The position numbers were made by a program, and so were the translations under genes. DNA of 64,000 bases. Origin: a bacterium (lineage in GTDB: Bacteria; Zhuqueibacterota; Zhuqueibacteria; Residuimicrobiales; Krinioviventaceae). Shown here one piece after another: positions 1-64,000 of the stretch (within the stretch, counting starts at the first letter, position 1; every line of letters begins with the position of its first letter). The notes beneath the pieces were generated by a model that had not been told where the DNA came from, made no database searches, and saw only the letters and a program-made list of their open reading frames with translations. Location of the stretch: positions 128,001 through 192,000 of the forward strand of contig CAXXFV010000009.1 of NCBI GenBank assembly GCA_963674595.2, read 5' to 3'.

Positions 1-90
1 AAGTATCCTTTAAAAAGTGTCATTTATTTAATTTAAAAATCTGTCTATTTTATTCTGCGGGATACTACTAAATAAAAGAGATAAGCTACT

Positions 91-3000
91 ATGCCACACC
101 CCCTATTTTCAACAAACCAGCAGGTAAGAAAAAAATCAAATCGTGATAATATTGGGGTAGTTATTAAGCATACAGGTATACGTCAGCAAATTCATTGGTA
201 CAAAGTAAATTTTAATGGACGTATAATTGTATGTCCCGAACATGATTTAGAATTGTTTGTTGGTGACTTAGACGTTGAATCTGAATTTGTTAGTGGGAAT
301 TTTGGAAGCAAAAAGGGATTTTCAAAATTATTGACATATAAGAAACTTATTTCATCTATCCGAAATAATATTTACGCACTATATGCATCAAAAACAGAAT
401 TTCATGCCTATCAATATAAACCATTGTTGAAGTTTTTAGAATCTCCCGATCAACGTCTTTTAATTGCAGATGAAGTTGGATTAGGAAAGACTATAGAATC
501 TGGATTAATACTTATTGAACAACGTGCCCGAAATCCAATTAGCAGGATTTTGATTGTATGTCCTTCTTCACTTACGAGAAAGTGGCGCGATGAAATGAGA
601 ATTCGATTCGATGAAGAATTCGAAATCATGAATAAATTTCGGTTGGAAGAATTTCTCGAAGATTTCTATCGAGATGGAAATAGTATAAAACTGAGAGGAA
701 TATGTAGTCTTCAATTATTGAGAAATAAGGAAATTCTTGCACAAATAGATGAGACAAATCCATCATTTGATTTAGTTGTAATAGATGAAGCTCATCACCT
801 TAGAAACTATTCCACCTTATCAAATAGAATGGGCAGATTGCTTGCCACTTTGACAGATGGAATGATATTGCTTACTGCTACACCAATTCATCTTGGTAGT
901 GAAGATTTGTTTAATCTTTTTAAAATTTTAAGACCGGGAGAATATGAGAATTTTTTCCTGTTTCAAAGGCGTTTAAATTTGAACAAATACATAATTGATG
1001 CAGAACGGGCAATTTTAAGCAGTCCCCCCAATATTCAATCTTGTCTTTCGAGTTTAAAAGAACTAAGAAATACCGAAGAAAATGAACGGTTTGAAAATGA
1101 TCCGGTTTATTGTAGAACTATCTCGCATTTAGAGGATGATCAACACTTATCGAGTAGACGTAAAATTATAGAACTACACCGTGACATTAATAGCTTGAGT
1201 ATGACAAGCAATATACTAACAAGAACTAGGAAACGGGAATTTCAAAAGCTCTCTAAAAGAACAGCACAAACTTTATCTCATAATTTCACTCCCGAAGAAA
1301 AGCGATTCTACGATGCTGTTACATCATACGTGCGATCTCAATATGAACACTATGGATATTTCGGTATTGGTGTATTCGTCGCAATGAACTATCAACGTCA
1401 AGTTGCAAGCTGTATTCCAGCTATGGTTAAACATTATCAAGAACAGCTTCAAATAAATGGAAATGATTCTGAAGTTACTGATTTAGAAATTGAAGATTGG
1501 ATCTCGAATAATAACTATGATGAGGATTATCAGGATAATCATAAAGAATTACTTGAGTTAATAGAATCATGTCAAATCACTGATGGGATCGATAGTAAAT
1601 ATGATAATTTTGTAGAACAAATAAAAAAGTTGGAACATGCCGAAACCGGAAGGAAGATATTAATATTTTCGTATTACAAGAAAACACTTAACTATCTTTC
1701 TGATAGGTTGTCAATGGATGGATTGAGAAATGTTGTTATTCATGGTGATGTGGAGCCGCAAGATAGATACGATTTAATTGACAAATTTAGAGAAGACTCG
1801 GATATAAAAATTCTGCTATCTTCTGAAGTTGGAAGTGAAGGCTTGGATTTCCAATTTTGTCATATTATGGTCAATTATGATTTACCATGGAATCCAATGA
1901 AAGTTGAACAGAGGATTGGAAGGTTAGATCGTTTTGGTCAAAAATCTGATAGAATTATTATCCTCAATATTGTTACGAGTGACACTATCGAAGAAAGAAT
2001 CTTGAATAGATTGTATAATAGAATTAATATTTTTACTGAATCAATAGGTGATTTAGAGCCAATATTAGGGGAGAAATTACATAACCTTCATTTAGAACTA
2101 TTAAAAAGCCACCTTGATGAAGGCGAAGAAAGCGAAAGAATTAAGCAGGTTGCTGACGCGATTGAAAGAGAAAGGCAACAAACGGAGAAGCTTGAGAAGG
2201 AAAGTACTAAATTAATAGGATTTGATGACTATTTCAACCAAGAACTTGGTAGATTGACCAAATATAAAAATTTTATTTCTGATGATGAATTAAAGGTGTT
2301 TTTAGAAGAGTATTTAATCGTAGAATATCCAAATGTAAAATTATATCCTCAAAAAAATCCAAAATTATTCAAAATACGGATTCCATTAGAACTTCTTAAC
2401 CAAATAAAAGAAAGTACGCTTCCTAACAATCAATTATTAAGAAAGTTCTTGAATGAATACTACAAACAAAATAGAAATGTTTTAATTACTTTTAATTCTG
2501 AGGAAGCTAACAAAAATAAGACTATTGAATTTATTAATTCAAACCATCCCTTAATCCAAATGATTGTTAAGCACTATGAATTCAAAAAGACAGAGCTGCA
2601 TCCTGTTTCAAAGATTAAGGTCAAATTTGATAAATTGCCATCTGGATATTATTTTTATTTTGTTTATTTAATTGAATTTTCTGGCGCAAGAGAGGAAAAA
2701 CGTCTGGAAAATATTGTAGTAAATTCAAAATCTTGTCAAGCTCTCACGGATGAATTGGCAGATGAATTAATTGGTGTTGCTAAGGTGCAAGGATCAGATA
2801 TTGATCTTCTCCCTAGTCATTTCGATATGAATCTAAGAAAGTCTTTCGATATCGCTTATGAAACAGCGCACAACATGCGTGAAGAAAGAGGAAATGAGTT
2901 AAGAACCATCAATGACAGCCTGATAGCTGAGCGGATCGGAAGCTTGCAAAAGTCTTTTAACTACAAAATAGGAAAAGCGAAATTGAGGTTGGAAACGGCA

Positions 3001-3156
3001 AGGGAGAAGAAATCAGATCATAGAATAATTCGAATGACTGAAAGCCAAATTAGAAATCTTGAGGACGAAAAAGAGCGTAAAATTAATGAAATGGAGATGA
3101 AGAGAACAGTTAGCAGTTCTCTAGAAGTAGTAGCCGCTGGTGTTATTGTGATATAA
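91..3156 (+). CDS. SNF2-family (RapA/DrmD-like) helicase
   Basis: Motifs LIADEVGLGKT, DEAHH, LLTATP, SEVGSEGLDFQ, QRIGRLDRFGQ; short N-terminal Tudor/SH3-like segment and coiled-coil C-terminus. Confidence 0.92.
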   Translation: MPHPLFSTNQQVRKKSNRDNIGVVIKHTGIRQQIHWYKVNFNGRIIVCPEHDLELFVGDLDVESEFVSGNFGSKKGFSKLLTYKKLISSIRNNIYALYASKTEFHAYQYKPLLKFLESPDQRLLIADEVGLGKTIESGLILIEQRARNPISRILIVCPSSLTRKWRDEMRIRFDEEFEIMNKFRLEEFLEDFYRDGNSIKLRGICSLQLLRNKEILAQIDETNPSFDLVVIDEAHHLRNYSTLSNRMGRLLATLTDGMILLTATPIHLGSEDLFNLFKILRPGEYENFFLFQRRLNLNKYIIDAERAILSSPPNIQSCLSSLKELRNTEENERFENDPVYCRTISHLEDDQHLSSRRKIIELHRDINSLSMTSNILTRTRKREFQKLSKRTAQTLSHNFTPEEKRFYDAVTSYVRSQYEHYGYFGIGVFVAMNYQRQVASCIPAMVKHYQEQLQINGNDSEVTDLEIEDWISNNNYDEDYQDNHKELLELIESCQITDGIDSKYDNFVEQIKKLEHAETGRKILIFSYYKKTLNYLSDRLSMDGLRNVVIHGDVEPQDRYDLIDKFREDSDIKILLSSEVGSEGLDFQFCHIMVNYDLPWNPMKVEQRIGRLDRFGQKSDRIIILNIVTSDTIEERILNRLYNRINIFTESIGDLEPILGEKLHNLHLELLKSHLDEGEESERIKQVADAIERERQQTEKLEKESTKLIGFDDYFNQELGRLTKYKNFISDDELKVFLEEYLIVEYPNVKLYPQKNPKLFKIRIPLELLNQIKESTLPNNQLLRKFLNEYYKQNRNVLITFNSEEANKNKTIEFINSNHPLIQMIVKHYEFKKTELHPVSKIKVKFDKLPSGYYFYFVYLIEFSGAREEKRLENIVVNSKSCQALTDELADELIGVAKVQGSDIDLLPSHFDMNLRKSFDIAYETAHNMREERGNELRTINDSLIAERIGSLQKSFNYKIGKAKLRLETAREKKSDHRIIRMTESQIRNLEDEKERKINEMEMKRTVSSSLEVVAAGVIVI

Positions 3157-3213
3157 AAACGATAATTAGTATCCTTGTACATTGAAGATTATTAAATTTT
3201 TTTATAGAAAACG

Positions 3214-4674
3214 ATGAAAAATATTGAAAAAGAAATACGAACTATCAATGTTGGCATAGATTTAGGCACTAGCAGTACTAAGGTCATTTATCAAATTGTG
3301 GAATTGGCCGGAGCAGGCCAGCAGAATGCGTTTATCTTTGATTTTGGAGATAATCCGGAAATTTATCCGCCATTAACATTACCATCCTATGTTATTGTGC
3401 ATGATGAGAAATATTATTTTGGTTTAGAAGCTTATTTAAAAATGGAAATATCTGAAGCAGAATTTACTTCTTTTAAGATGTGTGTTGCTTGTTTAATGGG
3501 GATCACCAAGTGCAAAAAATGTAATCAATATCAGACAAATTCATTTGATAGGGGAATATTTTCTTATAAAGAGATCGAAATTAATGCATATGACATAATG
3601 CTCTTTTATTTGGCATATGTTATGGGAATTGTATGTGAAAGCTTAAATAAAAAATATGGAGATCATTTCAGGCTTATTTACTCTTACAACGTTTCTTTTC
3701 CATTAAATTACCTGCAAAAAAAGGAAAATAATAAATTATTGGAAAAACTCGTGTTTTGGGCTGAAGATTTAAAAGATATTGTACATCAGGGAATCCCAGT
3801 AAAGATGGCAGCAGATGCATTGATAAAAACTTATAATAGAAAAAGCTATTTGCCAAAGATAGAAGAAAAATGCACCTTCGTCTTTTCAGAAACAATTGTC
3901 ACAATGCATTCATTTAGAGTCAGCGCCACTCATGATGATGGCTTGTATGCAATAATTGATATTGGTGCTGGGACAACTGACATTTCGTTTTTTCGGCTTG
4001 GAGAATCCAAAGGAGTTGATCCTCTCTTTTCAATTTATTTTGATCAAAGTCATAATATTGGCGGAGATAATTTTGACCAGACTCTTCTTGACTATCTTAT
4101 GATTAAATTTAAGAACGAAATTTTAAATTTTTCAAATTTTCTTGAAGTAATTAAATCTGCTAAACAAAAAATGTCAGACCAAAATTTATTTATCATTACT
4201 AACTTTTCATTAGAGTGGGGATTAAGAAAATTTCAAGACATTTGCAGTGAAAACTATGTCCAACTAAGGAATGCATTTAGAGAAACAAGGTGTTGTGCAT
4301 TTAAAAAAGAGCAAGATTGGAAACGTTGGGAAAATATCAATATTTTAATTATTGGAGGTGGATCGAAATTACCTTATATCAAGGACCCTATTTATAATAC
4401 TGATATACCACATTTTGACTGGAAGCCTACTTTTCCTGATCTGCAATTACCTGACAATTTAGATATAGTAGGATCGAATATATCTAAAAACAAATTAAAA
4501 GATATATTTTACTACTTCTATACTGCTCATGGTTTATCTTACCATTTTGATGAATATGAAAGGTCACATTATCCAGATACAGTTAGTAATTTTAGGCCAA
4601 AGAAAATTTATCGAAATTTTGTAGATATTGATGATCAATACTCAGGAATGCCTGATACAACAAGGCTTGAATAG
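3214..4674 (+). CDS. Actin/Hsp70-fold (ASKHA) ATPase, divergent
   Basis: Phosphate-1 VGIDLGTSSTKV, phosphate-2 IIDIGAGTTDISF, GGDNFD, adenosine motif IIGGGSK; Cys cluster CVAC-x6-CKKC; no DnaK substrate-binding domain. Confidence 0.85.
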   Translation: MKNIEKEIRTINVGIDLGTSSTKVIYQIVELAGAGQQNAFIFDFGDNPEIYPPLTLPSYVIVHDEKYYFGLEAYLKMEISEAEFTSFKMCVACLMGITKCKKCNQYQTNSFDRGIFSYKEIEINAYDIMLFYLAYVMGIVCESLNKKYGDHFRLIYSYNVSFPLNYLQKKENNKLLEKLVFWAEDLKDIVHQGIPVKMAADALIKTYNRKSYLPKIEEKCTFVFSETIVTMHSFRVSATHDDGLYAIIDIGAGTTDISFFRLGESKGVDPLFSIYFDQSHNIGGDNFDQTLLDYLMIKFKNEILNFSNFLEVIKSAKQKMSDQNLFIITNFSLEWGLRKFQDICSENYVQLRNAFRETRCCAFKKEQDWKRWENINILIIGGGSKLPYIKDPIYNTDIPHFDWKPTFPDLQLPDNLDIVGSNISKNKLKDIFYYFYTAHGLSYHFDEYERSHYPDTVSNFRPKKIYRNFVDIDDQYSGMPDTTRLE

Positions 4675-4894
4675 AATTCACATGCACTTGAATTCCTTTC
4701 GGGTGCGTAATTGAGCTGGGTATCTGCTCCAGAATATTTTAATCATCCCAAGGTTTTGAACTATAGGTATAGAAAAATAAACTTTTGGCCTTCACAGATA
4801 TAGATGGTCGTCGTTTACAATATAGTTCGTTCTCAAGCTCGATTATTACTATGTTAAATTGTAAAAAATTAATCATTATACCAAAGGTGGTAAA

Positions 4895-5851
4895 ATGACT
4901 TCATTTGGTAAAATTAAAAAACTTAAATTAAGAGATATTTGGCAAAAGGAAGCACATGATTTCACACCATGGTTAGCCAAAAATATTACAGGATTAGGTG
5001 AATCGATTGGTATGGAATTAGAGTTAAATACTATTGAAGCAAATGTTGGTGATTTTTCTTTAGATTTATTAGCAAATGATTTAGGAACAGGTAGTAGTGT
5101 TGTAATTGAAAATCAATTAACTCCTACAGATCATGACCATCTTGGTAAATTACTTACTTATGCAGCGGGATTTGATGCTAAAACAGTTGTATGGGTTGCA
5201 GAATCTATTCGAGATGAACATCGTCAAACATTAGAATGGTTAAACCAACGTACAGGCTCTGACACACAATTTTTTGCTGTAATAATTGAGGTTATACAAA
5301 TTGATGACTCAAAACCAGCTTATAATTTTCGGCCAGTTGTTTTTCCTAATGAATGGCAAAAATCAAGTAGACGTAAAGCAGATAGCAATATATCTACAAA
5401 GGGTGATGCATACAAATCGTTTTTCCAAAACTTGATTGATGATTTAAGAGAAAAACATAAATTTACAGGTGCTCGAATTGGTCAACCACAAAATTGGTAT
5501 GCCTTTTCAGCAGGAATAAGTGGAATTCAATTTTGTGCTGTCTTTAGTCAAGGTGGCAAAGTAAGAGTTGAAGCATATATTGATTTAGGAGATTATGATA
5601 AAAATAAAAAAGTTTTCGATAATTTATATGCCCAAAGAGAAAATATCGAACAAGAAATCGGTTTAAACTTAACATGGGAAAAACTCGAAGAAAAAAGAGC
5701 ATCTAGGATATCAATCTATCAAGATGGTTCAATTGAATCAAATGAAGAAGAATTGATCCAAATACATAATTGGATGATTGATAAATTATTAAAATTTAAA
5801 AAGGTATTTAAACCAAAATTTAATGTGATAATTAAAAAAATTGCCACCTAA
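4895..5851 (+). CDS. DUF4268-domain protein with N-terminal PD-(D/E)xK (NucS-like) nuclease domain
   Basis: LRDIWQKEAHDFTPWL, DLLA...VIENQL, DHDHLGKLLTYAAG; C-terminal IEQEIG..LTWEKL..KRASRI. Confidence 0.85.
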   Translation: MTSFGKIKKLKLRDIWQKEAHDFTPWLAKNITGLGESIGMELELNTIEANVGDFSLDLLANDLGTGSSVVIENQLTPTDHDHLGKLLTYAAGFDAKTVVWVAESIRDEHRQTLEWLNQRTGSDTQFFAVIIEVIQIDDSKPAYNFRPVVFPNEWQKSSRRKADSNISTKGDAYKSFFQNLIDDLREKHKFTGARIGQPQNWYAFSAGISGIQFCAVFSQGGKVRVEAYIDLGDYDKNKKVFDNLYAQRENIEQEIGLNLTWEKLEEKRASRISIYQDGSIESNEEELIQIHNWMIDKLLKFKKVFKPKFNVIIKKIAT

Positions 5852-6012
5852 CACAGGTTTAATCACTGACAAATAGTTGCACATTTTTAGGAATTAAGGA
5901 GATTTTTTTCTCGCCCTTGGGAAGATTCTCTGGATGTCATTAAATGGGGTATTTGCCCCTAAATATTTTGCACACCCGGCGGTTTCGTGTCACCCTTGGT
6001 GTTGTTGGCGGG

Positions 6013-6039
6013 TGTCACCCTGAGCGGAGTCGAAGGGTG
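6013..6039 (+). repeat. REP-like palindromic element
   Basis: TGTCACCCTGAGCGGAGTCGAAGGGTG resembles the widespread GTCACCCTGAGC..GTCGAAGG REP class; a partial TGTCACCCT copy lies at ~5987. Confidence 0.6.
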
Positions 6040-6220
6040 GGTAGGGCATAATTCCGATTTTTATTGACGCCCTGGAGTGGCATTTTAGGTGAGCTGGAGA
6101 GTTTTAGCAAATAACAAAGAGATGAAATGATAATGAATTCGCTAATTAAAATATTTTTATCTATTTTTCTTTTAGCATTATTAAATACTATATTATGGTA
6201 ATAAACTTGCGAGATACCCT

Positions 6221-7225
6221 ATGAATGAAAAATGTTTTGTAATAATGCCATTTACTACTCGAAAAGAGGATGAAATAAAATATAATGATAATAATCACTG
6301 GACAGAAGTATATGAAGGCTTGATTAAAAAGGTCTGTGAAGATATGTCAATTATATGCGAAAGAGATGACGTTGATAAATCACCAAGACATATTTTAAAT
6401 GGTATCCTAAATAAGATTGAAAAATATGATTTCGTGTTATGTGATCTATCCAGTTCAAATCCTAATGTACTATTCGAATTAGGGTGGGCAATGCGAGCAG
6501 ACAGACCTATTGTTTTAATAAATGATGATAGAACTGATTTTCTTTTTGATTTGAATCAATTTTATACATGTATATATGATAATAGGTTAAAGCCATCAAC
6601 ATTAGAAAAAAATAAAAAAGAATTGAGCGATACAATCCAAAGTCTCCTAAAAGGCAGTGAAGAACATCCATCTTTTGTAAAGCAATTAGCTTTGGAAGTT
6701 AATTCGCTTCAAAATGTATCAGATGTCAACCCTCAAGAATATCTATTAAAAAAGATTTATGAATCAGTTCAAGACTTTAAGCAAGGTTCAAAAAGCCAGG
6801 GGAAAAGCTCATTTGGGACTTGGACTTTTTACATTAATACTGCTATTGGCCATTTTAGTAGATTAAACACAATTTTAAATAATTGTAACAATTTAATAGA
6901 TGCTGAAAGACAAATATTAGACTTCGTAAATTTAAATAATTTATTCAGAAACCAAGCATATCAATTTTCTCTGATTGATATGAATCGAAGATTCATCTAC
7001 CATGACTGGAAGAATACTATTAATCCGATTGCAACCAAGATTTCTTTGGATTCGTTTAATATTTATGATATAATAATTGAAAATAAAACAGGTATTGTTG
7101 CCTGGCAAGATAACGGTAACAACGCTTTACAGAACTCTGTAGAAAGAAGAGAAAATATTGCTGTATATGCCTATATTAAAAATATTGAGGCTATACTTAT
7201 TTTCGAAATTCATAATAATCTATAA
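6221..7225 (+). CDS. Nucleoside 2-deoxyribosyltransferase-like (TIR/NDT fold) protein with a C-terminal Cache/PAS-like domain
   Basis: N-terminal CFVIMPF...DFVLCDLSSSNPNVLFELGWA; C-terminal FSLIDMNRRFIYH...ENKTGIVAW resembles Cache domains (weaker call). Confidence 0.7.
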   Translation: MNEKCFVIMPFTTRKEDEIKYNDNNHWTEVYEGLIKKVCEDMSIICERDDVDKSPRHILNGILNKIEKYDFVLCDLSSSNPNVLFELGWAMRADRPIVLINDDRTDFLFDLNQFYTCIYDNRLKPSTLEKNKKELSDTIQSLLKGSEEHPSFVKQLALEVNSLQNVSDVNPQEYLLKKIYESVQDFKQGSKSQGKSSFGTWTFYINTAIGHFSRLNTILNNCNNLIDAERQILDFVNLNNLFRNQAYQFSLIDMNRRFIYHDWKNTINPIATKISLDSFNIYDIIIENKTGIVAWQDNGNNALQNSVERRENIAVYAYIKNIEAILIFEIHNNL

Positions 7226-7230
7226 GTATT

Positions 7231-7362
7231 TCATAACAAAAAGCTCAACCTGACATCCAGGGCAAGCGCTTTTGGGATTGTTATCAGATGCTTTAATGGG
7301 TTGGATTATTTCTGCAAGGTCATACCGGTTCGGCCTAAGTGCAAGTTAACTAAATGTTATAA
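7231..7362 (+). mobile_element. Integron attC site (slightly degenerate)
   Basis: R'' TCATAAC 5 nt after the stop codon, L'' AGCTCAACCTGAC, L' GCAAGTTAACT, R' GTTATAA; 132 bp. Confidence 0.75.
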
Positions 7363-7415
7363 TAAAAAAATAATAAACTGTACAAAAGCGCAAGTTAATG
7401 TAGAGAATTATTGGA

Positions 7416-10400
7416 ATGACAGAGACTCAAAGACAAATAGATATAGCACGAAAAAGTTTACTTGATTTGACAAATCGAAATAGACTAATCAATTTTAAAT
7501 TAACCAAAAATACATCGCTGAAAGTAGTTGATGAATTACCAACGGAAATTTACAATCTTTTGGTAATTCAAGAAAAAAGCATGGCATTTAAAGCGACAAT
7601 TGAAAACTTAGATGATACGAAGAGCTTGGATTTATTTACTAATGTAGGTAATAAAAAAAATGATAATAGCTTTGCCAGAATTGATGATAGTGAATTACCT
7701 AAGAATTATACTGATTTGTTTCTTCAAACTGACCAGGTAAAGGAAAAGCTTTCTATTAAATTAAGAAAAATCTCGCAGGATGCGAGAGCAATATTAGAGG
7801 AACAAGGTTATAACATTTTATATTTAGCGCTTGGTTTCTTAGAGTATGAAGATGTTGAGCATGAAAGAACAAGACGTAAAGCTCCGCTCATATTAGTCCC
7901 GATTGAACTTTATAGAACTAAAGTAAAAAGTGATTTTAAGATAAAATGGACAGGTGAAGAAATATTGCACAACTTTGCTTTAAAGGAAAAATTAATAGAG
8001 CAAGGCATTATTTTACCAGATTTTGAGATGCCGGACGAAAAGTCTGAATTAGATAGATATTTTAATCGTGTTGAAAAGGAAATAAACACTCATGAAAATT
8101 GGCAGGTAAACAAAGACATTTACTTATCATTCTTTAGTTTTGCCAAATTTGTAATGTATAAAGATCTTGATGCCGATAGTTGGTCTGATATACATTTGTC
8201 TGAAAACAAACTGCTTGAAGGATTGTTTGAAAAAAATGAAGAGATTTTAACTGCAAATGATTTTAATGAAGATGATATTGATAAAAAGCTTGAAACAAAA
8301 AAGTTATTTCATATTTTAGACGCTGATCCATCACAGATATGTGTAATTGAAAATGCGAAAGCTGGTAAGAACTTAGTCGTAGAGGGGCCACCAGGAACAG
8401 GTAAATCACAAACCATAGCCAATATTATTGCTGAGTTACTTGCTAATGAAAAAACAGTATTGTTCGTTTGTGAAAAAATGGCAGCTCTTGAAGTGGTGAA
8501 AAAAAGATTGGACCAAACAGGTATTGGACAATTTTGTCTAGAACTACATAGTAAAAAAACAAACAAAAATGAGTTTTTGAAAGAGCTCGAAAAGTGTGCA
8601 TTTACAACTAGTGAAACAATACCAACATTTGACACTAAATTCAGCAATTTTGAAATATTAAAGAATGAGCTCAACGATTATGCGAAAACTTTAAGGACGA
8701 GGGTGGGAAATTTAGAATTTAATGTATATGAATTACTGATGCTAAAAGAGAAAAGTTTGTTGCATTTCGAAAGGGTGAAGAGAAATGAACTCGATTTATC
8801 GATTGGAGATTGGATTAATATAACTTCTGAGGATTATACCGAGGCAATAAAATCGCTTAATGACCTATCACAAACAATACAGCTTGTACAACCTATAAAT
8901 AAAAATCCATGGAAATGGTGTGCCCCAAATCAGATTATACTACCAAGTGATGTGAAAATTATCAAGGAGAAACTTAATTATGCCATTAGAAACCTAACTT
9001 TGTATGCAAATAGCTTAAAATTTTTATCAACCTTGAGTGGTATCAGAATTCCAAGAACCATGAGTAATCTTAAAGAAGCTGTTAATGCAGCTGTAATGAT
9101 TTCAAAAGCAGGAAAAGTTGATGAAAACGTACTTCTAAACGAAGAATGGAACACCCCTTCAAACATTGCAAGTAAGATTGTTGAAACGATTCGTAAAATA
9201 AAGAACCTTAAGCCTATATACTCACAAAAGTTTAGAAACAATGCATCCGGTTGCGATATTGTATTCTTATTGAAGGAATATAAAGAAACCTATAACAAAA
9301 TATTTAAAATTTTCTACCCACGCTACTATAAAACGAAGAAAATGCTAAAAAGTATTTATCTTAATTCAATCCAAAGAAACAAATATCTGATACTTGAAGA
9401 TCTTTTAATGTTGAAAGAATACATTAATGCTAAGAACTACATAAAAAATATCGAAACCAAGGGGCTTGCTCTCTTTGGAACACATTGGAATGGAGAAAAT
9501 AGTAATCCTGAAATGCTAGAGTATTTGTCGGGATGGCTTGTTTCATTCAGAAAGGAATTGGTCGCACAAACTTTAAGTAATAATTCACTTAAATTAGTCT
9601 CAAACGGGATTTCGAAGGAGAATATAGTAAAAACTTTGAAAAAACTAAAAACAGAGTATATTAATTTTGCACAATCTATTAAAACGTTAGATAGAATTTT
9701 AAAGCCAAATTATGATAAATATTTTGAAATGAAGTTTGAGAATGCAGATATTAATAAAATTTATAATTTACTAAAAATGTGGGAAAAGCATACTGACAGA
9801 ATTCAAAAATGGACACAATTTTTACCATATATTGAACGATGTAGAAAAACAATAGCATGGCCTATTGCTGATTATTTATTTATGAATAATTTATATTCAG
9901 AAGATATCGTCCCTAGTTTTCAAAGTTGCTTTGCTGACTTTTTTATCCGACATGCATTTGAAACGATGCCAACACTAAATAATTTTGTTGCAAATTTTCA
10001 TCAGAAGAGAATAAATTCCTTTATTGAAATTGACCAAGAATTAATTAAGTTAAATAGAGTGAGGTTATATAACAAATTAAGTGCTGCGAAACCCAAAATA
10101 TTCTATGGCATATCACCTGATTCTGAAGTGGGCCTTTTAGTGGGCGAGTTTAATAAAAAAAGGCGGCATATGCCAATAAGAAGACTCCTATCTGCAATAC
10201 CTAAATTAGTACAGAAAATAAAGCCGTGTTTTATGATGAGTCCAATCTCAATAGCACAATATTTAAAGCCAGGAAATGTTAAATTTGATGTGATTATATT
10301 CGATGAAGCGAGCCAAATCAAGCCACAAGATTCTTTAGGTGCATTTTTACGTGCAAAACAAGCTATTGTTATTGGGGACACAAGGCAATTACCACCAACA

Positions 10401-12176
10401 AGTTTCTTTGATTTTATAGTGGACTCTGAAGATGATGGAAATTTTATATCTTCTATTTCAGATCTGGATAGTATACTACACTTATGCAAACAAAGATACC
10501 CAACACTGATGCTCAAGTGGCACTATAGAAGTAAACATGAGTCATTAATTGCTGTGTCCAATAACCAGTTTTATGAAAACAAACTTTTAGTCTACCCTTC
10601 AGCGACCTCACAATCAGAAAAATTAGGGCTCCATTTAAAATATTATAGTGACACAGTTTATGATAGAGGTAAGAGTCAGAAAAATTTAAAAGAGGCACAG
10701 ATTGTTGCAAAAGCTGCATTTGATCATTTTAAAAGGTCCCCGGACAAGAGTTTAGGAATAGGGACTTTTAGTATAAAACAGCAAGAAGCAATATTGGACT
10801 ACATCGAATTAATGTTACAGAAGAATCCCGAAATGGAAAACCATTTTTCTTCGCAGAAAGAAGAAAATTTTTTTGTAAAGAATTTGGAGACAATACAGGG
10901 TGACGAGCGAGATGTTATATTTATTAGTATTGGGTACGGAAAAGATGTAAACGGTCGAATTACCAATAATTTTGGCCCACTAAACCATGATGGGGGGGAA
11001 CGAAGATTAAATGTATTAATTACTAGAGCAAGAGAGAAAACCGTAGTTTTCTCAAATTTTAGAGCAATAGACATGCAGTATAGTAATGGCTTTTCGAAGG
11101 GAGTTAAGTCATTAAAACTATTTATGCAATATGCTGAAAGTAAAGAGATGCCTTATGAGGAGCAGTTTTTAGAAGACGCGGATTCACCGTTTGAGGAGGC
11201 AGTTTGTGATTTTCTAGTTGACAATGGATTTGAAGTTAGGAAACAAGTTGGATGTACCGGTTTTCGTGTTGATTTAGCAATAGTTGACGCAAAAGCCCCT
11301 GGAAAGTACTTACTAGGGATTGAATGCGACGGGGCAAAATATCACAGTTCTCCTGTTGCTAGGGATAGGGATAGACTACGACAACAGATACTTGAACAAA
11401 TGGGCTGGGTCATATATAGAATTTGGTCAACAGATTGGTATCGGAATAGAAACGAAGCACAAAAAGAGCTATTAGCATTCATACAAAGTTTAAATGATAG
11501 AGAAGACGTGGGAAATGACAAGGATGTTAATATTGAAAAAAATGGAAAGGAAGAAGAGGAAAAAAGTAAAATAAATAATTGTATTACCACTTATAAGCCA
11601 ACAAATTTTATCAAAAAAACTAAAAAATACAAGATGGCTACACAAAAGGATACTATTGGATTTAAAAGTTTTGATTTATGTGAGGAGTTTGATATAGCAA
11701 AAATAATAACTCAAATAGTAAAAATTGAAAGTCCAATCCATAATGATTATTTGATAAATAGATTGCGAATAATTTATGAACTAAAGAGGATTGGAGAAAG
11801 AATAATGGATAAGTTAGAATCAGCAATCTCTTTCGCTGTTAGATCGAAGATGATCAAACGTGATGGTGACTTTTATTTAGAAAAATATAATAAAAAGATA
11901 ACACCCCGATATCGGCAGGAAAAAAAAGAATTAGATTTATCGAAAATATATACAAAAGAAATAGAACAGGCGATTAAGTTTGTTTTGAAACACCAGCTTT
12001 CAACCTCACTTGAGGATTTGCTATATCAGGCTGCTAAAGTGATAGGTTTTAAGACTGTAAATCTGCAAACAAAAGAGAAAATTAAAAGAATCACTCTTGA
12101 AATGCTAACAAATTATGAATTAGAGTTTGATAGTAATGATTTTATTAAAATAGCCAAAAATGATAGCGACGAATAG
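7416..12176 (+). CDS. DUF4011 / SF1 (UPF1-like) helicase / Vsr-like (MTES_1575) nuclease / DUF3320-type protein (Hhe-like architecture)
   Basis: LLDLTNRNRLINF, GPPGTGKSQT, IFDEASQ, GDTRQLPP, HYRS, IQGDERD, RRLNVLITRAR, DSPFEEAV...GIECDG..YHS...RDRDRLRQ. Confidence 0.92.
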   Translation: MTETQRQIDIARKSLLDLTNRNRLINFKLTKNTSLKVVDELPTEIYNLLVIQEKSMAFKATIENLDDTKSLDLFTNVGNKKNDNSFARIDDSELPKNYTDLFLQTDQVKEKLSIKLRKISQDARAILEEQGYNILYLALGFLEYEDVEHERTRRKAPLILVPIELYRTKVKSDFKIKWTGEEILHNFALKEKLIEQGIILPDFEMPDEKSELDRYFNRVEKEINTHENWQVNKDIYLSFFSFAKFVMYKDLDADSWSDIHLSENKLLEGLFEKNEEILTANDFNEDDIDKKLETKKLFHILDADPSQICVIENAKAGKNLVVEGPPGTGKSQTIANIIAELLANEKTVLFVCEKMAALEVVKKRLDQTGIGQFCLELHSKKTNKNEFLKELEKCAFTTSETIPTFDTKFSNFEILKNELNDYAKTLRTRVGNLEFNVYELLMLKEKSLLHFERVKRNELDLSIGDWINITSEDYTEAIKSLNDLSQTIQLVQPINKNPWKWCAPNQIILPSDVKIIKEKLNYAIRNLTLYANSLKFLSTLSGIRIPRTMSNLKEAVNAAVMISKAGKVDENVLLNEEWNTPSNIASKIVETIRKIKNLKPIYSQKFRNNASGCDIVFLLKEYKETYNKIFKIFYPRYYKTKKMLKSIYLNSIQRNKYLILEDLLMLKEYINAKNYIKNIETKGLALFGTHWNGENSNPEMLEYLSGWLVSFRKELVAQTLSNNSLKLVSNGISKENIVKTLKKLKTEYINFAQSIKTLDRILKPNYDKYFEMKFENADINKIYNLLKMWEKHTDRIQKWTQFLPYIERCRKTIAWPIADYLFMNNLYSEDIVPSFQSCFADFFIRHAFETMPTLNNFVANFHQKRINSFIEIDQELIKLNRVRLYNKLSAAKPKIFYGISPDSEVGLLVGEFNKKRRHMPIRRLLSAIPKLVQKIKPCFMMSPISIAQYLKPGNVKFDVIIFDEASQIKPQDSLGAFLRAKQAIVIGDTRQLPPTSFFDFIVDSEDDGNFISSISDLDSILHLCKQRYPTLMLKWHYRSKHESLIAVSNNQFYENKLLVYPSATSQSEKLGLHLKYYSDTVYDRGKSQKNLKEAQIVAKAAFDHFKRSPDKSLGIGTFSIKQQEAILDYIELMLQKNPEMENHFSSQKEENFFVKNLETIQGDERDVIFISIGYGKDVNGRITNNFGPLNHDGGERRLNVLITRAREKTVVFSNFRAIDMQYSNGFSKGVKSLKLFMQYAESKEMPYEEQFLEDADSPFEEAVCDFLVDNGFEVRKQVGCTGFRVDLAIVDAKAPGKYLLGIECDGAKYHSSPVARDRDRLRQQILEQMGWVIYRIWSTDWYRNRNEAQKELLAFIQSLNDREDVGNDKDVNIEKNGKEEEEKSKINNCITTYKPTNFIKKTKKYKMATQKDTIGFKSFDLCEEFDIAKIITQIVKIESPIHNDYLINRLRIIYELKRIGERIMDKLESAISFAVRSKMIKRDGDFYLEKYNKKITPRYRQEKKELDLSKIYTKEIEQAIKFVLKHQLSTSLEDLLYQAAKVIGFKTVNLQTKEKIKRITLEMLTNYELEFDSNDFIKIAKNDSDE

Positions 12177-12237
12177 ACTTGATATTAGTTGTAGTTTAAC
12201 TACAGTACAAGAGCTTGTTGTAAAAATAACTATTTGT

Positions 12238-12269
12238 GGCTGATTTCCCGTGGTGATCAGTCTTTGTTT
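12238..12269 (+). terminator. Probable intrinsic terminator, also similar to the CRISPR-like repeat at 21.6-21.8 kb
   Basis: GGCTGAT...ATCAGTC stem followed by TTTGTTT, downstream of the helicase. Confidence 0.45.
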
Positions 12270-12417
12270 AAAAAGGATAAAGTTGTAATATTTCTGTGGA
12301 CAAAGTTAGGCTTTTTATATTATAATCCATAGTAGGTACCATACTTCTAAGTAACCCTCAACATCCATCTCACCAAAACAATCCAATCTAAAACCATCAT
12401 CAGAACATTTCAAACGC

Positions 12418-13968
12418 ATGTCATTTATCAATCGGGACTGGCTGCAGGATTTATATGCTCCGCCTGGCTTTTTTAATGACATTGCCAAAGGTATAAAACC
12501 TCAAACCGAAATGCCGCAGTTTATCGTGTTCATCAAGCCGGTTCAGGTCGGAATAACCGAGCGCCTTTTAGTTGAACTCTTGCATTATGTTTCCAGTGGA
12601 TTACGTGGTTTGTATGTCATGCCGAACCAAACCCTGAGATCGAACTTTGTACATGACCGAATTGATAAACTTCTCAGTTATGTTCCCTTGTACAAAAGTC
12701 ATTTGGATGAAGGAGGTGAAAGTGACAGTGTTTTACAGAAACATTATGGTAAAGGGACCATGCGATTTGTAGGATCGAATTCAAGGACAGAGTTTGTTGA
12801 AAATCCGGTTGATATCGCTTTTGTTGATGAATATGATGAATCAGACATGGACAACCTGGACCAGTTAAAAGACAGGTTAAAAGCATCTGAATATAAAATG
12901 CTTAGATATTCGTCACGACCCACTGTTGAAAATTGTGGTGTGGATGGTTTATACCGGTCTACGAATCAATCCCGATACCTGACCCGGTGTCAGCATTGCA
13001 ACAAATACATTGAACTTGACTGGTTTAAACATGTTGTTCGGCAGGTTGATTCTGAGGGTTTGATTTATAAAGTCATTAAAGAAGAAAATGGCAAACCTCA
13101 AATTATATGTGATAAATGTGAAAAGATTATATATGAACCATGGGTCGGTGAATGGATTGCCAAATACCCGGATAAACCGAGAGTCGGTTACCGGTTTTCA
13201 AGGTTGATCAGTTTTGATACTGATCTTTTGGAATTGTGGAATGAATTTCAGGAAGCTCTTGGAGATACGACCAAGACACAATTGTTTCACAATTCAAATC
13301 TGGGCCGTGCTTTTGCTCCAAAGGGAAGTAAAATAACTGAAGCTTTGATGGAAAAGTGTAAAGATGATTATCTCATGCCGTCTACGGGAAATAATACTTT
13401 TATGGGAGTTGATCCAGGTGGACGGCATCATTATTTCATCTGGGAACGATATAATGGAAGAAAACGACTTGTTGCTTGTGGTGCGGCGTATGATTGGGAT
13501 ACACTGGATTTTCTGATTGATCAGTATAATGTTGAAGTATGTACAATTGATGGTGAATATGATACTACGAAAGCAAAAGAGTTACAGTTAATGAGACCTG
13601 GTAAGGTATGGTTGTGTTGGTATAAAAAAGGGGGGAGCTTACAGGATCAGACAGTTGACATTGATAATAAAATTATTGCTCTTGACCGGACACAAGCTCT
13701 TGATCGTGTTTTAAAGAATATTTTAAAAAGTGAACAGGATGGATTTATCCTTCCGAGAAACTGGAGAAAGGTATCTGATGGTGAGTTGTTGGACCATTTT
13801 ACATTACCAGTCAGGTATTTTGACCCAAATACAAATCGTCAGGTTTGGAGTAAGCCCATTAGTGGAGACCATTTATTACATGCCGCAGCTTATTCTTTAA
13901 TCAGTGAAGAAATTGGTGGAACCATAGGGGGATCAATGGTGTGGAGCAGAGCTGGAAAGGCTAGATAA
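12418..13968 (+). CDS. Phage terminase large subunit (lambda GpA-like)
   Basis: KPVQVGITE (GpA-type Walker A), FVDEYDE Walker B, CQHC...CDKC zinc ribbon, RNase H-like MGVDPG and DHLLHAAAY; N-terminus may be short. Confidence 0.88.
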   Translation: MSFINRDWLQDLYAPPGFFNDIAKGIKPQTEMPQFIVFIKPVQVGITERLLVELLHYVSSGLRGLYVMPNQTLRSNFVHDRIDKLLSYVPLYKSHLDEGGESDSVLQKHYGKGTMRFVGSNSRTEFVENPVDIAFVDEYDESDMDNLDQLKDRLKASEYKMLRYSSRPTVENCGVDGLYRSTNQSRYLTRCQHCNKYIELDWFKHVVRQVDSEGLIYKVIKEENGKPQIICDKCEKIIYEPWVGEWIAKYPDKPRVGYRFSRLISFDTDLLELWNEFQEALGDTTKTQLFHNSNLGRAFAPKGSKITEALMEKCKDDYLMPSTGNNTFMGVDPGGRHHYFIWERYNGRKRLVACGAAYDWDTLDFLIDQYNVEVCTIDGEYDTTKAKELQLMRPGKVWLCWYKKGGSLQDQTVDIDNKIIALDRTQALDRVLKNILKSEQDGFILPRNWRKVSDGELLDHFTLPVRYFDPNTNRQVWSKPISGDHLLHAAAYSLISEEIGGTIGGSMVWSRAGKAR

Positions 13969-13989
13969 ATTTTAATAGAAAGGAATGAT

Positions 13990-14184
13990 ATGCCAGTACA
14001 AATAAATCCTAAATTAGAATCGACAAAGAAGCGTTTGACAATATTAAGAAATCATATATATGATATGAGTAAATATTTTGAAAAGAGTGGTTCAAAAAGT
14101 CCGGCAAGTGATGCGATCCGGGAGGTATCTAAAAAGACCGGATTTTCTGTGAGTTATTTACGTGATGTTTATTACAAGTATTGA
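13990..14184 (+). CDS. Small HTH-like phage protein
   Basis: AGGA RBS; AIREVSKKTGFSVSYLRDVYY helix-turn-helix pattern; followed by a terminator. Confidence 0.6.
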   Translation: MPVQINPKLESTKKRLTILRNHIYDMSKYFEKSGSKSPASDAIREVSKKTGFSVSYLRDVYYKY

Positions 14185-14214
14185 GGAAAAAGTTGAGAAT
14201 TTAATCGGTTGTCG

Positions 14215-14242
14215 AGCCCTGCAGAAGTGTGGGGCTTTTTTT
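14215..14242 (+). terminator. Intrinsic terminator
   Basis: AGCCCTGCA-GAAG-TGTGGGGCT followed by a T-run. Confidence 0.75.
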
Positions 14243-14313
14243 GTTATATATGGGGTAGATAAATTTTTTAAAAACAACTTGCGCCAATGTTACAAAATTT
14301 GTAATATAATTAT

Positions 14314-14462
14314 ATCAGCTGTAAAGGTCTGTTTTCAGAACAATCCGGTCGAGCATGGGAGTCTCTGAAAACCTTTAGCTGATTTACCACCTTTTTAACA
14401 AACAGGATTTAAAAGCACACACGAGGAAGAGGTTGCATCGGTCACAAAATCAGATCCCTGTT
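14314..14462 (+). ncRNA. Candidate structured non-coding RNA or leader
   Basis: Inverted repeat ATCAGCT.TAAAGGT..TTTTCAGA / TCTGAAAACCTTTAGCTGAT, second stem AACAGGAT..ATCCCTGTT; TTGCGC/TAATAT promoter-like sequence just upstream. Confidence 0.35.
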
Positions 14463-14819
14463 ATTTCGCGGTTACAATTATTGGGTTGGGTGGAGTCGGT
14501 CTATGTAAACCGGAAAACTCATTACAAGGAAATCAATTGGTTATTCGTTTTTTTAATTGATTTTATACAAGCTGTATAACATATATTTGAAAATATGATT
14601 TTAATAAAAATAACATGTTGTATTTATGGTTGTTACGGCATATTATTTATATTATATGACATGGTTTTTCAGTCTATAGTTAGTTATCAAAATCGTTCAA
14701 TACTATGTTCAGTGTATAGAAATATAAAGTCTATTAAATAAATGTTTTAGTTAAGCTAAAAAAAATTAGCCCTTTTTATGAATGGAAACCAGTTTTTTCG
14801 CTGGAGAGAGAAATGAAAT

Positions 14820-16241
14820 ATGAATACTGAAGAAAAAACCATTTTACTTGTTGAGGATCAAGCAGTCATTTGTCAGGATCAAGCTGCTATCTTGAGTAGC
14901 GAAGGTTACAATGTCATTACTGCTCTAAATGGAAAAGCAGCTCTGGATAAATTTAAAAATGGGCATAAAATTGATCTCATTTTAATGGATCTTGATCTTG
15001 GTAAAGGAATGGATGGAACTCAAGTTGCAGAAATCATTTTACGTGATCATAATATTCCTATTATTTTTCTATCGGGTCACACTGAAACGGAAATGATTAA
15101 AAAAACAGAAAAGATTACGTCCTATGGTTTTGTGGTAAAAGGTTGCGGAGAGAATGTACTTTCCACGGCCATTAAAATGGCTTTCAGGTTACATTGTTCA
15201 TACATGGAAAATTTTAGACAAGCAGAAGCATTAAAAGATTCTGAACTTCGTTACAGACGTCTTTTTGAATCCGCCCAGGACGGTATATTAATTTTAGATT
15301 CAGATCAGGGCGTAATAATAGATATTAATCCATATTTAATGGAATTGATCGGTTATAGTTTCAATGAAGTTTTGGGAAAGTCTCTTTGGGAAATCAGCCC
15401 TTTTCTGGACATTGCGGCGAATAAGGACAAATTTCTTGAGCTTCAAAAAACTGGGTATGCTCATTATGATCATCTCCCGCTTATAAATAAAAATGGAATG
15501 GTTAAGAATGTTGAATTTGTAAGTAATGTATATCTAGTAAACGATAATAAAATTATTCAATGTAATATCCGTGATATAGAAAAACGAAAAAAATATGAAA
15601 ATGGAAGAGAAGCAATATTGACAGGAAAAACAACAATGCTTCGGGAGCTCCAGCACAGAATCAAGAACAGTATGTCCATTATTGTCAGTCTTATTAGCCT
15701 TGAATCAAATCGATCACATGATTCCGAGACAAAAGAAGCTTTTCTCAGAATCCGTGATAGAATAAACTCAATGGCAAACCTTTATAATATGCTCGATAGC
15801 TTCAAGAATATGAATGAAGTTCAATTTGATAAATATCTTAAAAAAACACTTGATGAACTGTTTAAAGTTTATGTGAATTCTCATGGACAAATAACTCTGG
15901 ATACAGATCTGGAAAAAATAATGCTTGATGTAGATCTAGCACTACCCATTGGACTTGTTCTAAATGAATTGGTTACGAATTCTCTCAAATATGCATTCCC
16001 TGATTCTCACAGTGGGAACATTAAAATTACCCTCAAACGTATAAATGACGATGTAACCATTGATGTTTCAGATGACGGGATTGGATTTCCTGTAGAATCT
16101 ACTATCAATAATTCTGTAGGTCTGGGTATGTCGCTTGTACAAATGTTAATAGATCAAATTGACGGCAGTATTAAACATGTTCCTGTTGAATCTGGAACCA
16201 TGTTCAGTATTAAATTCCCTTTACAAAATAAGATTGAATAA
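14820..16241 (+). CDS. Hybrid sensor kinase REC-PAS-HisKA_2-HATPase
   Basis: ILLVED, DLILMD receiver; PAS RYRRLFESAQDGILILD; RELQHRIKN; NELVTNSLKYAF; DDGIG. Confidence 0.93.
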   Translation: MNTEEKTILLVEDQAVICQDQAAILSSEGYNVITALNGKAALDKFKNGHKIDLILMDLDLGKGMDGTQVAEIILRDHNIPIIFLSGHTETEMIKKTEKITSYGFVVKGCGENVLSTAIKMAFRLHCSYMENFRQAEALKDSELRYRRLFESAQDGILILDSDQGVIIDINPYLMELIGYSFNEVLGKSLWEISPFLDIAANKDKFLELQKTGYAHYDHLPLINKNGMVKNVEFVSNVYLVNDNKIIQCNIRDIEKRKKYENGREAILTGKTTMLRELQHRIKNSMSIIVSLISLESNRSHDSETKEAFLRIRDRINSMANLYNMLDSFKNMNEVQFDKYLKKTLDELFKVYVNSHGQITLDTDLEKIMLDVDLALPIGLVLNELVTNSLKYAFPDSHSGNIKITLKRINDDVTIDVSDDGIGFPVESTINNSVGLGMSLVQMLIDQIDGSIKHVPVESGTMFSIKFPLQNKIE

Positions 16242-16278
16242 CATGAAAATTTATGTATTGTATTATCAGAAGAAAAGC

Positions 16279-16402
16279 GCATAACCCAATTTTACATGCG
16301 GATCGAACCACGCCCCCTTTTTTCTAATCTGGGAAGTAGCTGGAATCACTTGTTTTTTTATAATAACATTTGGTGGTTCGACCGGTGAAAATCACGTTAA
16401 AT
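16279..16402 (+). mobile_element. Integron attC site
   Basis: R'' GCATAAC; ATTTACA[T]GCGG[A]TCGAACCAC pairs with GTGGTTCGACCGGTGAAAAT with two extrahelical bases; R' GTTAAAT; 124 bp. Confidence 0.8.
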
Positions 16403-16476
16403 ATCTTATCAATTGCTTCAAGGATTCATCGAAAAATCTGAAAGACTGAAATAGTAAAATAGGAAAACACATCTAA

Positions 16477-17502
16477 TTGATCATAGCTAAAAGAAAACTT
16501 GTACTGAAAAGCAAACGAAATATTTTTTCACCAAATCTGAAATATAAATATTTTGAAAATTGCAAGAAACATCCATTTAGAGCAAATGAAAAAGATTTCA
16601 GTTTAGTAAATGCTTGGTGGCTTTCAGAATGTTCTTTTTTATCATATACTCCTCAGGATTTCATAAAATCTCAAATTAATCAAGCAGGAATTAAATCTTT
16701 TCGATTTTTTGAAAGTTTTAAGTGTAAGTGTTTCGTTGCCAATACATCTGATTTTGCTATTGTCACTTTTCGAGGAACTGCGACTACAAGCACTGATTTA
16801 TTTATCGATTTAATTGATAATCTAAGTTTTAAGCTAACCGATTTTAGAGAAGGAGAGAAAGTTCATTACGGTTTTTATAGTGCATTTAAAGATATTTGGA
16901 ATGGTAACACTGGCTTCAAGGAGTATCTTTATTATTTACAGAAAGATAATCCTGATATAACTTTTTGGTTTACAGGACATAGTCTTGGAGCAGCTGTTGC
17001 GAGTTTGGTAGCTGCTTCTTTTGAGAGTTATCATGCTCTTTATACTTTCGGGGCGCCAATGGTGGGAAATTTAGATTTTGCAAATAGTCTTAAGCAAAAA
17101 ACATATCGCATAGTAAATTATGGTGATCTAATTACACTGCTTCCCCCTTCGTTTAGTAATAAAATAGAAAAGGAATATGTACATCATGGAATAACGAAAT
17201 TCATTGATAAACATAAATCATTAGCTACTGAAATAACATTTCCTGACAATCAGTTTACAGGTTCAATAGAGATAACCTCCAAGATTATAGATATAATTTT
17301 TGATAAAGATAAAAGCGTATTATTAAAAATTATTGATCTTTCGGATTTAAATAATAAAACTTCTTTATCACCAGTTTCATTGTTAATTAGACTATTAAAA
17401 AAAATAAAAAGAACCATTTCAAGAACAAAAGTGATAAAAATATCAAATCATGCTCCAATATGCTATGCAGTTTATTTATGGAATATTTATATAAAAGACT
17501 AA
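16477..17502 (+). CDS. Lipase class 3 family protein (gene cassette)
   Basis: VTFRGT, VHYGF, TGHSLGAA nucleophile elbow, YTFGAPMVG, RIVNYGDLIT; start codon uncertain. Confidence 0.9.
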   Translation: MIIAKRKLVLKSKRNIFSPNLKYKYFENCKKHPFRANEKDFSLVNAWWLSECSFLSYTPQDFIKSQINQAGIKSFRFFESFKCKCFVANTSDFAIVTFRGTATTSTDLFIDLIDNLSFKLTDFREGEKVHYGFYSAFKDIWNGNTGFKEYLYYLQKDNPDITFWFTGHSLGAAVASLVAASFESYHALYTFGAPMVGNLDFANSLKQKTYRIVNYGDLITLLPPSFSNKIEKEYVHHGITKFIDKHKSLATEITFPDNQFTGSIEITSKIIDIIFDKDKSVLLKIIDLSDLNNKTSLSPVSLLIRLLKKIKRTISRTKVIKISNHAPICYAVYLWNIYIKD

Positions 17503-17510
17503 ATACCAAT

Positions 17511-17645
17511 ATTTAACAAAGTATTCCAGCGGAACACAGGGCGTTTTTTCAATTTGAGTTTGGTTCATTAATTTCTTAAAAGTTCAGATAAAATCTGAAA
17601 TATCGTGCATGTAAGCCCTGTGTCCCCTGAATACTCTAGTTAGCC
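17511..17645 (+). mobile_element. Integron attC site of the lipase cassette
   Basis: ATATTTAAC is the exact complement of GTTAAATAT at the cassette start (16396); AGTATTC[C]AGCGGA[A]CACAGGGC pairs with GCCCTGTGTCCCCTGAATACT; R' GTTAGCC; 135 bp. Confidence 0.88.
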
Positions 17646-17738
17646 ACTTTAAAAAGATATTATCGTCTCGAAAGCGATTAACTTTTGGGACATTAATCGA
17701 CCATTTAGATTTTTTTCATAATACCCAACAATTTTTTC

Positions 17739-17768
17739 CAAGCTATGGGTGAATTACCATAAAATATG
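17739..17768. repeat. Palindromic motif TATGGGTG(A/T)ATTACC(C)A, copy 1 of 3
   Basis: Other copies at 20538-20563 and 20792-20821. Confidence 0.7.
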
Positions 17769-17985
17769 CTTAAATAGTGCCTTTAAGATAAAAAAAGTAA
17801 TGCTAACAATCTGTAGAAATTTTAATAAACCTAAAAAACAGTTGTATTAGTCATAAATAACTTGTATTTTTACACATACTGTTATTAATGGTTTCTTTTA
17901 GAACGTTTGGTAATTGTAGATAATCATACTCGGCCCTTATCCCTCTTTCTAAAATAATACTAAATATAAAGTTTAATCCTAGAGT

Positions 17986-18116
17986 TTACAACAAGCTCAA
18001 TGCAAAGAAGCAGTGGATCTGCCGCATTTCATCAATTTTAACTTAAAAAGATTGGTCTAAAACCGAATAATCGGACAAGAACTATTAACTCGCAACCATT
18101 GATGAAGACGCTAGCT
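17986..18116 (+). mobile_element. Degenerate attC site
   Basis: TTACAAC-AAGCTCAATGCA...GCAGTGG on the left, CCATTGATGAAGAC-GCTAGCT on the right (R' GTT mutated to GCT); 131 bp. Confidence 0.45.
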
Positions 18117-18178
18117 GCATAATTATCCACAAACTATCTTACTTCCTACATCTGTATTTAACTATCGAATATTTTAAT

Positions 18179-20353
18179 GTGGTAGTCCTCATGCCCCATC
18201 AAACGAAGAAAACGAACAACCGATGCAAAATAAAACTATCTGAAGAGATTAAAGATTCAATTCTCAATCTATCACCGGATTTAGTCTGTGTTATCGGTAT
18301 GGACGGATATTTCAAATATGTAAACCCTGCCTGGGAAAAATTACTTGGATATACCGAAAAAGAATTACTCTCAAAACCCATCCTGGAATTAATACATCCT
18401 GATGACCATACTAAAAATAATGAACAACTTGCTCGTTTATCAAAGGGAGAAATTACTAAAAACTTTGAAATTCGAATCATCTGTAAGGACAGTACAATTA
18501 AGTATATTCAGTGGACTGCAACACCTGATATTAAAGAAAAGACAGTTTATTGTACTGGCAGAGATATTACCGAACGCAAAAAGGCTGAAAAAATATTCCA
18601 GGATTCAGATATAAGGAACAAAATATATGTTAAAAACGCACCACTTGGAATATTTGTCGTTAATAGCAAAGGTAAATATATTGATGTTAATCCGAAAGCA
18701 TGTAAGTTATTGGGTTATACACGGAATGAATTATTACAACTATCCATTTCAGATGTTTCAAATTCTAAAGAAACTATCGAAATTTTCCAGCGATTAAAGG
18801 AAGCAGGGCTCGTTGATTGTGAAATTGAACTAAAGAAAAAAGATGGTTCAATTGTCAATGTTTTATTAGATGCTGTCTCTTTGCCTAAAGATCAGTTTAT
18901 GGCTTTTTGTACTGACATTACCGAGAGAAAATTGACGCAGGAGGCTTTGAAAGAAAGTGAAAGACAATTTAGAAGAGCAATTACTGATTCGCCTGTGCCT
19001 ATTATGATCTATAACGAGGATGGTAATGTTCTACAATTAAGTAAAGGTTGGACAGATTATTCGGGTTATACCATTGAAGATATTCCAACTGTATCTGCCT
19101 GGACCCAAAAAGCCTATGGATCAGCTTCGGGTAGTAAAAAAAAGTATATTGATAAACTCTTTGAGATTGATAAAACAGTATATAATTGCGAATTGAATAT
19201 TACGGCAAAGAATGGTTCAAAAAGAATCTGGGAATTCAGAACGACGCCCATAGGAAAAAACTCCAGTGGAAAAAGATTGCTGCATAGTATGGCTGTGGAT
19301 ATCACCAAACGTAAGCAAATGGAAGAAGCCCTCCTGAAAAATCAAAAACGTTACAAAAAAGCTCAGGCCATGGGCCATGTCGGCAACTGGGAATATGACC
19401 CTGTCACAACAAAATTTTGGGGTTCGGATGAAGCCAAAAGGATCTATGGTTTTGAATTGGAGAGCCCGGATTTTACAACAGAGAATGTGGAAAGCTGCAT
19501 TCCGGAAAGAGAACGGGTGCATCAGGCGTTAATCGATCTGTTAGAACACAATAAAAAATACGATCTGGTCTTTGATATCATAACGGCTGATAAGGGAATT
19601 CGTAAAACGATTCATTCAATAGCCGAGGTAGAAAGCGATGCTCAGGGCAACGTTAAAAAGGTTACCGGTGTTATCAGTGATATTACCGAACATAAAATAA
19701 ATGAAGACAAAATTAAAGCTTCACTTGAAGAAAAAGAAATTCTATTGCGCGAACTCTCTCACAGAACGAAAAACAATATGCAAGTCGTTTCATCCATGCT
19801 TAGACTATACGCAAAACGGGAATCTAATGAAAAAATTGACCTCATATTTACGGAGATTGAAGGAAAAATCCTATCAATGGCACTTGTACATCAATTGTTA
19901 TATGAATCCAAAGACTTGTCACATTTAAATTTAAATGATTATATAACAAAGTTGATACCTTTGATAAAATCGAGTTACCTTATTTCAAACCATATCCGGT
20001 TTTTTTGTGAATGCGAGGACATTAATATACTCATCGATACGGCTGCCCCCCTAGGATTGGTTATAAATGAATTGATATCAAATAGTATTAAACATGCCTT
20101 TCCCGATAACCGGGAGGGAATGATAAAAATTAACATATCAACATCCAGGGAAAATGAACTTGTTATTATTATTAGTGATGATGGTATTGGTTTTAAGGAC
20201 GGATTTGATATAAAAAAAGATATTAATTTAGGGCTTAAAACAGTATTTAATCTGGTTAAAAACCAGCTTGATGGGCGGATTCAGGTTGACAGTAATAATG
20301 GCTTAAGATGGGAGATTGAGCTAAAAGAGGAACAATATATGCCAAGGCTCTGA
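18179..20353 (+). CDS. Multi-PAS HisKA_2 sensor histidine kinase
   Basis: Four PAS/PAC repeats ending in DITE/DITK; RELSHRTKNNMQ; NELISNSIKHAF; DDGIG. Confidence 0.93.
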   Translation: MVVLMPHQTKKTNNRCKIKLSEEIKDSILNLSPDLVCVIGMDGYFKYVNPAWEKLLGYTEKELLSKPILELIHPDDHTKNNEQLARLSKGEITKNFEIRIICKDSTIKYIQWTATPDIKEKTVYCTGRDITERKKAEKIFQDSDIRNKIYVKNAPLGIFVVNSKGKYIDVNPKACKLLGYTRNELLQLSISDVSNSKETIEIFQRLKEAGLVDCEIELKKKDGSIVNVLLDAVSLPKDQFMAFCTDITERKLTQEALKESERQFRRAITDSPVPIMIYNEDGNVLQLSKGWTDYSGYTIEDIPTVSAWTQKAYGSASGSKKKYIDKLFEIDKTVYNCELNITAKNGSKRIWEFRTTPIGKNSSGKRLLHSMAVDITKRKQMEEALLKNQKRYKKAQAMGHVGNWEYDPVTTKFWGSDEAKRIYGFELESPDFTTENVESCIPERERVHQALIDLLEHNKKYDLVFDIITADKGIRKTIHSIAEVESDAQGNVKKVTGVISDITEHKINEDKIKASLEEKEILLRELSHRTKNNMQVVSSMLRLYAKRESNEKIDLIFTEIEGKILSMALVHQLLYESKDLSHLNLNDYITKLIPLIKSSYLISNHIRFFCECEDINILIDTAAPLGLVINELISNSIKHAFPDNREGMIKINISTSRENELVIIISDDGIGFKDGFDIKKDINLGLKTVFNLVKNQLDGRIQVDSNNGLRWEIELKEEQYMPRL

Positions 20354-20506
20354 AAGTGTTTAGTTTAAAATTTATTTGTTAAAAACAGTGAGCAAGCAGG
20401 CTGGGGCTGTATTTGAGATTTGGCAACTAACAAAAATATAGTGATTAACTGTTGGGTCCAAAATGATGAAGTCAACCTGTGATTGAGGAATATGACTGTT
20501 TTCGTA

Positions 20507-20529
20507 AGCTCTATTTTTGGAGCTTTTTT
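20507..20529 (+). terminator. Intrinsic terminator
   Basis: AAGCTCTA...TGGAGCTT followed by a T-run. Confidence 0.55.
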
Positions 20530-20662
20530 ATTTTTATTATGGGTGAATTACCCACAAAATATGATCCTCGGATATTTGATATATTTTTAAAATTTGCTTG
20601 CTCAGGTTTAATAAAATTTGTATTATTTAATTGACTTGATCAACACAGAGGGATTAAAATAT

Positions 20663-20757
20663 AACGGACTACATGACTGCATTGTACTAACCGAAGACTA
20701 GGGAGTATCCCGAACCTACCTTCCATAGTGCATTGTCTCTCATGGGTCCGTTTTTTT
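20663..20757 (+). ncRNA. Candidate small structured RNA upstream of the portal gene
   Basis: TTGACT-18 bp-TAAAAT promoter at 20631-20660; nested stems AACGGAC/GTCCGTT, CATGA/TCATG, TGTACTA/TAGTGCA, GAAG/CTTC, TAGG/CCTA; ends in a T8 run. Confidence 0.45.
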
Positions 20758-20890
20758 ATTGCAATTCCATCCAAGAGAAACTGCCTTATCTCAAGCTATG
20801 GGTGTATTACCCACAAAATATTGATTAATTACCCCTATTCTGCTATATATAGAATGTGTTGTTTAAATATATTCTATATATGGGCAGTTA

Positions 20891-21598
20891 ATGAACCTTC
20901 CAAAATTCAATCTTAATAAATATTTCCCACCAAAACAATCCAACAATGTTATTGTTAAATCCCAACTTTATTCTGCAAGTGACAGCCCGTTTCAGACCTA
21001 TTTAAACGGATATGAGCCGTTACGGTACAATTTAAAGATTTACAATATTCTCCGCGAAGCCATCCCTATTTTAGATGTTGCTGTGTTAAAGCTTCGGAGA
21101 TTGATCGGGGATTTTGAATATCGTTGTGATAATCCGAACGTTTTAAAAGCTTTGAACAACTTTAAAAAAGAAATCAAGGTCGGATATTTTCACAAAGGAC
21201 TACACGGGTGTTTACAACAAGTCTATGATTCAGCTCTGGCAAATGGTTATGGTGTCTTTGAGACAGTTCCTTTTGCCGGGTTAAATGGTGTTGACCGGTT
21301 AAAAGTCGGTGATGCTTCAAAGGTCCGTTTTATCCGGAAAGACGGCAGACTGTGGTTGGCTTCCATATCTCATGATGCTGCAAAACCTGTTATTTTAGAA
21401 CACCCGGAATTTGTTCAGTATTTGACATTTGATTTAAGAGACGGCCATCCCCAGGGTGTGAGTCTGTTTAATTCCATGCCTTTTGTTGCTGAGATATTAT
21501 TAAGAATTCAGCAATCGATAAAGAATGCTGTTGTCAGGATCGGTGATCCGACATTTGTGTTACTGATTGAAGGAGGGGTCTCAATCGTTCCGTGGTAA
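20891..21598 (+). pseudogene. Phage portal-like protein, C-terminally truncated
   Basis: YNILREAIPILDVAVLKLRRLIGDF, DSALANGYGVFE, HPQGVSLFNSMPFV..IL..I...RIGDP resemble a portal N-terminal half; last 6 codons derive from the repeat at 21578. Confidence 0.7.
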
Positions 21599-21764
21599 TT
21601 AGGCCTTTTCATGTTTTCACTGTCTCAATCTCAGCGGAGCGTAGCGACGCAAGGCCGCCCTCCATAGATTATTGATTTTGAAACATTGCAAAGCAAGCCA
21701 TAGAGAACAATCCTTTCGAACTCGCCACAAACGGCCCCTCCGTGGTGATTAGGTCTATTTCTAC
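21578..21764 (-). CRISPR. Degenerate CRISPR-like repeat pair; second repeat split by a ~105 bp insertion; no cas genes
   Basis: Repeat 1 GTCTCAATCGTTCCGTGGTAATTAGGCCTTTTCATG (21578-21613); repeat 2 GTCTCAATC (21622-30) plus CCTCCGTGGTGATTAGGTCTATTTCTAC (21737-64); the reconstructed minus strand is ~37 nt ending GGATTGAGAC. Confidence 0.5.
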
Positions 21765-21900
21765 TTAATTCGAGTGATTTCTCGTTTTTTATTGTTACAT
21801 TAATTCATAGTAACTAAAATCATTAAAACCATTTAATGGAATTGTGTTTAATGCCTCTTTTGGACTAGACCAGGTTCACATTATTTTTTTTAAATGAGGT

Positions 21901-22578
21901 TTGAAAAAACTCTTGAAATTAAAATCTATTAGTATTTTTATTGCAGATGATAATTGTCTGCTCCTTGAAGGTCTCGTCTCCATGTTAAAAGAACAGAGGG
22001 ATTTTACTGTTTTAGGCACCGCATCCTGCGGTCAGAATGCTATTGAACAAATAATTGAATTACAACCCGATGTAGCACTTATAGACATTGGCATGCCTGA
22101 CAAAGACGGGCTGGAAGTGACACAAATTTTGCATCAGAAATTACCCAAAATAAAAGTGATTATTCTTGGTTTGGTAGATTTGACTGATGAAATTATGGCC
22201 TGTATCGAAGCCGGGGCAACAGGATATGTATTAAAAGAAGACTCTTTTGAGCACCTGGTTGACACGATTCGAGCTGTTTACCAAAATGAAACATTCTGTT
22301 CACCCCGCATGGCGGCTTCGCTTTTCTCACGGATTGTCGAGTTGACAAAAGAAACCAGGGGACAAATACCAACAAATTCTGTAAACCTTACAGGGCGGGA
22401 GCTGGATGTAATAAATCTGATTGCAGAAGGCCTGCCGAATAAAGAAATTGCCAAACGGCTTTTTATAGAAACACAGACAGTAAAAAATCATATCCATAAC
22501 ATTCTTGACAAGCTGCAATTGCATAACCGCTTTGAAGCTGTAAACTATGCCCGTGAACGCAGTCTGTTAAAAAAATAA
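21901..22578 (+). CDS. NarL/LuxR-family response regulator
   Basis: IFIADD, PDVALIDIGMP, LTGRELDVINLIAEGLPNKEIA, TVKNHIHNIL. Confidence 0.95.
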   Translation: MKKLLKLKSISIFIADDNCLLLEGLVSMLKEQRDFTVLGTASCGQNAIEQIIELQPDVALIDIGMPDKDGLEVTQILHQKLPKIKVIILGLVDLTDEIMACIEAGATGYVLKEDSFEHLVDTIRAVYQNETFCSPRMAASLFSRIVELTKETRGQIPTNSVNLTGRELDVINLIAEGLPNKEIAKRLFIETQTVKNHIHNILDKLQLHNRFEAVNYARERSLLKK

Positions 22579-23103
22579 ATATGGGTCTCCCTTTTAAAGT
22601 ACTGGTACTTTTTGCATAAACTTCAAATCCGGTCTATCTCAAGTCTGGTCCCTTTCATAGTTCCATATTGAACCCTGGGGTCTATTGTTTCTCAACACTA
22701 AAATGCTGATATTATCAGGTATTTTATTTAAAAGAATGTCGTACCGAAAACTAATGTAATGTTTAAGTCGCCGATCTTGTATAACTTATTTTCGCCCCCA
22801 GAGAAATATCTATAAATATAGTCATCATTATACCACTAAAAGTAAACGGCGATCCTAAAATTTGCAGCCAATTACTTAAAGAACATCCACAATTAAAAAT
22901 TTTATACTAACAGTTGAGTACCAAGCTGTCTATATTTATTAAACAGGTTCATCAAGAAAATGCTTCAATTAACCTTCAGGGCAAACAATAGTAGATGTTA
23001 TCCGAGAATTGTTACAATTGTAACCGAAAAAATAAACTATTATCAATTGCGAGTGTTGGGATTAACTTTTAATACTTAGTTGCCAATAAGAAAGGAGTAA
23101 AAA

Positions 23104-23229
23104 ATGGACAACAAGGGCAAGAAAAATCAAAATAAAAGAATAAAACAAAAGTCAAAGCAAAAGGAAACCAAAGTTAAAAAGAAGGTGGTAAGAAATCAGA
23201 CGGCAGTGTTAGGGGACGACAAAAAATAA
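23104..23229 (+). CDS. Small Lys-rich protein (41 aa, not in the ORF track)
   Basis: AAGGAG RBS; MDNKGKKNQNKRIKQKSKQKETKVKKKVVRNQTAVLGDDKK. Confidence 0.5.
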   Translation: MDNKGKKNQNKRIKQKSKQKETKVKKKVVRNQTAVLGDDKK

Positions 23230-23767
23230 TTCCTTCTACGGATGAAAATCCTGTTCAAAATCATTCTTTTAAATAAAGGTAAATGTATCAATCAACACGT
23301 AACATTTATACAAAAACAATAGGTCCGAAAAGATTAAGTCTGGAAAAAGAGTATGGTGGTAAAAATGCAGAACGAAGGCAATATTATATTTGTAGGAATA
23401 AAAACAGTAAAAATCTGCACGATTAGCTTAATTCCAGTAAAGTATCTAAGAGACCTTTTTTCAGGAACAATGATCCCGAATTTCTCCAAGTGTTGTAAAT
23501 TGATTTCAAAGATTATATCATTAAAATTAGTAAAAGCTGGTCTTCTTTCGAAAATTTAAACAACTTGCTTCTGAATTTAAAAACCATGCTTAAAATGATA
23601 ACGTAATCAAAATATATGCACATACATCATTGCCGAATAGAACCTATAATTAGGGAATATTTCCATTATAATTCGGCTCAAAAATATTTATCGAGAATCA
23701 GCAGCGATACTTGGGAACTTTAATTAAATGAAATTCGATTATAAACGTTTAAATCAAAACGGAGAAT

Positions 23768-24046
23768 ATGATGAATATTTATGTTGGCAACCTATCACAT
23801 AATGTCAGTGAAGAGGATTTAAAACAATCGTTTGGAACCTTTGGGCAGATAGAATCAGTATCTATTGTCAAGGACAAATACAGCGGCGAATCACGAGGCT
23901 TTGGATTCGTAAAAATGCCGGTTAAAAATGAAGCACAATTGGCCATCGACGGCTTAAATGGCAAGGACTTGAAAGGAAAAAGTCTTAATGTCAATGAGGC
24001 CCGTTCTCGATCGGACAACAGCCGTAGTGAAGGGCAACGCTACTAA
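23768..24046 (+). CDS. RRM RNA-binding protein
   Basis: RNP2 IYVGNL, RNP1 RGFGFV, LNVNEAR. Confidence 0.95.
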   Translation: MMNIYVGNLSHNVSEEDLKQSFGTFGQIESVSIVKDKYSGESRGFGFVKMPVKNEAQLAIDGLNGKDLKGKSLNVNEARSRSDNSRSEGQRY

Positions 24047-24189
24047 AAATTAGCGTTTTTTCATAGGATGTAAACGCTTTGTAGGTGTACAATACCTTAT
24101 CGCTACTTAAACTCAATCGTCCGGATTTTTAGAATCATTCAAGTCAAAGCTTGATAATGACTGAGTGTAAAAACTGACGCAGAGCCTTC

Positions 24190-24346
24190 TGCGTATTCCG
24201 GAAGTCTGCAACTAGTTCCGGCTGAAAGTTTACCACTGGACAATCCAAACCTTTAGACAATTTTTATTTATAGAGGTGGCAGTTTTCAGCCGGATTGGGT
24301 GGCAACTTTCACCGGAATGGGTGGCAATTTTACTCCGGAATATGCA
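24190..24346. mobile_element. IS21-family miniature remnant (both ends, no transposase)
   Basis: Terminal inverted repeats TGCGTATTCCGG / CCGGAATATGCA; three tandem GGTGGCA...CCGGA subterminal repeats; flanks CCTTC/ACTTC may be a decayed target duplication. Confidence 0.75.
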
Positions 24347-24420
24347 ACTTCTTATCCAACAGGGACTTGGCCGCTGCCCATAGAATTATTTGGTTATCCA
24401 CAACAGAAAGGAGAGAAATA

Positions 24421-25539
24421 ATGACTCGACAAAACATATCGCTCGGAAAGGTCATGGGAATTCCTATTAGCCTGGATTATTCCTGGTTTCTGATTTTTGC
24501 ACTACTGACGTGGACACTGGGGACCAGTTACTATCCCGCCGAGTTTAAGAACTGGTCACCGCTGCTATATTGGTTCATGGGATCGGTAACGGCCATTATG
24601 CTCTTTATAAGCGTGCTGCTTCATGAGTTGGGACACTCTGCGATCGCTCTGCGGTACAAGATTCCTGTACGCAGCATCACGCTTTTCCTTTTTGGAGGAG
24701 TCGCACACATTGGGGCTGAACCGCCCAGTGCCGTTGCCGAGTTTCGTATCGCGATCGCGGGTCCCCTCGTGAGTTTAATTCTGGCAGTCTGTTTCTACGT
24801 GGTGCAGCCAGTGGTGGCAGGTATAGAACCTCTCATGGGTCTGGTAAAGTATCTGGCCTATATTAACCTGGCGTTGGTGATTTTCAATCTAATCCCTGGT
24901 TACCCACTGGATGGCGGCCGTGTGTTTCGTGCGATTGTCTGGGCTGTTACGAAGAATATGCGTCGCGCCACTCTTGTTGCTGCCAATGTAGGCCGGTTCT
25001 TTGGTTTCCTGTTCATTTTTATTGGGGTCTGGCAGATGTTCACAGGAAACTTTAGCGGCGGACTTTGGATCGCTTTTATAGGTTGGTTTCTCGACCATGC
25101 CGCCTCGGCGCAAGTACATCAAGTTTCGTCTCAGAGTTTATTAGCGGGCCATACCGTATCGCAAGCGATGAGCAGTCACTGTGCCGCTGTTCCTGAAGAC
25201 CTGACGCTGCAAAAATTGGTGGACGATCATATCCTCGGTAGTGCACAGCGCTGTTTCCTTGTCAACCGAGGAGAAAAATCCGTCGGTATGATGACACTGC
25301 ACCGGATAAAGGAAGTGTCGCGGCCTGACTGGGCCACGACGCGAGCGGGCCAGGTCATGCTTCCTTTAGAACAGCTAAAATGTACCAGTCCTGATGCTGA
25401 ACTTTGGGCTGCTCTTCAACAGATGGATCGCGATGGGGTCAACCAGTTGCCTGTCACGCGGGATAGCCGCATCATTGGTATGCTAAGCCGGGAAGATGTT
25501 ATTACCTTCCTGCGCACGTTGCAGGAACTCGGTAACTGA
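24421..25539 (+). CDS. Site-2 protease (M50) with two CBS domains
   Basis: HELGH, NLIPGYPLDGG, C-terminal CBS pair; start moved to 24421 (AAAGGAG RBS). Confidence 0.93.
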   Translation: MTRQNISLGKVMGIPISLDYSWFLIFALLTWTLGTSYYPAEFKNWSPLLYWFMGSVTAIMLFISVLLHELGHSAIALRYKIPVRSITLFLFGGVAHIGAEPPSAVAEFRIAIAGPLVSLILAVCFYVVQPVVAGIEPLMGLVKYLAYINLALVIFNLIPGYPLDGGRVFRAIVWAVTKNMRRATLVAANVGRFFGFLFIFIGVWQMFTGNFSGGLWIAFIGWFLDHAASAQVHQVSSQSLLAGHTVSQAMSSHCAAVPEDLTLQKLVDDHILGSAQRCFLVNRGEKSVGMMTLHRIKEVSRPDWATTRAGQVMLPLEQLKCTSPDAELWAALQQMDRDGVNQLPVTRDSRIIGMLSREDVITFLRTLQELGN

Positions 25540-25861
25540 CCGGCAACGCACGTGAATAATTGGTTATTGAACAGTAGTGCAAATAAATATATATCAAAAT
25601 ATTGTGAGAATAATTAACTTTTTATAAGTTGATTAACCGAATAATTTTTAAAAATTTATAGTTTCTCTTATAAAATTAGTTTCGTTGACACAACGAATCT
25701 GCAACACTAAAAGAAAGCAATTTCAGTTGACACAAGGGCTGTATTTAATTTTAAAGAAAATTGAAAAAATCGCCATTATACATGTTGCTTGCCTGAATTT
25801 TGCGGCACAGCATCCAGGTTATATTCATTATTATTAAAACACCAATTCTATAGGACAAAAC

Positions 25862-26806
25862 ATGTCTGATAAAATTTTTAGATGTAGAATGGATTTTTTA
25901 CCAGAAATAATTTCAATTGATGATGAATCTAATTCCTTAACGGTACTACTAAAACCCGACCCTATGAGATATGAGTGGCGAAAAGCAGAACAAAAAAAAT
26001 ATTTATATGACAAACTTGATAATATTCTATGCCCTGAACAAGTCTTTTATGATTTATCCAGACAAATAGTAAATCATCGCATCTCTTTGCAATCTCAAGA
26101 AATTGATGACATACCAATATGTACAGATTTCAGTAAACCTTTTATCGAAAAGGTTCTTAAAGGACAACAAATAGCACCCAGGTTGGAGGATAAATCAGAG
26201 GAATTTTTACAGTCTCTTGAAAGTGATAAATTGACTTTTGCTATCATTTCATTAGATGTTGTTGGTTCAACATCTCTATCTATTTCTCTGAATCCCAGTA
26301 CTTATGCAAATTTAATCTCTGTTGTTTTATGGAAATTAAGTGCAATTATCCCAAAATTTCATGGGCATGTTTTAAAATATACCGGTGATGGTCTTATTGC
26401 ATACTTTCCAGAGCCAGGTTTTATTACAAAAAACGATCTAGCCGTTGATTGTGCCGTGGCATTGAGACGAGTGATATATAAAGGATTGGATACAATATTT
26501 AAAGAGTTTGGTTGCCCTCCGATTGAAGTAAGAATCGGTATTGATACCGGTGAAGCATTTATTAAAATCATTGGCGATCCTAGTACCAAACAACACAAAG
26601 ATATAATCGGTGCTGTCGTCAGCCTGGCTGCAAAAATACAGGCTGTTACCAAACCAGGTGAAATATACATGGGAGAAACGACCTGTAGAAATTTACACAA
26701 TATGTGGAAAGAGAATATTGAGCTTGTTGAATTGAGTGATTACTGGAATTATAAAGGTAAAGACGGAAATATGTATAAGGTATATAAAATTAAATTTATA
26801 GAGTAG
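25862..26806 (+). CDS. Class III adenylate/guanylate cyclase domain protein
   Basis: SLDVVGST, KYTGDGLIAYF, VRIGIDTG, DIIGAVVSLAAKIQ. Confidence 0.88.
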   Translation: MSDKIFRCRMDFLPEIISIDDESNSLTVLLKPDPMRYEWRKAEQKKYLYDKLDNILCPEQVFYDLSRQIVNHRISLQSQEIDDIPICTDFSKPFIEKVLKGQQIAPRLEDKSEEFLQSLESDKLTFAIISLDVVGSTSLSISLNPSTYANLISVVLWKLSAIIPKFHGHVLKYTGDGLIAYFPEPGFITKNDLAVDCAVALRRVIYKGLDTIFKEFGCPPIEVRIGIDTGEAFIKIIGDPSTKQHKDIIGAVVSLAAKIQAVTKPGEIYMGETTCRNLHNMWKENIELVELSDYWNYKGKDGNMYKVYKIKFIE

Positions 26807-27193
26807 TTTTAATAATGTTGGTAAACATTTAAAAACGATATTTTGTAAATGAAAGACCGGCACAAAATAAATTAGCATACTATTTGGCTATTTTAAAAAA
26901 TGTGTAGCAAATTTGTAGTACCTGAAAATAGTAAATATTTGCTTTTTACTGTTGAATTAAGGTTAAAATCGTTTGTGATTTTAATTTATAATTTTTATAA
27001 TTAATTGTACAGGTTAAATAGGCGAGGAATTGACTGATCCTGTCATTGGGAATTGAAACAGCCTTTGGCGCAAATCTATAGATGATGTAATAAATAGTTT
27101 TTTTTAATGGATTTCGGCTTTGATTACTGATAGATACTTGAAAAACAAGAACCGATATTAATAAAATATTCATTTTTGGTCAGGATAATAATT

Positions 27194-27850
27194 GTGTCAA
27201 AAATACAGATTTTGTTAATCGAAGACAACAACCTTCTGAGAGAAGGTATCGCTGCCATGCTCAACGATCATAGTGAATTCAAAGTCATCGCAAAATCTGA
27301 AGATGGTGATGCGTTGCTTCAGGTAAAGAGCCTGAGGCAGCCCCCCGATGTTGTCCTTTTGGATCTGGGTCTGGAAAAAGTTAATAGTTTAAAGTTGATG
27401 GTCGTTCTTAAGAAAGAATTACCCACGACAAAGGTCATCGCAATGGACATTCTCCCCGATCACGTCGATATTATTGAGTTTGTGAAAGCCGGGGGATCCG
27501 GATTCATTCTTAAAAATGCCCCTTTAATGGATTGGATCGAAACCATCAAGATTGTCGCAACAGGTGAAAAAGTATTGCCCCCGGTTTTGACCCAATCACT
27601 CTTTACACAGATCGTCGATTTAGCCCTCAAAAAGAACCAGGGCATACCCACCGACTCTTACCAATTTACGAGTCGAGAACATCAAGTCGTCGATCTGATT
27701 GCGAAAGGCCTGAGCAACAAAGAAATTGCTGAATCACTCCACATCGCCACCTATACTGTCAAGAGCCATGTGCACAATATCCTGGAAAAGCTGGAACTCA
27801 GCACACGTCTGCAGATAGCGGCCTTTGTTCGCAAGGGAGAATCCGAATGA
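27194..27850 (+). CDS. NarL/LuxR-family response regulator (copy 1)
   Basis: ILLIED, PDVVLLD, GLSNKEIA, TVKSHVHNIL; near-identical to 41548-42204. Confidence 0.95.
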   Translation: MSKIQILLIEDNNLLREGIAAMLNDHSEFKVIAKSEDGDALLQVKSLRQPPDVVLLDLGLEKVNSLKLMVVLKKELPTTKVIAMDILPDHVDIIEFVKAGGSGFILKNAPLMDWIETIKIVATGEKVLPPVLTQSLFTQIVDLALKKNQGIPTDSYQFTSREHQVVDLIAKGLSNKEIAESLHIATYTVKSHVHNILEKLELSTRLQIAAFVRKGESE

Positions 27851-28600
27851 TCGGGTTCACATACTTATAATCATTCACTTTTTAAAAAACATTACATCAC
27901 CCCCTCCTGCTTTATCTCCTGAATAACGCATTTTTAAATTTCCTGAATATTATCTCATGTTTTTCCCTACAAGGAATTAGTTCTTTATAGTACTAAAGAA
28001 CGAGTTCCTTTTTCATCCTTTTGGGCGATTGACTTTAGGGTTGAATTTGATTAACTACTATTATCAACAAAATTATACAATGAAACATATAGTGATGACA
28101 TAGATATTTAAAATCAAGTCAAAAAAAATAAGAGACCAAACAATGCAACTGAGCATTCATTATTATGTCCTGTTATTGAGCGAACAAATGAGCAGGCTTT
28201 ACGAGGGATTTCGAGACAAACTCATTGATATTCAAAACACGCATTTTCCGTTTGAAACTACAATTGATGTTGGTAATCCTGCCTCCAAAGACATACAATT
28301 GAAAAAATTTTATCACCAAACAGACCAGCACTTTGCCCATTATTATAAACAAGATCCACTTGCATTAGTGGTAGTCGGCGAAGAGAGAAGCCAGGCCATT
28401 TTTAAAACTTTGACGAAGCATAGGGATGAATATATCGGCGTGGTTGAAGGCGATTATACCACCACTTCTCTGCACGATTTGGGCAAGATTATATGGCCCG
28501 TCGTCAAGGAGGCCATCGCGGGTGTAAATAAAAATGCCATGCGTGATCTGGAAATAGCGGTCGAGAGGCATAAAGTCGTTTTCGGAATTGACTTGGTGGG
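27242..28600 (+). repeat. 1359 bp direct repeat, copy 1
   Basis: Matches 41596-42954 (offset 14354) with about six substitutions seen by eye. Confidence 0.95.
27973..28008. promoter_or_regulatory. Inverted repeat downstream of the LuxR gene (possible operator); repeated at 42327-42362
   Basis: GGAATTAGTTCTTTA-TAGTAC-TAAAGAACGAGTTCC. Confidence 0.4.
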
Positions 28601-28703
28601 CATATTGTGGACAGAGTCTTCTTTCACATATAATGTGGAAGAAGACTATCATCTAAAAGGTAGTACACGCAAAACGGATCAAGGCTTGTTAATATCAAAG
28701 TAA
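28143..28703 (+). pseudogene. baeRF3/Balon-like protein, prematurely terminated copy
   Basis: Same as 42497 for ~150 codons; TAA at 28701 where the paralog has His, with homology (VDI..V.DDVVDIII) continuing after the stop. Confidence 0.7.
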
Positions 28704-28776
28704 GTGGATATTAACAAGGTTCTTGATGATGTGGTGGATATAATCATAATAATAATTCTTATTAATTATTAAAAGT

Positions 28777-29550
28777 ATGGTGAAAAATATGAAAAAAAGA
28801 GTCGAGAAAAAAGTTATTGTCGTAACTGGTGGTGCATTGGGAATAGGACGAGAAACATGCATTTTATTAGCAAAAGAAGGTGCAAGCGTTGCCGTAACAG
28901 ATATACTTGAAAAAGAAGGTCAAGAATTAGTTGGAGAAATTAACAATATAGGTGGAACTGCAAAATTCTGGCATCTTGATGTATCTCACGAAAAAGAAGT
29001 GGAAAAGGTTTATGCCAAAGTAGTTAAAGAATTTGGGAGACTTGATGCAACTGTGAACAACGCAGGAATAGCAGGTGCAGACAAGCCAACTCATGAATTA
29101 ACTGAACATGAATGGGATGCCGTGATGAATATAAATGTTAAAGGAGTTTTCTTTTGCACTAAACATGCGGTTCTACACATGAAGAAATCAGGCGGTGGAA
29201 GTATAATAAATTTGTCCTCGATTTATGGTTTAGTTGGGGCCGGAGATATACCTCATTATCATGCTTCAAAAGGTGCTGTTAGGTTAATGACCAAAAATGA
29301 TGCGTTGATCTATGCAAAAGATAATATAAGAGTAAATTCTGTACATCCCGGATTTATTTGGACGCCATTAGTTGAAGAATTAGGTAAAAATACCCCTGGA
29401 TTTAAAGATAAACTTGACAGGTTACATCCTATAGGACATATTGGAGAATCCATAGATATAGCATATGGAATTCTTTATCTTGTATCTGACGAATCAAAAT
29501 TTGTTACTGGAAGTGAGTTAGTTATTGATGGTGGTTATACCTGTAAGTGA
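28777..29550 (+). CDS. Short-chain dehydrogenase/reductase
   Basis: TGGALGIG, NNAG, YHASKG, RVNSVHPG, IDGG. Confidence 0.95.
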   Translation: MVKNMKKRVEKKVIVVTGGALGIGRETCILLAKEGASVAVTDILEKEGQELVGEINNIGGTAKFWHLDVSHEKEVEKVYAKVVKEFGRLDATVNNAGIAGADKPTHELTEHEWDAVMNINVKGVFFCTKHAVLHMKKSGGGSIINLSSIYGLVGAGDIPHYHASKGAVRLMTKNDALIYAKDNIRVNSVHPGFIWTPLVEELGKNTPGFKDKLDRLHPIGHIGESIDIAYGILYLVSDESKFVTGSELVIDGGYTCK

Positions 29551-29780
29551 TGAGTTTAAAAACGTGAGCGAACAAATGTCATTTATTATAGAGGATGAAA
29601 TGAAATATCAGACGTTTAGGTTTAAGTTAATTGATGTTCAAACTTTTGTATCCTCTTTCGGCTTAATATAATGGAGATCAAACTTGAAATGATATACACT
29701 AATTCCTCCTCATTGAAAGGCTCAGGAAAATTATTTTCATATATCCCATGTCTGGTTGAAACCTGTTACTATGGGACAAA

Positions 29781-30990
29781 ATGTTTATGATCCACCTCAA
29801 AGACTTTTATCGTAAGCTGGGAGCACTGCTTGAAAATATAGATGAAGGATGGACAAAAGAAGACTTTTTATTTTCTGTCATTTCCAAGTTGAAAAGCTCT
29901 TTCGGACAAGATTTGCATATTGGCAACGGTCGTCTTTACGTTGAGGAGTTCGATCAGTATCTTTTAGTAAGACATTCTGAACGGAATGAGACCGCAGATC
30001 AGGGAGGTTTAACAGCACTATATCTAGATATAGTACGTCTGGTGATTGGACATAGGAGTTACATTTTTGACGATCAGTCCTTGGGCATCAATAGTAAAAG
30101 CGATCAGACTAGAGACTATACCATTCCTGCTGTGTTTTTGGTTCATAATCCCGACAAGAGATGGAAATTCGTTTTTACTCTTGAAAGAGAGTGGATACGG
30201 GAAGAAATTGAATTTTGTTTAAATGCTGTACGACCATTACTGAATTATCGCCTCCACGCAACAGCAATGAAAAATAATATGCAACAAGCAACACTTGTAC
30301 GACAGAGCCTTTTGCCAAGCAGCCTGCCACAAATTGGCGGGTACGAAATAGCAGCTCAATCATATCCAGCAGAAGTCGTTGGTGGTGATTTTTATGATTT
30401 TAAAGTTTTTGATAATCAAGTGTTTAGCGTAGCGGTTGGCGATGCTAGTGGCCACGGGGTACCAGCAGCGATTATGGTCCGAGATATTGTAACAGGTTTA
30501 CACATGGGAGTAGAAAAAGAGATGAAAATGGCCGAGTCGCTGCAAAAACTAAATAATGTTTTACACCGCAGCCGTGCTCTGTCGTCAAGTTTTGTCTCAC
30601 TGTTTTATGGTGAAATAGAATGTAATGGAAATATTTTTTACGTGAATGCCAGCCACATCCTCTACCACTTTTGGTTTATAATTCAAAAGTTAGTCAACTC
30701 AATTCGACTAGGGTTATTCTCGGTGCAGTTTCTGATAACACATTACATCGTGACGCCTCAACCATTGAACCAGGTGCTGTTTTAGTTTTGGCGATGGTTT
30801 GTTTGAAAGATTCGGTCCTGATTAGGAAGATTTTGGTCTCGCTCAATTAGAAAGAATAGTTGTTCAAAATCAAAAAAAAGTGCTCAAGAGAATCTTGAAG
30901 TTATTTATTAGTCCGTTTATGCGTTCGGAAAAGATTTTAAATGGTAGGATGATGTTACTATTGTAATTATAAAAAGATTGAGTACATGAA
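29781..30990 (+). pseudogene. SpoIIE/RsbU-like PP2C phosphatase, frameshifted
   Basis: VGGDFYD, VGDASGHG; frame lost near 30655 (NASH); remnants such as DDVTIVIIKR lie in another frame with stops. Confidence 0.8.
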
Positions 30991-31231
30991 GGTTGCATAT
31001 GATAATATTACGTGACTGTTGCATGGATTTATAAACAACCAACTTGGTTAATTTCTGATAGTAAGGAGAAGTTGATATTGGAAAAATTTGTTGATCATGT
31101 GATGAAATATTTGGTCGATAGACTGACGTTGAAGTGTTAGAAAGAATTATCGAAAAGCCTGGTGGTTTGAATGCTGAATCTTCCACTAAATTGAAAACTT
31201 AATTCAGCGAATAAAAATAAGGAGATGTATC

Positions 31232-31663
31232 ATGGCACTAGCAAGATGGCAAGAGATTGAGAACATGTTTGATCGCTACACGAGAGCGATGGGGCTACCT
31301 CGATCTGGAAATCAAGAGGTTATTGCAACAGGTGACTGGGCCCCTAGGGTAGACATTGCTGAAACCGACAAAGCATTCGAGATAAAAGCGGAGATTCCTG
31401 AAGTCAACAAGGAGGATGTTAAAGTTACTATTGACAATGGCGTCCTGACGATTCGGGGAGAGAGAAAACAGGAAAAAGAAGAGGAAGGAAAAAAGTTTCA
31501 CCGAATTGAACGATACTATGGGAGTTTCACCCGTAGCTTTACATTGCCTGACAATGTCGATGAAAATAAAATAAAGGCTTCTTTCAAAGATGGAATGCTG
31601 AATCTCCAGATTCTAAAGACTGAAGTGGCTAAACCAAAAGCCATTGAGGTCAAAGTGGAATAA
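31232..31663 (+). CDS. Hsp20 / alpha-crystallin small heat-shock protein
   Basis: WAPRVDIAET, GVLTIRGER, ERYYGSFTRSFTLP, FKDGML. Confidence 0.96.
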   Translation: MALARWQEIENMFDRYTRAMGLPRSGNQEVIATGDWAPRVDIAETDKAFEIKAEIPEVNKEDVKVTIDNGVLTIRGERKQEKEEEGKKFHRIERYYGSFTRSFTLPDNVDENKIKASFKDGMLNLQILKTEVAKPKAIEVKVE

Positions 31664-31764
31664 AGGAGAGCAACTCTAAGCATTGGCGGAACACTGGTTG
31701 GGAAACGCAACTATTCTCCCAACCAGTTGGTCGTATAAGTGAAAATTCCAAAAACTAAAAAAGG

Positions 31765-32025
31765 ATGTTGCTAATGAAAGAGTTTATTGAATATGTGATT
31801 AAACATTTGGTTGACAACCCTGACAAAGTTCATGTTGCAGAAACTATTGGCGAACATACTGCCTTATACGAACTTTGGGTGAACGACAGGGATATGGGAA
31901 AAGTGATCGGTAAAAGAGGACAAACAGCAGACTCTCTCCGAACTATACTGGCAGCAGCCGTATCAAAAAGCGGAAAACGATACGTTTTGGAAATAGTGGA
32001 TAGGAATTACTCAAGAGAAAACTAA
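31765..32025 (+). CDS. khpA: KH-domain RNA-binding protein KhpA
   Basis: LVDNPD, DMGKVIGKRGQTADSLRT. Confidence 0.85.
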   Translation: MLLMKEFIEYVIKHLVDNPDKVHVAETIGEHTALYELWVNDRDMGKVIGKRGQTADSLRTILAAAVSKSGKRYVLEIVDRNYSREN

Positions 32026-32167
32026 TCACAATACAAAAATTCAGACAGGGCTATATTGGCTCTTAATTCTGTTTTGCATTATGAATTGAACGAAGAAATA
32101 CGTTGGCATGATGATGGTGGCAATAATCTATGAGGTATTATTAAAAAGTGAAAATATTTGATATAAA

Positions 32168-33334
32168 GTGGGGAAATATCTAATGCACATGGATCCCGTA
32201 ATGGTTATGCTGACTATTGCTGTCCTGGCAATTTTAATTGTAGGTTTTTTCATACATTGGGTAAAGCAGCCGTATGTTGTCGCCTATATGATCGTAGGTG
32301 TGATAATTGGGCCTCATGGGCTTGCCCTCGTCAGCGATCAATTAGATTTGTCGAAAATTGGCTCTATTGGTGTTCTGTTGCTATTGTTTTTTACAGGAAT
32401 GGAAATATCATTGCCTCGTCTCATTTCCCATTGGCGTGTAGCCGTCATTGGAACACTACTTCAGATTTTAATTAGTGTGGGCATCCTTTGCGGATTGGGT
32501 TATTGGTTTAATTGGCCCCTGGCACAAAGTGTACTGCTGGGATTTGTGATTAGCTTGAGCAGCACTGCTGTGATAATTAAAATTCTTCAGGAATGGAAAG
32601 AATTAGACACAGATGTAGGCAAGGATGTGATTGGTATATTGCTAATTCAGGACCTGGCAATAGTTCCTATGATTATATCCATCAATTTTCTTGGTGGGGC
32701 TGCTTTCAATCTTGCGGAAATTATACTACAGATTATAGGAGGTCTTGTTATTATTGCTTTGCTCATCTGGATCCTTATCAAACGAGAGTTCAAAATGCCC
32801 TTTGGACATCTTCTTAGAAAGGATAATGAACTTCAGGTATTTTCCGCTTTTACACTCTGTTTTGGCCTGGCTTTCATCACCGGGGTATTTAACTTATCAG
32901 CAGCATTAGGCGCATTTATAGCTGGTATTTTAATCTCTGTTGCAAAAGAAACTGCCTGGGTGTATAAACGATTGGAACCATTTCATGTGGTTTTCGTTGC
33001 GTTCTTTTTTGTGAGTATTGGAATGCTGGTTGATTTGAATTTTGTACGAGATAACTTGATACTTGCTTTAAGCTTAGTAATATTATCAGTTTTGATCAAC
33101 ACAGTAGTGAATGCAATTATTATGCGCTTTTTAGGAGAAAGTTGGAGAAGCAGTTTATATGGTGGAGCATTGCTTTCACAGATTGGTGAATTCAGTTTTG
33201 TATTGGCCGCTATAGGAATTGAAACGGCTATTATAACCACATTTAGCTATCAGATGACGATCATCGTTATTGCATTAACGCTTTTGCTCTGTCCGCTATG
33301 GATATTATCAATGAAGCGTTTTACAAAAAGATAG
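32168..33334 (+). CDS. CPA2-family cation:proton antiporter (membrane domain only)
   Basis: Multiple TM segments; SLSSTAV, LLIQDL, LGAFIAG, LSQIGEFSFVL. Confidence 0.92.
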   Translation: MGKYLMHMDPVMVMLTIAVLAILIVGFFIHWVKQPYVVAYMIVGVIIGPHGLALVSDQLDLSKIGSIGVLLLLFFTGMEISLPRLISHWRVAVIGTLLQILISVGILCGLGYWFNWPLAQSVLLGFVISLSSTAVIIKILQEWKELDTDVGKDVIGILLIQDLAIVPMIISINFLGGAAFNLAEIILQIIGGLVIIALLIWILIKREFKMPFGHLLRKDNELQVFSAFTLCFGLAFITGVFNLSAALGAFIAGILISVAKETAWVYKRLEPFHVVFVAFFFVSIGMLVDLNFVRDNLILALSLVILSVLINTVVNAIIMRFLGESWRSSLYGGALLSQIGEFSFVLAAIGIETAIITTFSYQMTIIVIALTLLLCPLWILSMKRFTKR

Positions 33335-33372
33335 ATAGTTTAGATAAAAGTGAACATAAAAAGGAGACTAGC

Positions 33373-34263
33373 ATGATTTTCATTTTAGTAGTAATTATCA
33401 CCGTTGTAGCCTTTTTTGTATGGCGAGTTTTTAAGAGTAAGGTAAAGCAAAACCAGGTTCAATTTCGATCTGTTAGTAGAGTCAGCCTCCTTGCTGTTGG
33501 CATATTTGGAATTCTTGCTTTCATTCAGTGTTTTACACAGGTTCCCGCTGGGCATGTTGGTGTAGTTGATTTCTTTGGCATTGTGTCAGGGAAAACACTC
33601 CCTGCCGGAATTAATTTTGTTAATCCATTTGCACGTGTTATTAAATTCTCAATTCAGACCAAAGAACATAAAGAAACCATGGAAGTGCTCAGCCGAGAAG
33701 GGTTGACAATTGGCCTGGAGATCAGTGTGCTTTATAGGCTCAATCCTGATTCTGCTGCACGCGTCTACAAAACCGTTGCCGGTGGTGACTATGAAACCAT
33801 TATTCTTATTCCTCAATTTCGGTCTATCAGTCGTGCTGTTACTGCAAGTTTTCAGGCCAGTGCGCTTTATTCAGCCGAACGAGACCAGCTCGGATTGGCC
33901 ATTCAGGAAGAACTTGCCAGGATTGTTGCCCCACGAGGAGTAACTATTGAAACAACCCCGCTGCGAAATGTTGCATTGCCGGTTCAATTAACCGAAGCGA
34001 TTGAGCAAAAACAGAAAGCAGACCAGGAAAGCCAACGGATGGAATTCATCTTAACCAAGGAAAAGCAAGAAGCTGACCGGAAACGAATTGAAGCAAAAGG
34101 CATTGCTGATTTCCAAACTATCGTTGCTGCTGGAATTAGCGAACAATTGCTACGTTGGAAGGGTATTGAGGCGACAGAGAAACTTGCAAGTTCGCCAAAC
34201 ACCAAAGTGATCATCGTCGGCGGTGGGAAAGACGGTTTGCCGGTGATACTGGATACAAAGTAA
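33373..34263 (+). CDS. SPFH/prohibitin-family protein
   Basis: VPAGHVGV, AIEQKQKADQE, RKRIEAKGIA; start at AAGGAG-ATG 33373. Confidence 0.92.
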   Translation: MIFILVVIITVVAFFVWRVFKSKVKQNQVQFRSVSRVSLLAVGIFGILAFIQCFTQVPAGHVGVVDFFGIVSGKTLPAGINFVNPFARVIKFSIQTKEHKETMEVLSREGLTIGLEISVLYRLNPDSAARVYKTVAGGDYETIILIPQFRSISRAVTASFQASALYSAERDQLGLAIQEELARIVAPRGVTIETTPLRNVALPVQLTEAIEQKQKADQESQRMEFILTKEKQEADRKRIEAKGIADFQTIVAAGISEQLLRWKGIEATEKLASSPNTKVIIVGGGKDGLPVILDTK

Positions 34264-34800
34264 CTGCTTGCCATAGAGGACATTACAGAACGAACGCAAC
34301 TGGAAGAAAAATTAGCCAAGTCTGCAATCACCGATGATCTAACTGGTCTCTACAATAGACGGGGTCTTTTTGTTCTGGCGGATAAGATGTTAAAGTTATC
34401 CAAGAGGCAAGGGAAGGGAATTTTTATGCTTTATATAGACTTGGATAATTTAAAGAATATCAATGATTCATTCGGACATTCTGAAGGAGACAAAGTCTTA
34501 ATTAATAGTGCAAATATACTGAGAGAAGTTTATCGGGAATCCGACATTATAGCTCGTATTGGAGGGGATGAGTTTGTCGTTCTACCCGTCGGAACTGATG
34601 GTGACAGTTCTGATAAAATCATCTCTCGCCTGAGAGGCAGATTGGACGCATTTAATTTAAAAAATGATCCCGGATACAAGTTGTCATTAAGCACTGGTAT
34701 TGCATACTATGGCCCTAAATCCAATTTATCTATGAATGAACTAATAGTACGTGGCGAAAAATCTATGTACGAGTATAAAAAATTGAAAAATAGAACTTGA
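34264..34800 (+). pseudogene. GGDEF diguanylate cyclase, N-terminally truncated
   Basis: Frame begins right after the SPFH stop with LLAIEDITER...TDDLTGLYNRR; DLDNLKNINDSFGH, RIGGDEF. Confidence 0.8.
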
Positions 34801-34846
34801 AACTTTGGCCCTTTTAAAAAAGACTATGCCAATATAAAGGTTTAAT

Positions 34847-37130
34847 ATGAAAAATAAAGAAACTGCTTCAACCGTTAATCGTATCGCTTTCATTGGCAAT
34901 TACTCGCCACGTCAGTGCGGCATAGCCACATTTACCACTGATTTGTGTGAGGCCATTGCTACTGAATATAAGGATTTAACATGCATTGCACTGCCTGTGA
35001 ATGACATTGCAGCGGGTTATGCTTATCCGCCAAGAGTTCGTTTTGAATTGACGGAAAAGGACATTAAATCATATCATCGTGCTGCTGATTTTATGAATAT
35101 CAACAAAGTTGATATAGCATGTTTGCAATTTGAATATGGCATTTTTGGTGGTCGGACAGGAAGTCATATTCTGGCACTCTTACGTGAATTGCGAATGCCT
35201 ACTGTTACGACACTGCATACCATTCTTCAAAAACCTCATCCCGATCAACACCGAGTACTGAAACAAGTTGCAGCATTATCCGATCGTCTGGTAGTGATGA
35301 GTGAGAGAGGAAAAGAATTTTTGCAGGAGATCTATCACGTAAGGCCGGAAAAGATTGATTTTATTCCGCACGGAATTCCCGACGTACCTTTTGAAGATCC
35401 AAGTTACCACAAAGACCTTTTTGGAATGGAAGGAAAAACTGTTTTACTGAGTTTTGGTTTGCTTTCTGCTAATAAAGGTATCGAAACTGTTATTGCAGCC
35501 CTGCCCGAAATTGTCACTCGATATCCTGAAATAATGTATATTATTCTTGGAGCCACCCATCCACATGTTCTTGAACATGAAGGTGAAAAATATCGTTTAT
35601 CCTTGCAATGGTTAGCACATGAAAAAGGAGTGGAAAGCAATGTTGTCTTTTACAACCAATTTGTTAGTCTAGAAGAACTTGTACAGTTCATTAGTGCCGC
35701 AGACATTTATATAACACCCTATCTCGATGCAGCACAAATCACTTCAGGTACATTGGCTTATACTATTGGAGCAGGTAAAGCTGTTATTTCGACCCCTTAT
35801 TGGTATGCAGAGGAGATGTTGGCAGAGGAACGGGGAATTTTAGTGCCGTTCAGTGATTCAACAGCATTGGCCAAACAAGTGATACATCTGTTGGAGAATG
35901 AGCCCAAGCGCCATGCCATGCGTAAACGTGCCTATCTCTATGGCAGGAGCATGATTTGGCCTGAGGTTGCACATCGTTATATGGAGAGTTTCAATCGAGC
36001 TCGTGAAGAAAAACGGAATTATGTTCACCTTGGTTTCGCAGCTTGGTCACTCGACAAACATCATGGTGAACTGCCACGCCTGAAACTCGATCATTTACGT
36101 CATATGACAGATGAAACCGGCATGATGCAGCATGCAATTTTCACAATTCCGAATTATAGTGAAGGCTACACCACTGATGATAACGCACGAGCCCTTTTGG
36201 TTAGTGCTTTGTTGCAAGAATTGGGTGAAGGCGAAGTTTTGGCACTCAGTATGCGATATATGGCTTTTATCTGGTATGCTTTCAATGCAAAAAAACGGAC
36301 GTTTTTGCAATTTTATGGATTATCGACGAAATTGGTTGGAAGATTGGGGCTCAAACGACAGTCACGGACGAGTGTTGTGGGCTTTGGGGATAGTACTAGG
36401 CAGATCAAATGTAACAGCGCTGCAAAGCATGGCTGGACACATATTTGAACAAGCCATACCTGCAATCCTTGATACCACCAGCCCACGGGCATGGGCCTTT
36501 GCACTTTTAGGCATTGACGAATACCTTTATCGCTTTGAGGGTGACCGGAAAGTAGAACACGTACAGCAGGAATTGGCTGGGCGGTTACTTGGTTTGTATC
36601 AACGAAATCGTACGGATGACTGGCGTTGGTTCGAAACAAAGCTTACCTATTGCAATGCGTCTTTGCCACATGCATTAATTATTTGCGGTAAATCAATCCA
36701 GAATGATTTAATGACCGATGCTGGAATGGAATCTCTTAAATGGTTTGCCTCAATACAACAAGGAAAAGGGGGCCATTTTGTACCCATTGGTTCCAATGGC
36801 TTTTATGAGCGGGGGAGCGAACAAGCCCGCTTTGATCAACTACCGGTGGAAGCACAAACGATGGTTTCGGCATGCCTTGAGGCTTATCGGTTTTCTGGCG
36901 ATAAAGAATGGCGAACAGAGGCACGCCGTGCCTTTGATTGGTTTCTGGGTAGAAATGATCTAAATCTGCCTGTCTATGACCCAACTACAGGTGGCTGTCG
37001 AGACGGATTACATTCGGATCGTGCTAACGAAAATCAAGGTGCAGAATCAACTCTGGCCTTTCTCCAGGCATTGCTGGAACTACGTCTGGCTGAAAATTTA
37101 ATAAATACAATGGAGAACCAAACGCAATGA
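34847..37130 (+). pseudogene. GT4 glycosyltransferase fused to an (alpha/alpha)6 glycosidase-like domain, split by a +1 frameshift
   Basis: PRQCGIATFT, QITSGTL, STPYWYA, DDNARAL in the first frame; DSHGR, RFDQ.P.E, NQGAESTLA in the second; A7 run at 36289-36295 where A6 would restore the frame. Confidence 0.85.
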
Positions 37131-38059
37131 AACAACAACGTATCGAACTTTTTCACCGTCACAAGGCAAATCCTATTCTGACTGCCGCTGATTGGCCCTA
37201 TCCTGTCCATACAGTGCTGAATGCTGCGGCCACCTTGTTGTATGATGGTACGACTTTGCTACTGTGCCGTGTTGAGGACTACAGAGGGCATTCTCATTTA
37301 TGTGCTGCCCGTTCCGCAAATGGTGTGGATGATTGGAAGATAGACTCAAAACCCACTCTCATGGCCGATCCTGAAAAATTTCCAGAGGAATTGTGGGGGA
37401 TTGAAGATCCACGTATCACCTACGTTCCCGAATTAGAACAATATGCCGTTGTTTATACAGCATTCACACAAGAAGGTCCCGGAGTGTCGCTGGCTTTAAC
37501 AAAGGATTTCCGCAGCTTTGAACGCTGTGCTTTGATCATGTCCCCAGATGATAAAGATGCGGCCCTGCTTCCTCATAGAATTGATGGTCATTGGGTATTA
37601 ATCCATCGCCCCGTCAGTACTATCCATGCTCATATATGGATGTCCTATTCGACCGACCTGCGTTACTGGGGCAACAGCAAGTTGATGCTGGAAGCCAGGC
37701 AGGGAGCGTGGTGGGATGCTGATAAAATTGGATTGTCCCCACCACTTATAGAAACAGATAAGGGATGGCTCATGATCTATCACGGTGTGAAACGAAACGC
37801 AGCCGGTTCTATCTACAGACTTGGTCTAGCATTGTTTGATTTGAAAAAACCAGGGGAATGTCTTAAACGTGGTGACGAGTGGATATTTGCCCCGGAAGAG
37901 ACATATGAGCGCCATGGCGATGTGGATAATGTGGTATTTCCATGCGGCTATACTATTGCCGCAGATGGCGACACAATTAACTTGTATTATGGTGCAGCAG
38001 ATACGAGTATTGCATTGGCCACTGGAAGTATTCGCTCCTTGCTGGATTGGCTTGGTTGA
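37127..38059 (+). CDS. GH130-like glycosidase/phosphorylase
   Basis: NPIL, GIEDPRIT, DKDAAL, LIHRP, IYHGV, NVVFPCG, YYGAADT. Confidence 0.9.
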   Translation: MKQQRIELFHRHKANPILTAADWPYPVHTVLNAAATLLYDGTTLLLCRVEDYRGHSHLCAARSANGVDDWKIDSKPTLMADPEKFPEELWGIEDPRITYVPELEQYAVVYTAFTQEGPGVSLALTKDFRSFERCALIMSPDDKDAALLPHRIDGHWVLIHRPVSTIHAHIWMSYSTDLRYWGNSKLMLEARQGAWWDADKIGLSPPLIETDKGWLMIYHGVKRNAAGSIYRLGLALFDLKKPGECLKRGDEWIFAPEETYERHGDVDNVVFPCGYTIAADGDTINLYYGAADTSIALATGSIRSLLDWLG

Positions 38060-38184
38060 GAAAGATTAAAGCAAAGTTCGAGATTATAGATGTTTCTATT
38101 TAAAAATCCTCGATCCTATACAAACGAAAGTCATTTTATGAAAAAGGCTGCAAGCATATACTTTTATATATAGGAAATGAATAA

Positions 38185-38784
38185 ATGAAGCAAAGCACTT
38201 TATTAAATGTTTGTATTATTGTTGCCCATCCTGACGATGAAACTTTGTGGGCTGGCGGTATCGTTCTTATGCAACCCCGGTGGCGCTGTTTTGTTATGTC
38301 ACTATGTCGTGCTAACGATCCTGACCGCGCACCGAAATTTAAACAGGCGTTATCGACCTTGGGCGCTATAGGAACCGTGGCTGACATGGATGATAGCCCG
38401 GAACAGCATCCACTTTCTCTGCGTAAAATAAAGAAAAACATAATGGCAGGAATTGGGCCACCTTTATACGATTTAATTTTGACCCATGGCCCCAACGGCG
38501 AATACACACGACATCGAAGACATGAAGAAGTCAGCCGGGCAGTGCTTGAACTTGTCCAAAGTGGTAAAATACGTTGCAGGGAATTGTGGCAGTTTGCCTA
38601 CGAAGATGGTGGAGGTCACTATCTACCCAGGGCTGATGAACAAGCTACCTATTCTGTATTTTTGCCGAAAAATATTTGGAAACGAAAACACAAGATTATT
38701 ACCAAAATTTATGGTTTTGCACCAAGCAGCTGGGAGTCCCGTACTACTCCCCGAATGGAAGCTTTTTACAGAATTGATATCTGA
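38185..38784 (+). CDS. PIG-L family deacetylase
   Basis: AHPDDET, THGPNGEY..HRRH. Confidence 0.88.
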   Translation: MKQSTLLNVCIIVAHPDDETLWAGGIVLMQPRWRCFVMSLCRANDPDRAPKFKQALSTLGAIGTVADMDDSPEQHPLSLRKIKKNIMAGIGPPLYDLILTHGPNGEYTRHRRHEEVSRAVLELVQSGKIRCRELWQFAYEDGGGHYLPRADEQATYSVFLPKNIWKRKHKIITKIYGFAPSSWESRTTPRMEAFYRIDI

Positions 38785-38823
38785 AAAGTAGATTCACTCA
38801 TTTTATACTTATTGGAGCTAAAT

Positions 38824-39966
38824 ATGAAAGTTTTAGTGCTTTATGACTATCCGCCGTCACCCGGAGGTTTGGCAACGCAAGGTGATTTGCTATACAAAGG
38901 TCTTCTTTCATTAGGTGTAGACGCACATGCCGTCCACTTTGAATCGGCCCAGGAAAAAGAATGGTATTACCGCTGGTTTGAGCCGGATATAGTAGTCGGT
39001 GTCGGTTACTGGGGGCATGCGCCACATTTGATATTACACCCCCAGAGATATGGAGTGCAGCCGGTTCCTTGGCTCGTGGCTGATGGATATATAGCCAATT
39101 ATGTTAATGTGCTGAACAAGCTGCCATTAATTCTGGTAACATCTAGCTGGGTAAAAGAAACTTATGTGCGGGACGGTATAAAACCTGATAATATCCATGT
39201 ACTGCCTGTGGGTTGCGATACCGATTCTTTTATCCCACGAGAGCTGTCAGATATCAAAATTGCGACAGTTCGTGAAACCTTGGGTATTGCCGCTGATCAA
39301 TTAATGATTTTAACAGTAGGTGGTGATGCGGCATCCAAAGGTGCACAAGAAGTAATGCAAGCTCTTGCTCTGGTCGATAATCAGCTACCAGACTGGAAAT
39401 ACGTTTGCAAGGTCTGGCCGCAAGACAGGACCAGTATGCAGAACCTTGTAGATTTCCAATTGGCTACCAGTCTGGGCATCGAAAAAAACGTTGTATTTAC
39501 AACCAATAAAATATCACGCAATTTTATGCCCTATTTAATAGGTGCCTGTGATATTTATGCGGCACCTTCCCGGTTGGAAGGATTTGGAATGCCTCAGGTA
39601 GAAGCAGGTGCCTGTGGTAAACCGGTTATTAGTATTAGCGCCATGGCTATGCTGGACACACTGGTCCATGGGGAAACAGCCCTCCTTGCGGGAATTGCTC
39701 AGGAAATCCTCCTATCAGAGACTATCGTGGGTGAGGAGTCCGGATACAAACCTGGCCATCGGGTTGTTTTTAACAAACCACGTACCGCTGATTACAGGGC
39801 CAGTATTTATGATATTGCTGATCACCTGCTCAATTTGATGACCCACCCTGAATTACGAACAAGTATGGGCAAAGCCGGTAGGAAACGTGTTGTGGAAAGG
39901 TTTGATTATCGGATAGTTGCCCAAAAATTTATTGATATTGTAAACCAGGTTTTTGGAGTAAATTGA
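38824..39966 (+). CDS. GT4 glycosyltransferase
   Basis: PSRLEGFGMPQVEAGACGKPVI, MGKAGRKRV. Confidence 0.92.
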   Translation: MKVLVLYDYPPSPGGLATQGDLLYKGLLSLGVDAHAVHFESAQEKEWYYRWFEPDIVVGVGYWGHAPHLILHPQRYGVQPVPWLVADGYIANYVNVLNKLPLILVTSSWVKETYVRDGIKPDNIHVLPVGCDTDSFIPRELSDIKIATVRETLGIAADQLMILTVGGDAASKGAQEVMQALALVDNQLPDWKYVCKVWPQDRTSMQNLVDFQLATSLGIEKNVVFTTNKISRNFMPYLIGACDIYAAPSRLEGFGMPQVEAGACGKPVISISAMAMLDTLVHGETALLAGIAQEILLSETIVGEESGYKPGHRVVFNKPRTADYRASIYDIADHLLNLMTHPELRTSMGKAGRKRVVERFDYRIVAQKFIDIVNQVFGVN

Positions 39967-41124
39967 ATGAAAATGATTGACAACGTTCCTTTCGAAGAAT
40001 CAAAAAATGCAGCACTCCACGTGTTGCTTCATAACAGAAAAGGCCCATATCACGATCTACCACGTACCGCAGGATGGGGTTATCCCGAACCTTACACTCG
40101 GGATCTGCTTATTGCTTCTTTAGGTATTCTGGTTTCAGGTAATGAAAAACTCATAAACTCCCTGAAACAAGTCCTGCAAACTCTGGCCGGGAATCAAACC
40201 TTCCATGGTCATATACCGTCACTGGTCCATGATTCAGAAGACCGGGGTGCGAGCGACACAACGCCGCTTTTTCTTCTGGCCCTGGGTCTTTATCGTAAAG
40301 TAACTGGTGAAAATACTTTTCTTGAGGATGCTACTGAAAAGGCTCTGGTGTGGATGGACTATCAAAGTCCCGATGACCGGGTGATGGTAGGCCAGTTACC
40401 AACTAGTGACTGGCGTGATGAACAATGGGTATTAGGTTATGGTCTTTTCGTGAATACAATTGTGTTTGCCTATTTACCCCTATACGGCCAGTTTGAGAAG
40501 GCGAAAAAACTTCATGATCTGATGGAGCGTTTTATTGTGCGTGGTGAGGCCCAGCACAAGCATGTGCATGAAGGTCTTGTTCTCCCACATTTACCTTATT
40601 ATGCGATGTCCTCTTACAAAATGTACCGCAGTAGTCGATTTGATCTATTGGGTAACAGCCTGGCCATGCTGAGTGGTTTGACAGCCCCTTCCCGAGCAGA
40701 TGCGATGATTTTATGGATTGAAAAAGAGTGCAAGAACTTGAGTTCCAGGGGAGAGCTAGTAGTCGATTTGCCTCCTGTGCTTTTTCCGTACATCCAACCT
40801 ACAGACTCGGACTGGCGGCCTCGTTATGACAAGTATAACCGTCCTGGTCAATATCATAATGGCGGTGTATGGCCGTATATATGCGGTTTTTATGTGGCTG
40901 CACTGGTTAAAGCAGGGCACATGAAATTGGCAAAAGAAAAGCTTGCTGCTTTAACACATTTATGTCGTCTTTCAGTGGATACTGATCTTGATTTTGGCTT
41001 TAATGAATGGATTAATGCTCATAAAGGCGTGCCGGCAGGGCAGGATTGGCAGACATGGTCTGCTGCCATGTATTTGTATGCAGCGGAATGTGTTGAAAAG
41101 GGGAAAGCTGTTCTTTTTGAATGA
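39967..41124 (+). CDS. (alpha/alpha)6 glycoside hydrolase (GH100 / amylo-alpha-1,6-glucosidase-like)
   Basis: YTRD, YHNGGVWP, FNEW, QTWSAA motifs. Confidence 0.82.
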   Translation: MKMIDNVPFEESKNAALHVLLHNRKGPYHDLPRTAGWGYPEPYTRDLLIASLGILVSGNEKLINSLKQVLQTLAGNQTFHGHIPSLVHDSEDRGASDTTPLFLLALGLYRKVTGENTFLEDATEKALVWMDYQSPDDRVMVGQLPTSDWRDEQWVLGYGLFVNTIVFAYLPLYGQFEKAKKLHDLMERFIVRGEAQHKHVHEGLVLPHLPYYAMSSYKMYRSSRFDLLGNSLAMLSGLTAPSRADAMILWIEKECKNLSSRGELVVDLPPVLFPYIQPTDSDWRPRYDKYNRPGQYHNGGVWPYICGFYVAALVKAGHMKLAKEKLAALTHLCRLSVDTDLDFGFNEWINAHKGVPAGQDWQTWSAAMYLYAAECVEKGKAVLFE

Positions 41125-41547
41125 AAGCTGTTTTGTATTTTTTATTTTTCGAAAACGCAAATTGAACAACACCAAGCGTACTTTTTCTCTGAACAGGTCC
41201 TGAATGCTATTAGTCACTTTTATCGTCAGATGTAATTTGACCGAAACAATTTTTTTGGGGATCCCAAATAAAACTTGCATTTTAGGCTATTTATTATATA
41301 TGCATATACTTATAAATAATCTTACGTATTGAAACTGAATAATTGTACAATATACGATGTTCGTAAAGTTGGTCGAATAAATGTGAGAAAATGTTTCTGC
41401 ACTGTTTATTTTAACAAAATACTAAAAGACAGAGATATTATTCACTTTCTGGCGATGCCTTGGAGATTTTGTACGTATAATTTGAGTTGCATTATTGTTA
41501 TCCATCTTGAAATGAAAAGTTAATATATTTCAAAAAAAGGTAAAATT

Positions 41548-42204
41548 TTGGCAAAAATACAAATCTTGTTGATCGAAGACAACAAGATTCTGAGGGAAGG
41601 TATCGCTGCCATGCTCAACGATCATAGTGAATTCAAAGTCATCGCAAAATCTGAAGATGGTGATGCGTTGCTTCAGGTAAAGAGCCTGAGGCAGCCCCCC
41701 GATGTTGTCCTTTTGGATCTGGGTCTGGAAAAAGTTAATAGTTTAAAGTTGATGGTCGTTCTTAAGAAAGAATTACCCACGACAAAGGTCATCGCAATGG
41801 ACATTCTCCCCGATCACGTCGATATTATTGAGTTTGTGAAAGCCGGGGGATCTGGATTCATTCTTAAAAATGCCCCTTTAATGGATTGGATCGAAACCAT
41901 CAAGATTGTCGCAACAGGTGAAAAAGTATTGCCCCCGGTTTTGACCCAATCACTCTTTACACAGATCGTCGATTTAGCCCTCAAAAAGAACCAGGGCATA
42001 CCCACCGACTCTTACCAATTTACGAGTCGAGAACATCAAGTCGTCGATCTGATTGCGAAAGGCCTGAGCAACAAAGAAATTGCTGAATCACTCCACATCG
42101 CCACCTATACTGTCAAGAGCCATGTGCACAATATCCTGGAAAAGCTGGAGCTCAGCACACGTCTGCAGATAGCGGCCTTTGTTCGCAAGGGAGAATCCGA
42201 ATGA
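41548..42204 (+). CDS. NarL/LuxR-family response regulator (copy 2)
   Basis: Same motifs as the 27194 copy. Confidence 0.95.
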   Translation: MAKIQILLIEDNKILREGIAAMLNDHSEFKVIAKSEDGDALLQVKSLRQPPDVVLLDLGLEKVNSLKLMVVLKKELPTTKVIAMDILPDHVDIIEFVKAGGSGFILKNAPLMDWIETIKIVATGEKVLPPVLTQSLFTQIVDLALKKNQGIPTDSYQFTSREHQVVDLIAKGLSNKEIAESLHIATYTVKSHVHNILEKLELSTRLQIAAFVRKGESE

Positions 42205-42954
42205 TCGGATTCACATACTTATAATCATTCACTTTTTAAAAAACATTACATCACACCCTCCTGCTTTATCTCCTGCATAACGCATTTTTAAATTTCCTGA
42301 ATATTATCTCATGTTTTTCCCTACAAGGAATTAGTTCTTTATAGTACTAAAGAACGAGTTCCTTTTTCATCCTTTTGGGCGATTGACTTTAGGGTTGAAT
42401 TTGATTAACTACTATTATCAACAAAATTATACAATGAAACATATAGTGATGACATAGATATTTAAAATCAAGTCAAAAAAAATAAGAGACCAAACAATGC
42501 AACTGAGCATTCATTATTATGTCCTGTTATTGAGCGAACAAATGAGCAGGCTTTACGAGGGATTTCGAGACAAACTCATTGATATTCAAAACACGCATTT
42601 TCCGTTTGAAATTACAATTGATGTTGGTAATCCTGCCTCCAAAGACATACAATTGAAAAAATTTTATCACCAAACAGACCAGCACTTTGCCCATTATTAT
42701 AAACAAGATCCACTTGCATTAGTGGTAGTCGGCGAAGAGAGAAGCCAGGCCATTTTTAAAACTTTGACGAAGCATAGGGATGAATATATCGGCGTGGTTG
42801 AAGGCGATTATACCACCACTTCTCTGCACGATTTGGGCAAGATTATATGGCCCGTCGTCAAGGAGGCCATCGCGGGTGTAAATAAAAATGCCATGCGTGA
42901 TCTGGAAATAGCGGTCGAGAGGCATAAAGTCGTTTTCGGAATTGACTTGGTGGG
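41596..42954 (+). repeat. 1359 bp direct repeat, copy 2
   Basis: Matches 27242-28600. Confidence 0.95.
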
Positions 42955-43198
42955 ACAGTCTGTGAAAACTAAGACAGGCTCCATTTTGTACGTTGAAGAA
43001 GATTATCATGTGAAGGGTAGCATTCGTGAATTGAACAATACGCTAACATTCTCAAAACATGTGGATCTACGGGAAGTGTTCGACGACGTCGTAGATATCA
43101 TCATCGAAAAGGTGTTGAAAATGGGAGGAACGGTGATCTTTCTGGATAGAGGTTCGTTGATGAAATTTGAGAAAATCGCTTTGATTCTGTGTGATTGA
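42497..43198 (+). CDS. baeRF3/Balon-like (archaeo-eukaryotic release factor-like) protein, middle and C-terminal domains
   Basis: YYVLLLSE..SRLYEG, LYVEEDY, DDVVDIIIEKVLKMGG.V.F, IALIL. Confidence 0.7.
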   Translation: MQLSIHYYVLLLSEQMSRLYEGFRDKLIDIQNTHFPFEITIDVGNPASKDIQLKKFYHQTDQHFAHYYKQDPLALVVVGEERSQAIFKTLTKHRDEYIGVVEGDYTTTSLHDLGKIIWPVVKEAIAGVNKNAMRDLEIAVERHKVVFGIDLVGQSVKTKTGSILYVEEDYHVKGSIRELNNTLTFSKHVDLREVFDDVVDIIIEKVLKMGGTVIFLDRGSLMKFEKIALILCD

Positions 43199-43240
43199 TT
43201 GCCACATAGCGACTGGTGTATTAAAAAGGAAAAGTGAAAA

Positions 43241-43522
43241 ATGTTTGAAAATGATAATCAACTTTTTGAGGACTTGGCCATTGAGTACATGGACAATTTG
43301 TACAGCAATGCGATTAGATTGGTGAAAAGCGCAAAAACAGCAGAAGATATGGTACAGCAAACCTATGCAGTGGCTTTTTGTGTTTTTGAGCAGTTCGACA
43401 AAAAAAGTGATTTCAATAAATGGCTGAACGAGATTTTGATGCTTGTGTATAAGAATAGTCAATTTTGCCATTATGAGCCCACCGTCAATTGTTTGGGTAA
43501 AGCTGTACAAGTTGAACAATAA
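43241..43522 (+). pseudogene. ECF sigma factor region-2 fragment
   Basis: LYSNAIRL...AEDMVQQTY..AF...F.KWL; no region 4. Confidence 0.65.
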
Positions 43523-43545
43523 CAAAAAAAGGAATGAAAATTACG

Positions 43546-43692
43546 ATGATATGGACTATCGCTACTGTACTGATCATTTTGTGGCTATTGGGGTTAATCA
43601 CTTCCACTATGGGTGGTTTAATACATGTTTTTCTGATAACCGCTGTCATGCTCATCCTGATCAACGTCATTGGCAAAAGAAAAGCCTTGTGA
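43546..43692 (+). CDS. lmo0937/DUF5670-like small membrane protein (1)
   Basis: MIWTIATVLIILWLLGL...MGGLIHVFL; not in the ORF track. Confidence 0.8.
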   Translation: MIWTIATVLIILWLLGLITSTMGGLIHVFLITAVMLILINVIGKRKAL

Positions 43693-43923
43693 CAATTTAG
43701 TACTTCGACGTCGGGCTCATTTAGAAGAAAAAGAGATATTAAAAAAAGATTAGTAATCATTCGATGAAACATTGGTACGCTAGATGACACCCGGCAATTG
43801 TGCTTTGAATTTTTCAACAATGCTTATGTTTGTATAGTGCAGAAAAAGCGGGCCTTCGGTCAACTAATCGGCTTGCCCTCACTCTAATCAATATTTAGTC
43901 CACATTTTTAAAAGAGGTTTATT

Positions 43924-44598
43924 ATGAAATCAAAAATGAACGTTATCATCGCAACTGTACTCTGTGCTTCGATTATAATATTGATGGGATGCGGAGCCAG
44001 TAACGCGTTGAAAGGTGGTGGGATTGGCGCAGGAGTCGGAGGCGTTGCTGGCGGTGTTATCGGAAAGCAATTAGGAAATACGGCTGTTGGCGCCATCATT
44101 GGTGCGGCAGTCGGTGGAACGACCGGAGCACTCATCGGCCGGCACATGGACAGGCAAGCAGAAGAGATGAGACAGGACGTCAAAAACGCAAAAATCGAAC
44201 GAATTGGAGAAGGTATTAAAATCACGTTCGACTCTGGAATTCTGTTCGAAACAAATTCATCTCAGTTACAGCCTGTGGCAAAAACAAACATTGAGAGTCT
44301 GGTGAAGGTCCTTCAGAAATATCCTGATACCAACATTCTAATCGAAGGAGATACCGATAACACAGGCACTGACGAATACAACCAAAAGTTGTCAGAACGT
44401 CGTGCCAAGGCGGTCGCCGATTATCAAATGGGTCAGGGTATTACTGGTTCAAGGATTTCCACGGTAGGACTCGGCGAGTTGAATCCTATCGCTTCAAACG
44501 ATACAGACTATGGTCGTCAGCAGAACCGACGGGTAGAGGTCGCCATTTTTGCAAACGACAAGTTGAAAAAAGCCGCCGAGAACGGCAAACTTGACTAA
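43924..44598 (+). CDS. OmpA-family lipoprotein with glycine zipper (YiaD-like)
   Basis: Lipobox LMGC, glycine zipper, NQKLSERRA, QNRRVE. Confidence 0.93.
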   Translation: MKSKMNVIIATVLCASIIILMGCGASNALKGGGIGAGVGGVAGGVIGKQLGNTAVGAIIGAAVGGTTGALIGRHMDRQAEEMRQDVKNAKIERIGEGIKITFDSGILFETNSSQLQPVAKTNIESLVKVLQKYPDTNILIEGDTDNTGTDEYNQKLSERRAKAVADYQMGQGITGSRISTVGLGELNPIASNDTDYGRQQNRRVEVAIFANDKLKKAAENGKLD

Positions 44599-44690
44599 CT
44601 CAACTAAGTACCCATAAAGCCGATGGCAATGGTTAAGCAGATACTGTTCCATGAAAAACTAAAATTTTTATCATTAACAAGGAGACCAAA

Positions 44691-45050
44691 ATGCCTTTAA
44701 TCAATGTCGTAATAGTGCTGATCGTGGCTGGTGTCATCCTCTGATTAATTAATCAGTATATACCAATGGATCGTAAGATTAAATCGATCTTGAATGTGGT
44801 CGTGATTATTGTGGTGGTTTTGTGGTTGTTGAGCGCTTTTGGAGTGATCGGTTCTATGTCCACCATCCGCATTGGCCGGAAAGAATCACAACAATCGGAA
44901 ATGGTAGAACAAAACCGGCAGTATATAAAGTGGCACCGGGTGACATTCACTCAAAGGAAGCAATGGCTAACATGCGAGTTCTTTTTGAAATTGTCGTCAA
45001 GTAAAAAAATAATGTATTATATTTGGAATTTATTTGAGAAGAAGAGGTGA
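44691..45050 (+). pseudogene. Thivi_2564-like small membrane protein with in-frame TGA
   Basis: GGAG RBS; MPLINVVIVLIVAGVIL*LINQYIPMDRKIKSILNVVV; TGA at 44742 where Trp (TGG) is expected. Confidence 0.7.
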
Positions 45051-45054
45051 TTTT

Positions 45055-45597
45055 ATGTGGAGTAAACGTTTATTGATACTGGGGGTAATCACAGTGTTGG
45101 TTGCGCCGGTGAATGCAAAGAGTGTAAGTCTGGGCCCGCAGGTTGGTTATTATAAAGTCCAGGATGCCGATCAGGGTGATTTTATGGGTGGTGTGGCCTG
45201 GCGATTCAGGCTCACGCCGATGCTAGGTCTTGAAGCATCCATCAACTATCGTCAGGAAAAATATGCGGATGACGTTTTGACGGTCCGGAGCTGGCCAATA
45301 ATGGTAACCGGTTTAATTTATCCGTTCCCCCGAGTTTATGGAGCCATTGGCGCTGGTTGGTATAGCACGACTTTCGATTATGATCAGAACAAGTTCTCGT
45401 TACTTGAAGACGAAACGACGCTGGAATTTGGCTGGCATTTTGGCGGTGGCGTGGAACTACCTGTCGGTTCAAATTTCAAATTAACGACAGATTTACGTTA
45501 TGTCTTCCTGAATTACGATTTTAATACAATCATGAATAATAGTGACCTGAACAGTAACTTTTATATTATCACCGCAGGATTCCTGCTCGGTCTATAA
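45055..45597 (+). CDS. Outer-membrane beta-barrel (OmpW/porin-like) protein
   Basis: Signal peptide, alternating beta strands, FGWHFGGGVE, C-terminal ITAGFLLGL. Confidence 0.82.
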   Translation: MWSKRLLILGVITVLVAPVNAKSVSLGPQVGYYKVQDADQGDFMGGVAWRFRLTPMLGLEASINYRQEKYADDVLTVRSWPIMVTGLIYPFPRVYGAIGAGWYSTTFDYDQNKFSLLEDETTLEFGWHFGGGVELPVGSNFKLTTDLRYVFLNYDFNTIMNNSDLNSNFYIITAGFLLGL

Positions 45598-45688
45598 TTA
45601 CTTAAAGTTGAATGGATATGAAAGTGTTTAGCTTTGTTTTCATTACTCAATAGATAGGTAATTATTTTTCACTGAGGAGTAAACACAA

Positions 45689-46057
45689 ATGTCATCAAAT
45701 TGGAAGCATTTCAAGAATAGTGTAAAAGGTGAACTTTCTGACGCGTTAACCATGACTAAGAAATACTTAAAAATCGGAAAGGGTAAGTTTCATCTGATGA
45801 AAATTAATAAATCTCTGAACGACACGTTTCTGAAGCTGGGCATCAAAGTCTATAATGAAATCAGTGAAGAGATAAAAGGCGATACCTTGTATAGCCCGGA
45901 AGTGAAAAGCTTAATCGAAAAGGTGAACCAGCTCAAACAATTCAAAAAAGATAAGGAACTGGATATCGATGGGCTCAAGAAAGAACCCGTTCAGCAAACC
46001 AAAACAGTTGAGGATAAAGACAATTCCCCTAATGTCAAGGTCAAGGAAATGGTTTAA
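45689..46057 (+). CDS. Hypothetical helical protein
   Basis: GAGGAG RBS; 122 aa ORF. Confidence 0.6.
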   Translation: MSSNWKHFKNSVKGELSDALTMTKKYLKIGKGKFHLMKINKSLNDTFLKLGIKVYNEISEEIKGDTLYSPEVKSLIEKVNQLKQFKKDKELDIDGLKKEPVQQTKTVEDKDNSPNVKVKEMV

Positions 46058-46172
46058 CTCAACACAAAGGATAGTTAATCCTATAAGGCCAAGTCTACAC
46101 GGCCAAGGTTGGTGTTGTTTTGCCTATCATTTATAAACATCGGGCGACGTCGTCGCCGGAAAGGAGTCAAAC

Positions 46173-46322
46173 ATGCTTTGGACCATTTTTGTGATTCTTT
46201 TGGCTGTATGGTTGCTAGCAGTATTCAGTGGCCACGTACTGGGTGGATTCATTCATACCCTGCTGGTGATCGCCATCATTATTATGCTGGTCAGAGTCTT
46301 TAAAGGACGCAAATCTATGTGA
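46173..46322 (+). CDS. lmo0937/DUF5670-like small membrane protein (2)
   Basis: AAGGAG RBS; MLWTIFVILLAVWLL...LGGFIHTLLVIAII...KGRKSM. Confidence 0.85.
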   Translation: MLWTIFVILLAVWLLAVFSGHVLGGFIHTLLVIAIIIMLVRVFKGRKSM

Positions 46323-46642
46323 ATATGTCGTGAAGCCAACTATGGAAAAATACTGTGCATTAGTGCGAAAAAGGAACGGTAATGGACAAAATCCAGCTTC
46401 ACACAAAATAATCAGATCGCCGGATGTTGAGCCCTCTAACAGCAAGGGAAAGGAAAAGCACAGAATGTTGCGCCCCCATTTCGAATAGCAGAGCACAGCC
46501 TTTGCGATCTAGGAACTAACCAGAATGAAAGGAAAAAAAGGAAACAGGATTTTTGAAAAAGAAAACTTTGACAATATTTACGCAGGCCAGTTTAACCATC
46601 TTTATTAATAAACTTTTTAATCAATCAAAAAAGGAGAACACC

Positions 46643-47086
46643 GTGAAAAACAATTTTTTTGTCTACATTATCATCACAGCGTTTATGGCAGGAGCTGTCT
46701 TGATGAGCTGTGGAAAAACATCAGAACAAAAAGTTAAAAATGCTAAAGAGGATATTGGAAAAGCTGAACAAGAATTAAAAGAAACTCAAGCTGGATATCT
46801 TGCAGAATGGCAAACATTCAAGAGCGAGTACGATTCAACAATTGAAGCTAATATAAAGAGAATTGATGCATTCAAAGAAAAAATGGATAATGCCGGCCCC
46901 GAGGTCAAAGCAAAGCACAACAAGGAAGTTGCGGTGCTGGAACAGAAAAATAACGACCTAAAGATGAAGCTTGCTGAATATAAGGATGATGGACAAATTA
47001 AATGGGAAGAGTTTAAGACGAACTTTAAGAAGGATATTGATGGAATTGGAAAGACCATGGATGATTTGTTTAAAGATAATACCTAG
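46643..47086 (+). CDS. Coiled-coil lipoprotein
   Basis: AAGGAG-GTG start, lipobox LMSC, KWEEFKTNF. Confidence 0.75.
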   Translation: MKNNFFVYIIITAFMAGAVLMSCGKTSEQKVKNAKEDIGKAEQELKETQAGYLAEWQTFKSEYDSTIEANIKRIDAFKEKMDNAGPEVKAKHNKEVAVLEQKNNDLKMKLAEYKDDGQIKWEEFKTNFKKDIDGIGKTMDDLFKDNT

Positions 47087-47252
47087 CAGTGATTAAGAAT
47101 CACAATGTATCACTCCTGCTTCTCGTTACCAATCAGGACGAAAAGGAATAATGGTAACGGGAAGTAGAAAATAGTTTATCCAAGGAAATCTTGATAGTTT
47201 AATTTTTCATATATACACATTATCTGTAACAATAGCTTGAAAGAAGGTAAAT

Positions 47253-47402
47253 ATGCTCTGGACAATTTTTGTGGTACTTTTGGTTTTGTGGCTGATTGCA
47301 ATGTATAGTGGCTACTTCATCGGCGGATTTATACATGTTCTTTTGGTGATCGCAATCGTTGTTATGGTGATCAGGGTCATTCAGGGACGAAAAGCCATGT
47401 AA
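47253..47402 (+). CDS. lmo0937/DUF5670-like small membrane protein (3)
   Basis: MLWTIFVVLLVLWLI...IGGFIHVLLVIAIV...QGRKAM. Confidence 0.85.
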   Translation: MLWTIFVVLLVLWLIAMYSGYFIGGFIHVLLVIAIVVMVIRVIQGRKAM

Positions 47403-47683
47403 GTAGAATTTTTTCTCATAAAACTTTACTAAATGTTGAGATCAAACATAGGAAGATAATCACGCTCATCAGACAGATTCGTATTCATCGTGTTAGGCAT
47501 CAGGGCATTAGAGATCGTGGTTCGGTTTGTCGACTCCTCAAAATCAAGAGATCGGAAAGGAGGTGTGTTGAAATCATTACATAAATAAATAGCATTGCAC
47601 TTTAAGGGTTGCAATAAAGTAATTTTTTTTCGTGACCCGGAAACAACGTAATAAATCATACTTTTACTAAACAGGAGACAATT

Positions 47684-49189
47684 ATGTTTCAGACAAAAAG
47701 ATATCTAAATATAGGTTTATTCATCGTATTCACTTGCATAGCCACTTTTGTACTAAATGTAGCGGGACAAAATCTGGTTAAAGCTGACGATGTAAAAACC
47801 TTGCTTTTCAAAGAAGCTGATGCTGCGATGCAGGCCGCCAAAAAAGTAAATGCAAATGTTCTCGCACCGGATAATTATAGCGAAGCGATGAAACGATATC
47901 AAGAGGCGGATACTGATCTTAAAAAAGGGAAAAAGCTTGAGGATATTAAAGAAAAACTTGGCGAATCTACTACTTTTTTTCAAAAAGCAATAGAAGCTAC
48001 AAAGCTGGCCGAAGTTACATTTCCAAATTTGATGAAAGCACGGATGGATGCGCATAAAACTGAATCTGCCAAATATTCATCAAAACTTTGGAAACAAGCA
48101 GAGGAAAAATTCAACGATGCGGCGGGTGAACTTGAAGGTGGAGACGTTAATGCTGCAAGGAAAAAAGCAAGCGAGGCAGAGAAAATATATCGAAAGGCCG
48201 AACTTGAAGCTATAAAAGCTAATTATCTTGACGGAACACGGGCACTACTAAAACAGGCAAAAGAGCAAAAAGTCAAAGACCGTGCACCTAAAACCTTGTT
48301 AAATGCTCAGCAGCTCGTCAAACAAGCTGAAAAAGAGTTGAATGAGAACCGTTATGATACCGATGTCGCACGCAGTCTTGCTCAGCAAGCTAATTACCAG
48401 GCTAAACATGCTATCTACCTGTCAAACGCTATAAAAAAAATGAAAGATAATGACCAAACCTGGGAAGACCTCATGTTGGTCTCAGAAATTCCATTGCAAC
48501 AAATTGCCGAAAATACAGACCGAACTGCTATTTTCGACGCAGGATTTGGCAAAACTACTGGTGAGATCATCACCTATATTAAATCCTACCAAGACAGTGT
48601 TTTTGGTTTAAGTCAGGATTTGAAAAGTTACAAACAGAAATCTGATTTGCAGGGAGCTCGAATTGCTGAAATGGAGCAGAAGTTTGGTGTTCAGGCCATG
48701 GAAAAATCAGTACTGGCACAGCAAATTGCTAATCAAGATGAAACACGTAAGCATTTTACCAAAGTGGAACGCTCGTTTAGTAGTGAAGAAGCCAGGGTAC
48801 TGCGCGAAGGCGATGATATCATTATCCGCCTGATTGGACTAAATTTCCCCAGTGCAGCAGCGACTATCGAGCAAAAATCTTTTGGCTTATTAACCAAAGT
48901 ACGCGATGCTATTAACTCTTTCCCGGAATCTACTGTATCCGTTCAAGGCTATACTGATTCGTATGGTAGTGATGAAAAAAATCTGCAATTGTCAAAGGAA
49001 CGTGCCGAAGCAGTAAAACAATATCTTTTAGCTGACACAAAACTTCATACTTTTCAAATTGAAGCGAGCGGTTATGGCGAAAGTAAACCAATTGGCAACA
49101 ATGAGACAGCAAAAGGACGTGCAGCCAATCGTCGTGTTGAGGTTGTAATCCATCCGGGACATTACAAAATATCACAAGTCATTAGATAG
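47684..49189 (+). CDS. OmpA-C domain protein with long helical N-terminus
   Basis: Signal peptide; Ala/Lys helical repeats; GYTDSYG, LSKERAEAV, GRAANRRVE. Confidence 0.88.
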   Translation: MFQTKRYLNIGLFIVFTCIATFVLNVAGQNLVKADDVKTLLFKEADAAMQAAKKVNANVLAPDNYSEAMKRYQEADTDLKKGKKLEDIKEKLGESTTFFQKAIEATKLAEVTFPNLMKARMDAHKTESAKYSSKLWKQAEEKFNDAAGELEGGDVNAARKKASEAEKIYRKAELEAIKANYLDGTRALLKQAKEQKVKDRAPKTLLNAQQLVKQAEKELNENRYDTDVARSLAQQANYQAKHAIYLSNAIKKMKDNDQTWEDLMLVSEIPLQQIAENTDRTAIFDAGFGKTTGEIITYIKSYQDSVFGLSQDLKSYKQKSDLQGARIAEMEQKFGVQAMEKSVLAQQIANQDETRKHFTKVERSFSSEEARVLREGDDIIIRLIGLNFPSAAATIEQKSFGLLTKVRDAINSFPESTVSVQGYTDSYGSDEKNLQLSKERAEAVKQYLLADTKLHTFQIEASGYGESKPIGNNETAKGRAANRRVEVVIHPGHYKISQVIR

Positions 49190-49414
49190 AGACAGCAGTG
49201 TGATTATATTTGATTTGTTTTAAAATAAGGTCTGGACAAAATCTATATCAAGAATCGTGACTCCGAGTTTTTGTAACGACAGAAATTTTTACATATCGTG
49301 GCACGATTCTTTATCTTCTTTCGCTTACAGCTTATTATACATTATCCATTATTCTGTGTCGTTACAGCATGCATAATACGGCTATAATTAATTATTTTGT
49401 GTTAATATACTATT

Positions 49415-49506
49415 TTGGACGGGATTAACACGGCTGGAGGTTAAAAACAAGCCTCTACCTTACAGAGGGGCATAAATTAAGGAGTGCTGATCGTGCCAAA
49501 AGAAAA
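49415..49506 (+). repeat. 92 bp direct repeat, copy 1 (leader, RBS and start)
   Basis: Matches 51958-52049 with 3 mismatches. Confidence 0.95.
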
Positions 49507-51817
49507 TACAGAATTCATAAACACCATAATAGAACGGTCTCCTGTTGCCATTATGGTTATGAGTTCCGATGGTCGGATTTTAAAAGAGAATAAAGCCAAT
49601 GAAAAACTCTGGAAAATATCAAAAAAAAATTTAGGTGAATACAATGTTTTTCGTGACAAACAAATAAAAACTCTGGGCCTTTTGCCATACATCGAAAAGA
49701 GTTTGGAAGGCGAAACACTTTCCTTGCCGCCTTTTGAATTTGAACCATTAAGAACAAGACATGTAACGAAAGGGAGAAAATGCTGGATCCAATCAAATAT
49801 ATTTCCGATTAAGGATGAGGATGGTAATATTCGGACAATCATTATGATGCACAATGACATTACAGAACAAAAACAATTGGAACAACGTCATGAGCACCTA
49901 AACAAAGTAATGCGGAGCGTCAGTAATGTAAAACAACTCATCTTTAAAGAAAGAAATCGGATAACCTTTATTCAAAAAGTGTGTAAAATTTTGATTAGTA
50001 ATCATGGTTATTATCAGGCATGGATTGTACTCTTGGATAAACAGGGGAAATACTTGCAGTCTGCCAAAGCTGGCATGGGAAAAAACTTTGCGACAATGAT
50101 TCAATCCTTTGAAAAAGGTGAATTTGGGAATTGTGGAAATAAAGCATTGAAACAAAAAAAAATAATCATTGTACAGGAAACCAAAAAAGAATGTAAAGAT
50201 TGTCTGCATTCTACTTATTTTTCAAAACATGGTGTTTATACGAGTCGAATAATACATGATGGTATAGTTTATGGACTGATTTCTGTTTCCGCTCCTAAAT
50301 CATTTATAAAGGACAAAGAAGAACAGCACCTTTTTCAGGAACTTGTTGGAGATATTGCCTTTGCTCTTTATGAGATCGCCTTTGAAGAAGAACAAAAACG
50401 GGCGGAGAATAAAGTAAAAATTTCAGAACTGCGTTATCGTCGTCTCTTCGAATCAGCCAAGGACGGTATTCTCATCCTTGATGCCGTTACCGGGGTGGTC
50501 GTTGACGTGAATCCATTTTTAACAGAGTTATTGGGTTATTCCAGTGATCAGTTGATCGGAAAGGCAATTTGGGAGTTAGGATTTTTTAGCGATACTGCTA
50601 TAAATAGGGAAAACTTTATAGAATTAAAACTGAAAGGATACATCCGATATGAAGACCTGCCGTTGAAAACCGTTGATGGTCGAAGAATCGAAGTAGAGTT
50701 TGTCAGTAATGTTTATCAGGTGGATAATAAAGATGTGATTCAGTGTAACATTAGAGACATTACCGAACGAAAGCGCACTGAGGAAGCACTTGATAAAGAA
50801 CGAAATCTGCTTAAGACCCTTATGAACTGCATTCCGGACCATATCTATTTTAAAGACAAAGAAAGCCGGTTTATTATGATTAACAAGGCATTATCTGAAA
50901 GCTTTAACCTTAATACAGTTGAGCAAGCTATTGGTAAGACGGACTTTGATTTTTTTACTGAAGAATATGGATGGAGAACATTTGTGATTGAACAGGAAAT
51001 TATTCGAACAGGACAGTTTATTATAGGCATCGAAGAAAAGGAAGCATGGTCTCAACACTCTGAGACATGGGTTTCGACAACCAAAATGCCTCTAGTCGAC
51101 GAAAAAGGAAATATCATTGGTACATTTGGCATCTCACGTGATATCACTGAGCGTAAGCGAAAAGATGAACGCATTTATAATAACCTGAAAGAAAAGGAAC
51201 TACTTTTAAGAGAGCTTAATCACAGAACAAAAAACAATATGCAAGTGATTTGTTCTTTACTCAGACTACAAGCTTCAAAGCTGCAAGACCATAGGGTAAA
51301 AGAACTTTTTAAAGAGATAGAAACCAAAATCTATTCCATGTCCCTTGTTCATCAGGAATTAATAATGTCTGAGGATCTGTCTCATATAAATTTGAAGGAT
51401 TATTTCGGTAAACTTAATATCTACCTTGAACAAAGTTATGGTGAATACATGAAGAATGTTTCCATCCATTCAGATATGGCGGATATAGTCGTACTTATAG
51501 ATACAGCAGTTCCCTTGGGGCTTGTTTTTAATGAGTTGATTTCTAATGTTGTTAAACATGCTTTCCCTGAAAATACAAAGGGTGAAATTAATGTACATCT
51601 TTATTCGAGCCCTCAAAATGAAATTATTCTGGAAATATCTGATAATGGAATCGGCTTTCCGAAGGGCTTTAATATTCAAAAAGATATATCTTTGGGATTA
51701 AAAACAGTGATAAGCCTTGTAGAAGATCAAATTCAGGGCCAAATTCAATTTATTAATAAACATGGTTTACTATGCCGAATTCTAATAAAAAAAGAGCAGT
51801 ATAAGCCCAGGATATAA
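49493..51817 (+). CDS. PAS-GAF-PAS-PAS HisKA_2 sensor kinase
   Basis: RELNHRTKNNMQ, NELISNVVKHAF, DNGIG; start GTG 49493 after AAGGAG. Confidence 0.93.
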   Translation: MPKENTEFINTIIERSPVAIMVMSSDGRILKENKANEKLWKISKKNLGEYNVFRDKQIKTLGLLPYIEKSLEGETLSLPPFEFEPLRTRHVTKGRKCWIQSNIFPIKDEDGNIRTIIMMHNDITEQKQLEQRHEHLNKVMRSVSNVKQLIFKERNRITFIQKVCKILISNHGYYQAWIVLLDKQGKYLQSAKAGMGKNFATMIQSFEKGEFGNCGNKALKQKKIIIVQETKKECKDCLHSTYFSKHGVYTSRIIHDGIVYGLISVSAPKSFIKDKEEQHLFQELVGDIAFALYEIAFEEEQKRAENKVKISELRYRRLFESAKDGILILDAVTGVVVDVNPFLTELLGYSSDQLIGKAIWELGFFSDTAINRENFIELKLKGYIRYEDLPLKTVDGRRIEVEFVSNVYQVDNKDVIQCNIRDITERKRTEEALDKERNLLKTLMNCIPDHIYFKDKESRFIMINKALSESFNLNTVEQAIGKTDFDFFTEEYGWRTFVIEQEIIRTGQFIIGIEEKEAWSQHSETWVSTTKMPLVDEKGNIIGTFGISRDITERKRKDERIYNNLKEKELLLRELNHRTKNNMQVICSLLRLQASKLQDHRVKELFKEIETKIYSMSLVHQELIMSEDLSHINLKDYFGKLNIYLEQSYGEYMKNVSIHSDMADIVVLIDTAVPLGLVFNELISNVVKHAFPENTKGEINVHLYSSPQNEIILEISDNGIGFPKGFNIQKDISLGLKTVISLVEDQIQGQIQFINKHGLLCRILIKKEQYKPRI

Positions 51818-51819
51818 TT

Positions 51820-51957
51820 ATGACAAATAAATTTAGAGTTCTTGGTGTCGATGATAAGATAATAATCGAGAGATGTTTATGAAAGGATTTGAAAAACCGG
51901 TGTCTATAAATAAAATAAAGGAACTATTAGATGATATTAAAACAACCCGGCAGAATA
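51820..51957 (+). pseudogene. Response-regulator receiver remnant with internal deletion
   Basis: MTNKFRVLGVDD..., then KPVSINKIKELL in another frame. Confidence 0.5.
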
Positions 51958-52049
51958 TTGGACTGGATTAACACGGCTGGAGGTTAAAAACAAGCCTCTA
52001 CCTTACAGAGGGGCATAAATTAAGGAGTGCTGATCATGCAAAAAGAAAA
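51958..52049 (+). repeat. 92 bp direct repeat, copy 2
   Basis: Matches 49415-49506. Confidence 0.95.
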
Positions 52050-52263
52050 ATTGCGTGAATTAGCCGTTGTTTTAACAGAAACCATTCGACAAAACGCATC
52101 AATTGACTGGACGATTAAGGAAAGTGTAAAAGCCAAACTTAAAGTTTCCGTAAAGCGATTATTGCGTAAATACGGTTACCCACCTGACATGCAAATTCTA
52201 GCTACTGAAACTGTATTAAAACAAGCGGAAATGATTGCTAATGATTTGACGATGAATAAATAA
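52036..52263 (+). pseudogene. hsdR: C-terminal (DUF3387) fragment of type I restriction subunit R
   Basis: SIDWTIKESVKAKLKVSVKRLLRKYGYPPD..ATETVLKQAE. Confidence 0.88.
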
Positions 52264-52485
52264 TGTCGATCAAATTTGTATACACATTAATCAAGCCCGC
52301 CAACTAGCACAAATCTAAAATCTTTCACTGTGTTTTATCGCATACAATTTTTATAATTTATTTTCTGCCCCAAAATTGACCAAATATAATGTTGGGCAAT
52401 ATTTGGGCAATTGCCAATTTTTGCTTGTTTTACAATTTTTAAAGAAAGTTGGTTTTAGTAAAAACAATAATTTATAAAAAATACA

Positions 52486-52536
52486 GCGCTTGACTGGGGG
52501 TCAAGGGGTCGGAAGTTCAAATCTTCTCGCCCCGAC
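52486..52536 (+). mobile_element. att site: 3' fragment of tRNA-Pro(GGG) marking the right end of the integrated element
   Basis: GCG-CTTGA-CTGGGGG-TCAAG anticodon arm, GGAAG-TTCAAAT-CTTCT T-arm, CGCCCCG-AC acceptor 3' strand; 5' acceptor strand and D-arm absent; TTGGGCAA/TTGCCCAA repeats on both flanks. Confidence 0.88.
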
Positions 52537-52981
52537 TGTTTAATAAGCACTTATAATGAGTGCTTGTCTTTTGCCCAACGTTTGTTCAAACGTTGGGCAT
52601 TTTTTTAACTTTTCCATATTATTAAAAAAATAAATCCACCTCAAAACACCATACTTCTTTTATATATAAACAGCTTTATAAAATTTTTCTTGATTATTTT
52701 TGTTATTATCTGTTTCTTTTACAGATACTTTCAATATGACAGGAATGTTGGGTATGTAAAAAGGCAATATAAAAATTAATTAAAGTTAGTTTCTGTATTG
52801 CCATTTTTATTTTCGGGACAAATTTAAAGCAGTTTTATAATTAATTATTTATCTTTCGTGTGAGTACAACGAGGGATCTTTTTTAAGATAAAAAATCGTC
52901 TTTCAAGAAACGTAATAAATTCAAAACAGCGAGTGACATGGCTTTGAATCTGATTTTTTCGTAATGGGAGGTAATGTTAAA

Positions 52982-54163
52982 ATGAACAGGTTTTCTTGGT
53001 CTCTACTCCTTTTGTTATTTCTTTTTTCAGCACTATTATCGCAAAGCAAAAAATTGTCAATAGCTGTTTTGAAGTTGGATGCTTACAGTATAACCGACTA
53101 TGAAGCGGCGACATTAACAGATCGATTGAGAAATGAACTTTTTAAAACTCGTGTGTTTCGCGTTATGGAGCGTGAACAAATGGAAGAGATATTAAAAGAA
53201 CAAGGATTTCAGCAGACCGGATGTACTTCAAGCGAGTGCCTTGTTCAAGTCGGTCAACTTATCGGGGTGAACAGAATGGTCGGCGGAAGTATAGGTAAAG
53301 TAGGACAGACGTATACTGTTTCATTAAGGCTTATTGATGTCGAAACAGGAGAAATTATTAAAATAGCTACCAAAGATGTTTTTGGAAAAGTTGATGTTCT
53401 TTTAACGGCTTCAATTCCTCAAATTGCAAAAGATATTGCAAGTCCATCGCCTGGCACTCAAAACGTTTTAGAGGTTGAAAAAGAGGCAGGATTTTCACCT
53501 AATTCTCAGTCTTATGATCCAATTATGAAAACGCTAACAGACATCGACGGTAATGTTTACGAAACTGTAAAAATCGGTAATCAAATTTGGATGGCTGAGA
53601 ATTTAAAAGTAACCCATTACCGTGATGGGACACCCATCGCTCATGTGACCGACAACAATGAATGGACCGGATTAACATGTGGTGCTTATTGTGCTTATAG
53701 TAATGAGCAAAACAATGTTGCTATTTATGGTCTGTTATATAACTGGTATGCTGTAGATGACAAACGCAGTATTGCCCCAATAGGCTGGCATGTGCCCACG
53801 GATGAAGAGTGGAAGAAGTTGGAGATGTACCTGGGTTTGAATCGATCTAAAGTAAATAATATCTCTTTTCGTGGTACAAATGAAGGCAGTAAACTTGCAG
53901 GCAATGTTGCTTTTTGGGATAATGGCAACCTTAAATATAATGCCGTATTTGGTGATTATAGTTTTTGCGCGTTGCCCGGCGGTTTTCGCTACAGCTACGA
54001 CGGTACCTTTTACTGTTTGCGTCACTGTGCTTACTTTTGGTCTTCTGAGGAGACCAATGGTAATCATGTGTGGTACCGGAAACTTGAGTATGAGCATTCG
54101 GGTGTAGAACGGGACTTTGGTGTTAAGCAAGAGGGTTTTTCTGTTCGTTGTGTCATGAACTAG
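52982..54163 (+). CDS. Secreted CsgG/TolB-N-like plus Fibrobacter succinogenes major paralogous (FISUMP) domain protein
   Basis: Signal peptide; MEREQMEEILKEQGFQQTGC; DIDGNVYETVKIGNQIWMAENL, YGLLYNW, GFSVRCV. Confidence 0.88.
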   Translation: MNRFSWSLLLLLFLFSALLSQSKKLSIAVLKLDAYSITDYEAATLTDRLRNELFKTRVFRVMEREQMEEILKEQGFQQTGCTSSECLVQVGQLIGVNRMVGGSIGKVGQTYTVSLRLIDVETGEIIKIATKDVFGKVDVLLTASIPQIAKDIASPSPGTQNVLEVEKEAGFSPNSQSYDPIMKTLTDIDGNVYETVKIGNQIWMAENLKVTHYRDGTPIAHVTDNNEWTGLTCGAYCAYSNEQNNVAIYGLLYNWYAVDDKRSIAPIGWHVPTDEEWKKLEMYLGLNRSKVNNISFRGTNEGSKLAGNVAFWDNGNLKYNAVFGDYSFCALPGGFRYSYDGTFYCLRHCAYFWSSEETNGNHVWYRKLEYEHSGVERDFGVKQEGFSVRCVMN

Positions 54164-54262
54164 ACTATTTGTTGATATGACTATTTTACCTGGCTAAGCG
54201 GATTCGAAAAATAATTTTTTAGTAGATGTTGATTTTGTTCAATATATCTGAATTAACTGTCA

Positions 54263-54973
54263 ATGACGTCACTATGTACAAATCGGGACGCTTTACTCAA
54301 ATACTACAAGCTATTAGTAGAGAGGATAAAAAATCGATTTTATTATAAAGGAGAAATTTTGCCAACATTAACACAAAGATTGCAAAATATATTATGTGAT
54401 AGAATAACAAAGGCACTTTCTCTGGGGAAATTGTCAGCTAAAATAAATTTCGATTACGCATGGATCTTTTTGTCATTCATTGTGTTGTTCCTGTTTACAT
54501 CCACAAGCTATTCTTCCACCACAGGTCTCCAAATCGGAGACACTGCCCCGGGTATTTTTCTCAAGGATTTAAATGACAACGTTTTCTTTTTATCCGACTA
54601 TTGCGGTACGCCACGGCAGCCGTGGAAAAAGTCTGAGAGGAATGTTGTAGTGATCAGTTTTTTTTCGACGTACTGTGTGCCCTGTTTAAAAGAGATTCTC
54701 GAATTACATCAGCTTGCAAAAAAATACCCGGTTATAAAATTTTTTCTTGTCAATTTTAAAGAAGACAAATCAAAAATTGAACCCTATGTACGTAAATACA
54801 ATGTTACACTCCCCGTACTAGTAGATAAATACGGTATTATCGCGAAAAAATATAGTGTCGAGGCTTTGCCAAAACTGTTGGTTATTAATAAAAAGGGAAA
54901 AATTATTTATATTCAAAATGGATATGATGATAATTTGGTTAAAAGTCTAGCCCACCTTTTTGATGAACAATAA
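54263..54973 (+). CDS. TlpA-like thioredoxin-fold protein (true start probably downstream)
   Basis: GDTAP, FFSTYCVPCLKE, ALP cis-Pro loop. Confidence 0.85.
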   Translation: MTSLCTNRDALLKYYKLLVERIKNRFYYKGEILPTLTQRLQNILCDRITKALSLGKLSAKINFDYAWIFLSFIVLFLFTSTSYSSTTGLQIGDTAPGIFLKDLNDNVFFLSDYCGTPRQPWKKSERNVVVISFFSTYCVPCLKEILELHQLAKKYPVIKFFLVNFKEDKSKIEPYVRKYNVTLPVLVDKYGIIAKKYSVEALPKLLVINKKGKIIYIQNGYDDNLVKSLAHLFDEQ

Positions 54974-55278
54974 TATAATATAATTTTGATGTTGCTTTAT
55001 TGCTAAAATTAAACTATTTTGAATAACACGATTTTAAATTTCGTAACACCTGTTTTAAAATTATTATCTTTTATCTAAAACGTTTTGAGGAAAAAGAGGT
55101 AATATCATAACGTTTACGGAATTTCAGCAACAGCTAACTGGTTAATGGTAACAATAAATTTCTTTCGATGAATAATTCATCATATAAAACCAGTTTATCC
55201 CTGGCAAATGCCAAAAGTGGGGTCATTTTTAGATATTATACATGTAACTAACATAGACTAATTTACAGGAGAAACTAA

Positions 55279-56322
55279 ATGTCACAATCATGCCTTATCA
55301 CCGGAGGAGCCGGTTTTCTGGGAATTAATCTTACACGCTATCTTCTTGCCAAAGGTTATAACGTGACGTCATTTGATATTGCTCCATTTCGTTATCCTGA
55401 TGTTAAAGATCATATAAATATCATTACGGGTGATATTCGCGATGAGGATGCGCTAAGTAAAGCCATGGAAGGAATCGATATTGTTATTCATGCTGCTGCC
55501 GCGTTACCTTTGTATCCTGTTGATGATATCTATTCAACGAATATTGAAGGCACCCGAAAGGTGATGCATCAAGCCTATCTCAAAAAAATACCTCGTGTTA
55601 TTCATATTTCAACGACAGCAGTTTATGGAATTCCCGATCATCATCCTTTGTATGAGCACGATCAGTTAAACGGTGTAGGTCCCTATGGACACACAAAAAT
55701 TGAAGCTGAAAAAGTCTGTCAGGATTATCGTCAAAAAGGGATGTGTATTCCCATCCTCAGGCCAAAATCATTTATCGGGCCGGAGAGATTAGGTGTATTT
55801 GCTTTGTTTTACGAATGGGCAAATGATGGGAAGAATTTTCCGATATTAGGCAAGGGGAATAATAAATATCAATATCTCGATGTTGAAGATCTATGTTCAG
55901 CCATTTGGCAATGTATGACCTTACCAGAGACGCAGATCAATGACACCTTTAATATCGGGGCAAAGGAGTTTGGAACTCCCAAATCAGATTTTCAGGTTGT
56001 ACTTGACTATGCCGGACATGGAAAACGAATTATTTCCTTACCTGAAACTCCGATTATCTGGTCATTGCGTATTTTAGAGCGTTTAAAAATTTCACCGCTT
56101 TATCAATGGATTTACGAAACGATCGGAAAAGAATCATTTGTTTCCATTGAAAAAGCTGAAAAGGTACTTGGATATTCCCCGAAATACTCAAATCGTGATG
56201 CCCTGCTGCGGAATTATAAATGGTATCTTGAGCAAGTTGATAATTTTCAAAATTCGTCAGGTATTACACATCGGGTCCCCTGGCACCAGGGTGCATTAAA
56301 ATTGGCCAAGATATTTTTCTAG
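55279..56322 (+). CDS. NAD-dependent epimerase/dehydratase
   Basis: [17 protein letters not shown]. Confidence 0.93.
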
Positions 56323-56507
56323 GTATGTAAAAATCAGAAAAAGATATGTCCGCTTAGAGATAAATTAAAGTCACAATACATTTTTTGCAACAGAAATGAA
56401 ATATAAACTCATATTTCATTTCTATTGTTTATAAATATGTTCATGTCTTTTACAATATTCTACCATCCTCATCAAGACTTTTATTTCGGCTTACAACACG
56501 GATCAGA

Positions 56508-57608
56508 TCAATAATACGGCAGTTGTTCGTCAAAGCAGGTGCCGTTGTTGCGATACCAGGAGACGACATGTTTTATCGCTTCCAGGGCTTTTGTTTTTGC
56601 CGCAATATCTGAATTAAATGCCTGATGAGGCTGAACGTAAATGTTGGCATCACGGTCCAGTGATTTTTTTACCAAAATACGGGCCGCAGCATGATCAGCC
56701 CCGGCATCCTCGTTATTATTTACCAGGGCTGCAAATTTGGATTCGTCCGAAAAGACGTCGAGACCCAGCCCCATGATTTTTCCGGATTGGTACAAGTCCC
56801 ATAATCCCGCTTCCGGTGCAATTTCGCCCCTTGTTACATTTATGAATAAAAGTCCTTCTTTTGCCTGGGAAAGGTATTCCTTTGAAAAATAACCGACGTT
56901 GTAAAATTCGCTATTTTTGTTCTTTGTAAGATTCATTGCATTGATGATCATATCACTTGATGTAATTGCTTCTTCCTTTGAGACAAACTTGACCGAATCT
57001 CCATAGGAGCCTTTCAAAAAGTCCTGTCTTATATCAACGCCCTGAACTGACAGGCCATTCGCTTCCGCAAGCTCATATATCCTTTTACCAATCTTGCCGA
57101 CTCCGTAAACCGTCAGTGTTTTATGAGGTCCCAGTTCTAAAAAGGCACGTGATTTTTTTCTTTCAAAGGTTATTGTATTCTTTGCATAGTGATGCAGTTC
57201 TCCTGCCGCCGCATATAGGAATTTTATTGCTGTTTGGGCAACTGCATTGACACAATACTCCCGAAGAGAAGTGACATTCACTGTTTCAGCTAAATGTTCA
57301 AGATGATCATACCCCGCACTTCGTGTAATAACGCTTTTTTTATTACCCGCCAGATAAGAATCCGGCAGCACAGAGTGGGTTTTAATGGTTATTATATCTG
57401 AAAGCTGTGCATCAGGATTATCTTTAAGATATTGTTGTACATTACTTGCTGTAATTAAATAACTGTGATTACCCGGCAGTTCTCCCCGTTTAATAGCCAT
57501 TTTAGTTTCGTCTTGCAAATACTCTGCCTCGGGACCCAGAGCTTCGAAATGCATAATATCATATTGCGCTGTTTGTGAGCTATTTTTCTGTAACGAACTC
57601 ATTGTCAC
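56508..57608 (-). CDS. D-2-hydroxyacid dehydrogenase-family protein
   Basis: RSAGYDH, GVGKIG, INVTRG, LGLDV, QPHQAF. Confidence 0.85.
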   Translation of the reverse strand: MTMSSLQKNSSQTAQYDIMHFEALGPEAEYLQDETKMAIKRGELPGNHSYLITASNVQQYLKDNPDAQLSDIITIKTHSVLPDSYLAGNKKSVITRSAGYDHLEHLAETVNVTSLREYCVNAVAQTAIKFLYAAAGELHHYAKNTITFERKKSRAFLELGPHKTLTVYGVGKIGKRIYELAEANGLSVQGVDIRQDFLKGSYGDSVKFVSKEEAITSSDMIINAMNLTKNKNSEFYNVGYFSKEYLSQAKEGLLFINVTRGEIAPEAGLWDLYQSGKIMGLGLDVFSDESKFAALVNNNEDAGADHAAARILVKKSLDRDANIYVQPHQAFNSDIAAKTKALEAIKHVVSWYRNNGTCFDEQLPYY

Positions 57609-58379
57609 CTCATGAAAATATATTGAATTTTATGTTTAATAAAAAGTATTTCCATACTTTATTTTTCTAAGTAATTAATAAACATGCCAAACCCTCACAA
57701 CACCATAAATCGGTATTGTCATATCATTGCACACATTTGGAATTTCATTCTGAATAGCTTTTGCTATATAAAAGCTGACCAGATCGATTCCAGCAGAACC
57801 GAAACCAAAATCATTAGGGCAGGTAATAATGAAGTGTTTCAAAAATCTGCTCTTTTTAAAACAACGAATTCATCAGTATTTAAAGGGTAATTCAGGTAGG
57901 CAAGTAAATATTCGTTAGCTATTTTAGTATAAAAAAGTGTCAGGTTTTGTGTGTTTCTAAAAATTGCCTTTTTAAAAATTTTAGGGTATTTAATGTTTTG
58001 GGGGTGGTTTTTGTAACGAACAGGCTAATTCATATTAAAACTGGAATATTTAATTTTATTATTTACAAACATCTTAACCTGTTTAAGATATGCATTTAAT
58101 AAAATTAGGTCATTGGAAAAAAATGTAACATAAATACGATTAAAAAACAAGATTTTTATTATTCTTGTTACCGTAATTTTTATTTCCTTTGCTGAATATT
58201 GTGAACGCACTGAGATAGTTTGTAATTTTATGGACATGGTTAAAAATTGAATCATTAATAAAATTTTATTACAAAACTCGACGCCTGGAATTTATTTGTT
58301 TGTGATGAGTTCTCATTTATATGGTACTTTATAAGCCTTAAAATTTTATCCCGGTTAAAGCATTGGCTTTTGTCAAGAA

Positions 58380-59687
58380 CTATTTTTTACATCGAATTGT
58401 TATAGAATATTTCCCCTTATAATCCTGGGGATTTTTTGAAAATCCGATTTTTCTTTTGTTTAGATATAACCTGATGTTTTTATTTTTAGGAATATAAAAA
58501 GTCATGCCCTTTAAATCCTTTATCGTTGGGATAAAAGTTCCTTCAACTTTGTTTGTTATATTTTCAATATGTATATTAACAGTATCCCCACTTGTTGTAT
58601 ATTTCCAGTTTAAATATTTACGATGAATATAATAGTTTAACAGCTTTGATGTTGACGCCACCCACAGGTCACCAACAGTGTTTTTGTGTGAAATATATTT
58701 TAAAACTTTTAAAGTAGAGTCGCAAATATAGGGAGCACCATTATTATCTCCTAGATGTGTATATTGAATCATATAGCCCTGATTGCCGATTAATTCGTCA
58801 ATGACTGCTTGGCACAATTGAAAACAAATAAATGGCTCATCTGCAATTGAATGTTTGCCCCATCGATTTATATATCTTACAAAATCAAATATTTTTTGAC
58901 CATCATCAAGTGTAATAACATGGACCAGGTTATTATCATGATTCCGGATAATTTTATGATGAGCTTTAAAATCCTGTAAAAATTCTATTAATTGTTTTAT
59001 TAAATTCTCTGCGGTTGGCTTGCCATCCTGACCGATGCAGTGAGTGATATGCCCTGACCAAAGAAATTTTACTCCGTAATTTAATAACAAATCCGAATGA
59101 TATTCTTTACTGGCGGGATTATCTCCCAGTTGTGAGGGTAATAAACCAATGTTGTTTGTATTTTCCAAGCCGCCGTGATTTATAAATACATCAATGAATA
59201 GTTTTTCCTTTTCTAGTTTATTTATGGCCCGGATTGCATAATTTCTATCAAAAGAACTGTCTGAAAAATTTCCAAACGAATGCAGACAGTCAATTATCCC
59301 TTTTTTTATATAATAACTTATTACTTTGGCAGCAGTTGATAACGAATCGGATAATCCGTTATAATAGCTTATTCCATGATCGGGTTTGCTGGATGAAAAA
59401 TAATCTGTTTTTTGGGATGAATCAAAATCCCCGGACCTGTTCAACTCTTGCTGTTCATTATAAAACCAAAACGAATCACCAATATCCAGTCCCAGGCAAC
59501 TGTCTGTATCTGTTCTGTTGATGATATTATGGATTTTTATAAATTCTTCCACCGTCTCTGTGTTATCAATATCAGAACATATTGTAAAGGCAGCTTTATA
59601 GGGATAAGGAAATTTCCGTAGTTCAACTTGTTTTTCACAACTTGTTAAAAGTAATGCAAAAGATATGATAGCCTTCAGGTGTCGCAT
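58380..59687 (-). CDS. Lipoprotein, possible polysaccharide deacetylase-like fold
   Basis: Lipobox LTSC; FPYPYKAAFTICSDID, HSFG, YTHLG. Confidence 0.6.
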   Translation of the reverse strand: MRHLKAIISFALLLTSCEKQVELRKFPYPYKAAFTICSDIDNTETVEEFIKIHNIINRTDTDSCLGLDIGDSFWFYNEQQELNRSGDFDSSQKTDYFSSSKPDHGISYYNGLSDSLSTAAKVISYYIKKGIIDCLHSFGNFSDSSFDRNYAIRAINKLEKEKLFIDVFINHGGLENTNNIGLLPSQLGDNPASKEYHSDLLLNYGVKFLWSGHITHCIGQDGKPTAENLIKQLIEFLQDFKAHHKIIRNHDNNLVHVITLDDGQKIFDFVRYINRWGKHSIADEPFICFQLCQAVIDELIGNQGYMIQYTHLGDNNGAPYICDSTLKVLKYISHKNTVGDLWVASTSKLLNYYIHRKYLNWKYTTSGDTVNIHIENITNKVEGTFIPTIKDLKGMTFYIPKNKNIRLYLNKRKIGFSKNPQDYKGKYSITIRCKK

Positions 59688-60515
59688 ATTATTTCCTTTA
59701 TAGTGAAATTTTATGGATTTGTCACCTTGCAAGTTTCGGCTTATTTTTACAATGAGCAGCTTTTTAAAAAATGCGCTCGTTTGTAAATCTTTTGGTAATC
59801 GTTGGAAAAGTCGATTATGGTGGTTTAGTAATTGGTTAATATGGCATAAATAACTTGCTTGTTTTTTTTACGAAAATTTTTAATACAGAAAATAAATATT
59901 ATGTGTTTTATAAAATGTATAAAGCACAGTTTTTCTACCTTTAAGTACAAGTTTGATATAACTTGATTCTGTAAACCGGCCCGAAATGTTTTGTTTGAAA
60001 GAACAGTTAGCATATATTAACATGGGAAAGAAGCTGGCTGCAAACAATAGCTCCTTATATATCTTTTCCAGAGTTCCCATATTCGAAAACCCCATGTTTT
60101 AGTTTATATAAATGAAATATATAAACTAAAACGTCCCATGTCAAATGCTTTTTAATAAAGTACGACGATTGTAATTCAATGACCATTTTTAGTTCTCCGG
60201 CTGATATGTATTTAATATCTTGAATCGGGAAATTTTATTACCAGTCAGGTGGAAGCCTTGATTTAGTGATCTGAGGAATAGATACAAATATGAGAGGAAT
60301 ATCGTTATAATATTTCAAAAAACAACTTGAAGCAAAATGAGAAAATGTGTATTATTTGTTTATCTGTTGAGTTTATTTTTCAATGTAATCAAAAATTCGG
60401 GGGAGACTCTGAATGTTGGCATATCACTTATTTATTTTAGTCCGGCCTTAATCCAGTCTTAAAATTGGATGATTTGATAGAATGGTGATGATGTGATTAA
60501 TAGAAGATAATTAAT

Positions 60516-61004
60516 GTGAAACATGGGGCTTTTATGCGATATAGAATGAGTGAATGGCTGATCATCATATCCGGAGTTGTTTTTCTTTGCTCATGCAGCG
60601 GTACCTTGAAAAAACAATACTATTTATACGATGAAGAGGGCTTTACGCCTGTACATAAGGACAGTGTGTGCTTGTCTGAAGAAGAAATTCAACAAGAAAT
60701 AAAATTTACAACGGCTGAAAAGACAGCAAGCCTGTTGGGAGGCGTTTATGTAGGGTTCCCTGCCGGTGGTATGTTAGGTGTTCTTGCAGCCGGAACTGTT
60801 TTTAAGTTTAAATGTGATGATTCGTCAATGAATTTAATCCAATTTTTCTTTGCCGGTGCGGCGATTGGTACTGTTGCCGGACCCTGGCTTTTTTACAGGA
60901 TAAATAAAAATACCGCCAGGGACCAGGCAATAGAAAGATTGTTAAAACAGCGGCAGTTGAAACAAAAAAAAGTTGAAATATCAGAGGACCGTCATGGAAA
61001 ATGA
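60516..61004 (+). CDS. Hypothetical lipoprotein/membrane protein
   Basis: Lipobox-like LCSC and two Gly-rich hydrophobic segments. Confidence 0.55.
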   Translation: MKHGAFMRYRMSEWLIIISGVVFLCSCSGTLKKQYYLYDEEGFTPVHKDSVCLSEEEIQQEIKFTTAEKTASLLGGVYVGFPAGGMLGVLAAGTVFKFKCDDSSMNLIQFFFAGAAIGTVAGPWLFYRINKNTARDQAIERLLKQRQLKQKKVEISEDRHGK

Positions 61005-61092
61005 TCCTTCTAATCCCGCTTGTTATGGCTTTGGTGGTATCTGTTTATATTTGAAAAAACTGTAATTGATTATTAGTTCAATTCTGTTAGTT

Positions 61093-63051
61093 TTATTTCA
61101 GTTTATTAGCAAGTTTTTCTATGGCAGAAACAATGATAATTTCAGCCTGGGCATAAGGCTGTTTTGCTTTTTCAATCCTGCTTTGCCATTCCTTGATGAT
61201 CGATGGTTTTTCTGCCGGTTTTTGTTGTTTCACATATTCCAGGATGTGCAGACCTGTTTTAGCAATTTCAGACAGGTTTTTCGACAGGGGCTCAATTTCT
61301 TTTAAAATTGGAGAAACCGCGATGATGGGGGATAGCTTGGTGTGGTTCTCCGCCCATTGGATAAGCAAGTCTTCAATGTCCCCGGTTTGCTGGTTTGGCA
61401 TTGACAAATAATCATCCACCATTTTTTTGAATTTTCGGGCCGTTGTTGAATCGGGTTCTGTCGCATAAACGGTTCTCGTCATGGGGGATTGTTGTGTGAG
61501 ATGGTCCGGGCGATATTCTAGATAGTCTTTAACCGGTTCCAAAACATCAACCAATACTTTCAGCAGGGTAATGTCCCTGTTGTTTACAAGCCGTTTGAGC
61601 ATCATGAACTGATTTTTTTTGTGCAAGAGTCCCAATTCTTCAAGCTGAAAACTCATTTTTTCCAGGCGCCGGTACATATCATCCACGTCGCGAATCGTTG
61701 CCTGTGACCATAACCTCTCTGCAATGGCCGCATTTCTTGGCCAGATTCTGGAATCTATGATCTCCGCCGTAACGACTTCACCCCACATAGCCGCTTCGCC
61801 ACCCAAAATATATTTTTGCTCCTCAGGTGTTAATGACGAGTCAGCGGGGACCGGATCATTCAAATAGTGAAATTCCGTAGAGTGGTTCAAATCCAGATAA
61901 TAGCCGTTAGATAAAATCGTATAATAACCTTTTTGTGCCGATTCTGTTAAAAAGTCGTGACCTCTCCAGGATTGGATAACAACACTTTTCGGCAGTCCGG
62001 GTTGCAATATTTCGTCCCATCCCATTAATTTTTTGTTGTATGACGAGGTGATTTCCAATATTCTTTTATTAAAATAATTTTGCAGTTCCAGGATACTTGT
62101 CATTCCGTTTTTGCTCATAAAATCTGTTATTTCATCATTGCTGTTCCAGTGAACGCCGTTGTTTTCATCACCACCGATGTGCATATATTCATCCTGAAAA
62201 AGGCCGGCCATTTCCTCAAAAAATCGTGAAAAGAATTGATAGGTTTTTTCCGTAACCGGATTAAAAACCGGATTTTTAATTCCCCATGTTCTTTCAATCT
62301 GATAAGGACCGGGCGCCGAGGCCAATTCCGGCAAAGCGACCAGCCAGCTTGTGGCATGTCCGGGAATGTCAAATTCAGGAACAACGCGAATCCCTCGGTT
62401 ATCAGCATATTTTATAATTTCTTTGATCTGTTCCTGGGTGTAATAATATCCGTCGGAGCCCAATTCATGGAGTTTTGGAAAGGTTTTACATTCAATGCGA
62501 AAACCCTGATCGTCTGTTAAGTGCAGGTGCATAATATTCATTTTAACGGCCGCCATGCCGTCGAGATTGCGTTTGATGACATCGACCGGCATAAAATGCC
62601 GGCAGACATCGATCATCAGGCCCCTCCAGGGAAAACGCGGCTCGTCTTTAACACAAATGGCAGGGAAAAAATATCCCGTATCGTCGGAAGAAAATAATTG
62701 TAACAGCGTTTCCATACCTCTTAAAACACCAATGTCTGTTTGGGCCTTTAAAAGAATGTTTTTAGTGGAAATGTTTAGGTGATATGATTCGTCTTCGAAA
62801 AGCCGTAGGCAGCCGATTCTATCATATTCGAGTATCAATCCGGGTAAAGTCACATCGTTTTCGAACGACAAATAATTTTGTTTAAAGGTCATCCCGGTCC
62901 GACCTGAAAGCCTCTCCATTAAGCGCGCTGCATTTGAAAGAATACGATCAGAAGTTTCTCCTCTGATCTGTATTGAAAAATTTTCATCTATTTTATATGT
63001 GCCGTCTGATAATTTAATTTGTGCAGGAACCGGCATCAGGTTCAATTTCAT
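61093..63051 (-). CDS. Beta-N-acetylhexosaminidase (GH20)
   Basis: DEPRFPWRGLMIDVCRHF, HLTDDQG, PEFDIPGH, HIGGDE, GGEAAMW. Confidence 0.96.
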   Translation of the reverse strand: MKLNLMPVPAQIKLSDGTYKIDENFSIQIRGETSDRILSNAARLMERLSGRTGMTFKQNYLSFENDVTLPGLILEYDRIGCLRLFEDESYHLNISTKNILLKAQTDIGVLRGMETLLQLFSSDDTGYFFPAICVKDEPRFPWRGLMIDVCRHFMPVDVIKRNLDGMAAVKMNIMHLHLTDDQGFRIECKTFPKLHELGSDGYYYTQEQIKEIIKYADNRGIRVVPEFDIPGHATSWLVALPELASAPGPYQIERTWGIKNPVFNPVTEKTYQFFSRFFEEMAGLFQDEYMHIGGDENNGVHWNSNDEITDFMSKNGMTSILELQNYFNKRILEITSSYNKKLMGWDEILQPGLPKSVVIQSWRGHDFLTESAQKGYYTILSNGYYLDLNHSTEFHYLNDPVPADSSLTPEEQKYILGGEAAMWGEVVTAEIIDSRIWPRNAAIAERLWSQATIRDVDDMYRRLEKMSFQLEELGLLHKKNQFMMLKRLVNNRDITLLKVLVDVLEPVKDYLEYRPDHLTQQSPMTRTVYATEPDSTTARKFKKMVDDYLSMPNQQTGDIEDLLIQWAENHTKLSPIIAVSPILKEIEPLSKNLSEIAKTGLHILEYVKQQKPAEKPSIIKEWQSRIEKAKQPYAQAEIIIVSAIEKLANKLK

Positions 63052-63084
63052 AAAAGTCCTTTTTTGTGTGAGCGTAAAAAAGTA

Positions 63085-64000
63085 TCAGGCTTTTGCAAAC
63101 AGGTTGTTTTCAAAATAAAACAATCTTCCGGTTTCGTTGCCGGAAATAATTTCCAGCTTTCCGTCGCCGTTCACGTCTGCGGCGGTCGGTGAACAACTAT
63201 GTGTACCGAGGTTGACCATTGAACCATCCGTATAGCAAAGCGGTTTTAACATAAAGACCGGGTTCTTTACATCACCAATATTTTTTAAAATCAGAAAGGT
63301 CGATTTGCCTTTGGGAATACCTTCGTTTGCATGGTGGGGGAGAGGCGTGGAACTGCTGGTGCCAACCAAAATATCTGTTGTGCCGTTTTCCGTCCAGTCA
63401 CAAGCATCAAGTTTTACCCGGCCCTGCCCGCCGCTGATTGTGTCGAGACGAATCCATCTGCCCAAATTATCAACAAGACGAATGCCCGGTACAAGTTCCG
63501 TATCATTCCTGCCGGGAGCTTTGGGAAACCGTGTAATCATACCCTGCCTGTCCAGAAAAATCAGTTCCGGTACCCCGTCTCCATCCAGGTCTGCTACGGC
63601 AGGCCGAACTCTCCATTCTCCCCTGAAAGGTTTGCCATCGACGGTAAATGTTTCCGGTGCGGCAAAACGGGGTTGTACTTTGGAACCAATGTTGCGCAAC
63701 AATAAAAAATAGCCTGTTATATTACCGAGGATCAAATCCAGCAGTCCGTTTCCTGTCCAGTCATAAAGAACGGGACAGGTGTAACCGTGAATGCGTTCAT
63801 CCGGTCCCTGCATATTTCCCGTCTCTCCTGATAGGAATCTAAACGTTTCACCTTCAACATGCAGCAATTCAGGATTGCCCCATTTTGGAATTGTTTTTGT
63901 TCCTTTATTTTCAATCATATAAAGGTATCCGTCTTCCACGCCTGTTATCATATCCGGAATGCCGTCGCCGTTCCAGTCGCCGATTTCCGGAACAAGAAAC
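63085..64000 (-). CDS. FG-GAP/VCBS repeat protein (5' end outside the window)
   Basis: Repeated D(W/L/V)xGxGxx(D/E)(L/I) motifs. Confidence 0.85.
   Translation of the reverse strand, partial: FLVPEIGDWNGDGIPDMITGVEDGYLYMIENKGTKTIPKWGNPELLHVEGETFRFLSGETGNMQGPDERIHGYTCPVLYDWTGNGLLDLILGNITGYFLLLRNIGSKVQPRFAAPETFTVDGKPFRGEWRVRPAVADLDGDGVPELIFLDRQGMITRFPKAPGRNDTELVPGIRLVDNLGRWIRLDTISGGQGRVKLDACDWTENGTTDILVGTSSSTPLPHHANEGIPKGKSTFLILKNIGDVKNPVFMLKPLCYTDGSMVNLGTHSCSPTAADVNGDGKLEIISGNETGRLFYFENNLFAKA

What the first reader, a model, noticed from the sequence alone, without database searches (positions are those of the whole stretch)
21578..21764. CRISPR-like repeats fused precisely to a broken phage portal gene
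Seen: the portal frame switches into GTCTCAATC... exactly at the first base of a 36-nt repeat and stops 6 codons later. A second copy follows after 8 nt and is split by a ~105-bp insert. Reconstructed on the minus strand it reads approximately GTAGAAATAGACCTAATCACCACGGAGGGATTGAGAC, and AT-rich leader-like DNA lies upstream on that strand. Known: 36-37 nt repeats ending ATTGA(A/G)AC are typical Cas6-processed repeats giving an 8-nt 5' handle; solitary repeats in mobile elements can act as RNA anti-CRISPRs or regulatory guides. Inference: processing would give handle ATTGAGAC plus sequence antisense to portal mRNA. This could be a scar of aberrant Cas1-Cas2 capture of a long phage DNA end, a guide against related phages, or a decayed mini-array.
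Basis: partly seen in the sequence, partly recalled or inferred. Interest (0 to 1): 0.72.

Follow-up and report, generated by a model that had tools for sequence, protein, structure and literature searches.

The report
Orphan CRISPR array end capping amputated prophage
The two repeats are the genuine tail end of this bacterium's own type III CRISPR arrays, stranded without spacers and joined exactly at a repeat border to the front half of a phage portal gene, a junction that occurs three times in the genome and points to recombination between CRISPR arrays and resident phage-like elements.

Summary

Three points change the picture.
- **The split is not a local accident.** A penultimate repeat interrupted by a ~106-nt insert, at or 1 nt from the predicted Cas6 cut, ends all three A-type arrays.
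- **The break is not unique.** The same nucleotide junction (…GAAGGAGGG|GTCTCAATC…) with the same odd repeat variant closes two real arrays on contig C3. Two intact 467-aa portal genes (phrog_30703, E 1.3e-58) sit in head-gene clusters.
- **The cas genes are type III.** Both cas loci have Cas6 and reverse-transcriptase-linked Cas1.

The window holds only the trailer. It has no leader, spacers or cas genes.

The truncated genes are not decaying: dN/dS is 0.02-0.03 at dS 0.31-0.50. The terminase genes of the amputated arms show the same pattern, so this may reflect divergence before capture.

Best reading: a recombination product between array ends and prophage-like elements at the repeat/spacer boundary. 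It could still yield a portal-antisense type III guide. Function is untested, and no RNA data were available.

The parts
21736..21764 (-). 5' 29 nt of the split (penultimate) repeat, identical to the array consensus.
   Evidence: Exact match to 53 array copies.. 0 of 29 differences from the C3:66 kb paralogue.
21630..21735 (-). 106-nt insert inside the repeat, placed at or 1 nt from the predicted Cas6 cut (29|8). Its ends are conserved and its centre is variable.
   Evidence: Present in the trailers of arrays A1, A2 and C29, twice in C29, and as a 38-nt relic at C3:112891-112928. Window versus C3:66 kb: 1 of 29 and 0 of 8 differences at the ends, 27 of 68 in the centre. No Rfam match. Fold z-score -0.56.
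21622..21629 (-). 8-nt tag part (sense ATTGAGAC) of the split repeat.
   Evidence: In one search, 0 of 9 differences over 21622-21630, which overlaps the next part by 1 nt because the insert position is ambiguous by 1 nt.
21614..21621 (-). 8-nt linker (sense AGTGAAAA) standing where a spacer would be.
   Evidence: Identical at C3:66 kb.
21578..21613 (-). Last ('junction') repeat, 36 nt. It is the variant ...TAATTACCACGGAACGATTGAGAC with a degenerate 5' end.
   Evidence: The same variant sits at the other two junctions and turned up nowhere else in the genome among the matches. 0 of 36 differences from C3:66 kb.
20891..21598 (+). Truncated portal ORF of 235 aa: residues 1-229 of a 467-aa portal plus 6 residues and the stop read from the repeat.
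   Evidence: The full-length copy hits phrog_30703 at E 1.3e-58. dN/dS 0.02-0.03.
20761..20890 (+). Portal upstream region, with the palindromic box TATGGGTGTATTACCCACAAAATAT (20797-20821) and an inverted repeat at 20845-20881.
   Evidence: Over the 97 nt at 20794-20890 the window differs from each of the other four copies at 5-7 positions.
20618..20760 (+). Degenerate repeat-like sequence (20618-20648) followed by a conserved ~110-nt element ending in a T-run. This is part of the phage-like element.
   Evidence: Five copies: window, C10, C25, C3:112.7 kb, and the end of the A1 trailer at C3:43.7 kb. No Rfam match.
12418..13968 (+). Terminase large-subunit gene of the same amputated phage-like element.
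   Evidence: PF05876, E 1.9e-23. Four copies in the genome. All are open, with dN/dS 0.03-0.04.

Best explanation
Window 21578-21764 is an orphaned copy of the trailer of this genome's type III CRISPR arrays. It consists of a penultimate repeat carrying a conserved 106-nt insert, an 8-nt linker, and a last repeat. It sits exactly where a spacer would begin, joined to the antisense 5' half of the portal gene of a resident phage-like element. That element's left arm (terminase, cargo, portal codons 1-229) lies upstream in the window.

I read it as a product of recombination between CRISPR array ends and prophage-like elements at the repeat/spacer boundary. The most plausible route is through an old portal-matching terminal spacer, or through the fused fragment that such an event leaves behind. 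The recombination amputates the element within its portal gene.

Shown: the identity of the repeats, the three identical junctions, the intact relatives, and the type III cas context.

Inferred:
- the recombination route;
- that a transcript crossing the last repeat, once cut by Cas6, would give a crRNA (tag AUUGAGAC plus portal antisense);
- that this crRNA would tolerate the fused copy, whose flank is complementary to the tag, while recognising intact copies as foreign.
For: **Repeat identity and array context.**

**Polarity.** Cas2-Cas1-RT lie next to the uniform end of array A1. A1 and A2 share leaders at 78%. The split repeat is always at the far end.

**Same junction, same repeat variant, at C3:66461 and C3:111921.** At C3:111 kb the variant is the in-phase last repeat of an array whose other 48 repeats belong to a different family.

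**The junction lies at the first base after a complete repeat.**

**Portal 3' halves are missing.** They exist only in the two intact copies (blastn part). The fusions are therefore amputations, not insertions.

**Each amputated copy keeps the left arm.** Terminase lies 4-7 kb upstream in the window and in C3 copy E3.

**Guide geometry.**
- The 37 nt next to the junction differ from the intact portals at 2-6 positions.
- The intact target flank AGAGGTAC matches the tag complement GTCTCAAT at 1 of 8 positions.
- The fused copy has the full complement.
- Passages seen in PMC7214462 state that a full tag/anti-tag match represses the type III response while RNA cleavage is unaffected.

**Cas6 genes in both loci.**

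**Trailer blocks conserved.** 1 difference in 119 nt, against 27 of 68 in the insert centre.
Against: - No RNA evidence was available.
- The window copy has no leader homologue and no convincing promoter on the minus strand. The sigma-70 scan gave 5 sites against 5.3 expected. No TAnnTTTG motif lies near it.
- None of the 146 spacers matches the portal or anything else outside the arrays, so the postulated portal spacer is not seen.
- No reciprocal product exists.
- Single versus repeated origin is unresolved. The shared repeat variant argues for one event. The star-like divergence (2 of 32 informative sites group the truncated copies), synonymous differences 3 nt from the junction, and different cargo in each arm argue for several.
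- Nothing comparable was found in 18 other genomes of the family, in 42 other genomes of the order (portals all full-length), in viral contigs, or in one metagenome scan.
Confidence: 0.55

Rival explanations
1. It is a maintained functional module rather than a scar. The last repeat is a hard-wired type III guide, and the 235-aa portal fragment is a kept protein, either a decoy that poisons head assembly or a toxin. The fragment's mRNA, which carries the perfect anti-tag, is silently cleaved by the effector. It is released when the effector is blocked. This would be a type III counterpart of CrePA/CreTA.
For: - Truncated copies compared with each other show 39/5, 43/4 and 56/7 synonymous/nonsynonymous differences (S=152, N=535), dN/dS 0.021-0.030.
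- 6 of 6 differences in the last 45 nt are synonymous.
- The upstream 97 nt differ at only 5-7 positions.
- Junction repeat, linker and flanks show 1 difference in 119 nt, against 27 of 68 in the insert centre.
- The orientation is convergent, with full tag complementarity.
- Precedent: a captured, shortened phage protein under CRISPR control (CrePA, bioRxiv 2024.01.05.574328, abstract and section 5 read).
Against: - The terminase genes of the amputated arms show the same signature: dS 0.39-0.48, dN/dS 0.030-0.043. The low dN/dS may therefore simply predate capture.
- There are no expression data.
- The structure model was too poor to say whether residues 1-229 form a domain (pLDDT 47).
- The arrangement was seen in this genome only.
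[quoted passage not shown] My search turned up no type III case.
Confidence: 0.2
2. It is an integrase product. A long phage DNA, or a portal mRNA fragment, with its 3' end at ...GAAGGAGGG was joined by Cas1-Cas2 (here linked to a reverse transcriptase) to the repeat border in a half-site reaction and fixed by repair.
For: - The junction is at the exact repeat border.
- It has the strand polarity expected when a 3' end attacks the 5' end of the repeat's bottom strand. This is read from the sequence; the integration chemistry itself is recalled.
- Both adaptation modules carry a reverse transcriptase.
- The right end is fixed at the same nucleotide while upstream content varies.
Against: - The event sits at the trailer end, not at the leader-proximal repeat where integration normally occurs (recalled).
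- The captured piece is a multi-kb arm including promoters and a terminase gene, not a spacer-sized or transcript-sized piece.
- There is no direct repeat on the far side.
- Cas1 of the A locus matches only positions 2-244 of a 334-position model.
Confidence: 0.15
3. It is a solitary repeat acting as an RNA anti-CRISPR (Racr) or a Cas6 sponge on behalf of the phage-like element.
For: - The repeats match the host's system.
- They have no spacers.
- They sit at the edge of a phage-like element.
- Racrs are described as solitary repeat units in viral genomes (PMC10651486, abstract and passages seen).
Against: - The identical module ends real arrays of the host, so it is host array sequence.
- Two repeats lie 8 nt apart, which is not solitary by the SRUFinder rule quoted.
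- No promoter was identified.
- The element it caps is amputated.
Confidence: 0.05
4. It is an assembly artefact: a chimeric join at repeated sequence.
For: The region is made of multi-copy sequence.
Against: - A 388-nt contig from run X2, with 1 difference, spans 21548-21935.
- The copies differ by 6-8% from one another, enough for unique placement.
- The contig is 218 kb.
Confidence: 0.03

Closest known systems
Degenerate terminal repeats and trailer ends of CRISPR arrays; orphan arrays
   Same: Same repeat as the host arrays. It lies at the leader-distal end. The last repeat is degenerate. The window copy lacks cas genes, like an orphan locus.
   Different: The penultimate repeat carries a conserved 106-nt insert at the predicted Cas6 site in every A-type array. 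The 'trailer' is a phage gene joined at the exact repeat border. The orphan has no spacer at all.
Recombination between phages and CRISPR loci through spacer/protospacer homology (staphylococcal work, recalled and not read here)
   Same: It would give a repeat followed, from the first spacer base on, by contiguous phage sequence.
   Different: Here the product is a fixed chromosomal amputation of prophage-like elements, present three times. No matching spacer survives.
CreTA/CrePA and regulatory mini-arrays (bioRxiv 2024.01.05.574328; bioRxiv 2023.03.03.530964; PMC9458426, listing only)
   Same: Degenerate repeats outside the normal array register lie next to a captured, shortened phage-derived ORF.
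   Different: Those use a spacer with partial match to a promoter and DNA-binding type I or V effectors. Here the complementarity is complete, lies in the 3' end of the mRNA, and the system is type III. The window copy is not in a cas locus.
Solitary repeat units / RNA anti-CRISPRs (PMC10651486)
   Same: Repeat mimicry without spacers, at a mobile-element edge.
   Different: The sequence is host trailer, paired rather than solitary, with no shown promoter. The better SRU candidate is the degenerate repeat at 20618-20648 inside the element.
Conditional tolerance of prophages by transcription-dependent type III targeting (recalled, not read here)
   Same: A guide antisense to a late gene would act only when the element is induced.
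   Different: The guide here would not be an acquired spacer. It would be the fused gene itself, with built-in self-tolerance through the repeat flank.

Membership tests
CRISPR array of the host (A-type repeat family) | Repeat sequence identical or nearly identical to repeats of bona fide arrays in the same genome | tested here: met
   The 29-nt part has 0 mismatches. The reconstructed 37-mer equals the consensus.
CRISPR array of the host (A-type repeat family) | Regular repeat-spacer units (spacers 34-57 nt in this genome) | tested here: not met
   Only an 8-nt linker lies between the two repeats, and no spacer is present.
CRISPR array of the host (A-type repeat family) | Leader upstream of the first repeat | tested here: not met
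   No similarity to the shared A1/A2 leaders. Homology to C13 starts at 21774.
CRISPR array of the host (A-type repeat family) | cas genes adjacent | tested here: not met
   None among the ORFs scanned between 7.4 and 30.8 kb of the window. The cas loci lie on contig C3.
Type III CRISPR-Cas (host systems using this repeat tag) | Cas10-type large subunit, Cas7/Cas5-family RAMPs, Cas6 | tested here: met
   RAMPs, Cas6 and a Cas10 palm2 domain were found. Palm2: E 3.2e-9 in the B locus, above Pfam's cut-off; E 4.3e-4 in the A locus, below the cut-off. Csx10, Csx7 and TIGR03986-type hits also appear, most of them below NCBIfam cut-offs.
Phage portal protein | Full-length similarity to a portal family in a head-gene cluster | tested here: met
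   This holds for the intact copies: phrog_30703 at E 1.3e-58, followed by minor and major head protein hits. A profile of the family matches the solved portal gp45 (9gb5) at E 2.9e-4. A 39%-identical homologue sits next to a terminase-sized ORF in a viral contig. The window ORF covers residues 1-229 only and has no Pfam hit of its own.
Solitary repeat unit / Racr | Single repeat not associated with other repeats, directly downstream of a promoter, in a mobile element | tested here: not met
   Two repeats lie 8 nt apart. No promoter was found. The module is shared with host arrays.
CreTA/CrePA-type regulatory mini-array | Two repeat-like sequences flanking a spacer partly complementary to a promoter, located in a cas locus | tested here: not met
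   The linker is 8 nt. The complementarity is to the ORF's 3' end, not to a promoter. The window copy lies outside any cas locus.
Functional type III crRNA unit | Transcription across the repeat, Cas6 cleavage 8 nt from its 3' end, loading into the effector | not testable with these tools
   No RNA run was listed. The 8-nt tag is assumed from general knowledge of Cas6-processed repeats.

The most novel reading that the evidence does not exclude
The three fusions are not one old accident. They are a repeatable outcome of type III immunity against a temperate phage family. The last unit of an array repeatedly recombines with, or its RT-Cas1 module repeatedly captures at the same RNA or DNA end, newly resident elements at one portal protospacer. 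This amputates the element. It leaves a self-tolerated, hard-wired portal-antisense guide, and possibly a kept portal fragment as a decoy held in check by the effector.
Probability: 0.18. Interest if true: 0.85.

Novelty: new variant of a known kind. Interest (0 to 1): 0.58.

Why it matters
CRISPR trailers are usually treated as inert. In this genome every A-type array ends in the same structured, partly conserved module. Three array ends are welded at a repeat border to the same codon of a phage portal gene.

If this is a scar, it is a clear natural record that arrays and prophages recombine at spacer positions and that this can disarm prophages.

If the last repeat is processed, it is a guide that was never acquired as a spacer and that carries its own self-tolerance.

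The geometry also gives a simple natural test of tag/anti-tag discrimination. One genome holds both a tag-complementary copy and non-complementary copies of the same target.

The insert sitting at the predicted Cas6 cut of the penultimate repeat is a separate, unexplained feature that can be tested by cleavage assays.

Tried and rejected
**Rfam.** No match at gathering thresholds in the whole window. In E-value mode on 20400-21950, only two chance-level hits.

**Folding the split repeat.** The minus strand is not more stable than shuffles (z -0.56). The plus strand gives z +0.69. In the consensus fold, 1 of 25 pairs shows a double change, so no structure is claimed.

**Promoters.** The sigma-70 scan gave 5 sites against 5.3 expected. 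The host has a T9SS sorting domain and so may use other promoters. A TAnnTTTG search found nothing near the repeats.

**Collection scans.**
- Genome contigs with a 16-mer was too unspecific. It returned 118 stretches, and none resembles window 20400-21900 by blastn. The scan was wasted.
- Metagenome contigs for the junction gave 1 hit, a chance match in an unrelated ORF.
- Viral contigs held no portal relative and no repeat.
- GenBank phages held only portals at 32% identity or less, and no DNA match.

**P0002.** This 234-aa protein looked like a second truncated portal. It is a one-off version of a full-length viral portal that loses homology after residue 219, probably through a frameshift.

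**Structure.** The portal model had pLDDT 47, too poor for a fold search or for domain boundaries.

**RNA evidence.** No RNA holder was listed. The runs laid are Logan contigs and cannot show transcripts.

**Ideas rejected.**
- Recent gene conversion: no long identical tracts between copies.
- The insert as a mobile MITE: it occurs only in trailers.
- A reciprocal translocation: no orphan 3' half exists (blastn).
- The segment as a unit bounded by inverted repeats: homology to the intact element runs past the left repeat-like sequence, to 20575.

**Error of mine.** The tblastn part, used a protein translated one base out of frame. I ignore them. replace them.

Full report
**1. What is in the window**

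The ORF at 20891-21598 (+, 235 aa) follows a phage portal gene up to 21577. It then runs into GTCTCAATC..., reads six more codons and stops.

On the minus strand, 21578-21613 is a 36-nt repeat and 21614-21621 an 8-nt linker. 21622-21764 is a second repeat whose 29-nt 5' part and 8-nt 3' part are separated by 106 nt. Because of a run of C/G, the insert position is ambiguous by 1 nt. It lies at, or 1 nt from, the point where an 8-nt tag would be cut off. That Cas6 leaves an 8-nt tag is general knowledge, not tested here.

**2. The repeats are real**

The window is contig C9:128001-192000 of a 6.6-Mb, 37-contig genome.

- The 27-nt stretch 21738-21764 occurs 81 times at up to 3 mismatches. The reversed control occurs 0 times.
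- With a looser search the 28-nt core gives 84 copies: 78 on C3, 5 on C29, 1 in the window.
- They form arrays A1 (C3:43997-50132, 63 full repeats in two blocks split by a 1.3-kb insertion), A2 (C3:65354-66310, 13 repeats) and a 4-repeat array on C29.
- A second repeat family, B, with the same last ten bases (GGATTGAGAC), forms three arrays at C3:99335-111920.

**3. The cas context is type III**

Between A1 and A2 lie the following:
- Cas6;
- a small protein with a weak Cas10 palm2 hit;
- four RAMP proteins;
- an S_4TM membrane effector;
- a group-II-intron-type reverse transcriptase;
- Cas1 (matching model positions 2-244 of 334) and Cas2;
- an IS21 element.

The B locus has:
- a Cas10 palm2 protein;
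- Csx10-, Csx7- and TIGR03986-type RAMPs;
- a ring-nuclease-like protein and a CARF-like protein;
- Cas6;
- an RT-primase-polymerase fusion with Cas1 and Cas2.

Most NCBIfam hits are below the curated cut-offs. I therefore call the systems type III and III-D-like, not more.

Polarity is settled three ways. The adaptation genes lie next to the uniform end of A1. A1 and A2 share about 650 nt of leader at 78%. The repeat ends in ATTGAGAC in the direction leading away from those leaders.

**4. The split repeat is a conserved array ending**

At the leader-distal end of A1, A2 and the C29 array, the last regular-looking repeat has the same interruption. The C29 array carries a second partial copy. 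A 38-nt relic lies at C3:112891-112928.

Between the window and the A2 trailer, differences are distributed as follows:

| Segment | Differences |
|---|---|
| Junction repeat | 0 of 36 |
| Linker | 0 of 8 |
| Tag part | 0 of 9 |
| Adjacent insert block | 1 of 29 |
| Insert centre | 27 of 68 |
| Last 8 nt of insert | 0 of 8 |
| 29-nt 5' repeat part | 0 of 29 |

The insert occurs nowhere else in the genome. It has no Rfam match and does not fold better than shuffles. I cannot say what it does. The pattern of conserved ends and a free centre suggests that the ends matter.

**5. The portal break is not unique**

Five copies of the portal 5' region exist.

- Two are complete 467-aa genes, at C10:44232-45634 and C3:9501-10904. 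Each is followed by hits to minor-head and major-head families (phrog_30703 at E 1.3e-58; phrog_3922 at E 1.9e-36).
- Three are cut after codon 229 at the same nucleotide, ...GAAGGAGGG|GTCTCAATCGTTCCGTGG...: the window, C3:66461 at the end of A2, and C3:111921.
- At C3:111921 an A-like repeat is the in-phase final repeat of a B-family array.
- All three junction repeats share the variant ...TAATTACCACGGAACG..., against the consensus ...TAATCACCACGGAGGG.... That variant appears nowhere else among the 84 copies.
- The portal 3' half exists only in the two intact genes (blastn).

The family is a genuine phage portal. A 39%-identical homologue lies between a terminase-sized ORF and a further ORF of 372 aa in an IMG/VR contig. 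A profile of the family reaches a solved portal, 9gb5, at E 2.9e-4.

**6. What was fused is a prophage arm**

The window has a terminase large-subunit gene at 12418-13968 (PF05876, E 1.9e-23). It has three paralogues at 89-91% identity. Two of them stand 4-8 kb upstream of a portal copy, on C10 and at C3:117-119 kb. The third, at C3:27.5-29.4 kb, lies about 17 kb from the intact portal at C3:9.5-10.9 kb.

The DNA between terminase and portal differs in each copy. In the window it carries sensor kinases and a lipase.

So the window and C3:112-122 kb hold left arms of the element that end at the junction.

**7. Evolutionary signals and their limits**

- Among the three truncated copies, synonymous/nonsynonymous differences are 39/5, 43/4 and 56/7 (S=152, N=535). 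That gives dS 0.31-0.50 and dN/dS 0.021-0.030. The intact pair gives 51/3 and dN/dS 0.013.
- All six differences in the last 45 nt before the junction (C3:66 kb versus the window) are synonymous by my reading of the codons. One lies 3 nt from the junction.
- The five copies form a star. Of 32 informative sites, 2 group the truncated copies. At this divergence the conflicts can be homoplasy. No long identical tracts point to recent conversion.

Taken alone this would say that the truncated ORF has been kept by selection. But the four terminase genes, two of them on amputated arms, are all open with the same dS (0.39-0.48) and dN/dS (0.030-0.043).

Two readings remain. Either whole amputated arms are under selection, or the copies diverged as working phages and were cut later. 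The second reading clashes with the shared junction and repeat variant, unless the cutting is site-directed. I could not resolve this (note).

**8. How it most likely arose and works**

The junction is exactly where a spacer starts. A crossover between an old portal-matching terminal spacer and the protospacer in a resident element would give precisely this. So would a later crossover between the fused 0.7-1 kb fragment and another element.

Such an event would also delete the portal 3' half and the head genes.

Half-site joining by the integrase fits the border and strand polarity. It fits the trailer position and the multi-kb size of the arm less well.

Whatever the origin, the geometry has a consequence. 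An RNA crossing the last repeat and cut by Cas6 would carry the tag plus portal antisense.
- Over the first 37 nt it differs from the intact portals at 2-6 positions.
- The intact mRNA's flank (AGAGGUAC) is complementary to the tag at 1 of 8 positions.
- The fused copy's own mRNA carries the full complement.

In type III systems a full tag match shuts off the immune response while RNA cleavage goes on. I saw this in passages of PMC7214462.

At the two array ends, transcription would come from the array. The window copy has no leader or identified promoter. It may be silent.

**9. Comparison with what is known**

- It works most like an array trailer with a fixed last 'spacer'.
- It is not a mini-array regulator of the CreTA/CrePA kind. 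It has no promoter-matching spacer, it is type III, and the window copy lies outside a cas locus.
- It is not a solitary repeat unit as defined for Racrs.
- I found no description of array ends fused to a phage gene, or of a type III CreTA analogue, in the searches. Those searches cover open-access papers and bioRxiv only. Supplements were not opened.

**10. Spread**

- No part of the 321-nt query was found in 18 other genomes of the family.
- Portal homologues in 4 of 42 other genomes of the order are all full-length.
- Logan contigs of coded runs X1, X2 and X7 hold near-identical pieces. X2 covers 21548-21935 with 1 difference. These runs may include the source sample, so they support the assembly, not independent occurrence.

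**11. Verdict**

The feature is a genuine, orphaned CRISPR trailer capping an amputated phage-like element, one of three such junctions.

It is a new variant of known things: array trailers and array-phage recombination. Two questions stay open and testable: whether the last repeat makes a hard-wired guide, and what the insert at the Cas6 site does.

Noticed in passing
window 20618-20760 (+); also C10:45755-45936, C25:13517-13705, C3:112722-112907, C3:43715-43896: A degenerate A-type repeat-like sequence is followed by a well conserved ~110-nt element ending in a T-run. It lies upstream of the portal gene in the phage-like elements, and it also forms the very end of the A1 array trailer. It is a candidate element-borne solitary repeat or small RNA. 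It has no Rfam match.
   Followed up: partly
C3:44-112 kb (loci L032, L033, L176, L034): A CRISPR island holds two type III loci, each with a reverse-transcriptase-linked adaptation module: RT + Cas1 + Cas2, and RT-primase-polymerase + Cas1 + Cas2. It also holds an S_4TM membrane effector, CARF-like and ring-nuclease-like genes, an IS21 element, and two arrays each interrupted by a ~1.3-kb insertion.
   Followed up: partly
L031 (C3:1398-11000) versus L035 (C10:36060-45731): The two intact head-gene clusters are 99.2% identical over 6.5 kb but only 92.3% identical over the adjoining 3.1 kb that holds the portal and minor head genes. The boundary is sharp and suggests recent exchange of one module only.
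   Followed up: no
window 7416-12176 (+): A 1586-aa protein with DUF4011, superfamily-1 helicase (AAA_11/AAA_12) and MTES_1575 restriction-endonuclease-like domains sits directly upstream of the terminase gene. It looks like a defence gene.
   Followed up: no
window 20538-20562 and 20797-20821; also upstream of all portal copies: A 25-nt box, TATGGGTG(A/T)ATTACCCACAAAATAT, with an internal palindrome is conserved in front of every portal copy. It is a possible operator.
   Followed up: no
window 27190-28600 and window 41544-42954 (C9:169544-170954): A 1.4-kb duplication at 99% identity within the window covers a LuxR-type response regulator and a baeRF-family protein.
   Followed up: no
window 24275-24341; similar stretches at C3:61.7-61.8 kb and on C25, C5 and C22: A 23-nt tandem repeat (3 copies) at the start of an M50 peptidase/CBS gene has relatives at several other loci, including inside the IS21 region of the cas locus.
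   Followed up: no
L033 17317-19254 (C3:67316-69253): The gene next to the C3:66 kb portal fragment encodes a protein with a type IX secretion sorting domain. This suggests that the host is a member of Bacteroidota, so sigma-70 promoter scans are of limited use here.
   Followed up: partly
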